Positions 1-64,000 of a stretch of 64,000 bases of DNA are shown here, piece after piece; position 1 is the first letter of the stretch; each line of letters opens with the position of its first letter. The notes under the pieces were generated by a model. The model saw only the letters and a list, made by a program, of their open reading frames with translations. It made no database searches and had not been told where the DNA came from. A program made the translations under genes and the position numbers. Location of the stretch: positions 73,829-137,828 of the forward strand of contig NW_027192197.1 of the NCBI RefSeq assembly GCF_041956535.1, read 5' to 3'. The stretch comes from Calcarisporiella thermophila CBS 279.70. Taxonomy: Eukaryota > Fungi > Calcarisporiellomycota.

Positions 1-59
1 ACTTCTCATGTTATCCTTTGATATCCACAGTTAGTTGAGTTCCACCATTCCTTTACCTA

Positions 60-330
60 TTTGAGATGAAAGTCGATATGACCAACATATCATTTCGATC
101 TACGATATCACCCAAAGCTTTAACTTTGGCTTCCCTTTCACTTTATTGCTTATAATAATGTAACAATTGTATTTTAGAGTCTTCCTATACAATAAAGACT
201 CGGCATTGATCAAAAAAAAAATCTGGTTTCCACTCCTCAACTTTGGGAGTGTGGTTAGTTAGCAGCAAGTATTCTTTGGTTCTATCTAGATAGTATGAGC
301 TCAAATCTTTCTTTCCCCACTAGCACATCT
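60..330 (-). mobile_element. Highly degraded Tc1/mariner-like transposase fragment
   Basis: Minus strand reads HTPKVEEWK then, after a frameshift, FF.DQCRV (cf. Tc1 W..VIFSDE). About 95 nt later comes KLKLWVIS (cf. VMVWG). Many stops. Confidence 0.3.
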
Positions 331-1099
331 GTGTCTGAATTCTCTGATATTCCATTTTTTGTCTTGTCATGTCTGGATACTCTAGATTACTATTTTTTCT
401 TGTACTGTCCGGATTAGCCTCTAGAACGGTCTCTGCAATTGGTTATAACCTGCACAGAATCATACGACCTTTGATTCATCATCATCGAGTAGCATCATTA
501 GGATACTCTACAATAAAGATCCAAAAAAAAGCTCTTCTTTTTCTTGAATCCAAGACGAGAATTTTTTCATTCAAAACGCCTAACTCCAATGCGTCTATAC
601 CGAATGTTCTAACCACATTACTTCTTTCTATCCTGTATTTAATGACTTAGCTTCTTCCTCCTTTCATCTTATATACTATTTTAGAGTTTTTTTTCTCGTT
701 TGTTTTTCTTTTTTTTTTTGAAATAGCATGAATGATATTCGCACTCTTTGCTATATCCCTCTCGTCCCACTTGACTCTCTTGTCTCTTCACAGTCTTATC
801 CCTTTTCATCATTTACTATCGAAAAGTACACTTTTAAATGAAGTTCTAACAAAAAACAACCCCTCCTAACCCCCTATTTTTGTTGGTAGCCATTGTGCCA
901 TCTCTCACATGATACTAACAGCATAATCTTTCTACTCTTCCATAAAGGTTTACTATCTTAACTCTTGTCTTTTTTATACAATTGATGGAATATGTTAAGA
1001 AGTTTTTCTGATTGTTTTGATTTAAGAAAATTTTGCCTTTTTGATTAGCAGTAACTTACAAAAACAATGAAAACAAGACACTAGTCCGATGCCTGGCAA

Positions 1100-1520
1100 A
1101 ATACTCGTGGTTTGACTTCGTAAATTTTGTTTTCTCCTAAGGATAATCGATAATGATCTCCAATTAACTTTCCACATGCTAATATCCTTCCTACAGTATA
1201 ATCTGAATCAAATCTTGAAAGCAACATCCAACCTTTGGTGGCCTTAGAGAAAATAAAGAAATAGCCAATCGTTCTGAAATATATGACGATTCATTATTCC
1301 TATCAGAAGCTTTAATGGCTCTTGCTGACCAAGGGGGGGCTCATTCTATCTGACAAAAAAGGTATTTATTCTATATATAGGTACGTTTCTTTAGCACTAA
1401 TTGGTTGTCAAGCAAATGAATCCCAAATCCTTGATCTCTCTCTTTTCCTCTGTAATGCCGTAATTGGATCCGACTTTGAGCTTAATTTCATATTCAGCAC
1501 TTTATACCAGTACTGGTAAA
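1100..1520 (-). mobile_element. Degraded Tc1/mariner-like (DD34E) transposase fragment
   Basis: Minus strand: IWDSFA* (~1425), IFQND (~1280), then frameshifted SKATKGWM (~1225-1250). Order and spacing match Tc1 VWGCF...FQQDNA.H.SK.T..WL. Confidence 0.4.
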
Positions 1521-1870
1521 TCTATATGAAGTACACGCACAAAAAAAAAGTATCATCCGTGCAACGTCTCCGTTAAACTCACAGCCGTTTATATTTTAAA
1601 GATTCTGGGTTTTCCACTCTTTCTATCCAGCATTTCATCTAGATTGTACCATATTGTCGTTTATTTTCTATTATCCTATACATTCTGCTCTCCGAGTTTA
1701 ATGGATTCCCAGATCATTTACGCGTAAATTGCATTCTTATTTCTCCCTTGGAACTCTTATTTCGTTTACTACTTACTATGTGTCCCAAACTAGTTCAGCT
1801 TAATTTGTAATTGCACCTACACTTATCGAGGATTTTCCTTTTCCTTCATTACCGCCTTCCAATATTTATT

Positions 1871-3373
1871 ATGATCAACTGTACAACTGAAGAAAACGGC
1901 AATCTACCTGCATCTGCTTCTACCATCACACTTCTTAATTCTCAAGACCCCCCTCACTTTCCAACTAGTACTGCTCTTAACGCTTCTGAAGCACAGATGA
2001 ATCACCTTGCTCCTCAGCACGCTAGACAGATCCCTTTACCCGAACGTCTAACTCCTCTCTCCCTCTATCGCGTTAGTCCTTCGGATTTTCTACCTTTTTT
2101 TACATCCAATGAGGAATATCATCCACCATTACCCCCAGCCGATGATCTCCCCACGATAGAAGACGTGGTGACGGGTAAAACGCGCTCCCCTCTTTCGATT
2201 CAAGAATTTTCCGAATTCCTACAACAGCGAAATGCTGAGGACTACCTTGAATTTCTGCTTGCTATGGAGCGACACGAAGCGCTATGGCGTACTTTTCGAC
2301 AGCAAGATCGAAAGCGGCGCGAGCTGGAGCGAAGAAAGACAGAAAGCGAAAAATTTCCTTCCGTTATAGCCGGGATAGCTCCAAGTGGTGCAGAGGACGT
2401 AAAGTTGCTGGCACCACTGAAAATGGCATTGTCGACAGCGTCGTATCCAACAATCGGGGCCGCTTCGGTCTCATCGAAAGCGGAGAGTCACCCACTCTTT
2501 CCGGAACATTTGGGGCCGTTGAATGCGCAACCCACAAAAGAAGCGATGCAACATCAGCAGAAAATAAGTCAAGGGGATGCTTCTAGTAATCTTATTCAGC
2601 TGAACTCAGGAAAGGTCCGGGATATCTCACTAGATACTCACGAAGCATCTGAAATGTTTGCCGAACGCCCTCGCGAACCGGATGATGCAGATAAGACCCT
2701 GCGATTTGCCACGGCCGCTGCTGCGGTGGCAGCTGCTATCGACTTGGCGTCCACTACAGACGGCCAACCCATTACGGAGCGGGATGTGATGAGATCAGGA
2801 GTGCAGATATATGATCGCTTTTGCTCATCGCTTGGCACAAAGAGTCGCGCGGTTGCTCCAGAGCAAGACCAAATGATAATTCAAGAGTGGATTGAGGTGC
2901 ATCGCCGTGCCGATCCGGTGGTGTTTTCTTCCGCCAAAAAGCACGTATGCGATGTGTTGAATACATACTATTTCCCGACTTTCCTAGACCAACGCTGTTC
3001 AGCGAACGTGACTCGGCCTGTCGGCCGGTGTGTTCTTCTTCCACTTGGCGTCGTATTGCTGATCGGAGGGATTGCCCTTGAGATAGGAATCGTACTGGTG
3101 GGAGTCAATTCCAAGCTCCTTCGGCTGTGGTGTCTTCCTGCGGTTGTTCTTGGCTGGACTTTTATCCTCTCGGGAGTATTAGAAGTTTTTCCCCTCTTGG
3201 CCCTGCTTAAAGGATTCGAATATGGGGGGTTTCATTTCCGTCGGATACACGAGGCAAGCGTATTGAGATTTCATACGAGGCGCGCCATCTTCGTTACCGG
3301 CGTTTCACTCCTTCTTACAGTAGTGACGATGCTAATCTTTGTCCTGGGTCCTGGGTCACCCAATGTTTCTTAA
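1871..3373 (+). CDS. RAX1: Rax1-like RGS-domain protein with C-terminal transmembrane helices (bud-site/polarity landmark family)
   Basis: Intronless ORF, first ATG at 1871. LPTIEDVVTGKTRSPLSIQEFSEFL...EDYLEFLL and RRADPVVFSSAKKHVCDVLNTYYFPTFL resemble the Rax1 RGS segments. Three hydrophobic helices at the C-terminus. Confidence 0.75.
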   Translation: MINCTTEENGNLPASASTITLLNSQDPPHFPTSTALNASEAQMNHLAPQHARQIPLPERLTPLSLYRVSPSDFLPFFTSNEEYHPPLPPADDLPTIEDVVTGKTRSPLSIQEFSEFLQQRNAEDYLEFLLAMERHEALWRTFRQQDRKRRELERRKTESEKFPSVIAGIAPSGAEDVKLLAPLKMALSTASYPTIGAASVSSKAESHPLFPEHLGPLNAQPTKEAMQHQQKISQGDASSNLIQLNSGKVRDISLDTHEASEMFAERPREPDDADKTLRFATAAAAVAAAIDLASTTDGQPITERDVMRSGVQIYDRFCSSLGTKSRAVAPEQDQMIIQEWIEVHRRADPVVFSSAKKHVCDVLNTYYFPTFLDQRCSANVTRPVGRCVLLPLGVVLLIGGIALEIGIVLVGVNSKLLRLWCLPAVVLGWTFILSGVLEVFPLLALLKGFEYGGFHFRRIHEASVLRFHTRRAIFVTGVSLLLTVVTMLIFVLGPGSPNVS

Positions 3374-4061
3374 TCTAACCATGAGCTTCTGTTCATTGTA
3401 TCACCACGTTTTTTCGTTTTATTATCACTTTGTTCCTCTTTTAATTACCGTAGATTGTTTTTCATACCACTGTTATAGTCTTTAGCTAGCTATTTATTTA
3501 TTTATTTATATTCTCAACTAATATGTGATTGTTGTAGTATCACCCTTTTGACGCTATTTTTAATTTAAAAGATAAATATTATGTAACTTGCACGGACCGA
3601 CATTTTAATAATTCGAGTGCAATATATATGTATAAATGAGGGGACCCTAAACGATCATAATTATCCTTGCCTCTCAAGATATGCTTTGTCCCGACCATGG
3701 GAGTCAGTTAGTGTTCCATGGAGGCCACGACAGAGATTACATTTTCGACAAAAATTAGCATAAAGTAGAAAAAAATCACTATTGAATGCTTGAGGGTTAA
3801 TTGCCCATGGATTTAGAGATTGTGATTTGATATTCAAGTTTAGGGAGACAATAACTGTTAAGTGGCCTAAGTGTTAATAACTAATAAGTCAAGTTTTGGG
3901 TGATTTTCTTGCTCACAGTAAATATTTCGTGGCTAAAATAGTTTAGGGGGTTAAAACCAAATCACAAAAGGGGCGCTAGATTATATCATGCCGCAAAGGA
4001 CAGCTAAGAGTAGTCCGTGAAGATGGATAAAGAATGTCGGAGTCCATGAGAAATTCTGGAT

Positions 4062-4123
4062 TGGGGAAGGGCAATAGAGTGTATGGGCTGGGGAAGGGCA
4101 ATAGAGCGTATGGGTTGGGGAAG
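4062..4123. repeat. 27-bp G-rich tandem repeat, ~2.3 copies
   Basis: TGGGGAAGGGCAATAGAGTGTATGGGC / TGGGGAAGGGCAATAGAGCGTATGGGT / TGGGGAAG. Confidence 0.9.
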
Positions 4124-4747
4124 TGATCATAGAAATGCAAAAAAAAAAGTTGCGAGAACAATAATTTGTCTATCTATTTTGCCTGATAGTGGCTACGCCA
4201 TAATTCTTTTGATGTGTTCAAAAAATAAAAAAAACTTTGTAAGAAAAAATATTCTTTTTCTTTGGTCATCATCCATTCTCTTTTGACTTCATATTTCTTC
4301 TTTTTCTCTTTCCTTTTTACTTGCAATTAGTTCCTTCTCATCGTCAAGGTAAGTTGTCAACATTCTTCCCCATTTCTGCCTCTCATCTGCATCAACCATC
4401 CTTGATGAGACATCATGGATTCAACATGCTCATTTTCCATCCAAGATGGATAATTCTCTTCTTGTGCTATTTTTCCCCCTCATTTTCCACCCCCCTTCTC
4501 ATCCATGCCCCTCATCTAGTTGGCGCTTAAATTTGCCGATTATTTTCCGTGCAGACGCTCTTTTCTGCATGTCCCCTTCCCCAATTTTAATTCTCAATCT
4601 AGCCTCACGTCAGTTTACGTGTCATCCAGATGAAACTAATTTTCATTTCTTCTCTCTCCCTTGTGCATATGATAGGGCCCTTTCAGTAGCAAAAAGTAAG
4701 AAAAAGTAGAAAAGAAAAGGACAACAAAATCGTAGTAAAAAAAAAAA

Positions 4748-5475
4748 ATGGCCGAACTTCGCCGGAAGCTTGTCATCGTAGGGGATGGTGCGTGTGGTAA
4801 GACCTGTTTATTGATCGTGTTTTCTAAAGGAACCTTCCCTGAGGTTTGTTTCCCGTCATTGTTTTTTGGTTTATCCTCCGGACTTATTGCTTCATTGTTG
4901 GCTATCATTCTAGTTTTATGTGCCCACTGTTTTCGAGAATTATGTTGCCGATGTTGAGGTTGATGGAAAACACGTCGAGCTCGCGCTTTGGGATACCGCG
5001 TAAGCTGGCCTTTTTTCTCCCCTCCTCCCTAACCATTCACCCAATAATGAATGTTCTGCTGATGGATAGTGGTCAAGAAGATTACGATCGACTCCGCCCG
5101 CTTTCTTACCCTGATTCGCACGTCATCCTGATCTGTTTTGCAATTGATTCCCCAGACTCACTCGATAACGTGCAAGAGAAATGGGTGTCTGAAGTGTTGC
5201 ATTTCTGCCCAAACCTGCCCATTTTGCTTGTCGGATGTAAAAAGGACTTGCGGTACGACCCTGCAGTGGTGGAGGAATTGCGGAAGACATCGCAGCGTCC
5301 GGTCACTCCTGAGGAGGGAATGTCGGTTGCGCAGAAAATCGGCGCGTACAAGTATCTAGAATGCTCTGCCAAGACCGGAGAGGGCGTGAGGGATGTGTTT
5401 GAACACGCGACTCGTGCCGCCCTGCTGGTGAAGCAGCGAGGGAGCAAAAATAAGAAAAAATGCACTCTCATGTAA
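4748..5475 (+). CDS. RHO1: Rho1 small GTPase (3 exons)
   Basis: [49 protein letters not shown], and CAAX end KKKCTLM. GT-AG introns at ~4844-4913 and ~5000-5069. Confidence 0.97.
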
Positions 5476-5811
5476 TTCTTTTTTTTTTCCCCCTCCTTCC
5501 CCCTTCTTTTATCTTTTATCTTTTCTACTTCTTCTCCTCCTCTGTTTTAAACCCTTATTATTCTTCTTCACTTTGATTTTGATCCATTTTCTTTCCTATT
5601 AGTTTTTCTACTAATAAATATATATATAACATACATTTACTCTGGTTTGCCAACGTGATCCTTTCAATTCTGTTTGTTCTTTGCATTGGGCATTGCTTTG
5701 CAGTTTTCTTTAACCATGGGGTGGTGTTTGCTTTGTAAAATGGGCTGGGTGATCCACCCTCCTTTTCCTTATACAACATCAACAACTAAGGCGGAAACTA
5801 CAAGAGCCTAT

Positions 5812-6746
5812 CTACAGGATCTCCTTGAGCTTATCAAAGAAACGGATTTCCGGTTTGAAATAGAGCCCGGCGGCGACGGCTCCCAAAGCTATCACCGCTG
5901 ACCCCAAACCCCAGGTAAAGATAGTCACGGCCCGGTCTCGCTTTCTGATCAATGCCGTAAACTCTTTACGGTCATTCCTATTTGGGAATGGTTCGGCCGG
6001 TACCTCGACTCCCAGAAAGTCGCACAGCGGTTGCCAGCCTTGCTTTACCTAGACAAAAATATAAAGCGGTTGAGCCGAAGAATGATGGCGGGGCAATTGC
6101 CCCTGTCAAGAGGATGCAATAGTTACGTTGAATATCAAGAGTCTCTCCTGAGGAACATGTCGCTTTACCTCTTCGACATGCCTGTTATAAGCAGCAATAA
6201 CACCCTCCTTATCCAACCGTCCCCCCATATCGCGTTCTATAAAGTTGGTTACCCATCTGTTGCGCTGCCCCCCGGTACACAAGTTAAACAGCCATTCGCC
6301 AAAGGAGGGGTTCTGGTGGCGTAGCGCCAGCTGGAGAATGGTGTCCTTCATGCTGTCGTACCAAACCTCGGGCGAGTCGCGCACTGTCAATACCACCTTT
6401 GCCTCGGGATACTCAGCCATGAGCTGCTTGTAGAAGCTCACGGTGGGCCAGTCCACAGTGGAGTTGTGCCCTTCGAAGACAACGGACCAGTCGACGGGCT
6501 TGTTGTCATACGCGTCATTAAAAGTCTTGAAATGGTGATGCTTCGCCCGCACCATGTGGTAAGTGGGGCCAACCCCAAGAGCGTCGAGAGCGGTCATGAG
6601 CGAAAACGTGCCTGTGCGGCCTAACCTAGTGAAAATAACCAGCGATGCATTCAATCTTCGAATCGCAATAGCTCAGAAGAGTAGGCCACCGGCCTCCCTT
6701 ACCCGGCGCCTATGACCTTTAGGGAGACTTTATTATTCTTTTCCAT
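5812..6746 (-). CDS. P-loop sulfotransferase-family protein (Sulfotransfer_4 type) with C-terminal TM anchor (3 exons)
   Basis: MEKNNKVSLKVIGAG|LGRTGTFSLMTAL...YHM...VDWP...YPEAKVVLTVRD...WYDSM...VPQERLLIFN|VKQGWQPLCDFLGVEVPAEPFPNRN, then a hydrophobic tail. Stop TAG at 5812-5814. Confidence 0.9.
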
Positions 6747-7889
6747 AGTATGGCTCGTTCCGGTTTGAATTTCTCCTCCATTTAGCTCCTCCGAATGTAT
6801 ATATATATATGGATCCAGCCTGCGGTTAAAATCCTAACCTCATTTATCCAATCCAAGTATCCCACTGCCCTCCATGACTCATATCAGTGGAGAGAACATA
6901 CGAATTTATTTTCACCGACTCAACCTTGGGGGTCCACCTTATGCACGCTGTGCCCCCCACAGCCAACAACCCTCTTGTGCTGTGTGGCATCCACACTTTG
7001 CTGGGAAAGGCCGAACTTGGCTCTAATATGCCTCCATACATACTCGTTGAGATATGAGGAGTTGCTAGGAGGGGATTTTCCGCCAAACCGGTCCGATTAA
7101 ATCATGCCGCTTCCTTGAGGCTTCTTCTCCCCCAAGGTTCCCCTCTCTCTTCCCGAAAGGTTCGGCTTGTGTGCGGCCCAATTTAGCGAGTTTATCCGTG
7201 AGCAAGCAGTGTGGCTGATCTGCGGCTTGAATATATCCGAGACTGCAGTATCGCTCAGCCTCGCATACCCGATCTGCCCGTACGCCTACTTCCTTCTAGC
7301 CTTGGCACCTTGGCTTCAAAAGGGTAAAATGCGTCTGGTAACTTAGAAAAGGGTCGGGGTAGTTTTGGTTGCTAGGTGAAATATCTTGAGCGAAAACAGT
7401 CCATACAATTCTCCCTATAGGCGCCATCACGGGGTATTAATCTCTCCAATTCTTGTCAGCATAATACACCTTTAGCTGCGGAGGTATGTTATAGGCTTAT
7501 GATTCCACTGGATGAGAGGATAACGTTCCCATTCTAATGAGTAGTAGTATTGAGATGGCTAACAGTATAGAAACCAGAGAGAAGGAAGAATGCAGCAAAG
7601 TCCACTCCGCATATAGCTTAGTTCTAGGTAAGTATAGAGGAATGGAGGAAGGAAAAGGTATAGCCGGATGAAGCGGAAAAACGAGGGAGGAGAGGGGAAA
7701 AAAAAAAAATACAACAGACTTCATGGTGCAGAGCTAAGCAGCGAAAGCAATTTTTCAAATAAAATTGAAGTCATGAATAAATTAAATAAAAGCAAAAGAG
7801 GAAAAAAAACGAAAGTGATATCCACAAATTATAAAAAAGTCCACGACAATGACAAAACAAGTAAAAAAATTATATAACCCTCAAGCAAG

Positions 7890-10696
7890 CTATTCAACTC
7901 CGAGCGCTTTCCTTAAGTCGTTCAGCTTCCTCTTTAAAGATTCACGCTCGTTCTCCGACTCAGCATACCGTACCCGCACATCGATGAGCATGGACTCCAT
8001 ATCCCCCAGCTGATTCTCGAGTGCAGAATTTCGGTGTACCAAATCTGCATTTTTGCGAGCAAACTCTTGGATTTCATTTCGGAATCCTTGCTCGAGCTCA
8101 GCCGGCTGTGACTCGACACGGCGATTGAGCTCATTCACCGTCTGCTGTAGCTCCTGGTTCTCCTCCTGGATGCGCGCGAGCTCCATCTTCGTGGAAATCA
8201 AGACATTTGCCAGCTCGCAGTGCTCTCGATTCAGTGTGGCGAGGCTTGCCTCTAGCCGCTTAACGTGGTTGGAGAGTTGATTGTTGGCTTGTCGTAGTGC
8301 CTCCAGTGCCTGGTTTTCTGTGGCGGCACGCTGTGAAGCAGCATGATAGGCTTTGGTGAGGCGGCTGAGATCTTTAGGCGTGATTTTGAAATTGTACGCT
8401 TCTTGCACCATTTCATTCGGATTCTAGCCGGAGAATTGACAGAGATGAGCCCCTCACATACAGGGTCTAGGATATTGGCAAAGAAAACCTACCTCGAACG
8501 CTTCGAACAACTCACCCTTTAGGAACTCCAGTAATTGCTCAAACTCCAGCCCTAAGATTTCATCCTCGCAACGCTTCATAGCCACGAGCACAAACCGGAA
8601 GATTGTGTCGACGCCTTCGGCAAGCACCACATCAAATATCCGGAACACGTAAGAGAGCGGGAGCTTGTAGGCGAACAAAGTCATGAACCACTGTGAGGCA
8701 TACATGGTTGGCTTGACCCCTTGGCGGGTAATATGACGATACACACGCGGCAAATGCTCCTCCATGAGATGTTCAAGCTGGAAGAGGCGAAGCTGAAGGC
8801 CATCCATTTGTGGGGTGAAATGGGATCTCAGGCCGTATTGCTTCATCAACCGAACTAGCAGGCAAAATGCCTCCTCCTCGGGCATCTACAGGCAATCAAA
8901 GGTACACGAAAATGGGGCGGAGCCAATAAATGAATCAAGGTCTGGCTTCCCGAATTCCAAGAGGGAATCTGTACTTACACAAAGGAGCAGAGGGCCAACG
9001 ATGAACCCAATTCCCTGGCAATAGCCGACCTCCTCGTCATAAATTGAGTATGTTCGGAGCACGTTGAATAAAGACCGTTGCCCGTGCCCATCTTCGTCCT
9101 TGAAAAACTCGTGACCCGGGAAGGTGCGGTTCAAATCCCTTGTTATCATCTTTTCATACGGGCTCTGTCGTTTCAATAAGTCTTTATATGTCATTTCTAG
9201 CTCCGGGTCCTTCGACCAAGCAAACAATTGCCAGATCATCCCGCGCAAGGTGGACGGAATACCGGCTTGTATGGCCTCCGAGAGTCTCTTGGGCTGTGAC
9301 TTTGCGATTGCTTTAAAATCGGAAATGACCAAACCCCAGAATTCTAAAAGGAGGGGAGGTGGTGTAAGAAGAGTCATTTGAAAAAGATAAAATTAGTTCC
9401 ATTCTCCAACCGACATACCCCAATCTATCTCCTCAAAGGATCCACGCTGGGAAGCCTCGATACGAGCTTGGTGGAAGCTCTTACGCACATTTTCGCGAGT
9501 GATCTGAGTAACGCGCCGGGCCGTAGGCACTTTCCGCAGTTCCCGATTTTGCGCCTCAAGCCGCGCCAACAACATATCATCACCTGAGCCGGTCGAGGTG
9601 AGGGAGGAAAAAGTGGACCGGATGGTGTCACTCGCGCGAGCAATAAAGGAGTCTTCGGCCTGCGCGTTTCGGTATTCCATCGTCGATTGGGACGATTCAT
9701 CCTCACCATTGGATTGGTCCCCACTCCAGCCCATTTCGTCTCGAGGACTCTCGTCCACGTACTCCTGTGGGCTTTCGTCGACATAATCTTGGGGACTGTC
9801 GTCTACATAGGTCTCATCCTCTCTGCCCTCGTGCAGACTCATCCGGTGAAGTGCTTCGGAGAAATTCATCTGGGAGTTAGGCGATTTTAGCGCAGCGATA
9901 ACATCGGTGCCTTCAAGTCCAAAAAACTCGTCTCGACCTGCACGCTGTGGCAAGGATTCATTATTGGAGTTTGATTCATCCTCCTCCTCTTGCTGCTGCT
10001 GATCAGTGGCAAGGGACCCGCCCTCACCTTGAAAGGAAACGTGCTCAATGCCATTCACATAATGGTGATTCCTTTCTTCCCATTGATTTTCATCGTTCAT
10101 TGTTTCGTTTTGTTCTACTTCATGCCACTCTTCCTCTTCCTCCTCTGGTAATTCAACGTTGCCATTTTTACTAGAGGTCTCGTCCATAGTTCCGTTCGCC
10201 TTAATCTCGCTGGTGGGTTCTATTGGTTCTACTATAATATCGTTTTGTTTATACAATCCAATTGCCGTTGAATCTGTTGCACACTTACCAGTATCTATTT
10301 GGTCTGAGTTCGATTCTTTTTTCTCATGGATATCTGCAGAGGATGACTCCAAAGTGGAGGCGTTCGCTTCAACTATTGAATCTTCTTTTGGTTCTTCTGC
10401 AATTACTCCAGGCTCTTCTTTCACAGGCTCACTAGACGATTCTTTCTGTTCGACTTCTTTTTCGGGTCCTCTTTCATCCTCTTTCTTATCCTCTGCTTCA
10501 ACTTCCTTTTCTTCAGCGTCCTTTTGCTCCTTTTTCTTGCCCTTTTTCTTCTTCTTTTTCCTCCATCTTCTGTCTCATCTTTGGCGATTTTCTCCTCCTC
10601 TGCCTTCTTAATTGGCTTCTCCATCACAGCTTCTTTCTCTTTCAGTTCACCATCTTTGGATTCGGCCTTAATGGGATTTGCTGCGTCGGCACTCAT
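7890..10696 (-). CDS. TBC-domain Rab GTPase-activating protein, Gyp5/EVI5 type, with C-terminal coiled coil
   Basis: GIPSTLRGMIWQ, ITRDLNRTFP, VGYCQGIGFI, MYASQWFMTLF; long acidic N-terminus; coiled-coil last exon. Apparent 1-nt frameshift near 10555-10560 (see findings). Confidence 0.9.
9738..9809 (-). repeat. Coding tandem repeat, 3 x 24 nt (YVDDSPQD/YVDESPQE/YVDESPRD)
   Basis: Visible in the translation of ORF 9393..10424. Confidence 0.85.
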
Positions 10697-11733
10697 CTCT
10701 TAGGCGATTATGTTATTGTATGTGTAGTGAAGAGTATCAATGGATCGGCGACAATCGCGCCTGCTATGTCAATGAATTCTCAATCGCCGGGATCGACAAG
10801 TAGAGATGAGATAGGAAAGTAGCGCAGGAGAATTGGCGAGATATAATAAGAAAAATAAGTCTTATTAGGATGGCGGGGATATCACAGATACCATACAATA
10901 TTAGGGATGGGACAATGGTTTTCAGCTAATGATTAATGGAGGCCATTAACCTGATTATTGAAGAGGAGAACAAATAAAGACTTAAGGAAAATTTTCCTTC
11001 CTCCTTCCTCAAAGCCCCCTAGCCCTCTATAAAAGGGTGCGATTGGCGGGTGGAATTTTCAAGCAAAACAAGGAATTTGGAAAACAGTCTCTATCAATCT
11101 CCTGAAACCCTTCCTATTTCTACGTAGACCCCTATCCCATCGCCCTCGCCGCTTCCTTCTACTTCCTTCCAGCTTCCTCGAACAGCTTCTTCCTTCTCCC
11201 TCCCTTCACGGCCGTGTTCTTCGGCCCTCTTCCCTCGCTGTTCTCCCATCAGCGTATTAGGCCAAGCTAAGCCACTGGTTGCACTCCTGTGTTTTTCGGG
11301 ACTAGAGGATTGGAGGACCAAGGCCAGTTGCATGAACGATAAAAATAGCCCAAAACTGGCACTCATTAGAGCAATCTTTGCGGTCCAGTGGCCATTAGTC
11401 CCATTTAGGTTCAGCCCTATTAGGGCCTCACGGGGGTTAGGAGGCGCCTGCAAATTCCCCCCGGGATAAGCTCTGATTTTCCGCTCGGTCCCCAGATTGT
11501 GCACCGTTTCCTTAGAGAATATTGATGAGCTTAGGGGCTTGCACACGAATTTGTGCCGTCAAATCATATTCTGCTGCATTAATTTAATCCTTCTCTAAAT
11601 ATATGTAAAGTTTGAAATGTACAGATTGCTAAAGAAAAATAACAGTACAACGTGTTCTCATGGAAAAGGCGTGAATCACGAGCAAAAGCACATAGAGATA
11701 AATAATAGATAGACAAAATGGCGTCAACGGTAA

Positions 11734-14700
11734 TCATGGAGAGTTCACCCGAACTCGCTGCCAGCCTGCTGCCAGTTTTTTTGCCCACTGGGTTGTGCCT
11801 AGCTTTCCCCCCTCTCCCCCGCCTGAACTCTCTTCTTCACCATACTCGTCAAGACCTCCTCGCGCTGGCCTCTTTACATCGTCCACCTCCGACTCCTCAC
11901 TCTCGATTACACTCCCATTCTCCTCTTGTAGATCTGGATGCGTTGGTGAACGTAGCCGTTGCAGCCGACTTTTTATCGAGCGAGGCTTGATCACGGAGGT
12001 CGCAGCTGTCGCAAGGCTGAGTGTTCGCGCCACTCGATTCTGTATAGCTTTATTAGGAGGAGCGAGATTGGTTGTCACAGAGCTGGACCGTAAAGGTCCT
12101 TCGACCATATTCGTTCCGCTTAGAGAACTAGGCGATTCGTCTGCTCCATTACTCATAGTGGATTTCGTGGGTGACGGCAGCGCTAGAGTAGTGGCCAGTG
12201 GAAATGGAAACGATTCAGCTGCCGAAAGGGAGATGGCAATGGACGGAGAGCGGGTATTGGGGTGGGCCTCTGATAAATTGGGCGATGCTAGGTTTTGATC
12301 AAGAAATGAGCTTCCCGATGAACGGCCTGAGAACGTGGAGCTATATTGAGGATTGGGCGATAGGAGAATGGTCGAATCACAACTGTTCTCTGTCGCTGGC
12401 TGATTGCGCTCCATCACTCGCCGAACTTCTTCATAGAAATTGCGTTTGAAAAATTTGACGAGTTTATCATGAAGGGGGCGCATCTCGTTGGAAACAAGCC
12501 GATCATGAATTTGGAGGCAGCGCTGAATAATCACAACCTAAAAGGAAAAAAAAAGATAAGGATAAGAGTATATATATAAATGGAATTAGAGTCAAGTGGC
12601 GACATTTACCTGCTCTTCTATTAGTCGCCTTAGTTTTTCGACTTCCTCTCTACCAGCGTTGGCCTCCCCCTCGGGTGAGAAAAACGCCTGCTTGTACATC
12701 GCGACTCCTCCATTAACAGGCGCATCAACCGCTCCGTTGAGAGCCATGGTGAGTGGGTTCAGGTTCAAAGCTTTCGATTTTGTTTGTCCGCGGAACCTCT
12801 CCTCAAGTTGCAGAAGTTCTTGATTTTTCGCTTGCATAGCCGCGATTGCGTTTTGTATTGGACTAACCTCCTCGACTCGCACCTTTACCACCTCGGATCT
12901 CCGGAGAACGAACGGGAAAGCGTCTTCGCATCGCAGCTCAGTGCGCTCAATCCATAGATCAACAAAATCATTGGGCGTCTCCTTTGACTGCGAGAGAATC
13001 GAAGAGGTGGCTCCGGGTATCGAAATCAAAGAAGATATGGATGCGCCATTGCTGGAGGTATTCCGCTTTGGCATAGGGCGTGAAAAACTGAATGTGTTGA
13101 TGCCGAAATGCTCGTGGTAGTCGCGGATGGCGTGCGGTACGTCAGGCCGCGTGAATTTAGGGTTGGAACGATCAGGTTCCGGGACGACGGCCGTGATATA
13201 AAGATACTGCCCCTCACTGTTTACAACGGCGTCACCGGGGGATATGTGACTTCCTAGAAGTTGAGCCTTTGGATGTTTAATTTGAATTCTTTCACAAAAC
13301 TCTGAAAGCTTCTCGAAAGGCAGTCCGCGATAAATAAACTGTTTTCCGCGCAACCCGACCGGGAATCCATGGCCAACGTAGCGCACACGGAAATATTCGC
13401 AGTGGTGGCGCTCCTGCTTAATGATAGTATCGCATAGATTGGCCTGTCGTCTTAATACCTCCGCTAGGCGAGCGTAGTCGTAGGTGGTATGTTCGTATTG
13501 ATGGGCAAGCTCTTTACAAAGTCCAACGGCATCCTCCCAGGCCTGCCCTTTTTCGAATAGCTCCATCATCTGGTAGTAGAGCATCTCTTTGCGGGCAAAC
13601 GAGCTCTGTTGAGGGAAGTTGTGACCCGGAGGGACGGTGTCTCCGGTGCGCCACGGGAGAAGATTAGCGTACAGCCGCAAAGTGTGCGCAGCCTCGACAA
13701 AACTGTCCTGCTTCACGTGCATCCGCACTAGTTCGTGTAAATATTTGACGTAAATATCATCCTGCTCGATCATTTGCACGAACTTCATCAACTGGAACAT
13801 GGCCATGATCCGATCGTCCTGGTACTCATCCAGTTCGGCAGGAAGATCGCGCACGTGCAACAATAGCTCCAGCAATCGATTCACTTTGGTGAGGAGAGCA
13901 CGTGCCTTGTTCACAAAGTCAAGTTGCGTCGATACTTGCAGCTGAGCAAGCATGTCGGTAATCAGGAACCAGCGGGCCGCATCGTCTCCTTTCCCGTCCG
14001 CCATGAGCAGAGAATCCATATGCTGAATAACAACTCGCTCCGTTAGACTTATCTCGCCTGTCTCCGAATGCTCTTTTTCCATAATAGTCATTAATATAGC
14101 TTCGTTGGCCTTACGCGTCTTCTCATGATGCATCAAACAAAGCTCTAGCACCGCTTTGATAACATCAGGTACGAGTAGCAGAAGGTGACGCTCATCGTAA
14201 GCATCCTCCTCCTCCTTGCTCTCGTTGGCGATCTTGGGCATAGGATCAAAGTCTAGAAAAAGGAGCCCGCTCGAATTTTTCATTGAAAACTGTTTTTTAG
14301 ACTCGTTACCAATGTCCCACAGCTGTTGTAAGAGATTCACTGCATCCGCCCGCAAGTCGCCCACGATATTCTGAACCGTTTGTTGCTTCTTCTCGGCGTG
14401 AAGATTATCGCAAGTCAGCAATCGAAGTAGTACTAGGAGCGTGTGTGTCCATACATCCATGTCCGCGTGTACATTTCCCGGGGAAGCAATGGAGATAATC
14501 CGCCTAGGAGGGGCATGTGTACTATTCAATAGCGCAGTGATAGCATGTAGAATCTTGAGGACCACCGAGTGGGAGATTACATTCACGTTAAGCCATTCAT
14601 CGGGAAAGACTTCATGTGTCAAAATAGACAGGCACATGGAAAGTAGTTGGTGAAGGAACTCCTCCATTTCCTCCATGGACATAGCCAGCGTCATAGTGTC

Positions 14701-17700
14701 CACGTAATCATGCAATTCTTGGACACTGACCCGATCACACAGTTCTAAAAAAACAGCAGCAATATCTGCATGAGCGGGTGTCGACTCGAGCATATCCATT
14801 TGCCCGACTGAGGACTTGCGTGGGTTTGATCGAAAGGTGCTGTGGATTGAGCTAGCATTGGAAGCGCTGCGGCTTCTTCCCGTAGTCGGCTTCGAAGTGG
14901 GCTGAGGGGGTGCCGTCGCTGAGGTAGAGTTTTTAAAGAAATGGAAGCACTCAACCAATTTGGGGATTAAACGGAGAAGATGGTGGTAGTTAGCGTTTTC
15001 TTGAGTTAACTCCACAGATGGAGTATCTTCCGGTATTTTCTGTACAGTCCTGTTCTCGCACAATCGCTCCAGAACCTCTGCCAGAATCAGGATGCACAGA
15101 CGTAAATCCTCTTGGGCCTTCTTGCCTTCTTCTCTCGACCTCAAGTGCTCACCCACCCATCTTGACACCGCAGGCACAAAGGCCGAACGCATAGGCCCGT
15201 CTTCGAGCAATGGGCCCCTACACATCTCTATAATCATTAGCAATCGACTGCGCAGCAGCTGGCCCCGAGGTGAGCGCATTGAGTCAATGAACTTGACTGC
15301 GAATCGGAAGAGCTCTACAGCCCGGAAGTAGCTAGATAGACTACTGAGCGATTCTACAAAATAGTTCAATGCGAGCACCTGTGAGCCAATCATTGACTGT
15401 GATTGTAGAACCATGAGCGCGTTCATCCTCTCAAATAGCTCAGACAGCTCGTGCCGAAACATTGTTTCGCTTGATGAGTGAGGAGCCACTTTTCCACATT
15501 CACTACTCTCCAGCTGGTGTGAACGCATCACAAATCGCAGCAGCTGCGGCCATACTTTGATGGTACGACGTAGTTCCTTCGCGTGATCGGAGCAATTTTC
15601 AAGGAGACGGCACATGCAGAGAATAAGGCGTGGGTGGACCCCGGGGAAGGCAAAATGTTTTTCTGCATATATCTCCAGAGCTTGATCGAAATTGCGGAAA
15701 CGCCGATCATGCACAATTCCCAGGACAGAAACTAGAGCGTCGAATGCTGGCTCGGTCAACTCGGCCATGCTCGCATGAATGGTGATCCCTGCCCCTAAGC
15801 CGAAGTTGGTGTAGGAATTTTGGTTGGGAGGATTACTATTTGGAAGTGAAGTTGAAAAAGCCGCCGCAATAGTTGCAATAGGCGGGTTATTTGCGGTACC
15901 CATGAAGCTCGTCGGCGTAATTCCACCGTTGGAAGAGGATGCAATACGCGTGGCCAAGAGAATCCCAAAGAGCGCATCGAGCACCTCAGTCAAAAATCGC
16001 ACCCGCTCTATCTCGGGCACAAATGAGATCTTGCTTAACACCCACCGTATTGCCGATTCGTCAGAATTTGCTAACAATTCCTTCCATCGTAGAAGCTGCA
16101 GCAGCACCTCATTTTGTACATATTGAGTTGAGCAGAGAAGTGTCTGCACCTCCACGGTATCTCTCAGAGCAACAAGCTTACCGCCACTCGTGATGATGGG
16201 GGCCGGAATACTTGCCGTATCGGAATCGCTCGCAACGTGAGGCAAGAGGGATTCCAAGGGGTTTAGCGTCCAAGCGTTTGCTCGGTATATTGAAGGGTTT
16301 GCGACCGAAAGATCCCACCGATACAATACTAAGACATGTTTGCCGTCGGCAACGCATGTCTCATTCGCCTGGAAGATGGGCAAAAATGAAAAAGCAAAAG
16401 GCTTATCAGCTTTGTCCTTGGAGTTGGCAGGGTACCGGTGATAGAATGTGAAGAAGATATGCGCTGGTTCGTCCATGTTTTCCGGCAATCGCACTTTAAT
16501 AAGCTCGTTCCAGTAGGGATTATTGGAATGATAGTATATGACGGAGTCAAACTGGGAAGCATATGGTTCGCCGGCACCGCGAGACAAGGCTTCTTCTACC
16601 ACCTCGCCTGTCGAATTTAGACGCACTTCAGCCGTAAACTATATAATAGAAGAAAAATATGAATTTTAAAATAAAATCAATGAATTCTAAATGAACTTTG
16701 CTCATACTTGAATATTTCGATTCCGATTCTGCTGGGGGAAATTTCCGAAGCAAACCCGAATGTAAAAGTCGTTTCTCGCAAATCCTGGCAATACGATGTC
16801 CGGTAAGCCAAGCGTGCGCGTAAGGGGAGCGTCAAACATGAGGGAGGGATTTTCACGCACCACCATATCCGCTTCTCCCTTAAACAAACGCAGGCTCAAA
16901 CACAAAACCTCTCCCGTGCGGGATACCTCGTACTCTCGCGCGTTTTTTGCGAGAATATCTTCGTGAAGTCGAGCAAATTTGGATTCGTTGATAGGGAAGA
17001 AAAGAGGTACCTGTTGCTCTACGGCTGACGACGGATCTTTGCCCACGTTAAAAATAGAGCCTAGCGCTAGCATACAAACCGCTACAGGACGTCGTATCGC
17101 TTGTAATTGCTGCCCCTCGCCCAATGGGACTCCGCCTTGAACTGCTCTCCCGTTTAATAAACTCCCGTTCACCGATAATTTGTCTGTGTCCGACAGCGCC
17201 ATCTCCGTCACATTAGATAGTGTGGACAAAGATGTCTGTGCTGCGCGTAAATAACCTACGCGGATGATGTGACATACCAGATAGAGGTGGGGTGTAATTT
17301 CTTGGTCCGTGAAGAGAGTGTGTATTCGGCCTATTTTCGATTCGTCTTGTGGTATACCATTGACGGTGAGTACGACCACATATTCTTCTGATACATAACG
17401 TGATTCTGCAGCATTGTAAAGGGAAAAGAGAAGCTCTGCGGTTTCACCGCGTGCACACAAACGGGCAGCACAGGCTTTGAGCTCGAAAAAAATCTGACTG
17501 GCAGCAGGTAAGGGAGGTGGGGTTGGAAGATTGGGTACGAAACTAGGGAATGCACCCGAAGTAAAATTAGGAAGCATAGCAGAGGAGGTATCTCCGGAGG
17601 AGGCTTTGGCTGCGTGCTGTCTGTGAATTCGAGTAATGGGGGTAAGTTTTGATGAAGTTACTTGTCCCGTTTCATTATCTTTCAATATCTGATCCTGTTT

Positions 17701-18108
17701 GTGCAAGGCGGCACGGCTAGGGTGGCTTGAGGTGGACATCATGGATTGAAGGGACATCTTTTGTGCACTGAGTTTCCATGGCGGAATCCCCGGAATGTCG
17801 TTGAGATGTTGAATTATGTGTACATGAGTCATTGGAAATATTCCAATTCTCACGCCAGGCGAGTCAGTAGTAGGCGGACAGGGGTTTCTTGGGTCAATGA
17901 CATAGCCGCGAAACCACTGCTCACATTGCTCGAGAGCATATATGGTTTCTCCGAAATTAAGGCGGATTTTATGGAATGAGGATGGATGATTAAGAGCGGG
18001 ATCTGTGCGAGTAGTCGGGTCCGCATCCGGAGGAGGAAACAGATCTGGTTCGGGCGCATAATCGAAGGTGACCTGTCCATGGTAGATTTTTGGCAGTGCT
18101 TGCCACAT
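11734..18108 (-). CDS. DOCK-family Rho/Rac guanine nucleotide exchange factor (SH3, DHR-1 C2, DHR-2), 3 exons
   Basis: MWQALPKIYHG start; SH3-like ALEQCEQWFRGY...GIFPMTHV; C2 YYHSNNPYWNE; DHR-2 YFRVRYVGHGFP...KQFIYRG and LTMALNGAVDAPVNGGVAMY. Introns at ~16638-16707 and ~12538-12609. Confidence 0.95.
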
Positions 18109-19219
18109 TCTGATGGAGATGGGTAAACGAATTGGGGAATGAGAAGTAAATAAATTGAATGAAAACACGCAAGAATAGCACGATGCTTACTTTTCCATTC
18201 TATTTTTAATTCTATTACTCTCATCAGCGGGTAATTTGGTCATCATTTTCAAAATAAGGGAAGGAGAAGTATGGCAATTATTGCCACAAAATCTACGTGG
18301 ATATACCGCAGAAGTGAGATTATTGGGATCCGCAATACGCTATTATCGGGACATGTTAACCTTTACCTTTGAAGTTCACCGGATTCACTTCAGCTACCAG
18401 ATGAATGAGCAAAAGGAGAGCGATGTGACAATTTCCAAAATAAAATATTAAGGAGTGTAGTATTAAGCTTAGAGACAATTTCGAAGGCAGAAGACAGGAG
18501 AACGAGATAAATAAGGAACATCCAAGATACCGAGCGAAACAGAATTGCAGAGTGATCGGTATGCTGGAAATCTACTGGACAAAGCATCAATTCAGCCGTT
18601 AGCTAATTGGAAATTTGTGAAATAATATAAGTAATTCCTAATTGGAATATCAGAATCACATTAGTTGGGTCAGAGATGATTCTGCACACGATAGAATTGG
18701 TAGTGCTCCAGAAACAGATATCGATGATACCGAATGAGATTAAAGGATCTTGTCAATACCATTTTCATAGTTAGCAAGATCTCTGGTACCACTATGGGAG
18801 TGTTGGAGATGTGAAGGAAAATTTTTCACCAACTGCTGCTATCGTCGATACCACCGTCTCTTTGGTTAGAGTAGCCCCGCAGGAGCGGTAGGTTATTTAT
18901 TAAGACACAGATGCAAAAGCAATGCTTTGATCCTGGTCACTTCTAAACGATTGCCAAGAAACAGACGCTCCTCTTCATCTATTGGTTTCACGATAATTAG
19001 AGTCGGGGGCTGAATAGTGGCGCTCAGGACTTTTTAGTTCTTTGATAGAACAAAGAATTAAATTTTGTAATGGATTACATTTGGAGACTATGTTTAATTT
19101 TATTAGACAAGGTGTTCCCAAGAAAAGAAATAAAAAGAAAGAGATTTAGAATGAATCGTTGATAAAAGGAAATATATATATAGATAGCAGTTTGAGGTGC
19201 CAAGCTACGTAAATCCTCC

Positions 19220-22200
19220 TTAGGCAAATCCGAAGCCAGAGCTGCATTCTTGTATGGCTGTAAGAAGCGTTTGCCTAAGTTGCTCGTATGATTCGTATTC
19301 AGGTAGATCAAGCTGGTTAAAGCTAAGATGATTATAAAATAAATTAGAATAGAGCACAAATTGGTTAGTTCCTAAATTTGTAAATTCACGTACCATGTGT
19401 GTGCAGATGGCAATCGATTGGTGCTAGAAAAGTCTTTGTGTATTTGGAATTTTTGCACCCCATTCGAACCCTGCAATGCACTAAAGCCTTCAAGTGGGAC
19501 TTTACTTGTTCCAGTCACAAATTGGAGCAGTTTTGCACGCTCTTCCTGGTCGAAACTACGTACCGCTCGCCAGAACCATTGCACCTGTGGAGAAGATGGA
19601 GTGTAGGTCTGATACTCTGTGTTGTTGCGCCAGTCGTCGATATCTATATCGGGCATGCCTGAGATCAACAGCTCCAATTCTTGCTCGTTGAAAATACGGA
19701 TGAGGTGGGGTGGTACGATATCATGCAGTCCCGCAAGGAATGCTTTGATTTGGTCTTGAATGGCGAGTGTGAGCTTCTGTTCCGTGACGAGTTTTACATA
19801 CTCTCGCTTATTTTCTTCCGTAACCTCAATATCCCGTCCTCCAGGCTTGAGGTCAATGGTGCGTGTCTTTCCAAAGTCATCCGTCTCAACGCTAAAGGTC
19901 AAATCGATAATGTCGGTGATATCATTTTCGAGCATCCAAACCAAGCTCTTGTAGTACTCGGGATCGACCGCCTCCACATCTCGGTAGTCAACAGAGCGTC
20001 CAAGCATATGCTTATAGAAAGAACGAGTGAAGTATGCGTCTAATAACCGACCATCATAAATGGCTTTGCCAATCACTCGCCCCACGAACTACAGAAGGAT
20101 AAACAAAATAATTAATAAGCAAAGAGATCTAAAAAGAATAAAGCTTGTTGAAATTGCCGTACCCTGAAATATGCCAGGTGATCTGGATTTACCCAGGATG
20201 CACGATTTGGCTGGTAAGTCATTCGGCCTGCAGCTGATGGCTTGAAAAGTGCATAGTCTGGGTTGAACATGGCCCTGGCTAATACAGAGAACCATTCCCT
20301 AGTCACTCCACCTACGTCAACTCCCTCTTCGTCGTGGAAACGTACGCTTAATTTTCCATATTTAATTTCGTCACCCGAACGGCCTTGCAGTTGATGGAAC
20401 GAGTCTTCAAAGATATATTGTCGCCGCACATTCAATTGCAGTGTGCCATGATGGAATCGAGCACCTGTACGTTTATGCAGTTGTTGATGGAAGTAGTTGC
20501 GCTTGTTATCGAACTCAAGCATCTTAGGATTATGGACCAGAAGCGAGAAAGAGCCACTCATTAACGAGGGATTGTTTCGTACGAGTAGATTCAGGATTTT
20601 GCGGTGCTCTTCAGTGAAGGCAAAGAAAAGTTCTTCAGGAGTTGTCGCTGTACTCACAAGCTTAGTTGTTGCGTTTTCCCGAGATCGCTCGTCAGCAAGG
20701 GGCATCTCGGCAGGTGGCCCCTTGATCGCAACATATTTGGATACCACCATGAAGGATTCAACGAGAGGAAGAAGAACTGTCGCGACATGAACTACGTCAG
20801 GCTTATCTCGCAGGTGACCAAGGCATTCACTCAGACGTTGCCAGAGCGGAGTGAAAGCCAATTCGTCATAGATATGTGTGATTTTATCATCTACCGCCAT
20901 CGCCTCACCGCTCCCTACAGTTTGATCACCCGATTTAGGTGCTGGAGTACTCTGTTCTGTCAAATCCTCCTCGGAGGTTGAAGCAGACACCGCAGAAGTT
21001 GAGGTTGCAATCAGTGTAGAAGCACCGTTGCTAGCATTGCTAGCTGTAGATGACTTCCGTGAGTACATGTAATCGATTGTCTTCAGTACACGCAATAATT
21101 TGGCCTGCTGAGACGAAGGGGCAGAAAACTTGATCAACGTTGCACCTTGGATATCTGCTCCGCTCTTTGCCTCCCGTAAAAGCCCCTCTAGTTCATCCAG
21201 GTTGCCCCGAATGCAACGTCCAAGATCTTGAGCGCTCTTTGCCAGTTCTGCGGTGATTATATCGCGCGCACCCTTGAGGGAGGAGAGGTGTTGGATGATG
21301 GATAAAGTGTGTTGAAAAGTCTTGCCCGAACATTCCCCTGCTGTCAACACATGTACCACGAGTCGCAAATAGTGATCGGAGATCTCGGGAGGTTTGAGGG
21401 CGGGTTCCTCTTCTGTCTCCTTCACCTCGTTCTTATCCTCCTTCACTTTATCCTTGTCGGAGTTAGCGGCAGATTCGCCAATATTGGCCTGATTCTCTGC
21501 TTCAGTTTGATTAGACTCCCCACGTTGCTGTGATGAAGTTACCGGTGTGGTAGAGGAATTGGCGGTTAAAGCCTCTTGCGCATTAGTATTACCGTCACTA
21601 CCATCACTTTGAGGCAAATTTCCGCTTGCTGTCATGTCAACATCACCTCCATGCCTTTCTGTGCTATTTTCTGCCGTTGAACCATCGGGTTTTTCTTTGC
21701 CAGGCTTATCCTCCTTTTTCTCTTTCGCCAAAAACGATAACGGACGGCACACCATTGACATTAAATGTGTTAAATTATCCATAAGAGAGGTATTTTTTAC
21801 GAATACGGGTCGATCAAGCAAACTCAGCAATATTACAACCGGGTATTTGGTTGCGGCAATTGACTCCTTTGATTTCCCTTTTCGATTTCCGGGCCGTTTG
21901 AAGAAACCCAAATTTTCATTTTCTTGTAAGAAAAAAGTTACCACATCCTCGTTGTAGCTTGCAACATAGATAAGTGCTTCTAAACTGCGTTGCATAATAA
22001 GATTTGGCATTGCACGTTGATGGGGCTGATGATGCTGGTGATGTTCCTTGCCACTTGGGGTTTTGGATTTTGACGCGGATCGCGGAGTCTTTCCTGTTCG
22101 ACTGCACAGCTGCGCAAAACTTCGATCAACGGCTGCAAGATCCCCACTTCCATCCTGTAAGATTGCGAGGATCAGGGTGATTAATTCGGAACGCGTCTTT

Positions 22201-24345
22201 GCATTTTCACATAAATTTAATAGTAGGCGGTGGTGCATGCTTTTTGCAACTGGCTGTGGGAGAAACAGCAATCGAATCAGAACGGAAAGCCCAGATCGAT
22301 CCACAAGCTGTATTGCATCTTTTTTATCTGCTTTTTTTGTCTCTGTGGATGCAATGGCAGAGGTCGGTTCTCGGATAATGCCGGGTGAGCGCGAAGTTCG
22401 ACGAACCACATTGCTATACCGTCGACTAGATCGGCTCCGCAGCGTATTTGCCTCTGCGATAATGGAAGGCGGTAAGGCTGACAAGAAATCATCATCTTGC
22501 TCTAAGAGAACCGTCTGCCGTAGCTGGGGATCCAGAGATGCAATAAAATCTGCAGGGTCCATATCCGTAGGACCACCTTCCTCTATTCTATCTCTGTCAC
22601 CACTGTCACCTTCACGGCGCAAAGCCCGCTGACGCTCAAGGGCTTCATCATGCAAAATTTCTTCTCGAATCTCAGGTGGTAACGCTTCCAAAAACTCTTC
22701 ACTTATCGTTACTCCGGTTTCTGCACCATTTAGGCTTGCCTGGCGCTGTTCACGGAAATGCTGAGTAAATACTTCTTGCCGAAGATCATCGGGTAGTGCT
22801 TCCAGGAAGGTAGGATCAATCCCCGTATTGGTAATATCAACTTCGTGCCCGTTTATCATAACAGTTGTGCGTTCACTCTGTTCATTCTGCTCGCCCTGCT
22901 CATCCCGACTTGGTTCACCGGTAGTTTCGATGGCGGTTGGTTCAGGAGCAGTGGGTGTCGCGTGATCTTCTTCCATAGGCCCACTTGGTCCTGAAGATTC
23001 TTCAGGTGCGGTACTAATAGGTGCGGCAGGGGTGGTAGCGCTAGGAGTAGCGTCATCTCGCATTTCCTCTGTAGCTGGGCGAGCATCTGCTGAAGATTCA
23101 GCAGTGAACTCTTCTAGTGCTGTCTCAGTGGCTAATGATGCCGTTGTCCGCTCTGTTCCTTCTTCACCTTGATCTTTCCTCTCCTGGTCGTTTAGGTGAT
23201 CATTGTCCGTTTCAGGTAACGCATCCATCTCCAGGTCTGATCCGCGTTCCTTCGCGAGAGCTGCTGTACGCTTTTTCTTCAACTCTTTACGTCGTTGCAG
23301 CTCCTCACGAGTTTCAGGGATGAGCTCGAGTAAAACGCGGTTGACCAAATTAACTGCTTTGTCCGACATGCTGTTGCCATAAAGCATTCTGCTCTCCTGA
23401 TACCAACGATCGCTGGTATTAAGTGGCATGAAGTCAGATGCAGGTTTAGAAGAATCACCAGAGGTACCGACGCCTAATCCTCGTGATCCACCAGGATACA
23501 CAGCTACACCTAGTGGACCGCGGTCGCCACCTGCGCCCATACGATCATACTCAACCCCACCAACAAAGTTAACACCTTCAATGCGGAACATAGACATTGA
23601 ATCTATTGATAAAGTTATAACGTTATAGAAATTAAACTTGAGAATTCAAAAATTAATCGCATACCTGATTGACGACCAGTTCGTCCTTGAAGTCCACCCA
23701 AGCCGACTGATCCCGCAGGTGGCCCTCTATTCACTAATAGAGGATGCATGTTGACATCGTCATTCGTACCCGATGCTCCAGGGGGTGGAGGAGCAAAAGG
23801 CGGTGCGGATTGAGTAAATGATTCGATTAAATGATTTAAAAACCCTAATCTTTCTGATGCTCCTCCTTCCCGATCGTCATTGCCCGAACGACTTGCATCA
23901 CCGTCTGCAGGATAAAGGCGGATATCAAGGGCGGCCCGGCGCATGGGTACTACACGACCGCTAAATTGTCGACGCCCGCCGCCTAAATTCAAGAGTGTTT
24001 GAAGCGCGTTTGTTGTAAGTGGTTCGTCTTCGACAAAAAATCCAGAAGCATCTCCTAGATCAATGGTAAAACCGTATCGTCCATCATTGCCACTGCCACC
24101 CAAAATCATCTAAAAAGGATAATTAAATAGATATAATACAGAAAATATAAACGAAAAATCAGCATAATCAGCATTAATCATTAAGCTAAATTTAAAAGAG
24201 TGATCATTGCCTCATTGTCGTCAAGAATCTCGTCAGGATCTTCGTCCTCCTCGTCGTACTCCTCTTCGTCCATTTCTTCGTCCTCCTCTTCCTCCTCGAC
24301 CTCTTCCTCAGGTACGGGTTCATGCGGTGGTGGATTTTGAGGCAT
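19220..24345 (-). CDS. TOM1: Tom1/HUWE1-type HECT E3 ubiquitin ligase, C-terminal half only (acidic linker + UBM/DUF4414 repeats + HECT), 5 exons, ~1,600 aa
   Basis: UBM repeats [17 protein letters not shown] and [17 protein letters not shown]; [29 protein letters not shown]; HECT ends [40 protein letters not shown], with the catalytic Cys codon split by the last intron. Confidence 0.92.
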
Positions 24346-24653
24346 TACGATTGATATGAATGATAGATAGATTGCTCGTTTCTTTTATTTTATAAATTGA
24401 GGTCTAAAACTAGAAAGAAAACGAGAGGGGATAAAATTGGTCTTCAATGAAAGATTAATGATCGCGAAAAATATTGCGATCTTCATAAAAAGAAAAAGCT
24501 ATACTAACTGGCAGGTGACGTATTTGTGATACGTATCAAATATTGAACAGAAATATATTCATAAAGCGAAAATTTCTATTATAATATATCAGAACATATA
24601 AACAAAGTTGGTTTAAAGAAATTGCCCCCCTCCCTCCCCCTCCCAACACACAC

Positions 24654-24717
24654 ACTTGTCAACAAATGGGTTACTGATGAACTACTACTTCAATAGAAAC
24701 CCATTTGTTGTTCAAGT
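24654..24717. repeat. Near-perfect inverted repeat / hairpin (~64 nt)
   Basis: Perfect arms CAACAAATGGGTT (24660-24672) and AACCCATTTGTTG (24698-24710), extended by ACTTG/CAAGT outside and CTGATGAA/TTCAATAG inside. Confidence 0.85.
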
Positions 24718-25081
24718 ATCAGAGCATATATAGCTAATTTTATTTTATTTTATTTTTTTTGCTATAGAACTCGAATATAGATATATTTTCTAACAATAGA
24801 ATCATTTAAAACTTCAACATAAGCAACGACACTGACCGATAAATAGAGGCTATGCCTTGAAATAAATTGAAAATTGTCATTCAAATTAATGAAAAACGGT
24901 CCAAAATACCGCTATTAGTCAAATTTACAGAATTCCTTTCCATTATCCCCCAGAATGGTATCACGGGTTTTATCATAAATTATTCTTTGGGGTCTACAAA
25001 AGCTTCTTTCAGCCCACGAGAAGAATACGAAATAGTTTAAATTTGTTCGTAATTATAAAAAGTCAGTAAACATTAATAATT

Positions 25082-26294
25082 TCATTGTTGCCCGGGTCTA
25101 TTTGCCTATAAAAAAATATTCAAGAACAAGTTGTGTCAATACAGTCAAATAACACAAGCTACCTAAAGCGAATTGGAAACGAAACATATGTGATGTTTAC
25201 CTGGAAAAGTCCGGTGTAATATCCAGCAAAATACCATGCCATTAATAGGTTCGCCAAATTCTCATTATCAACTAAGATAGATAAAATAAACACTATATCC
25301 TTTCCAAAAGTAATATTAATATACTCACTTCCATTCGCAGAGGGAGTAGGAATGTTTGAGTTCAAAGCTTGTGAATTCATAGGTGTAGGTATAGGTATTG
25401 GCATGCTCATTGGCATAGTTGGCGCCGGCATCTAAAAAGTCGTATAATTAGAATTTAATAAGTAGGAGAATCAAGGTGAAGGGCTACCTGAAGTCGTGGA
25501 CCCCAACCCATCGCACCCGCATTATGTGTACCAAACATCGGGTGCGGATGTGGGGGAGGATGTGAAGGTAAATGTGTGGGAGGTGGAGGAGGGTGTGGGA
25601 AGCCTTGATAGTGCGAGAAAGGATAAGGCGGATATGCATTATATCTAGTATCCGGGGGATAGCCTGCCCCACTCGCATCCGTAGGTTGCTGAGGTTGTTG
25701 CAATTGCTGCGGTAGCTGAGGCTGTTGCAGTTGAGAAGAGGAGGGAGTATATCCATCTGCCGGGGGATAAGGGTAGTTAGTGTATGGCCATCCCCAAGAA
25801 TACTGATACTGTTGAATAGGATCCTGTGTAGTATCCTCTTTATTCTTCGTGCGCCGCCCGGGTTTTGGCTTGTGAGATTTGGGTTTATTATTTTCATGCA
25901 CTTCGGCATCTTCCTTCTCATCATTTTCTCTTTCGTTTCCAGTTTCAGGCGAGTCAATATTGTTTTGAAAGCCTATTTCTTCCTGCAATTCTCCCTCATC
26001 AAACTCAGCTTCAGCCTCGCTAGGTAGTTTTTTCTTTCTGTTTAAAATTTCTGAAGTAAATAAAAAACAAATATGTGTAGCTTTTCGACATGATTTACCC
26101 TTTCATTTTAGGTGGTTTCGTAGGTACAGGTGGTTTACTCCCTGAATGATATAACTAAATAAATCCAAAAAAAGATATTTTAAAATTAGTCTTGAACTTA
26201 ATTATTTGATTAAAACCTAAGAACTTACTTGGTATTCTTTTACAGCCGCTTCCCATGCCGCGATAAGCTTACTGTCATCCCATGGATCAGCCAT
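25082..26294 (-). CDS. SMN1: Survival motor neuron protein (SMN), multi-exon
   Basis: N-terminal Gemin2-binding motif MADPWDDSKLIAAWEAAVKEYQ; Pro-rich middle; C-terminal YG box LANLLMAWYFAGYYTGLFQ; last exon ANRPGQQ*. Confidence 0.92.
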
Positions 26295-26468
26295 TTTCGC
26301 GATCCAATTTTAATCGACGAGAAAAAGAACAGTCGACGACTTTGAGTGGCTTATTTAATTTTTTTTTTGATTTCCCGCTTTCGATCATTCATTAAAGAAT
26401 TAACTTTTAATATTTCAAATAGCCTCTGGAAAGAAAAATCAATCTGTAGACAAGTGTATTGAGGGACC

Positions 26469-29055
26469 ATGTCAGATGCGAAGTATTTTCAGAGAGGTAA
26501 GCTTTAGCGAATTTAAATGTATTATATTTACTTGTTTATTTTATACTTTTACTTACTGCTCGCCTCTCCATTTTCCTTAAGGTAAAATCCAAGAGCTTCG
26601 TGCCGAACTCAACTCGGATAAGAGAGATTCGAAGCACACAAGAAAAAAAACTACAATGAAAAAGATTGTTGCCAATATGACGATGGGCAACGACATGTCT
26701 CCGCTCTTCCAAGATGTAGTTGCGTGTATGAACGTACCAGTCTTAGAAGTGAAGAAAATGGTGTATCTCTATTTGATCAACTACGCGAGAAATAAACCTG
26801 AGATGGCATTGATGGCATTAAGCACTTTCATGAAGGTGAGCTTATTCATGTATCTTCCTACCTAGCATTTATAACGAAAATGTGTTCTTTCCATTTAAGG
26901 ATGTCGAGGATCCCAACCCTCTTATCCGTGCGCTCGCAATTCGTACAATGGGATATATCAATGTAGATAAAATACTTGATCACCTTGTTGACCCACTTCT
27001 AACATGCCTGCGCGACCAAGACCCTTATGTACGCAAGACTGCGGCAATATGTGTTGCAAAACTTTATATGCACGACCCGGCACTTGTGGAAAACGAGCGT
27101 TTTATTGATATGCTGAGAGACATGTTAACAGACTCCAACCCAACGGTTAGTCACATCATGTTTTTGCCGATGATAACATGTTTTCTAATTCTTAAATTTT
27201 AGGTGGTGGCAAATGCAGTGGCCTCCCTCACCGAGATTTGTGAGCGTTCAGAAAATATACAGTTAAAGCTTAATATGGTGATTGCGAATAAATTGGTGGC
27301 AGCTTTAAACGAATGTTCAGAGTAAATATATAAAAAATGATCCTGCCAGCTCTTTCTCCGCATTAACTTATATCTAATCAAATATCTAGATGGGGACAAA
27401 CTTATATTCTTGAAGCGCTTATTTACTTCGTACCACAAGAGGCTGGGGATGCTGAACTGCTTGCAGAGCGAATTGCTCCTAGATTGCAACATGCAAATTC
27501 TGCGGTTGTGTTGAGTGCGATCAAGGTGATCATGTATCTGATCAACTATATGTCGAAAGATGAGGATATCAATAAAATGTGTCGGAGACTATCACCTCCT
27601 TTGGGTAATAAAAATTATCTTAATTTGGCTAGAATAGATTGGCTAACCTTTTCTTTTTATTCTAATTATGTCTTGTTTATTTTGGATTTAGTAACTCTCC
27701 TATCTAAAGAACCGGAAGTTCAATATGTAGCTCTTCGTAACATCCTTCTTGTAATTCAAAAACGACCAGAGGTGCTTCAGAATGAGTTGCGAGTATTCTT
27801 CTGTAAATATGACGACCCAATCTACGTTAAGCTTGCTAAGCTTGAGATCATGTTTCGGCTAGCGAATGTGAACAACGTGGATAAAGTCCTTTCCGAGTTA
27901 AAAGAGTAAGCTGAAATGTTTATTAGAAAATCAACTTTTAATTGGCAAACCTAAAGTGCCTCAATACACTGAAAGATATGCGATTGAAGTGGATGTAGAT
28001 TTTGTGCGAAAATCTGTAAGATCGATAGGACGTCTGGCAGTTAAAATAGAGTCTGCAGCGGAGCGGTGTATCTCTACCTTGTTAGAACTTATCCAAACTA
28101 AAGTGAACTATGTCGTTCAAGAGGCTGTTGTCGTAATCAAAGTAGAGTATAGACAGATTATAAATATCTAAGGTCATAATATTAAACGTGGTTTGTAGGA
28201 TATTTTCCGCAAATACCCAAACAGATACGAAAGTATTATCAGCACACTTTGTGAAAATCTTGATTCTTTGGATGAGCCTGATGCAAAAGCAGCAATGGTA
28301 TGGATTATTGGACAGTACGCAGACAGAATCGAAAATGCGCATGAACTGCTAGACGATTTTCTATATAGTTTTCTAGAAGAACCAGTCGAAGTAGGTTTCG
28401 AAAAAAGTTTACAAACAAGAATATCCAAGCCTTAATTGTTTCCGCATCATTATAGGTGCAGTTGGCACTATTAACGGCGACAGTCAAGCTTTTCATAAAG
28501 CGTCCTACCGCTGGACAAGATCTAGTCCCAAAGGTGCTTAAGTGGGCAACCGAGGAGGTAGACAACCCTGATCTCCGTGATCGTGGGTTTATTTACTGGC
28601 GGTTACTCTCAACTGATCCCGCTGCAGCAAAGGCAGTAGTCTTATGTGACAAACCTGAAATATCTACTGAGACTGAGCGGATGGATCCTTTCATGTTGGA
28701 GGAACTTGTGCTGCACATTGCGAGCCTTGCAAGTATATACCACAAAAGCCCTACGACCTTCATCCGTTATGTTAAACCCAGGTTTTTAATCCCATCTCCG
28801 GTGTTGAATCGGAGTTTGCAAGCTGGTGGAGTTTCCGATACTTTGTACAAGGCGCCTGGAGCATGGCGGGAAAATTTAATCCACGATCAGTAAAAATCCT
28901 CTTATCTTTTTCTATTTAGTTATTTTTTTTTTAACTTGATTTTTTTTGTTAGAGATTTGAATGCAACGGAAAACCCTTATCTTAGTAGTCACGAATTCTC
29001 TCAACAACCACAGCAACAGCAGGGTGTGGACGATCTCTTATTCTCTGATCTATGA
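26469..29055 (+). CDS. APL1: Adaptor protein complex beta subunit (AP-2 beta/Apl1-like; trunk only, no appendage), ~9 exons
   Basis: MSDAKYFQR|[10 protein letters not shown]; [15 protein letters not shown]; [15 protein letters not shown]; [17 protein letters not shown]; short tail ending DDLLFSDL*. Confidence 0.9.
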
Positions 29056-29508
29056 CTTGTATAATTTATATAGTGGGTTCTATAATTATGAAGACAGTAC
29101 GTATTTCAGTTAAATAGATACTTTTTTATATAACTTTTAGTCATAATTCTTTATTTTTGCATTATTTCGAGGTGGGCTCGTTTTAGTGTTTTTTCCTTCT
29201 TTCTTTTTTGCATTCCTGCTTATATTAATATACACATAACCCTCACATTTGCGGCTGGATTTACTAATTGGTCTGTGACCTTCCTTCTAAGTCAGAGTGG
29301 CTTCTATCTTATACTCCCTCCTTTTGTGGTATCGGATGTCACATGATGTGTTCACTGAATTTTGCGTTCTGGTTCTATATTCTGCTGTTCAAATACTGGC
29401 GAGATAAAAACGGTTTTTTGTAGATTGGGAATTTCTAAAACCTTAAAAGATGTCCATACTCTTCTGATTACCTTTTGTATTTTCTCATGTTGATCCTCTG
29501 ATGATACG

Positions 29509-30505
29509 ATGACCGAACCTTTAGCCTCGTTCCAACTTATTATCCCTAATGTTGCCCGACCCTATTTTGAAGTGTCAGAATTCTCTGAATACCCGAATCT
29601 GCAGGGACGCGTAGGTTTGCTTAAGAGACATCTCATCTATACCATCTAAGTGAACTCCCAAAAATTGCTATCTAGATACCTATGGAGATGTTCAACGAAA
29701 GAATCAAAGTGCTCCAATCCCTCACATCCAAGTACTGTCCTAGCTCTCGGGGAGATTACATAGCATTTTGGGTGGGAATCTCCTTGATATTTACTATTGC
29801 CCTTCTTTCATTTTTTAATCCTGTGCCCCAGCTGGTTACATTGGGTAAGCCTCTCTTGCTCTACGAGACTTTAAACGGAGTTACTATATTTATTTTTGTG
29901 TAATATATTTGACTTTTTCAGCTCTCTTTGCTCTTCCTGTTATGCTTGTATTATGGGTAATTCGTAGAAGAAATAGGATGCCACGTCGTGTTAAGTTGGT
30001 AAGTTAAAAGTTTCTCTCAATTCTTCATTCTCTAAAATTATCTTTCGGAATCCTCATAAATTCTGACATTAAACCTTGATAGTTTGAAAAACACCTCTCC
30101 TCATGGCTAAAGGATGCTACCGCAAATGATCGCACCACTTATGCCATAAAGTGGCGACTTATTAAGGAACGTCAACTTGTAATTCAAGGTTCAATGCGAA
30201 CGCAAATCAACTCATGGTATGTCCATATCGTCGATCCTATTGAATCTTCTGCCGAAAGCGATGGGCTACCTGAATACTGTGAGACTGATTTGGAAAATGG
30301 GCCTTTACCTCCTTATCCGGTGACAAATTCTCAACAGAGAGAAGAAAACACCGAGGAAGAAATGATCTCCGTGCGCGTAGAAGGAAGCAGTCCTGCTGGC
30401 GTAGTTAGAGATGCCTCTGAACCTCCTCCCTATGAATTGGCAGAGTTGACTCGCCCACCTCCAGCTCACCTGGGTCCCGCTGCCCCTATGAGCCACTCGC
30501 GGTGA
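29509..30505 (+). CDS. Hypothetical two-TM membrane protein with C-terminal PY motifs (4 exons)
   Basis: Spliced reading MTEPLASF...LQGR|IPMEMFNERI...FWVGISLIFTIALLSFF...|ALFALPVMLVLWVIRRR|FEKHL...LPEY...LPPY...PPPY; GT-AG introns. Confidence 0.7.
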
Positions 30506-30877
30506 TATTGTCTAGTTGTTTCCACTCATTTTATTTTCCAATTTCCGCATGTATATTACATATGTATTTTAGACTCCATTGCTACCTCCACGATCATTTC
30601 TTGCTATATATATGGTATTGGCTATATTGATCTATATTTATTCACTTTTTAAAAAAAATACCCTTTTTGGTCTATTATTCCCTCATCTTCTATTGAATTT
30701 CCGTTATTTTGTGCTCATTCAATCTTGTCGTTTTGCGTTAAAATTGACAGGATGTCGTCATCGATGTGATTATTCAGAAATCACCTAATATAATGTCTTC
30801 TCGAAGCCGTACTGTTCCTCACTCTCAATCCACTCTCCTTGTCGGAAATTGATCACTTACGATAAATAAAAACAGTT

Positions 30878-31594
30878 ATGTCCATTGCACAGAAATCAGA
30901 ACTTGCCACATTTGCTGCCGGTTGCTTCTGGCAAGTATAGTAGTCTTGCGTAGCAATTACTGAATTTTAATGAGGTCTTACATTCGTTGTAGGGGGGTCC
31001 AGCGCATTTTTGATAAGCATTTTAGCCATGCCATTACTCAGACACGTGTTGGATACATTGGTGGAAATACCGAAGCTCCTGGGTATAAACAGGTATGGAA
31101 ATTATGTACTTTCTTACGTCCTCCTTCCCCACAGCATTATTAAAGTCCTCTAACTATTCTTAAGGTTTGTTCTGGGACAACTAACCATGCTGAGGCACTC
31201 GAAATTGCTTTTGATCCCACCCGCACCACCTATGCAGATCTGGTTGAGTTCTTCTACAGAATGCATGACCCGACCACCCTCAATCACCAAGGCCCAGACA
31301 TTGGGACACAGTACCGCAGTGCAATTTTTTATCATTCGGACCAGCAGAGGCAGGTTGCCGAGCGAGTAACCAATGAAGTACAAGAGAAGCATTACAAAAA
31401 TAAGAAGATTGTGACCCAACTCTTACCTGCAGGGAAGTTTTGGGATGCAGAAGAATACCATCAGAAATACTTGGAAAAGAACCCCAATGGTAAGCATAGG
31501 AATTTAAGAGAGATAACCCGATCTACTAATTGAGCATTAATTCACAACGCGAATTCCAGGATATGAATGCCCAACGCACTTCTTGCGATGGTAA
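30878..31594 (+). CDS. MSRA: Peptide methionine sulfoxide reductase MsrA (4 exons)
   Basis: ATFAAGCFW|GVQ, VGYIGG, VCSGTTNHAE, HDPTTLNHQGPDIGTQYRSAIF, AEEYHQKYL, GYECPTHFLRW*. Confidence 0.97.
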
Positions 31595-32166
31595 ATTTAC
31601 TTATTTCCTCAAGCATGTAAAATATGAACGATTGAGCCGAAAGTTTCTCTTCTACGAGCTTAGCGTAATAAATTTTGAGCCAAAATACTATTATTCACTT
31701 CAAAAGCAGCTATAGATAAACCATCATTAATTAACCAAAGAAAATTAAAAATGTCCTTTCGTTCTCGCTAAAATTCACCATGAAATTTGACATAACTAAT
31801 TGATTGTTGCAAATACGAAAAAAAAAAAGATATATAAAGTTGATAAACTCGAGATATGGCAGTGTAATATTCCGTATTTAATAAATTTTTTAAAATCATA
31901 TTAGGGGCAGCTTATTGTTCAGGAAGGCTTAGTGAAAACAATTAATTATAAATATCGTTTAGGTTCCTAAACAAGTTGGGGCAATTTTGTCTAGCTACAT
32001 TGTATTTTGGGCAAACTTTGGTTTATCAAATAAATTCTCATAAAAGAATCAAGAATCACCTAAATATGTCTTTATTCATGTACTAAAACTGTGACAAGAT
32101 TTATACTAACGTAACGTTCTTATAATATCACAGAGAAACGAATTAGCTAGAAAAGAGAAGACTTGT

Positions 32167-32492
32167 TTATTCAAGCTTTCGTTCTATCGCCGAAGAAAAA
32201 TATCCCGTTTCCTTTTGAGTATTGTCATTACGGATGACATAACGGGGCTCTTGCTCGCTAGCCTTTAAGGTCTGGCCACGCTCTCCGGCAACATCAGGCT
32301 CGGTGAGAATGTCAACGATTTGTCCGGTAGTAGTCTTTAAAGAATGACAGAACGGGAGAATAAAAGTAAATAGTGCGTAATAAACAAACTTATAAGCACA
32401 AACAGAACGGTCAACTAACTCACCTGCATGCCACCTTCAACCGGGCGGTATTCGACTCTATCACCTTTGTTGTATTTTTGGCCAGAGGACAT
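32167..32492 (-). CDS. Hva1-like Tudor-domain small protein (DUF2945/Hva1_TUDOR), 2 exons, ~79 aa; missed by the ORF track
   Basis: MSSGQKYNKGDRVEYRPVEGGMQ|TTTGQIVDILTEPDVAGERGQTLKASEQEPRYVIRNDNTQKETGYFSSAIERKLE*; GTGAGT donor; the KAS..EPRYVI.N..T.KE pattern is typical of the family. Confidence 0.8.
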
Positions 32493-33901
32493 GTTAAAGT
32501 AGTAAGATGTTTTAAGAAAGCTATTGATTGAAGTAAACCAGATGTGAAATCAATGAGAAAATGTTTTCTAGTCACCAACAGAGTGGAGAGTTTATATATT
32601 GTAGTTCTTAAGACATGGCGTCCTCTAGAGATATTCATAAATGGCTTAAACAAAATTCTCACAAAAGCCCGTCTGACACTTTTCTTTAACCTGGTTTTTC
32701 TAAAGAAAATACAACAAGAATATCATTTGCGTACAAAAGCGGTGGTGTATTACTTCCTTATGGAGGTGAATTCATCCTTCGTGTTCGAGGATAAAGGATT
32801 TTCGCGTTTTTCTTACTCGCCCTCGTGCCATTTATAGAAGGGGCAATTTACTCTTTGGGCGCATTTTATGCATGTTTTATATAATGCCTTCGGAGATCTG
32901 CAGAGTTTTCCACCCTAGAATTAATTAGGATAGTGGAATTGGGCTTCGATTTGTTCAATATTGTTGTGAAGTGTTCGTTAGAAAGAAGAGTTTCATTCAA
33001 AGTTTTTCAGAGTATAGTATATACTGCACAAGTCCAAGCCAGAGCTCTTATTAAGAAATTGGGCATATTCTTACACAATATAGGCAACCTTGGGCGTGGA
33101 AAATTTATATGCAAGCCATATATATGACCCGATTTGGTTGTAGAAGAGTCAATAGGCTGAGGCTACCTTTCGCTCTAGTAGTAATTTGAAATAGCTCTTG
33201 GCTTATAGATTATTTCCATTGACACTATACTGAAAAAGGATTCTATTTATGATTGATTTTGTCATAAAATAGTATCGAAAATGCCTTAATACTATATATG
33301 TAAATTAAAAAGAAAAACGCGATTAGAGGACGCCCGCTTTTTCGATATATTTTCTTGGTAATATTATATAGGTAAACAGGTGGGATTAGGCGCTGTCAAA
33401 GAACCTTTTGGTAAATGAGCTCGGCTCTCATGAAACCAGGCATCGTATTTAACCATTAGGAGCCCTCATATTATCTCGTAGTTCTAGTTATCCAATATAT
33501 AGAGGCTAACTAACTATTCGCTCTCAATGTCTGAAGGCGAGTCTCTATGAACCTTTTAAAACTATATTGTAAATTTATTTACATGATCTAACGTTAGAAG
33601 ACAGAATCCCAAGAAACAATACTAAAATAAAGGTCAGTAAATGTAGTGTTAAAATATCCAGATAAACTTGACATATTTGCTACATGCTTAGTTAACTAAA
33701 CCTTGCAGACCTCAAAAATGTAAATATAAGATGATTTATTTTAAAGAGTAGTACCAGAAGAAAAGAGAATAGTGAACCTTTCAGAGTAAAAAAACACCGC
33801 TTTGAAATCCTCACATGAAATAGTAAATATATAGAGTATAGATAATTTTATATATATAATAAAGAAAAATAAAATTCACAAAAATATAGAATTAAATGAT
33901 A

Positions 33902-35857
33902 TTAATTCGTTTGAGCCAATTCCGAATCAAAAATACACGTAGTGCTATAGGTCTTTCCCCTGATTTCTGCCTCAACCTTCAATTCAACCTCGCCAAACCA
34001 AATTTTAATCGTCAAATCCACCTTGTCTCCCTCACGCACACCTTGCAGTACTGGCATAGGAACTGAGAAATTGGCCACTTTACGAACACCAGGAGAAGTG
34101 ACATAGCGCGGTTGATCCTCACAATCCGCTGCGTAGAGTGTGATAGTAGTGTGATGTGGGTAATATGCAAAAAACGATTTACTGACATACGTATCAGTGT
34201 TAATAGGTACGCCGCGGCGTGCAAAGACGGAAAATCGATTGTCGCATCGTACTGTCCCGTCCGCACGCACAATCCGGTATTCCCACGGATCGACCCCCTC
34301 TTCAAATGTGGTAGTCGTGTCTATACCATACCAATAGCGCGGAATACGTGTGGTAACAATTCGAGGATTTAGGCCGAAAAGCACAGCACCACGAACCACA
34401 GCCATCTCCGCACGAGGTGGGGTGGCAATAAGGGGGACGCGATCACGGAACTGCTGTTTTGTGCGTTCAAACAAATAGCTTGAATTTCCAAAACCGCCCA
34501 CCAGGAAAATCGCCTGTAGATGACCCGCCTTGTGTAGTTGATCTTCAATCAAACCTAATACCTCCTGAATCACTGGATCAAACACCTCTGTTTTAAGCTC
34601 TTGTGCTGACAAGCGCAGCATGCCTCCTTCAAGGCCAATTGACTCATTATTGATTTCACCCAAGTTAAGCGCAGCAGGCAGCTGAAGGAATTGGTCCTCC
34701 GTTCCATCAAAATGTGGCTTCACCAGGTCAACAAAAGAGTCCATAGTTGCCTCTAGAGCATTCTTGCGGGTTTCGTCCAATTGATAGTTACGCAATCGCT
34801 TCTTTAGAAGGGCACGCATTCTACGGTCAATAAAGACTGAACCACAGGAACGTCCATGGCCTTTGGTGCACTCACGCAAGCGACGGCCGTTAGGCGTATC
34901 GTCAATTTGGAACACAATCAAATCAACGGTTCCACCACCAGCATCGCAAATCATAAATCGGTCTCCATGCTTGAGGTTGAATTGCTCGCACTTTTTCTCA
35001 CAATAGAGTGCAGCCGCTTCGGGCTCAGATATGAGCATTAAACGGTCACGGTGATCTTCTCGTGAGATCAAACCTGCCCGGATTGCAGCCTCACGCGTTT
35101 GGGCTTTAGCTCGATCTGACCACATAGCAGGAACGGTTAAACAGTATCTAAACTGAGACTGATTGTAGTTTTTGGCAAATCCCTAGAATTATTACAAAGA
35201 ATAAAATTAGGATAGTTGTATAGAGGAGCTTCCTCATAATCAATACATTACCTTCTTCAATTCAGAGATAACATGGTCATGGAATGCCTTGAGATAATGG
35301 GAGATTGCATCCAATACTGTGAGTCCATTTGGGAAAGGACCAACAGCCTGACTCTCATCGAGTGCCAGCTTGTATTGCTTGAGTAAGATAGCATCGCGAT
35401 TTTGTGGCTTCATCATTTCGAGTTTTGCAGCGTTTCCCCACCAAAGCATGACCTGTGAATCACGTTTATAAAAATTAAGGGTGGGAGTCTTGGGATAGAC
35501 GCTGTTCATTTGCCGGGGCCTGTTAAAAAGAAAAGGTTTGCTGGATTTAGTTGTATATAAATACGATCTACCAAAACAGATATAATACCATTTCACAATA
35601 TCAACTACATCTCCATCCTGGGTAAATGCATAAGCACATCCCTAAAATAATCCATTCCTAAATTTAGTACATTTTTCGAAGCCATGATGAATATATCCTC
35701 TTACACTGTATGTGGTCCCAAAATCTTAGAAATGAAAAAGATAAAAGAAAAGAGAATAAGGATCAGGAGAGTTAAATATTGATAGTGTGCTCATCTCAAG
35801 GTTACCTAGCCCTATTACTACTGGGTAATCATTCAAATCAAATCTCCGTGCTTCCAT
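33902..35857 (-). CDS. HSPA12-like atypical Hsp70 (actin-like ATPase fold), 5 exons
   Basis: YPVVIGL|DFGTTYS|GCAYAF, KTPTLNFY, YCLTVPAMWSD, ISEPEAAALYC, ICDAGGGTVDL, IFLVGGFGNSSYL, AVVRGAV. Confidence 0.93.
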
Positions 35858-36130
35858 CTCTTAATATTTTATTTGAAGAATAAATTAATGATTTGGAAAA
35901 AAAAGAAGGGCTTATTGAAGCAGTAGTAAAAGTTTACTTAAGGGTCATTAAGAGTAGAAAATTAAAAATAAATCAATAGCTGTGAAATAGTGCAAAGAAA
36001 AATGCTCTAAAGCGAAAGAAAATAGAAATGAGGAAAAAAGAATTGTGTATCAAAGAAAAAAGCCAGTGTGGCTCCCAGTTGAACGTGGCTGAGCGCTTTC
36101 AGAACGAATGTTTGAAATGCAAATTAATAA

Positions 36131-39100
36131 TTAAATTTCCTTATCCTCCATTTTTCCTGACGAGGGCCGCTCCGAAGAAGATATTGGCGGCTCTGACGTC
36201 TGTTTTTGTGAAGCCGACGAGGACTGCGGGTGCGCTGAGACGGATCTCCCCAACACGAGAGCTTCAAGCGGAAATGAGGATTTATATTCATCTTCTGACT
36301 CCGAATCCATCGAGTCTGTCTCTTCATCCTCCTCTTCCCAGCCTTGTTCACCCGCACTCTCATCTTCTCCGTATGCTTCTTCATAATTGTCAGAATCCAT
36401 TAACCCATATTCTGAATTTTCTTCCGGAATATGCCCACTGCCCTCTGCTACAGATGATGTTAAGGACCAATCTAAAGAGCTAGTTCCTAGCAACGGTTGA
36501 CCGTTCTCCTCGAGCTGGTGATTTTGCAAGAAGTCAAACGAACTTGCCGATACAGATCGTTGAATATTCATATTATTATCATCCAAGCCTTCTGAGGCGC
36601 TCTCCATCTCGGTGCCCTCTATATTGTCCGCACCTAGGGCGGGTTGGTCTACTCCAGCATCTTCGTTGAAGAAATGATCCAAATCATGCAACTCCAGTAC
36701 CAATTGCCCAACATTATCTTGCCAACCAGCGGATTGTACATCTCCAAAATTGCGCGACGTCCATCCATCCGGCTCAGTCGAAAAATCTTCTACAGAGAAT
36801 TGAATATTTTGGTGATCTCCAACGAGCGGCATCCCTGATTTATGCGATGACGAGTATACGACCGAATGTAGATAGGCACGAGTCATTCGAGAGGCAGAGC
36901 GAAAATGAGTCGGAATATCTGGAGTCACTTCGTCTTCAAGTGTAGCTGTGCTGCTCCCGTCTCTTGACAGTTCCGAAACCGAAGGACGTGAGCGCTCATT
37001 GAGCTTTTGTGGCTTGTGCCGGAATTGTTTTGAGTCAGTATTCACGATTTCGTCCAAGACCGCAACCGCGTCATCAGAGAAATCAGACTGCAGCAACCGA
37101 AGAAGTCCTCCAAGCATCTCGAGAGCAGCCTCATTTTTATCATGCGATCTCGATCCGTTTCCAATCAACGCAGGAAGGTCGACGAAAGAGAGTAATGGTC
37201 GTAGTATCTGTAACGTTTTCCGTCTGTAGAAGGGCAGTTTGTTATGCAAAAGGCCGAAGAGAAAAGTCACGGCACGTCGCTCGAATTCTGGGAAAAATGC
37301 ATCGCATATTGCATTTAAATATTGGCGTAAGAAATCATCCTTGCTACGAAATCGACGACGAGAATAGGAGCGTAGGATCCGTGCAATAGCTTGAAACTGC
37401 TCTTTGTTATTGTCTCCAGGAATATCGCTATTTTCTAAATGTATCTTGCCTAGTTTTGATTCATGTTCAACAACTGAAGCAAGATCATCCGCAAGATGTG
37501 GAGTATTTCGTTCAGTTGCTTGCTGAGGTTGATCCATGTCGTGCAGGAGGCGAGGGAACGTGCCTAAAAGCAGGAAGCATAATCTACCTCCAGATACATC
37601 CATAATTGCCGAGTCCGTCACCGGGAGAAGCGCACATAGCAACCGCATTGCAATTGGTTCTGCAGAAGCCGATCGTAATCCCTTTAAGATTAACGGCTGA
37701 AGACCATAAAATGAGATGGTGGGAATATCTCCGGCACCGCCACTAAGTCTACTAGTACCATCCATTGAGGTCGGTGCATTGTCAGCTGACCCAGCTGGGG
37801 GTGGTGCGAGTGGGTGGGGATGTCTTGCAAATAGCCAGGTTCTGGTTGCTTCGTTGCAAAGGTCCAGGCGCTCTATCAATCGTTCAAGAATAAGTAGTGA
37901 TTCAAGGTGTTCTTGTTCATGTGGGCTATGCAGGCAGGCTACCACTGCCCAAAACAATTGAGGATATTGCGTGATTGTAGTGCGATCAAGAGACTCGACT
38001 ACCGCGCGAAGGGTGATTAGAATCTCCAGTGCAAAACCTTGAACATCATCAGATGGGTGTGCAATCGTACTTGCTAAGCGTGCTAGCATATCTGCTACCA
38101 TACGCTGGTTGAGAACTGGCATTAGTGAACGGAATACCTGGAATGAACGGCAGGCAATGTGGCGGAAAGGACAAACAGTAGCCCACTTCAGAGAGGTTTC
38201 GGCCCATTTTTGCCTAAGATCATTATCAGATGACATGAACACCGCGGCTACCTGCTTTACCAATGTTTGCATTTCCGTGATGCTTGGCGGGAGCTGGGGT
38301 GCGTTAGGCGTGATATCTTCGTAGGCCCAAAATCGACTACGCTCTTTTTCACGAAGGATTGTAAGAAGTTCTTCAGCTTGGCGATACACTTCAGAGCCGC
38401 ATGGAGACTGGCGAATAATAATCGATTGTACCAGATTGAAAAGAAGGCAACGAGCCTGATCACATACTATACTTGTAAAATGATCAAGTTGTACTAGAAT
38501 TACGTGGAGGAGAAGCGGTAGATGTGGTGCGAGCTCAGCCCCAATTTCAACGGCAAAATCAACCAGGTATAGCATTGCGAGCTGACCACGCGAAAAGATG
38601 GGCCTTTTAACAGGCTGGGATGGAAGGATTTGGTCCAAATCGGCGATAAAGGGCTGCTCTTCAGGCAAGATTTTTGAATTCTCATCTCTTATTGTGCCAT
38701 CATCATCTTCGACCTTTGATTGCTTGTCATTTGACAGGTAATCTTTGGTCGATGCAGATTTCGGGCTTGGGACCATCGATTTGGGACTAATATGCTCAAT
38801 CATATCGTCGATTACAATAGAGCACGCTGCTGTTCGCCCCAGGTATACAAGAATACGCTTGGCATGCACAATTACAGCGGCATTACGCTTCTCTAACCCA
38901 AGATCTAAGAGGTAATTGGTAATAGCGCGTGCATTTTCTGTGTGCTCAGCTTCAACTAAGTGTTTCCACACTGACTCGACCTCTTTCACGTACATATCAC
39001 CAAACTTTATGGTGAGGTAGAGGAGATTGTTAAGTAATGCGCGCGAGGTTGGAGAGAGATTGTTATCTGAATTGACGTTGGATACTGCTGTTTCTGTGCC

Positions 39101-42100
39101 AGAGGGCCAAAGAACTGTATTACGCAGCCAGGGAAGAATATAGCCCAATATTTGTCGATGGAAATTCCCATTCACGGTTTCAAACCGCATAACGATTTCA
39201 GATAAAATCAAATGAGTTAGTTCCGGGTGATCGCGTGCCAGTCGCGCCGATAAAACCATTTGAGCTTGTTTATAGATTATGGGCAGATTGTTAGTAAGTC
39301 CAAATTCATATTCTCCTGCACAGGATATCTTGAATGCACGCTCTTCAACTGCACGAAGAAGGCGAATAGCCTGCTGTCGCATTTCTAGATGTTGGTCACC
39401 TGCCTTGAAAAGAGCCAAACTTAGCATGCGATGAATAACACATGGATAGTCGTCTTTGGTAATGATTTCAACCAGTGCACTGAAAAACCCTTGCGTGGAT
39501 TTGGAAATAGGGTCGCCGGCAAAACATTCATCAACAATATCCTCAAGTAAAATGGGTAGCCCTTTGTTGTTGCGGAGCATAGTCTCTAACGCTCGCCTAA
39601 AAATAAAAAAAAATTCAAACCCAATATGAGAATGTTTGCGTTGCATTATTTACTAATGAATCATACTTTGCAATGCTATGCAAGCGTGGATCTGTGCTAT
39701 TGAACACAGAGTCGATCCATTGAAATAGGCTTAAAACATCGAATGAGATAAAAAATTTTTTTGATTTATCTCGGCCGCGCTTTTCGACTAATGGCCCATT
39801 CTATAGTTAGAGTTATGATTAGGATAATCAAGTAATATCATCGTGAGAATGAATTGAAAACCTACGCATAGGGTTGCCATTGCACTCAAAGCTGAAGCAT
39901 TCAATGCCTTTCTTTCCTCTTCCACATACAATCGCATTTCGTTCCTCTCACGATCATCATGGCACTGTCCAAGAGCCGCCTCAATCACTTTTTCTTCACG
40001 CATCTTTACAGCGGCATAGCGTTCACCGTAACCACACCAAGCTTCAAACATTTTAAATAGCGCTAACCGAGTTTCAAAGCTCATCACACTCCTTCGTTGT
40101 TCCACGCGAGAGATCGCTTCGTAAACGCGCTCAACAAATCCACAAAAATGCATCTTGAGCTGATTGAATTCAAGATCGCGATCCACGTCCTCATCCGAAA
40201 GAAATGATTTCATTTCTTTAACAAAATTCATGATTACATTCATGATAAAATCGTCCCATAGGTGAGATTCCTCAAGCAACAGACAGCGGGCAGTACGTTC
40301 GTACACACGTGTGACTTCAACTCGTAGTCGGTCAAATTTACGGCTGCGACGGAGAGTCTGGTAGGGGCGTTGGCTGATCTTGGGTTTAGCATCTTCTACC
40401 ATTGATTTGACCAGAGGCTGGAGCGCTTCAAGAAGCACTCTATAGAGGACTGGGTTCACATAACTTAGCCCGGAAACTACTGCTTCACGTATTCCAGCAT
40501 GTTCGCTGGAAAGCAGAGATAGCATCAAGTGGAATAAGTCCATTACAGAGTCCATCCGGCTATTCGTCAAAGGAGGCCCTCCGTTATTAGAGGATAGAAT
40601 TCTTCTGCGATTAGCACCGAGGTGCCCGTTGGGTGAAATGACTGGATTTGGTTGAGCAGTAGTGCAAACAAAGACTAGGTAGATGCGCCATTGCTCAATA
40701 AGAGAATCGCTGGCAGATGCCAATTTAGAGCCAATCCGTGGCATTCCTAAAGTATTGTTTGGATTACTCCTGCTGCTACTCGACTCGGCAGCCGCCTGAA
40801 TTGCGCCATGCAAGTATTGAAGTCGTCCATGTACAATCATCCGACACTGCGCGGTAACTGCAGGGTAACGCAACATACATCGCCTAATGAATTCAGGGAA
40901 ACATAAATTCCAAATAAACTGGTCAGAACGGTTGTCACTTTGTGAAACATATATTAGAATGTCTCGATTGCGGTGTCGTTGTAATTGTTGCAATCGAACT
41001 CTATCCGCTGTGCCGAAGTTGTAGCCAAGCAATGAAAAAGAATCACTATTGTTTAACTTTAATATATCATGCCCCTCTTGCTCCAAAAGATGTATTACAC
41101 GAGTGGATTTAGATTCGGGAACATTGGAAGTTTGGGTCTTGGGTGAATCGAATGCCATGCAATTTGGAGCTAAATCATCAGAATCACCACATAATTTGCT
41201 ATCGACTGCTGATACAAGTCGCAAAATTTGCACTGCAAGACGGCGTAATACTGGAGCGTGATTGCAGAGGAAGAGTAATCCAATAGCTTCCGCATCGTCA
41301 ATTGTTTTTCTTGTGTCGTCAATCGAGACGCCGCCAGGATTCTCCATCAATTCGGTATCATAGCGATCCAGTAATATTTGCAATAGTTCAACGAATAAAT
41401 TTACATACAGCTTGAGGGGTCCTTGGCTTGCTGAGTGCACCGATCCATCAGATAATGGCCCTTTAGTCATTACTACAAGAGCACTAGAATACCTATCATT
41501 GATGCTTCGAATAAGTCCAGCATACTCGGTTACCACTAAACGGGCATCTCCCTGCTTCGCAATACGAATCAATGCTTCGGATGCAGATCGGATAACTTCT
41601 GGATCAATGTGCACCGTGTAACGACATAAAACCTCTACTAGTCTAGAAAGCGTGATCCCTGATGGCATCAAACGAGGTATTGCATCGATAGTCGTCTTCA
41701 TCAATTCGAAAAAGGGTTGTTTTTCACGAGAATAGGACACTGGGAACGTTTCATATTGGTGGGTTACTTGCTGCCCGACCTCGTTGCCAGTTGCACTAGC
41801 CACTACGCCGACAAACGTGGATGCGGTAAATCCTCCACGAGAAGAACCAGACTTATCTTCGAGGATTAGAAAGTGTCCAAAATTTTGTTCAAGCACAACG
41901 AAAACTTTGCCGATGATATCATTAAACCGTTCCACTGCCTCACCAACGCCAGGGCGGGATAGAACTGAATATGGGAGACGATTGGCAACTACCTTAGTAG
42001 GAAGCCCAGTAAATGTCATATCCGGATCGGATGGGAAAGGCGGTCTTGTTTCTCCTTTTTCCAAATCAGCTAGAACAAGCAGATATGCACGTACTGCGAT

Positions 42101-44274
42101 GGTCATTCGTTCAGGTGCAATCATTTCGACTGAAAGCGTGTGAGAGGGTATTGTGGCCAAAGAATCCGTATTCAAGAGCATGTGCATAATATTCTTGATC
42201 GTATAGTCATGGTAGCGAATTCCAATAAAATATACAATCTGAATGAAATGCCCCATTGGGATATCTGATGGTCCAATTTGTCTCCGACTGGGGGGAAAAA
42301 GCATACGAACAAACGTGTCGAGTTTCTTATAGGTAGTAGAGGTGCTCTCTGAGCATCGATATAAAAACACCCAGATCATTCGAGAGATACAACCAAGTAT
42401 CATCTGACGATGTGTTTTTTCCTAAGATTAGATTACGAAAGTTAAGTTGTTTATTATAAAATGAAGGAAAAAAAACGCAATTCGTTACTTTAAATTTAGT
42501 CCAACATAAATCCATAAATGGCTGCCAGTTGTTAGAAAAAAAATCTTTCTTGCTCACACAAAGTAACGCAGTAACAAGTGGAAGTCCAACCTAGTGAAAA
42601 ACTATAAAGTAAGAAGACATTTCCGATATGTGTAGTGGGGTCATACTAAGCCTACATCGCTATTTCTGGGTTTTATTGCCATCTTCCAGGCTTTTTGGTA
42701 AATAAGATCTACTGTTTTCAACCACGCGGGAAGATTAACTTCGGCAGTAGCAACCTAAATACATAGGCGTAAAAAAAAGGCTACATCGAGAAATAAAGTT
42801 GTAATAGGAAACGATAGATAGGATACATACAGCTGCTATCGGCATCAAAACATGTACAAACAGCGTAGAGTATGCGCGTTTAATGCGAATTGCATGAGTA
42901 GATCTGAAAAAGGTGGCACAGCTTTGAAGAAATTCGGCTGTTTCTTCGAGAGCCTCAATGGGATATATCTGAATCAAAATGAACAAGTTAAATGGAAGCA
43001 TAATACAAATAAATTTTTCGATAACGCACTCTTAATTTAAGGTGTCTCATAATTTTTATAACCATTTCAACTTTACTATCCCGCTCCTTAAGTACCGTGC
43101 CACGAGTATGTTTCTCCAAGATAGAAATAAATCGATCGCTTACCGATGCGAATCTTTAAAAATGCAAATATTATTTAATAATGAACAAGCAGAGAGAGAA
43201 AAATAGAAAATAATATTATATTTACCTGATATTGGATACCCAACCTATCAACTTAGCAAGCAGGTCGAGATTTGCTTTGTAATCAGGAGAGCGAGACATA
43301 TCCCTGAGTTGAAAGGTAAGGGGCAACGCAATGCATTTAAAATAAAAGGAGTGGCCCTTACGGATTTGAATTCCTCATTTCTGCAAAGAGTCGTTCCTCA
43401 AGTTTATCACCATAGTCATCAGGTAATGAGTCGACCTGAAGCCTCTTGACAACTTGTATTAATGCTCGTCTTGAGATATAAGTTACTGCGAGCTGATGGA
43501 TGTGGAGAGGTAAGTGGGAATTAACTGTAAATTTTTGGAATGCTTCAGGGGTACCTGCTTTCGCTCTCTTGAGAAGCTATTAGACTCTTTTCCTCGTAGA
43601 TGTGCTCCAATATCACTAGCAAAAAAAAAAAAAATATTAGAACATAAAATGGATGGGTTTAGCGTAGACTATATTACGTAAGTTGTCTTGCTATCGGTAT
43701 ACTTGGCTCCTCTTTTTTGCTCTCCACCCAAAAAAAGATTGCATCGATTATATCTTTAGGCCGGTGTCGCGCTATAGAGCCAATGGCACAAAGCAATTTA
43801 TCAAATGTCGGATCGGCTCCCGGACCTAAGATATCTGCTAAATATCGATCTCGATCCTAAATAAGTAGTAAAATTAAAAGAATCATTAGCAAATGTCTTG
43901 TAATGTGAAGTAAAAAATATCATTTCAAACATAAGCATATTATCAATACATACACCCTCGTATTTTAATGCTGCATTTAACTTTTTGTCTGCTGCTTTTC
44001 CAAACTGATTTGTCAACGCTACAAAGGCTATATCTGCAGGTGTGTTCGAGAGCTGATGGTTCCCTTCTTGGTTGGAATCAGTCGTTATCTTCGATTTTCG
44101 TGTTGTCCATCTTAACAACGATCCGTGTTTCTTAGTGTTCTCCTGTGTCTGGTGAATTTGGGCAGATTTGTGTGGTGAGGAAGCAGAAGGAGTAGATGTG
44201 CCAAATTCAAGGGATGATAGGTCGATCTTATGATTATCAGTGAAGGTATTTTGGTTTGACGGATGTTCCATCAT
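36131..44274 (-). CDS. TAO3: Tao3/Mor2/Furry scaffold of the RAM (MOR) morphogenesis network
   Basis: Large HEAT/ARM protein: PLVTALLCVS, ISRMIWVFLYRCSESTSTTYKKL, WAETSLKWATVCPFRHIACRSFQVFRSL, YPQLFWAVVACLHS. Many short 5' exons plus two long exons. Confidence 0.92.
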
Positions 44275-44514
44275 GAGACCCTTTGTCCCGCTTCGATCGA
44301 AAATTATCTACAGTGTTTTACTCTATTACTACTATTTCCCCACATAGGATTTCGGAACTGATAGTTTATCCATTGGATATCGGTTAGCTATCTCATCTCT
44401 TCCCTCCTGGGAATTTTCCTGTCAAAGTTTTATTTTGTTTTTGATTTATGCGCTGCCCCAACAGCCCTTTTTTCTCTCCTACTTAGTCATTTCTCGACCA
44501 CATTCTTCATACCA

Positions 44515-45865
44515 ATGTCGACCGTTGAAGCTAAAACAGACCTTGTTACTCCCAATGCTGCCTATATTCGTGCTGTTAAGGACTGTCTTAGCGGCACTGC
44601 TGGTGGTCTGCTTCAGGTTGTTGTGGGACAGGTATATATTTATAGCATCCTTTATAGTCTCATGAAAATTGAATTTGACTTATTTATTTATTTTATTACT
44701 CAATTTCGATAGCCTTTTGACACTGTAAAAGTGGTAAGTTTATACCTGATGCCTTCTTCTTTGCAGCTGCATCAATGCAGCTCAAATTTGCGATCAGATT
44801 ATTTATCAACGTTAATTCTCATTGTCTCAGCGTCTCCAAACTATGCCGAGACCCTTGCCTGGTGAGGTTCCACGCTACACTGGCATGCTAGACTGCGTGA
44901 CTAAAACGGTGAAAAATGAAGGAGTAAAAGGCTTATATAAGGTGAGCTCAAAATATATTCAATTACGCCTATCTTATCTCTAGAGTAACATGTAGCAATA
45001 TTAGGGCACAACAATGCCATTGGTTGGTATCGGAGCATGCGTTTCCATTCAATTCTTGACATTGGAGCATATGAAGCGAGAGTTTTCTAAGCAAAATGAA
45101 GGTGGCCCGCTTAGTCTGGGACAGTTATATCTTGCTGGCGCCATTGCAGGAACTGCAAATGCTTTTGTGTCTGGGCCAGTTGAACATATTCGTACAAGTA
45201 TGATTTGCTTCCACTATTTCATTCGATACACTTCTTCTATAAGAATTTCTGCATATTGTGTAAAAGAATCTTTCTAACGTTCTAATCTATATCTTTGCAG
45301 GATTGCAGGTTCAAACGGGAGGATCGGGCGGTCTGCAGTACCAAGGTCCAGTGGACTGTATTCGCAAGATTTATTCTCAGTCGGGTATTGCAGGAATTTA
45401 TCGAGGGCAGACCGCTACTATGGTTCGTGAGTTCCATGGTTTCGGAGCATATTTCCTTGCATACGAGTTCCTTGTGCGTCAGGCTATGGATCGAAAGAAG
45501 GTCCGCCGTGATGAACTTCCTACTTGGCAAGTCTTGATGTTCGGCGCTTCTGCAGGCGTTGCGATGTGGCTTAGTGTATATCCTGTTGATTTGGTGAAGA
45601 GCAAAATGCAGACGGATGGAATTCTCTCTGCAGAGCGCAACTTCAAGTCGACATTAGAGTGCGTGAAGAAAACATGGCGAAGCGAGGGTGCTGGAGGATT
45701 TTTCCGAGGCTTCGGCCCTTGTATGCTTAGGGCAGCACCAGTAAATGCTGCAACTTTCCTTGGGTAAGCATTCATAACCACGTTTTTGGTTTATCAAAAC
45801 AAATATATTGACGAGTGTTTTGTGGATACTATAGTTTTGAGCTTGCTATGCGTGCTATGAACTAA
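44515..45865 (+). CDS. Mitochondrial carrier family protein (carnitine/ornithine/Ymc-type), 6 exons
   Basis: Carrier signatures GQ|PFDTVKV|[22 protein letters not shown]; [21 protein letters not shown]. Confidence 0.93.
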
Positions 45866-46194
45866 AGCAACCAAAAAAAAAGTTACCCGGAGATTATTTA
45901 TCTCTATGCTCTCGATCATGTTGGGTTTTATCTGTTTACCCGTTTATTCTTCGAAATATATAGAGGAATTTTTTTACATTGCAACTTTTTTTTTATAATA
46001 TAGAATTTAACTTATCTTCAACCTGTACTTGTTACTATTGAATCTTTGTTTTTTTTTTCTGTCTTTTCAGTTTTTTATTTACTGTTTTGTTTGTGCTCTC
46101 TAAATAGAGCAGATAAATTTCTCTGGCATATATTATTTTTAATAAGAAATTAGGTCCTATTATATTTACTTTATGTTTACAATTACAGCACATA

Positions 46195-48761
<2,567 letters not shown>

Positions 48762-48892
48762 TTTTGCTGCCCATTTAATAGTGAACGCGAATAGATTAGA
48801 AATTTAATATTCAAACTTGTATACGGCGCAGCGCTATTTACTTAAATTTGAGTTGAATAGTCACGACTTCGAACTTGCATTTACCAAAGACT

Positions 48893-49721
48893 ATGCACCG
48901 ATTCCGAAACGTTAGTTCACGGATCTTCCGTAAGCCACGATGGGTCGACCCCAAGGATCGCATCCAGACCTGGAACATCGTCAAAGGAGATGAGGTTTGC
49001 TCAATTATTAAACGCTGCTTTACCTACAATACTGATAGTATGTTATTGTAAGGTGATGATCATTGCTGGCAAAGATAAGAATAAAACTGGCAAAGTCAAA
49101 GAAGTCCTAAGGGACATTAACTCTGTTATAATAGAGAATCGAAATTTAGTAAGCAAAATTTAGCTTTCATTTGCCCCATTGCTATACGCTAACTGGGATT
49201 TGTAGGTAAAAAAACATGTTCCTCGACAACCAGCGGCCCCTGATGGCTACCTTAATAATGAAGCACCAATTCATGTGTCAAATGTGATGCTCTTGGATCC
49301 TGTCACACAGTACTGTTCAAATGTATTTTTTTGTATTTTTATGAAAATTTACTGATTCTGCTATACTATAGACGACCCGCGCGAGTTAGTCGACGAAAGG
49401 TCAATGTAGCAGAAGAAAATGCCGAGCCGATTTATAAATTCAGGCGATTTGTAAAGGGAACTGACGTGGAGATCAAAAAACCAGCCAAAGAGATCTATAA
49501 AAAGGAAAAGAAAGGTAGGTTTATAAACGCTATAGGGTGTGAATTCGAACACTAACATATCATGCTGGATTTTCTACATAGATGAGCTATTTTCGACAAG
49601 CTCTCAGGATGCACTAGCTAACACGTATACCCCTTCACTTACGGAATTCCCATTCCCCGTGGAAGTGGTAAAGGAGCTGACCAATGTGTACAAGAAGAAA
49701 ATTCCGTTGCCGACAAATTAG
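48893..49721 (+). CDS. MRPL24: Mitochondrial ribosomal protein uL24m (KOW), 5 exons
   Basis: KDRIQTWNIVKGDE|VMIIAGKDKNKTGKVKEV, VKKHV, EAPIHVSNVMLLDP; Arg-rich presequence. Confidence 0.9.
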
Positions 49722-50202
49722 TTATCTTTTGCTGAAATAGATTCAATTCTTGTAGTTTGTAATAAAGAAAAAACAGTAGATTTCGACTCATTTAATTAAA
49801 TATTATCAAAATTCTTTAATGAATTTTTGACTTACCCGGAAGTATAAAAAAGAGAAGATGAAGAGATGGCATCACGAAGTCGGGGAGAAGAATTTACAAT
49901 TTCATTATTTCGAAAAGAAATGCGATAATAAAGCCACGATAAAGATGAAGGGAGAAAAGGTAGTAACTAAATATTAATATACAACCATCAAAATGAAAAA
50001 GGAAAATAAGAAAAAGACAAATAGACCAGAGAGTTGTGCGGAATTCATTAGAAAATCCAAAACGTCAACGAGTGAAGCATCCCTCATAACAGCCTAAGAC
50101 AAGTAAAATATTGTCCAAACGAAGCGGTTTTTCCAACTCAAATCGGATACAAGAGCCCCGTTATCCAGGCGGAATTTCTACTTGGCGCGAACCTCGTAAT
50201 CA

Positions 50203-51780
50203 TTACTCCAATCCTTGCATGAGAGCCGTATGCCGCCCATCTACATAATACCCTGTATCCTCAACGAAGGTTGGTGGTGGTGGCGGAGGAGGCGGTGGTC
50301 TGAATTGTGTAGGGTTTCGGGTGGCTAGAGAGCGCTGAAAACTGTAATTCGCGAAACCTGAAGAATATTGCTGCAACTAAACAGCCAAGGGCATTAGCTA
50401 CTTATTATGGTAGAAAACGGCAAGATAAACCTGTGAGTGCATCCCGACTTACCCTCAACAACTCTAAATCATCAGTGATTTCGGTCTTAAGTAATCCTTG
50501 CACTGGTGGAGCAGCAGGAAATCCTTTGTTCTCATGTAGCGCTTTAAGTTCGGAAACCTCAATCTTGCGTGTTTTCCTACGGCGAATGAAGGCTGTACGA
50601 TCAAGCAGTGGAGACACCGGCGCTGGAGCAATCTCATTGAGCTTGGTTCGCTCATGCTCCATCTTCCACTTCTTTACGCTAACACCCTTAATCATATTGC
50701 GGCGCAAATCCGCTTTTTGACGCTAGGGTGAACAAAAATGGAAAATATCACACGAATAAATAACAAGATATTCCACGCGTGGCGTGTGCCTATTTTTTCT
50801 TACCATGAATGACATTTTTGCCTGGTATTCAATACCTTCGTATTGCTTTTGATAGCAAAATTCCTGGTATTTTAGCCATACATTGGCAGTATCAAGCCGA
50901 CTCTGTCGCTTCTCTTCGATTTCTTTCATCAATGAAGTAAGCTCAGGATGAGTTCCTACATGGCAAACAAAAATAAAACAATATTTTAAAAAAGAAAATA
51001 AATTCAAGAAATATTACCCCGCTCTACCATCAAAATCTCCTTCTCTAGCTCAGTTACTTTCTCACGATACATTCTGAGATTTTCAATGATTAGATATATA
51101 TGAATAACAATAAATGTACTAGTGTAATTTACGCACTTGTCTCGTAACTTTGCGAATTCCATCTCAATTCTTGTTAATGCTGCAAGCGCCTCTTTGTGGA
51201 GTTCAGCTGTCTCGTCATCCTCAGCAGCGCTCTCTATAATGACAATCACACCGTTAAAACTAAACAAATAAGTCATCCAATAATCAGATTTAAGATTACC
51301 TTCTTCAGCCGAAACCGTTGGAACAATCACGTCAGTTTCCGCTTCCCCATCACTCTCAATAGCTTCTTCTGTTGAGCGTTTACGTTTTTGACCTTTACTT
51401 GGTGATATCGGCGAGGGAGAGGGAGAGGGAGAGGGCGGAGACATGGAACGTCGTGGAGGAGAGGGTGATGGCGTGAAATCTTCTGGAATTGAAGATATTG
51501 GTGAAGTCATGTAAAGGTCATTTTCCTTAGCGTCTTCACTCTGGTCAGGCGGAGGTCCGGTTTCAGTGTTAAGGGGGTGGAGAGACGTGTTGGTAATTCC
51601 ATTGGGCTTATGCTCTGAGGACCGGGATGAAGTGTTTACTGATTCATCAGGCATAACCGAATTGCCAGTCGCATGAGCCGTCTTGGATACATCTGTCTGT
51701 GTATTCGCCGTAGATTCGGTAGTGTGCGGCTGTGTAGATGAAGGAGGAGATGAGGAACTGCGCGTTTTTTGCGCTTTCAT
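50203..51780 (-). CDS. Sds3-like (Sds3/Dep1/BRMS1) Sin3-HDAC complex subunit
   Basis: ALAALTRIEMEFAKLRDK|MYREKVTELEKEILMVERG|THPEL; Ser/Pro-rich N-terminus. The 3' end is uncertain (alternative acceptor near 50095). Confidence 0.82.
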
Positions 51781-52216
51781 TTGGCAAATAGGAAAGAAAG
51801 GGAAGAAAGCAACGTGGATAGTGCTAGGGGGAACGGCTCAAAGACAAAACAGCAGATATATCAGTGAGAAATGTTGAAATAACAAAATGAAAAATATAGG
51901 AGAGTGGGAGAGGTGATTGTGGGCAATGAGGTGAAATGAATAATAACGTGAGAAGGCCGAAGATATTGTAGCAAAACCGAAGAGATAGCAAGTGACAGAA
52001 AGGCTATTGGTGTACTTGTCTCTTATTGCTATATAAGCGATTCACGTAAAATGTTTGCTTATTATCCGGAACTCATAGTGCGCTAAAAGAAAGAGGGAAA
52101 AGAAAAGGTAAAAAACTGTAAAAGCTGGAAGCGCAACGTAATCAGTGGCTTAGAAGTGACTAGCTTTTTCATTTCACACTAATCACGACTACAAAGTTTA
52201 ACAACCAAAAGTAGAC

Positions 52217-52966
52217 ATGTCAAATCCACGCTCCCTCTTCGGAGGGGCTATTGCCGCCTATATCCCAGACAATTTTCTTGATGCCAGGTGAGTATCCATA
52301 CTTAGATTCTCAATATTGCCACAATTAATAAACAAAATTTAAAGCACGCTACGCGAAATTCCCGACAATCAAGAAGTATTTGTGAGCGTCAACTCAGATC
52401 AAAGTATTATTATAGAACTGCTGCAATTAGCTGATGAGGCGCCTGACGAGGATGCTGCCAAGTAATATTGACCCTTGCTTGCGATGTTGATTATATAAAT
52501 TCCTAATTTCTCTTAAGGTATCATTTTGAACAACTTGCATCCGATAATGAAGCAGAGAGCTGGAGTATTGAAAGTGTAATACCTCTGAGTCAAACTGAAT
52601 TACCACATATCCCGTAAATATATTATTTCTACGAGTTTTTTTTTTCTCCTAATCTTTCTCTCTCAATTTAGGTCGGATGCAAGAATATATTTCCTCACTG
52701 GCCGCCAGGTAATCTCCAAGTTCAAAGAGCACACCCCTGGTTCACGAAACCTTGTCGATATTTATCTCACTTTAATACGATTACCCTCTATAACAACCGA
52801 TATCATCATCACATATAACTCTCCGGTGATAATTGGTGAGGAGAGTAGCAGCCGCATATTGCAAGAGAGCGCCGAGAGTGGGTCTGTTGGACAACAGCAA
52901 GTGTTTGTAGGGTTAAAACAGACACTGGAGAGTTTACAAATACTAGATTGGGGACTTTTTAGATAA
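52217..52966 (+). CDS. MOG1: Ran guanine nucleotide release factor Mog1, 4 exons; missed by the ORF track
   Basis: RSLFGGAI..IP.NFLDAS|TLREIPDNQEVFV...DQSIIIELL, YHFEQLASDNEA, LIRLPSITTDIIITYN, SLQILDWGLF. Confidence 0.93.
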
Positions 52967-53125
52967 ATTGAGCTGTGATCATTAGGTATTAATTGAGAGA
53001 CAACATAAAATAAAAGTCTTGCGAAAGATGGTAAAAGAATAACGATAAAATGACTGTTTGCACTAAGGAAAAAAAAAAAATAATGATTCTGGTATCTCTA
53101 AACTGGAAAAGATGAAAGACGAAGC

Positions 53126-53717
53126 TTAGTTCGAGGGGTATGTTCCCTTGATGTTTATCCATCCACACTGCTCCACATCTGATTCTCTGCTTTTCTCTCT
53201 TCTATTCTTCTTTTTTCTCTTAGCACGCTTTTCCCTCCACTGAAATCTCACTCTAATATTTTCGATTCCGTCCTCTACGGTTGGCAAAAACATTGGTATT
53301 GTAATAGTGGTGGTAGCCTCTTTGAATGTGCAATCTGGTAGCTCGACTGTATTTAATTCCTGCTGATCTTCATCAGCGTTCTCCACTACGATGGTACAAT
53401 CGCCCTCAAGGCCATCATATGCACGATATTGAATCCACAGAGGGTTGCCAGAAACAGGAAGTGGGAGAGTCGAAGTAGGATTTTGGTCGTATGGATCATC
53501 GGTACAATCAGTAAATGGGACATATGGATTGTTACTTAGGCGGTCGTAGAAAGAAACCCGTGGTTGCTAGTAATTACGTGATAAATTTGAGAGGGAAAAT
53601 ATTATAAAAAAATGCAATAATTGAAGTTACCTCCTCGTGCTCTTCCGCTGAATCTTCTTGTGCCCAAATCACGAGAGGTAATATCAAAAGAGTAATTGAA
53701 AATAAGAGCCTTTTCAT
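53126..53717 (-). CDS. Small secreted hypothetical protein (~175 aa, 4 Cys, 2 exons)
   Basis: Signal-peptide-like MKRLLFSITLLILPLVIWA-QED; intron GTAACT...CTAG (~53568-53630); exon 2 is open to the stop at 53126. Confidence 0.75.
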
Positions 53718-53911
53718 TATATAAAAGGAATGGAATGAAGATTTTGATGATGTGACTCGAGAAGAGTGGAGAAAAGACGTGTTAAGTTTGTATTAATTTT
53801 TTAAATCCCGACAATGCACGGTCGTGCAATTAAACCTTTCAATCCGAAAAACCCGTGACGCGTTTATCCACTTAGTGCCTAGGACGAATACACGGTACAC
53901 TCAATGGAATT

Positions 53912-54512
53912 ATGAAGTCGAAACATGACAATGAGGAGTCCGAGTATGAGGAAGAGGTTAGCTTATTCCAAATAATCTGAGATGAAGTTGTACACTGACT
54001 AAATTCTTCGCGACTCTCTTAGACAACCTATGTTGTCTTAGATTTAGGGAAAGATGCAGATCCAGAGCTCTTACGAAACAGTGATTCATATTCACTTATT
54101 GTAAGTTGTCAATCGATTCCACATCCTATTCCTCATCTGATGATTTCTCCTTTTTTCTGTGCTTTGAACATTACAGGGTATAGATACTCCAACACCTTAT
54201 TTTCAAATCGGACCCTATACCTACAAGGGCCATTTTGATGAGGTCTTGGGAACAGAGCTTCTGTTTGAACCTCGAGACACAGGTGGTGTTGGTGAGTAGC
54301 TAAAACATAGTTATTTATCCCCTTTCTCAGAATTGAACCTGAGCTAACATTGTTTCCCAGATACATTAGGAGAAAATGCATCCAATGCAAATAAGTCGGC
54401 CCATTACATTGGACATACTACCAAAAAGATCATGTTTAGCAAGGTTGAGCTTCAGCCACTTAGCAAGACCACAGAAGTCCAGAAAATGGAAGTAGAGGAA
54501 AAGAAGCAGTAG
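53912..54512 (+). CDS. Transcription factor TFIIIC triple-barrel subunit (TFIIIC_sub6/GTF3C6-like), 4 exons; missed by the ORF track
   Basis: EESEYEEE|TTYVVLDLG...YSLI|GIDTPTPYFQIGPYTYKGHFDEVLGTELLFE...YIGHTTKKIMF. Confidence 0.85.
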
Positions 54513-54761
54513 ATACAATGAAATCCAGAGAATAGCATTTGATTTTTTGGTCAGACTTTGTACTCTTAATAGAAAATAACCATAATCCAGTTTTTAATCG
54601 ATTGATTTTTTTGAGCATTTGTGAATCCCCAAAAGATAAAACATATAGAGAACATTGAATATGGAGAGAGAAAGGCAATCTACCTCGAGTAAGGTGGTTG
54701 GGGGTGGGGAAGGGGAAATTGAAAACTAAAAATAAGACTAAAAATTACATTGATTTTTCAT

Positions 54762-57613
54762 TTACTTTGCGAAATGATAATCCCAAGAATCAAGCCATTT
54801 GCGTTTCAACACCTCATCAACTTCCAATCCCTGGGTTCCATACGTCATTGGGGCAAACCACACAAACGACGAGAGTTGGAACAAGACCAGCAGCACCGCC
54901 GCCACCAAGCCATACCATGGTACCCTGTTTAACATCCGGCGTTTGAAAGGCGTGTTTGGGCTGTGGTCGGAAGCCGGCACATTGACCCCATCTGTGAACA
55001 CGAAATTGAACACTGAAGCCAGAACCATGTAGCTATAAATGAGTGCGGGCAAATAGTGGTGGAGAAAGAGCGACCGCCCCATCAAAAAGAATGGGAAATA
55101 GTGTGCTGCCCATCCGACGAATAAGAAGCCTGCGCTCCTATAGAGTCGCCTGCACACATTCGGCTCGATAAACTCAATCCCCCTTCTCCTTCCAAGCACA
55201 TCTGCCGAGACTATTCCCGCGAACACTGCCAATCCTCCCACTGCAATCCACCACCCAAATGGATTTCCGAGGAGATAGATCTGTTTACGCGAGTTATTTT
55301 CAGTCCAAAAGCTGATACCACGTAGGAGGAATGGCCAAGTAATAGGGGCAGACTGATATGGATGAGGGCTGGTAAGACGAGCATTGTGTGAGATCATAAG
55401 CTGTTGCAGCTCAAGGAATTTGCGATAAAATGGAATTCGCCGAAGAGTCTTTTTCTTGGCCATGTTGATTTCCGTAGCTATCTCGATAATTTTGGTGAGC
55501 AATGGAAAAGAACGCTATGACTTATGCAAAAAAAAGAATATGCTCACCATTTTTCCCAACTATTTCATCCACAGTCCAATAGTTCGTCTTATCGGCGATG
55601 TTTTTATTGCCGTTCACTTCCTGCTGCTTGAACCCCCATTCTGGTAAAGGCATTGCGTGTGTCCACACAGCCACACGTGTTTCCATATGAATCAATCGGA
55701 ATTGGCTGGCCGCAGACCGTAGGGCAGTGCCGTCATCAGCGCCATCGATCAAGACTTGGAACAGTGTCTGGTTGTAGCGTGCCACATCTGATGGGGGAGT
55801 GGTCGTGATTTCCTGGTTGGTCGGCATCAGAGGCGAAGCAACATCATGTGTGAGAAGGAAGGAGCCGGTGTAAATATGCTGGAGACGAACGATATCACCA
55901 TGCTTTACGATACGGTTTGTGTCAATTTTAGGTTTCTTTTCTGCCTGATCTTCTTTAGCTTCTGTAGTTGTCTCGGCTGTAGCTTCCTCGTTAGAGGTGT
56001 GCTCCGACTCTCCTTCGGTCTCAAAGTCAGTCCCCTTCTCTTCGCCTTCATCCTCTACATCTTCAGGTTCAAAAGGCTCTGCTGGCCATATGCGCCAATA
56101 ATTGTTCGGGTCGTGATGCGTATATCCAGTGACCTGTTGCCCTTGGCTGCTGATGCGACCATCCTCATACCGCAAAGGATAGCGGTCAAGGTGCGAATGC
56201 AAGAATACCTTTGTATCCTTGTGTTGGATTGTGATATTGTCTCCATAGTGCACCTCCAGGGAATTCATTATGAGCGGATTACCAGCAAGTGTCTCCTGAA
56301 ATTCGGAGCTCATGAAGGCGTCACCTGGTCCGCTGAGTGTGAGGATGGAGAAATGTACATAGAACCAGAATACGTATACAAATATAGGCACAATGATAAG
56401 CCCAATGGTGCGAGCGAAGAAATGTCTTCCGAATTGACGCTATATAAAATGGGGACACCCGTTAAAATCAGATGCAAGCAAATGGAAATTCCACTCTCTA
56501 CCATTGATAGTCCTCGTCGATAATCCAAGAGATTCCATAGATCGACGATGACTGCAATACCCATGGTAATAAAGGTGAAGAGACCGACCATTTTGATACT
56601 TTGAAGCGTGTTAGATCCAAATGAAAAGAAGTAAACACCTCCTAAAGCCATATTTACCTTAAGGTCAAAGAAAGTGTGACACCAGTTGCAACCATCCATG
56701 TCCACCATTCTGTGGTAAACTCTCTATCAATATGAAAATCATTAACGAGCTGCGTTTCAACCTATTCCATATTAACGCGTTACCGATGCCGTAGCTTGTA
56801 GAAGCGCACATAGCAATAGGTTGCGCACAGTGCAAAGAACATCAGCATGCTATCTAATAAAATCAACCTAGTTTGCGTAACAAGTGCATTGTCCAACATC
56901 ACAAAAATCGCGGCGAGACACGATGTCAAAAGCGGATAGCCACTTTCTCGCATTATCAAAAAGACCAGTGAAACTGCTAGGGCGCCAAGTGTGGCGGGGA
57001 GAGATCTCAAAGCAATATATGGCACATTGTTGGCGACATAGTCGTCGCCGATATTTTCGAATTTGAATTCCCCATCGAACCCAGCAACATAGCCCATGGC
57101 AGCAAGCATGAGCTTTGCCAGGGGAGGATGCACATCAAAGAAATAAGTGCGCTGTAAATAGTAGCTAGCGAATTTTCCAAAGTGAACCTCGTCGAATCTA
57201 AAATAGTCAGTCGAGGGCTCAGTGAATAGTGAGCGTATGGGAATTCGAATTGGCTACTAACACAACTTGAGATGGTTGATCGATGCGGTAAAAACGGGTT
57301 ATGATTGCCAAGAAGGTAACCAAAATAAAAGCGATACTATTAGGAGAAAATATGATTCGCTTTATATCGTCAACAGTATATTTCCCCGCCCTCTGATATA
57401 CCACATAGTTCGAAGCCAGATGAACATGAATATGAAAAAAAAAATAAATACATGTATATTCGAAGAGCAGTAGATTAAAGAATTTACCTTTCTAAATTTG
57501 TCGACCTTGTGCTTCTGTGCATATTGACCACCTTTCTCCATTGAGACATCCTCCTTGAACTCGTCACGTTGGCCCCCAGTATGTCTTTGCCGTATATTGG
57601 TCTCGAAAGACAT
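54762..57613 (-). CDS. PMT4: Dolichyl-phosphate-mannose:protein O-mannosyltransferase, PMT4 subfamily
   Basis: VV|FDEVHFGKFASYYLQRTYFFDVHPPLAKL; MIR domains (LHSHLDRYPLRYEDGRISSQGQQVTGY; LPEWGFKQQEVNG); HYFPFFLMGRSLFLHHYLPA. Confidence 0.95.
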
Positions 57614-57977
57614 TTTCGGAACACGTCTTTGAGGATGCAAGAAAGTGGGATATTGGTTAGCCTACGATCGGCCCATCTGAATGACTCATAAAAAGCAGAC
57701 CCTTACCCTCTCTTTTAATTTTGATAGTGATAGTGAACTAGACGCGTGTTAAAAGGCTCTAAAAGGAATGGAAGTGAGTGAAAAATATCCGCGAGCAAGA
57801 AAACTATTAATTCCCCTAACCTAGATCGGCATAGGGAACATGAACTACGCCATATTAAGTGCACCGATTCTAAATCCGTAAAAAGACCATAAAGAGTACT
57901 GATATTCTTTCCCCTTACTTTCTCCCAAAAGTGTCAGCTATTCTAGCAACAAGCACGGGACTATTTCTCTCCTGATT

Positions 57978-58608
57978 ATGTCGAGTCAAAGCTCTCAAAT
58001 GAGCCTCAATGCCGAGCGTCAGAATATTGTTGATGATATTCTGAAGCTATACCAGCTCGAACCAACTCATGAGCGTTTTCGACATTACGCCGCCGACGCG
58101 GTCTTCGAGGATCCAATTGCGCACGCCGTTGGCATAGGTTCCGTTAAAGCCCAATTTTTTGGAATGCCAAAAGGTACATAAATGGAACCAGATAGAGAAC
58201 GAGTTGGCCGACTAAGATCGAACTAATTAACTCCATTCCACTCTAGTTTTCAACAAATCGGTAACCGAAAACTATTCCATAACTAAGAATGAACCCGATG
58301 AGATCAATATTGATCTTAACCAGCGTTACACGTTTGCTATCATCAACAAAGAAAAGCTGCTTAACTCCCTTGTTGTTCTGAAATTTAATGACGAAGGAAA
58401 GATCATACTTCACCAGGATCTTTGGGATAAGAAGCCCTTAAACAAGGAAGGAATCCTTGGATCCTTCGGAGACGTAATATACTATATCCTTAAATGTATC
58501 GTAGAGCATGATCTAACTGTGATATTGTATTAGATGGTGAGAAAGGTATCGGCTAAGGTTTTGAAATGGACCATCTCAATCCCGAAGGAGGGGGAGGAAA
58601 AGAAATGA
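57978..58608 (+). CDS. NTF2/SnoaL-like small protein (3 exons)
   Basis: YAADAVFEDPI...VKAQFFGMPK|VF...LNSLVVLKFNDEGKIILHQDLWD. Confidence 0.82.
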
Positions 58609-59233
58609 TACCACAATCTTTTCTTCAATCTTGCTCGAGCATCTTATGCCCAATTTTATTTTCTTTTCATGCGTTGCATTGCGTTCCATCTTAGATATTT
58701 TTTGCAAATTAATTCATCTCTCTACAACTACCTTTTATCTCCATATACATATTCAGTACACGCTATGTAGCTTTAGTGGAACCCCAACCCTCTAAGCTTT
58801 ACAATTACCTTTACTGTGGAAACTCTATAATATGTAAAAGTAGTCTATCCTGAACATGCAATTACATATTCAACAACACTCTCTTCACGGATCCCAAACA
58901 AGCAGAATTGAAACGAACTTCAGTACACTTTCCTGAACATTCGATGCTCTCTAGTCGAAGCGCCAACATCGACTTATAGACATTTTTTTTCTTCAAACTC
59001 TAAAGATAATCTCGATCAATGAAGCATATTTACATAGGAGTTTTTCCTTTCTTAGTTGCCCACTCATCGCTCCCCTTGCAAATCGAATATATTGCGACAA
59101 TCTTTGATATATACAATTTTTCCCTAAATAGAAAGTTGAAGCTGCCTGTAAGGGACTGCTAAATTATTGTCTGCTAAGCCACCATCATATATTATATTGA
59201 ATACTTTTGAGTCTATGCAATTAGACCAGGAAA

Positions 59234-61837
59234 ATGTCTTCGCGAGCTGTTCGCCGTGCGTTAAAGCGTGATGAAATCGGAATCGGTGCTGTAGAAGGGC
59301 ACGAAGATGGAGTTGAAAGTGAAGAAGAGGAGGATAAATCTCCTCCCAAAATGAATTTTTTTGGTTTGGTAATGATAGGAAACCACAATCCAAAATCAAT
59401 GATATTCCAACATTAAATTGTTGAATCGGTATAGCTTGATGTCGAATCTGAAGATGAGAAATCAGAACTGGTAGAAGAAGAGACCGAGATCGACCATCAT
59501 TCTTCAGAAACTGGAGTTCAAAAAGTAAGATCATTTTTGATTTTTTCGTTCTCTATCTCGGCTCATATGCTCTCGTAATGAAGGAAATCGATGAACCTCC
59601 AGCGGTTACAAAGAAGAAGAAAAAGAAAAATAAGAAAGGGGCCAAATCGGTTAACAAAGATGACAGCCAACAGAAACTTGGTAGCGGAAAGGCAAAAGGA
59701 AAGTCAAAAGGCCAATCCCAAACAGACATAGCCGATATGAGTATAGAAGCACTAGAAAATGCTATCAATGAAATGAAAACCAAGTTCGTTTGGATATTCG
59801 ACCCCGTTAGCTGCCTGATAGCTAAATAATTGTCTATAACCAATAGGTTGGACACAGCGGATGATATCAACGTGCAAAGAGACGACGCTGATTCTAATCG
59901 AGTAGCAAACGCAAAGCTAAGGAGCTTACTCTCCTGTAAGGAACGCAAATTTGATGCTAGCCTGGAAATGAAGCAACTATTTGGGCGGCAAATTGTACGT
60001 GATATAAAATGGCTTATGGCTAAACTAGAGGTGTTAATTGAATCTGTTCCTAATATTTTCAGGTGGAAACAGAGGAAAGACGTGGGTTACATCAAAAGTA
60101 AGCGAGACATGCCATGCGTTTCCTTTAAGAAAGACTAAATAATTGAGCTCTGGCTTTATTTAGAATCCTAAAGCGAAAAAGCATCTTCGCTAGACCTCGA
60201 GACACTTGGCCACAAATGGATCCTAATATTGGGTTGGGAATGGAAGCCATCCCATTAGAAGACGGTGAGTTCTCCTTGAGTTACCTCCCACCCCTCCCCT
60301 TCAATTACCTCTTACTTTCGTTTTTGTGGGCGTTCTTCACTTAGGCCAATTCCATCTATTTGCTTTCACTCACTCCCCTAAGTATCAGTCTCTCCAACAA
60401 CAATTTCTCTCCTGCATCGCAACCCATGATCCGAATCTTCTTGTTTCGTTTATGCAGCTCGCAGGAGGCGAAGCTCACGTCGATGCATTACTCGCCATCA
60501 GTGACGTGTACAAGATGAGTGGAGATTGGAATGCGGCAGGAGATTTTCTTGAACGGGCACTCTTCGTTATGGAGCGAGCGTTGCACCCTAGGTTCTCCGT
60601 CTCGAACGGAAATGTACAAATGAACTATTCCTGGCGTGAAAATCGGTAAGGGCCATTGCTATTTATCCTAGCAAGTCCTGCCACTGAACTCTTGCTTACT
60701 TTTTATAACTGAAGGGCATTTTTCCTTGCTATCAATCGGCATATCCAGTACCTCTCGCGCCGAGGCTGCTGGCGTACAGCTTTCGAATTTACAAAGCTGC
60801 TTCTTAGCCTCGACCCGTCGAACGACCCTCTTGGTGCATTGCTTTCCATTGATTTTCATGCGATTAAAGCCCGCGAATTTACATTTCTCCTCGACCTTGC
60901 TCAAGCTCCGTGGCCAGGCCTTCCTCACGAGCTGAATGTCCTTCCCAATTTTGCCTATAGCACTGCCCTTGCCCAGTTCCATCTGGAAAAACAAGGTGCA
61001 CACGAGGAGAGTGGTCGCCTGTTGCGGAGGGCAATCAGAATGTACCCAGAAATCGTGGGCGGGCTTTTTGAAAAATGCTTGGTTGGTGTTGAGACCGAGA
61101 TGGTAGAGGTGCTCGCATTGACATCAGGGGAGCCGAGCCAAATGATCGATCTCCTCATTGCACTCTACATCGAACGCAACTTCGCTCTCTGGAAAGAGCC
61201 CGAGGTCATATCGTGGTTGAAAGAAAATTTGTTGGCGGTACGCTCGAGCCTAGAGACTCAGGATGATGATTTCCTTGCCTTGCGGGTTGAACGTTCGGAG
61301 AAGTTTCCAGCCTCTATGCCCATCCCTCTGAACACTTCCCGACACGTTATTCTTGCTGAGCATCAACCTTTGATTCAACACTTATCTCCACACATTCTCC
61401 AGCAAACTATCCACGCGTATGATCCACTTCCGCCCCCTGACTCGGAGGGTGGCTACGACCCCCAGCCCGACTCCATCAATCTCTCCGGGCTAGGGAATCA
61501 ACTCCTCAATTGGGCCCGGCGTCAGATGGCGGGACAGAATCGTGGTGATCGAGCTGCCAATATTCCACCTCAGCAACTAAGAGAGTTTGCAGAAGAAATA
61601 CAGGCCGTATTTGGAAGAGGAGAGGAGGTAATGCCTGGAGAATGGCCGGAAGAAGTGGTGGCAGAAATGGCTGGTGAAGCTATGGGGGATGAAACTACCT
61701 TTTTACAGCGTTTGAGTGGGCTACTGCGTCGGATGATAAGCCCGAGCGAGGAAGAGCAGGACGAGGTAACTAATGAAGGCCACGAGAATGAAGAAAGGGA
61801 AGCGAATGATGGGAATGTGAGGAGGGTAGAAGAGTAA
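59234..61837 (+). CDS. RQC1: TCF25/Rqc1 ribosome quality control protein, multi-exon
   Basis: MSSRAVRRAL start; EMKQLFG; FAFTHSPKYQSLQQQF; HVDALL; FLERALF; ENR|AFFLAINRHI..L.RRGCWRTAFEFTKLLLSLDP..DPLG; PNFAYSTALA. Confidence 0.92.
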
Positions 61838-62098
61838 CTCAATTAGAGGACAATATAATTTTTACATATATATATTTCCCTTTGTATTACTTCGAGATAC
61901 TCTATTTTTTTCCTTCTTTTCCGATCATTGAAAATCCTATTCAAGGGTCGGAAGACCTCGGATGGGCCTGGTGGCCAAAATTATCGAAGCCACTGGAGTT
62001 TATTAATCATCCATGAAATGAGACTTTTGAACTCAAGGTTTTAACGGTTTTAACTTTACACTTCCAGCTAAATAGACATTCTGCTATTTAAATGTGCA

Positions 62099-63435
62099 AT
62101 GTCACAGCGGAATGACTATGTTCTGCTTTTACGCTCGACTGCGGCCACACCTTCAAGGGAAATGGGTTTGCCACTCTTGTCGATAAACAAATGGCACAGT
62201 TCACTCTCACTTCAAGTAGGCCCCTATCATTCTCCTTATATTACTAATTACTGGAGCATTCCTTACAATGTTATGATACACAGGGACATTTAATAGACTC
62301 CAATTGGTCAACTGTCCATGCTACTTCTAGCGGATTGATTTCGATGATAAATTGTAACGTGCCCTCCACTTTTTTTCGCCTCCTTATTGCTTCAGACCGC
62401 GCCAATGCGAAAGCGGTAGTTGCGTATTCGACACAAAGAGAAAAATGCAAGCTGCCTATTGAAGAGAAGAAAATCATGACACCGGTATTTACTGTGGTAG
62501 GGGATGAATGGAGATCCCGTGTCGGTAGAGACTTTCCATTCCGAACATATGGCATTATTACGCCCGCGCAAAGCGATGAGCTCGTCATCCAAGCATTCTC
62601 AACCCATCCTGCCAAGACTAGACGGGACATCCTGGCGTCACTTAGTCCGTCCACGACCCAGACCAATGCCTCTTATTCATACAATAACGAAGGTGGCCCC
62701 ACAAGCATTGGGGAAGATGGCAAATTCAACGCATTTTATATTATAGGGATTTTTGGGATAGCCGTGTTACTATTTGTGGTCATTTTCTGCTGGACACGTG
62801 ATTTTATTTACTGCGCAAGGAGAAGGGAGAGGCAGGAGGGGGAAAATGAGAGCAGAGAAAACGAGAGGAGAGAAAGCATAGTTGTAATGCACTTGGTAAA
62901 AGTTGGAAAAAGGCCACTTACTCTGAAAGAATTGGCGCGGATCCCGATCGTGCGGATACGAGATGAGCCTAAAGAGCAAACAGTTGAGAAGAAAGAGGCA
63001 GTGGTGGTGATTGAGAAGAAGGAGGAGGAGGAGGAGAGGGAGGAGGAACGGAATGAAAAGGAAGGGGCAGATACAGAGAAAAGTGGCCAAGAGAATAGTA
63101 TGAATAATGCCTCGACAACCAACCGGATGGATCACGAAGCCAGTGTCGAAGTAGCCAGCATAGATCGAGGATCACTTTGGAACGATGCCTGCTCGATCTG
63201 TTTGAACGAATTTGGGGCTAACACTCTTATTCGTTTATTACCCTGCCGACATGGATTTCACAGGTAGCGTTGCATCTTAAACTAATGATTATTTAGGAAT
63301 CAAAATGTTAAGCAGTAGATCTCTCTTTTTGCGGGTAGTGAATGTGTTGATAGCTGGCTCTTAGAAGAGGACGCTTTATGTCCTGTATGTAAGCAAGAAT
63401 GTCATCCGGATATAAATCAGGTGGATACCGTCTGA
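62099..63435 (+). CDS. Single-pass membrane RING-H2 E3 ligase (PA-like lumenal region, TM, RING-H2); 5' end uncertain
   Basis: TM FYIIGIFGIAVLLFVVIFCW; CSICLNEF...IRLLPCRHGFH|ECVDSWL....LCPVCK. Confidence 0.88.
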
Positions 63436-63786
63436 CAGACCCATAAACCTGTACCTTCTACCTGGAACTTGGCCCCTCGGTGTTCATACCTCTAACCTAT
63501 TTCTATTGCATGCTCTTTGGAGGGATTTGTTTGTCTATGTAGCCGTGTAAATACCATCCTGCAAGTTGGTTTAGTATTTGAGTTATTTTACATCTAGTAA
63601 TAAGTTTTAAAGAGCGAGTGGTTGCATAGGAAGAAAACCTGGCAAATTTTTCTTTTGTGTTGAATCTCGCTTCCAAAGCATAATTTTGATGCTGTACTTG
63701 TGTAAATACAGATTATTTTATTGAATCCCATATAATTGCATATGAATTACATAGATTTTATTACAAAGAGGTGGGTGGATTTGGGT

Positions 63787-64000
63787 TTATTGGATGTGGA
63801 TGTGTTTGGCACCTTGGGCCTCGTCCTTCTCAAAGACGATCGTGAGGACCCCACCTTCAAATGTAGCCTTGGCCTCCTCGATCTTTAAATGGGGCGGGAG
63901 CCTGAAGCTTCTTTCGAAAATACCATGTCTCCTCTCCGTTACAATGTGGTTCACGCCCTCGGTTTCGTTAAATTGTGTATGATCACCTCTGATCGTGAGC
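63787..64000 (-). CDS. Small heat shock protein (Hsp20/alpha-crystallin), 3' part; runs off the window
   Basis: LTIRG...TERRHGIFERSFRLP....EEAKATFEGGVLTIVFEK...KHIHIQ*. Confidence 0.9.
   Translation of the reverse strand, partial: LTIRGDHTQFNETEGVNHIVTERRHGIFERSFRLPPHLKIEEAKATFEGGVLTIVFEKDEAQGAKHIHIQ

Follow-up and report, generated by a model that had tools for sequence, protein, structure and literature searches.

Probable fission of the Tom1/HUWE1 gene within its acidic linker in the fungus Calcarisporiella thermophila

Tom1/HUWE1 is a giant ligase of quality control and stress, and structural biologists are actively studying its ring architecture, its open and closed states, and its acidic domain. 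Wherever else we checked, it is one chain of 3,000–4,400 residues. S. cerevisiae Tom1p (3,268 aa; PDB 9dns, 9egk, 9eld, 9mhp) is one polypeptide that runs from Head/Neck (DUF908/DUF913) through a UBA-like domain, solenoid body, acidic domain, Tower, UBM, and body to HECT; its acidic domain is disordered, and its fold survives deletion of that domain. Yeast TOM1 is non-essential, its deletion being temperature-sensitive and not lethal (10.1101/2024.07.08.601072). Human HUWE1 (4,374 aa; PDB 7jq9) is also a single chain, with WWE and BH3 inserts and an ARLD1–4 ring; a long disordered region between ARLD3 and ARLD4 bears its Tower and UBMs. In HUWE1, residues 2259–3179 are for the most part disordered; WWE and HWA sandwich the Tower, and an ARLD1–ARLD4 interface closes the ring (PMC8476073). 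The literature we searched contained no report of a split HUWE1/Tom1.

Calcarisporiella thermophila has the domain order of Tom1p and differs from it in layout: the chain is cut about 165 aa into a linker of about 421 aa, and the parts lie on different contigs. This layout rests on one public assembly of one strain (CBS 279.70), and our searches used single exons or the database proteins of the two halves (P0001 and P0121), not a joined spliced model. We analyzed a 64,000-nt stretch of that assembly (the window), which holds the C-terminal half of the gene (C-half). Its features, in window coordinates, are as follows.

19220–24345, minus strand: C-terminal half-gene of Tom1/HUWE1 (GenBank VTP21DRAFT_10304, P0001), assigned from Pfam, exon mapping, and structure matches
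24346–25082, minus strand: intergenic DNA, about 737 bp, from the stop of an SMN-like gene to the half-gene ATG; AT-rich and unique in the genome
24385–24387, minus strand: in-frame TAA 14 codons 5′ of the ATG, closing the frame on the 5′ side (DNA reading)
24211–24345, minus strand: exon 1, ATG and 45 codons, 59% Asp/Glu (exon mapping)
24110–24210, minus strand: intron 1, 101 nt, GC–AG boundary with donor GCAATG, placed from the annotated protein (...DDNE before, MILGG after)
23665–24109, minus strand: exon 2, Gly/Pro-rich disordered part of the linker (exon mapping)
20163–23602, minus strand: exon 3, Tower hairpin, three UBM repeats, ARLD4-like solenoid, and start of HECT (exon mapping)
19394–20088, minus strand: exon 4, most of HECT, its last two bases starting the catalytic Cys codon (exon mapping)
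19220–19322, minus strand: exon 5, last base of the Cys1572 codon, C-terminal tail of HECT (...GFGFA), and stop (exon mapping)

An earlier note on this DNA had placed the start of the gene at ATG 24345 with an in-frame stop 14 codons upstream, and had described a product of ~1,600 aa intact through UBM and HECT. Both readings held up. The upstream TAA lies at 24387–24385, and mapping of the database protein P0001 onto the DNA gives five exons with a coding length of 4,818 nt, that is, 1,605 codons plus a TAA stop at 19222–19220. The protein reads, in order, acidic head, disordered Gly/Pro-rich stretch, Tower (hairpin at about residues 251–310), three UBM repeats (about 448–640; three PF14377 [DUF4414] matches, E = 9e-28, Pfam), ARLD4-like solenoid, and HECT (PF00632, residues 1300–1604, E = 7.5e-106, Pfam). 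The catalytic Cys1572 is present within ...SAHTCFNQLDLP, and intron 4 interrupts its codon between TG and C. WWE and BH3 inserts gave no Pfam match in either half. Without splicing of intron 1 the frame hits a stop at 24181. We read exon 1 as what is left of the right-hand side of the ancestral acidic linker; its alignment to the continuous linker exon of an Endogonales-like relative is colinear but weak (E = 0.011).

Upstream on the same strand, about 737 bp away, lies a gene with an SMN YG-box that ends near 25083, in agreement with the earlier placement of SMN ~740 bp upstream. The intergenic DNA holds no relic of Tom1 coding sequence, and an Rfam search of window positions 18500–26500 returned no match, hence no spliced-leader or other RNA family. 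A putative promoter and 5′UTR for the C-half must sit in these 737 bp, promoter activity being assumed.

The N-terminal half (N-half) is a 12-exon gene on another contig (G000:C8:782625-790448), which encodes 2,340 aa and ends in its own TAA. The earlier note had set a whole-assembly search for this half as its test, and the search recovered an intact, separately terminated DUF908/DUF913/UBA gene. Its GenBank model (P0121; XP_069252710.1, VTP21DRAFT_11160) has the same length, 2,340 aa, and shares the stop of our DNA reading; in GenBank both halves are named uncharacterized proteins. The N-terminus reads MKIKKSPPKK..., which we take to be the canonical Tom1/HUWE1 start. DUF908 (residues 86–398, E = 7e-78), DUF913 (458–824, E = 1e-101), and a UBA domain (1293–1333) are followed by solenoid and a 165-aa acidic/His11 tail (43% D/E), which ends ...EEEMWTGTEGEEEEY-TAA and gives way to AT-rich unique DNA.

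Each half is present once. DUF908 and DUF913 have their sole site in the assembly at C8:787309-790071; the window holds no DUF908/DUF913 coding, as the earlier note had observed for the DNA upstream of the gene. Tom1-type UBM repeats are confined, assembly-wide, to the C-half gene of the window, and the whole-assembly search found no HECT domain on contig C8. A full-length Tom1 elsewhere, which the earlier note had named as counting against fission, was not found in the whole assembly, nor was a second copy of either half; the large exons of both are single copy, with no relic elsewhere in the assembly. Duplication followed by degeneration is unsupported, there being no relic of the other half beside either gene, though an old event would leave none too.

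The two ends meet the expectation, raised earlier, of a break in the acidic linker: both fall in acidic disordered sequence. The tails of 165 and 256 aa add up to 421 aa, as against single-chain linkers of 363–590 aa (median 446) in 41 unsplit orthologues, and the two proteins sum to 3,945 aa. Judged by these lengths, nothing seems to be missing from the split Tom1, and the tails fill a normal linker. Mean distances to 23 unsplit orthologues are 1.161 for the N-part and 0.684 for the C-part, both inside the orthologues' own range; the N/C ratio of 1.70 compares with 1.76 in other pairs, in a test that could miss a very recent event. Neither half looks unusually diverged, and constraint looks normal.

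We compared both halves with the Tom1/HUWE1 subfamily of HECT E3 ligases. Among solved structures the C-half is closest to yeast Tom1 (E = 6e-216), followed by human HUWE1 (E = 2e-167), ahead of HACE1 (E = 1.6e-115) and the weaker NEDD4 family; for the N-half the only matches are HUWE1/Tom1 and UBA-containing chains. The Tower motif F..P..T..RW..E is conserved and aligned across 32 sequences. The pair thus carries HECT with its Cys, UBM, acidic domain, and Tower, together with DUF908/DUF913/UBA on the separate gene; in place of one polypeptide of about 3,000–4,400 aa there are two genes of 2,340 and 1,605 aa. The parts do not overlap, complement each other, occur once each, and have separate stops, and the outgroups are unsplit.

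Those outgroups include single-gene Tom1 in Ambispora gerdemannii (P0124; 3,687 aa), Actinomortierella ambigua (P0125; 3,852 aa), and Hesseltinella vesiculosa (P0135; 3,778 aa). For P0124 and P0135 we saw the single gene span (12.7–13.8 kb), with DUF908-DUF913-UBA-UBM-HECT annotated. An Endogonales-like contig (L017) begins within the gene; it runs through the linker without a break, with three introns, and has a His run at the matching place. These unsplit Mucoromycota orthologues are 37–49% identical to the C. thermophila halves. The collections searched held no second Calcarisporiella genome or close relative, and a metagenome scan with P0001:46-420 found no relative; because the next homologue is <50% identical, the fission is not datable. 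Tom1 neighbors in Jimgerdemannia, Ambispora, and Hesseltinella do not match those at either C. thermophila locus, nor do they match one another. Since they differ everywhere compared, synteny is uninformative on the ancestral locus and on the partner breakpoint. Two further thoughts on how the break arose are speculation: that it fell in an ancestral intron, so that a former GTAC donor would sit just ahead of the N-half stop, and that the exchange was reciprocal with a gene for a small acidic protein.

Short Tom1 models exist in other fungi, and a survey of fungal HECT genes regarded them as potentially truncated proteins (PMC5913265). We collected eight such "half" models—from Sugiyamaella lignohabitans, Rhizopogon vesiculosus, Circinella minor, Jimgerdemannia flammicorona, Arthromyces matolae, and metagenome ORF calls—of about 1,400–1,600 aa (UBM+HECT) or about 1,700–2,600 aa (DUF908+DUF913), each with an edge in the acidic linker. 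Six of the eight have both parts in cis and in colinear order, either 34–340 nt apart or with the N-part unannotated just upstream. The Arthromyces models are marked partial in GenBank. The apparent two-gene TOM1 of Sugiyamaella comes down to a missed canonical intron in the linker (GTAAGT...ACTAAC...TAG, L022:9888-9941). The remaining two models are from Jimgerdemannia: P0002 starts at contig base 34, and P0122, on a 7.3-kb contig, may end at the edge. A fission common to the Endogonales, suggested by the start of P0002 within an acidic run, was rejected on that contig position and on the continuity of the sister sequence L017. Many N-half-like proteins of about 2,500 aa raised the thought of widespread fission, which was also rejected: in the two that we checked (P0208 and P0196), both ORF calls, a UBM/HECT ORF follows in cis after 34–340 nt. 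We judge all eight models to be annotation or assembly artefacts (contig edges, ORF calls, a missed intron), not fissions, and the C. thermophila split therefore stands out.

We modeled the contact that would join the halves. The predicted complex of P0121:1470-2175 with the Tower (P0001:240-335) reached an ipSAE of 0.83, as against 0.00 for the best of three controls; at least 61% of contacts were common to three runs, partner pLDDT was at least 65, and in calibration 51 of 78 solved complexes reached this mark, as did 2 of 108 mismatched pairs. Modeled contacts center on the invariant Tower residues R259/W260. The score may reflect memory of solved HUWE1/Tom1 structures, where the contact is intramolecular; as a prediction, the model shows an interface that is retained, not binding of the chains in trans.

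The genome thus presents a two-gene layout with single copies, a complete domain set, unsplit relatives, and normal conservation, and we regard it as a probable real gene fission of Tom1/HUWE1 in C. thermophila. On balance we think it likely that TOM1 was cut inside the acidic linker into two genes whose products, if both are expressed, would assemble into an active ligase. A single TOM1/HUWE1 orthologue would have been split, in this lineage, between the N-terminal solenoid (Head, Neck, ARLD1–3, UBA, HWA) and Tower/UBM/ARLD4/HECT, and a chromosomal rearrangement would have left the halves as independent genes, separated by at least about 1.9 Mb or carried on different chromosomes. One product would end in the acidic/His11 tail of 165 aa and the other start with an acidic head of 45 aa, and the two would assemble non-covalently into the usual basket-shaped ligase. 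Contacts of the single chain—Tower on HWA/ARLD3, ARLD1 (Head/Neck)–ARLD4/HECT closure, and solenoid packing—would serve again, between parts that in the single chain are already held by packing only; the covalent link in single-chain enzymes is a 350–900-residue tether, invisible in every cryo-EM map. The earlier note had left three options. Its two-chain ligase is favored because both halves are conserved like unsplit orthologues and the Tower dock is predicted in trans, whereas a mini-HUWE1 without the N-half is disfavored because that half is retained intact; the third option, trans-splicing, lacks a consistent donor/acceptor pair.

A recent or strain-specific rearrangement could instead have broken TOM1, leaving pieces that are still intact, maybe unexpressed or with the C-half acting alone, and no selected holoenzyme. 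We consider this unlikely, although no close relative dates the event and TOM1 is non-essential in yeast (10.1101/2024.07.08.601072). Both ends look finished: each has an ATG or stop of its own and is flanked by AT-rich unique DNA, and neither piece has a relic of the other half beside it. By a rough estimate, such tidiness (a stop at most 1–2 codons past a break in AT-rich DNA, an in-frame ATG no more than about 26 codons upstream) would come about by chance in a few percent of cases, and so is suggestive, not proof. Further against mere breakage, acidic exon 1 has stayed in frame across a spliced GC–AG intron, both halves show normal divergence, and the Tower/N-half interface residues are retained.

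That the true genome has one intact TOM1, with contigs C7 (C-half) and C8 (N-half) as reciprocal chimeras joined in the acidic linker, strikes us as improbable. Reliance on one public assembly would allow it, as would the mixed technologies and assemblers reported across genomes in the genome paper (PMC11393059) and a break in low-complexity, GAG/GAA-rich coding DNA; yet it needs two reciprocal misjoins at one gene, and the junctions happen to bring a stop codon to the very end of the acidic run and an ATG that has an in-frame stop ahead of it. At least 93 kb separates either locus from the ends of its contig (about 1.2 Mb), and there are no N letters in the window or the C8 loci. The longest word common to the junction regions is only 14 nt (9–13 nt in shuffles), so there is no repeat by which an assembler could have swapped arms; a repeat-mediated misjoin was rejected on this and on the break flanks, unique in the genome for both halves. 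Trans-splicing of the two pre-mRNAs to give a single full-length Tom1 mRNA is the least probable reading. The final N-half codons, GA followed by GTACTAAG, do resemble GTAC-type donors seen in the gene, and relatives have introns within the acidic linker, but the in-frame TAA stands 14 codons before the C-half ATG, AG dinucleotides between the two are out of phase with the candidate donor, and Rfam gave no spliced-leader or other RNA family in the region. We know of no established case in fungi of genic trans-splicing of this kind.

We lean slightly toward a functional two-subunit Tom1/HUWE1 holoenzyme, in which an N-subunit of about 260 kDa would bind substrate, a Tower-UBM-HECT C-subunit of about 175 kDa would catalyze, and the Tower dock and ring closure would join them. 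Such a thermophile Tom1 might be expressed as two manageable pieces, a possible thermostable source for structural work; Calcarisporiella Hsp104 already features in several structural and biochemical papers. If the two-subunit reading is true, C. thermophila would have the first giant HECT ligase to be split by nature. The enzyme could do without an unbroken acidic tether, its Tower-dock and ring-closure interfaces would suffice to keep the chains assembled, and the two sides of the acidic domain, left and right, could work from different chains. Subunit stoichiometry or exchange would then be a possible new regulatory layer. The split layout suggests that this ring-shaped enzyme can be built from two chains.

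The C-terminal half of Tom1/HUWE1 (the C-half) is encoded in the window by a five-exon gene on the minus strand, from 24345 to 19220. Its protein, P0001 (VTP21DRAFT_10304, 1,605 aa), matches the window's large exon at 99% identity. The assembly comprises 28.16 Mb in 116 contigs, with the window at C7:73829–137828; the genome paper gives strain CBS 279.70 and accession JAZGQU000000000 (PMC11393059). Exons were placed by mapping P0001 to the DNA and then reading the boundaries:

Exons of the C-half gene in the window, from P0001 mapping
24345–24211, minus strand, exon 1
24109–23665, minus strand, exon 2
23602–20163, minus strand, exon 3
20088–19394, minus strand, exon 4
19322–19220, minus strand, exon 5, with the TAA stop at 19222–19220

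Reading the DNA upheld the earlier note's start codon, ATG 24345, and its upstream stop: an in-frame TAA precedes it by exactly 14 codons. The UBM repeats and HECT domain are intact, as the note had claimed—Pfam assigns three UBM repeats and a complete HECT domain, with catalytic Cys1572 present—and an SMN-like gene (YG-box) on the same strand ends ~737 bp upstream, where the note had placed SMN at ~740 bp. The downstream gene encodes a DOCK-type GEF. The catalytic cysteine codon (TG|C) is interrupted by the 71-nt intron 4 (19394 | 19322, minus strand). Intron 1 (24110–24210, minus strand) has a GC-AG boundary with donor GCAATG; its splicing is needed for an in-frame acidic exon 1 because the unspliced frame stops at 24181. 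The intergenic DNA before the ATG holds an imperfect inverted repeat at 24660–24710 (opposite-strand self-match, 82% over 51 nt) that has no Rfam match.

Whole-assembly Pfam searches place DUF908 and DUF913 at a single locus on another contig, C8:787309–790071 (minus strand), in agreement with the earlier claim that no DUF908/DUF913 ORF occurs in the ~40 kb upstream of the C-half. HECT searches of the assembly found none on C8, and Tom1-type UBM repeats occur only in the C-half gene. Read from C8:781000–790999 (stretch L015), the N-terminal half (N-half) gene has 12 exons and runs from an ATG at L015:9449 to a TAA at L015:1628–1626 (C8:790448–782625). The note had proposed a separately terminated DUF908/DUF913 gene elsewhere as its test, and this gene, with its own TAA, is one. 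The protein begins MKIKKSPPKK..., which we take to be the canonical Tom1/HUWE1 N terminus. The last exon, of ~1,250 codons, closes with a hyper-acidic tail that carries a run of 11 His, ...EEEMWTGTEGEEEEY-stop, and AT-rich non-coding DNA lies beyond it. The matching GenBank/RefSeq model, recovered by an exhaustive protein search, is P0121 (VTP21DRAFT_11160, XP_069252710.1; 2,340 aa). It sits on a 1,236,294-bp contig, has the same stop, and contains DUF908, DUF913, and UBA domains by Pfam.

The 11-His run lies at L015:1700–1760 (C8, minus strand), and an Endogonales-like relative has HHHHHFH at the matching place (L017:2830–2860), so a His run in the linker is ancestral and did not arise from the break. 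Downstream of the N-half, the nearest gene encodes a forkhead domain (L009:7661–8911; C8:779660–780910, minus strand). The sole other UBM motif in the genome (L014:1276–2662; C29:118909–120295, minus strand) sits beside an IMS (Y-family DNA polymerase) domain; that gene is probably a Rev1-type polymerase unrelated to Tom1.

To locate the cut, we measured the linker between two anchors, the final ordered helices of the N-part (...ILRPLEQLTRIAIKM) and the Tower motif F.P..T..RW.QE. This linker spans 363–590 aa (median 446) in 41 single-chain orthologues; in C. thermophila the N-half continues for 165 aa beyond its anchor (43% D/E) and the C-half has 256 aa before the Tower, 421 aa in all. The break thus falls in the acidic linker, where the earlier note had inferred it. 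Together the two proteins measure 3,945 aa, within the span of 3,246–4,188 aa for single-chain proteins that reach the HECT end, and no ordered element is missing across them.

In yeast Tom1p, the acidic domain (1873–2131) lies within a disordered stretch (1871–2219); the fold is unaffected when this domain is deleted, and most of its in vivo function resides in the left part (10.1101/2024.07.08.601072). C. thermophila keeps the left part of this domain on the N-half. Human HUWE1 is likewise largely disordered between ARLD3 and ARLD4 (residues 2259–3179); its Tower sits between WWE and HWA, and an ARLD1–ARLD4 interface closes the ring (PMC8476073). Because the linker is disordered in both proteins, the covalent link that was severed is a floppy tether. 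In the single-chain enzymes, the N- and C-parts are held together by non-covalent contacts.

We predicted the complex of the Tower (P0001:240–335) with the HWA/ARLD3 part of the N-half (P0121:1470–2175). The median ipSAE over three runs was 0.83, against 0.00 for the best of three controls; the runs had at least 61% of contacts in common, with partner pLDDT of at least 65. In calibration, 51 of 78 solved complexes reached the score mark, as did 2 of 108 mismatched pairs. Contacts center on the invariant Tower residues R259/W260 and conserved N-half residues ~1610–1794. As the same contact has been solved intramolecularly in HUWE1 and Tom1, the high score may stem from the predictor's memory of those structures; the prediction shows a retained Tower/N-half interface, not binding in trans.

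Relatives carry Tom1 unsplit. The Endogonales-like Logan contig (L017) encodes the C-terminal 882 aa of the N-part and then, across an acidic linker with three short introns, runs on into the C-part in cis. Three other Mucoromycota have single full-length proteins: Ambispora gerdemannii (3,687 aa), Actinomortierella ambigua (3,852 aa), and Hesseltinella vesiculosa (3,778 aa). A one-gene span was also observed in Ambispora and Hesseltinella, annotated DUF908-DUF913-UBA-UBM-HECT in both. About 4 kb downstream of the Hesseltinella gene (MCGT01000022.1, L021:26871–29302) lies a gene for a 747-aa protein that has a Cas12f1-like TNB domain (TnpB/Fanzor-like).

The many half-Tom1-like proteins in databases served as controls. 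Jimgerdemannia P0002 was rejected as a true half since it starts at base 34 of its own contig; P0208 and P0196 are ORF calls with a UBM/HECT ORF in cis 340 and 34 nt downstream, respectively. The Sugiyamaella, Rhizopogon, and Circinella half models all have the N-part directly upstream in cis. In Sugiyamaella lignohabitans (CP014503.1), the gap between adjacent TOM1 genes of 2,170 and 1,480 aa is a canonical intron in the acidic linker (GTAAGT...ACTAAC...TAG, L022:9888–9941), so that this is probably one gene with an annotation error. The Circinella minor model (JAEPRB010000032.1) is probably truncated: an entire N-part with no gene on record (L023:1304–8860) directly precedes the annotated 1,394-aa UBM/HECT protein. 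Jimgerdemannia P0122 sits on a 7.3-kb contig, and two Arthromyces models on separate contigs are marked partial. Of the cases examined (P0002, P0208, P0196, the Sugiyamaella, Rhizopogon, and Circinella models, and C. thermophila), only C. thermophila has halves on different contigs with finished ends.

Sequence evidence gives good support to a natural fission of Tom1/HUWE1 at the acidic tether. An assembly artefact is improbable: it would take two reciprocal misjoins within one gene, with no repeat as cause, that also yielded a stop just after the acidic run on one side and, on the other, an ATG preceded by an in-frame stop. Both loci lie deep in ~1.2-Mb contigs (C-half 93–98 kb into C7, N-half 782–790 kb into C8), and neither the window nor the C8 loci contain N gaps. 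Each flank is unique in the genome, both the 755 bp that precede the C-half ATG and the 926 bp that follow the N-half stop, and the longest exact word common to the junction regions is a GAG/GAA-rich 14-mer (shuffled controls, 9–13 nt). Six-frame assembly searches with the two large exons found no full-length Tom1, no second copy of either half, and no complementary-half relic beside either gene; the remaining matches were HECT domains of unrelated ligases. Queries from the two genes were individual exons, or P0001 and P0121 when the search called for a complete protein. The orientation of the halves in their contigs puts them at least ~1.9 Mb apart, even should C8 and C7 be adjacent, which excludes a single transcription unit. 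Trans-splicing is very improbable: the N-half end GA|GTACTAAG does resemble GTAC-type donors elsewhere in these genes, but a TAA closes the frame ahead of the C-half ATG, the AG sites between the two are, by our reading, out of phase with the candidate donor, and the region has no Rfam match.

The main rival, itself unlikely, is that the breakage is real but recent, perhaps confined to this strain, and that no two-chain enzyme was selected. We made separate alignments of the N- and C-parts with 23 complete unsplit orthologues and retained the well-occupied columns, 1,696 and 1,056 respectively. The mean distance of C. thermophila to these was 1.161 (N-part) and 0.684 (C-part), both inside the orthologues' own range, with an N/C ratio of 1.70, whereas all other pairs had a median of 1.76. 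The closest homologues share <50% identity, and a metagenome scan found no relative. Neither half looks relaxed, although a very recent split would give the same picture when there is no close relative for comparison.

Because relatives have introns in the linker, it is plausible, if speculative, that the break fell within an intron or came from reciprocal exchange with a second locus. Synteny is too eroded to bear on this; under a reciprocal exchange, the C8 forkhead gene would be the ancestral neighbor of SMN. The split Tom1/HUWE1 of C. thermophila is an apparently unreported form of a known enzyme.
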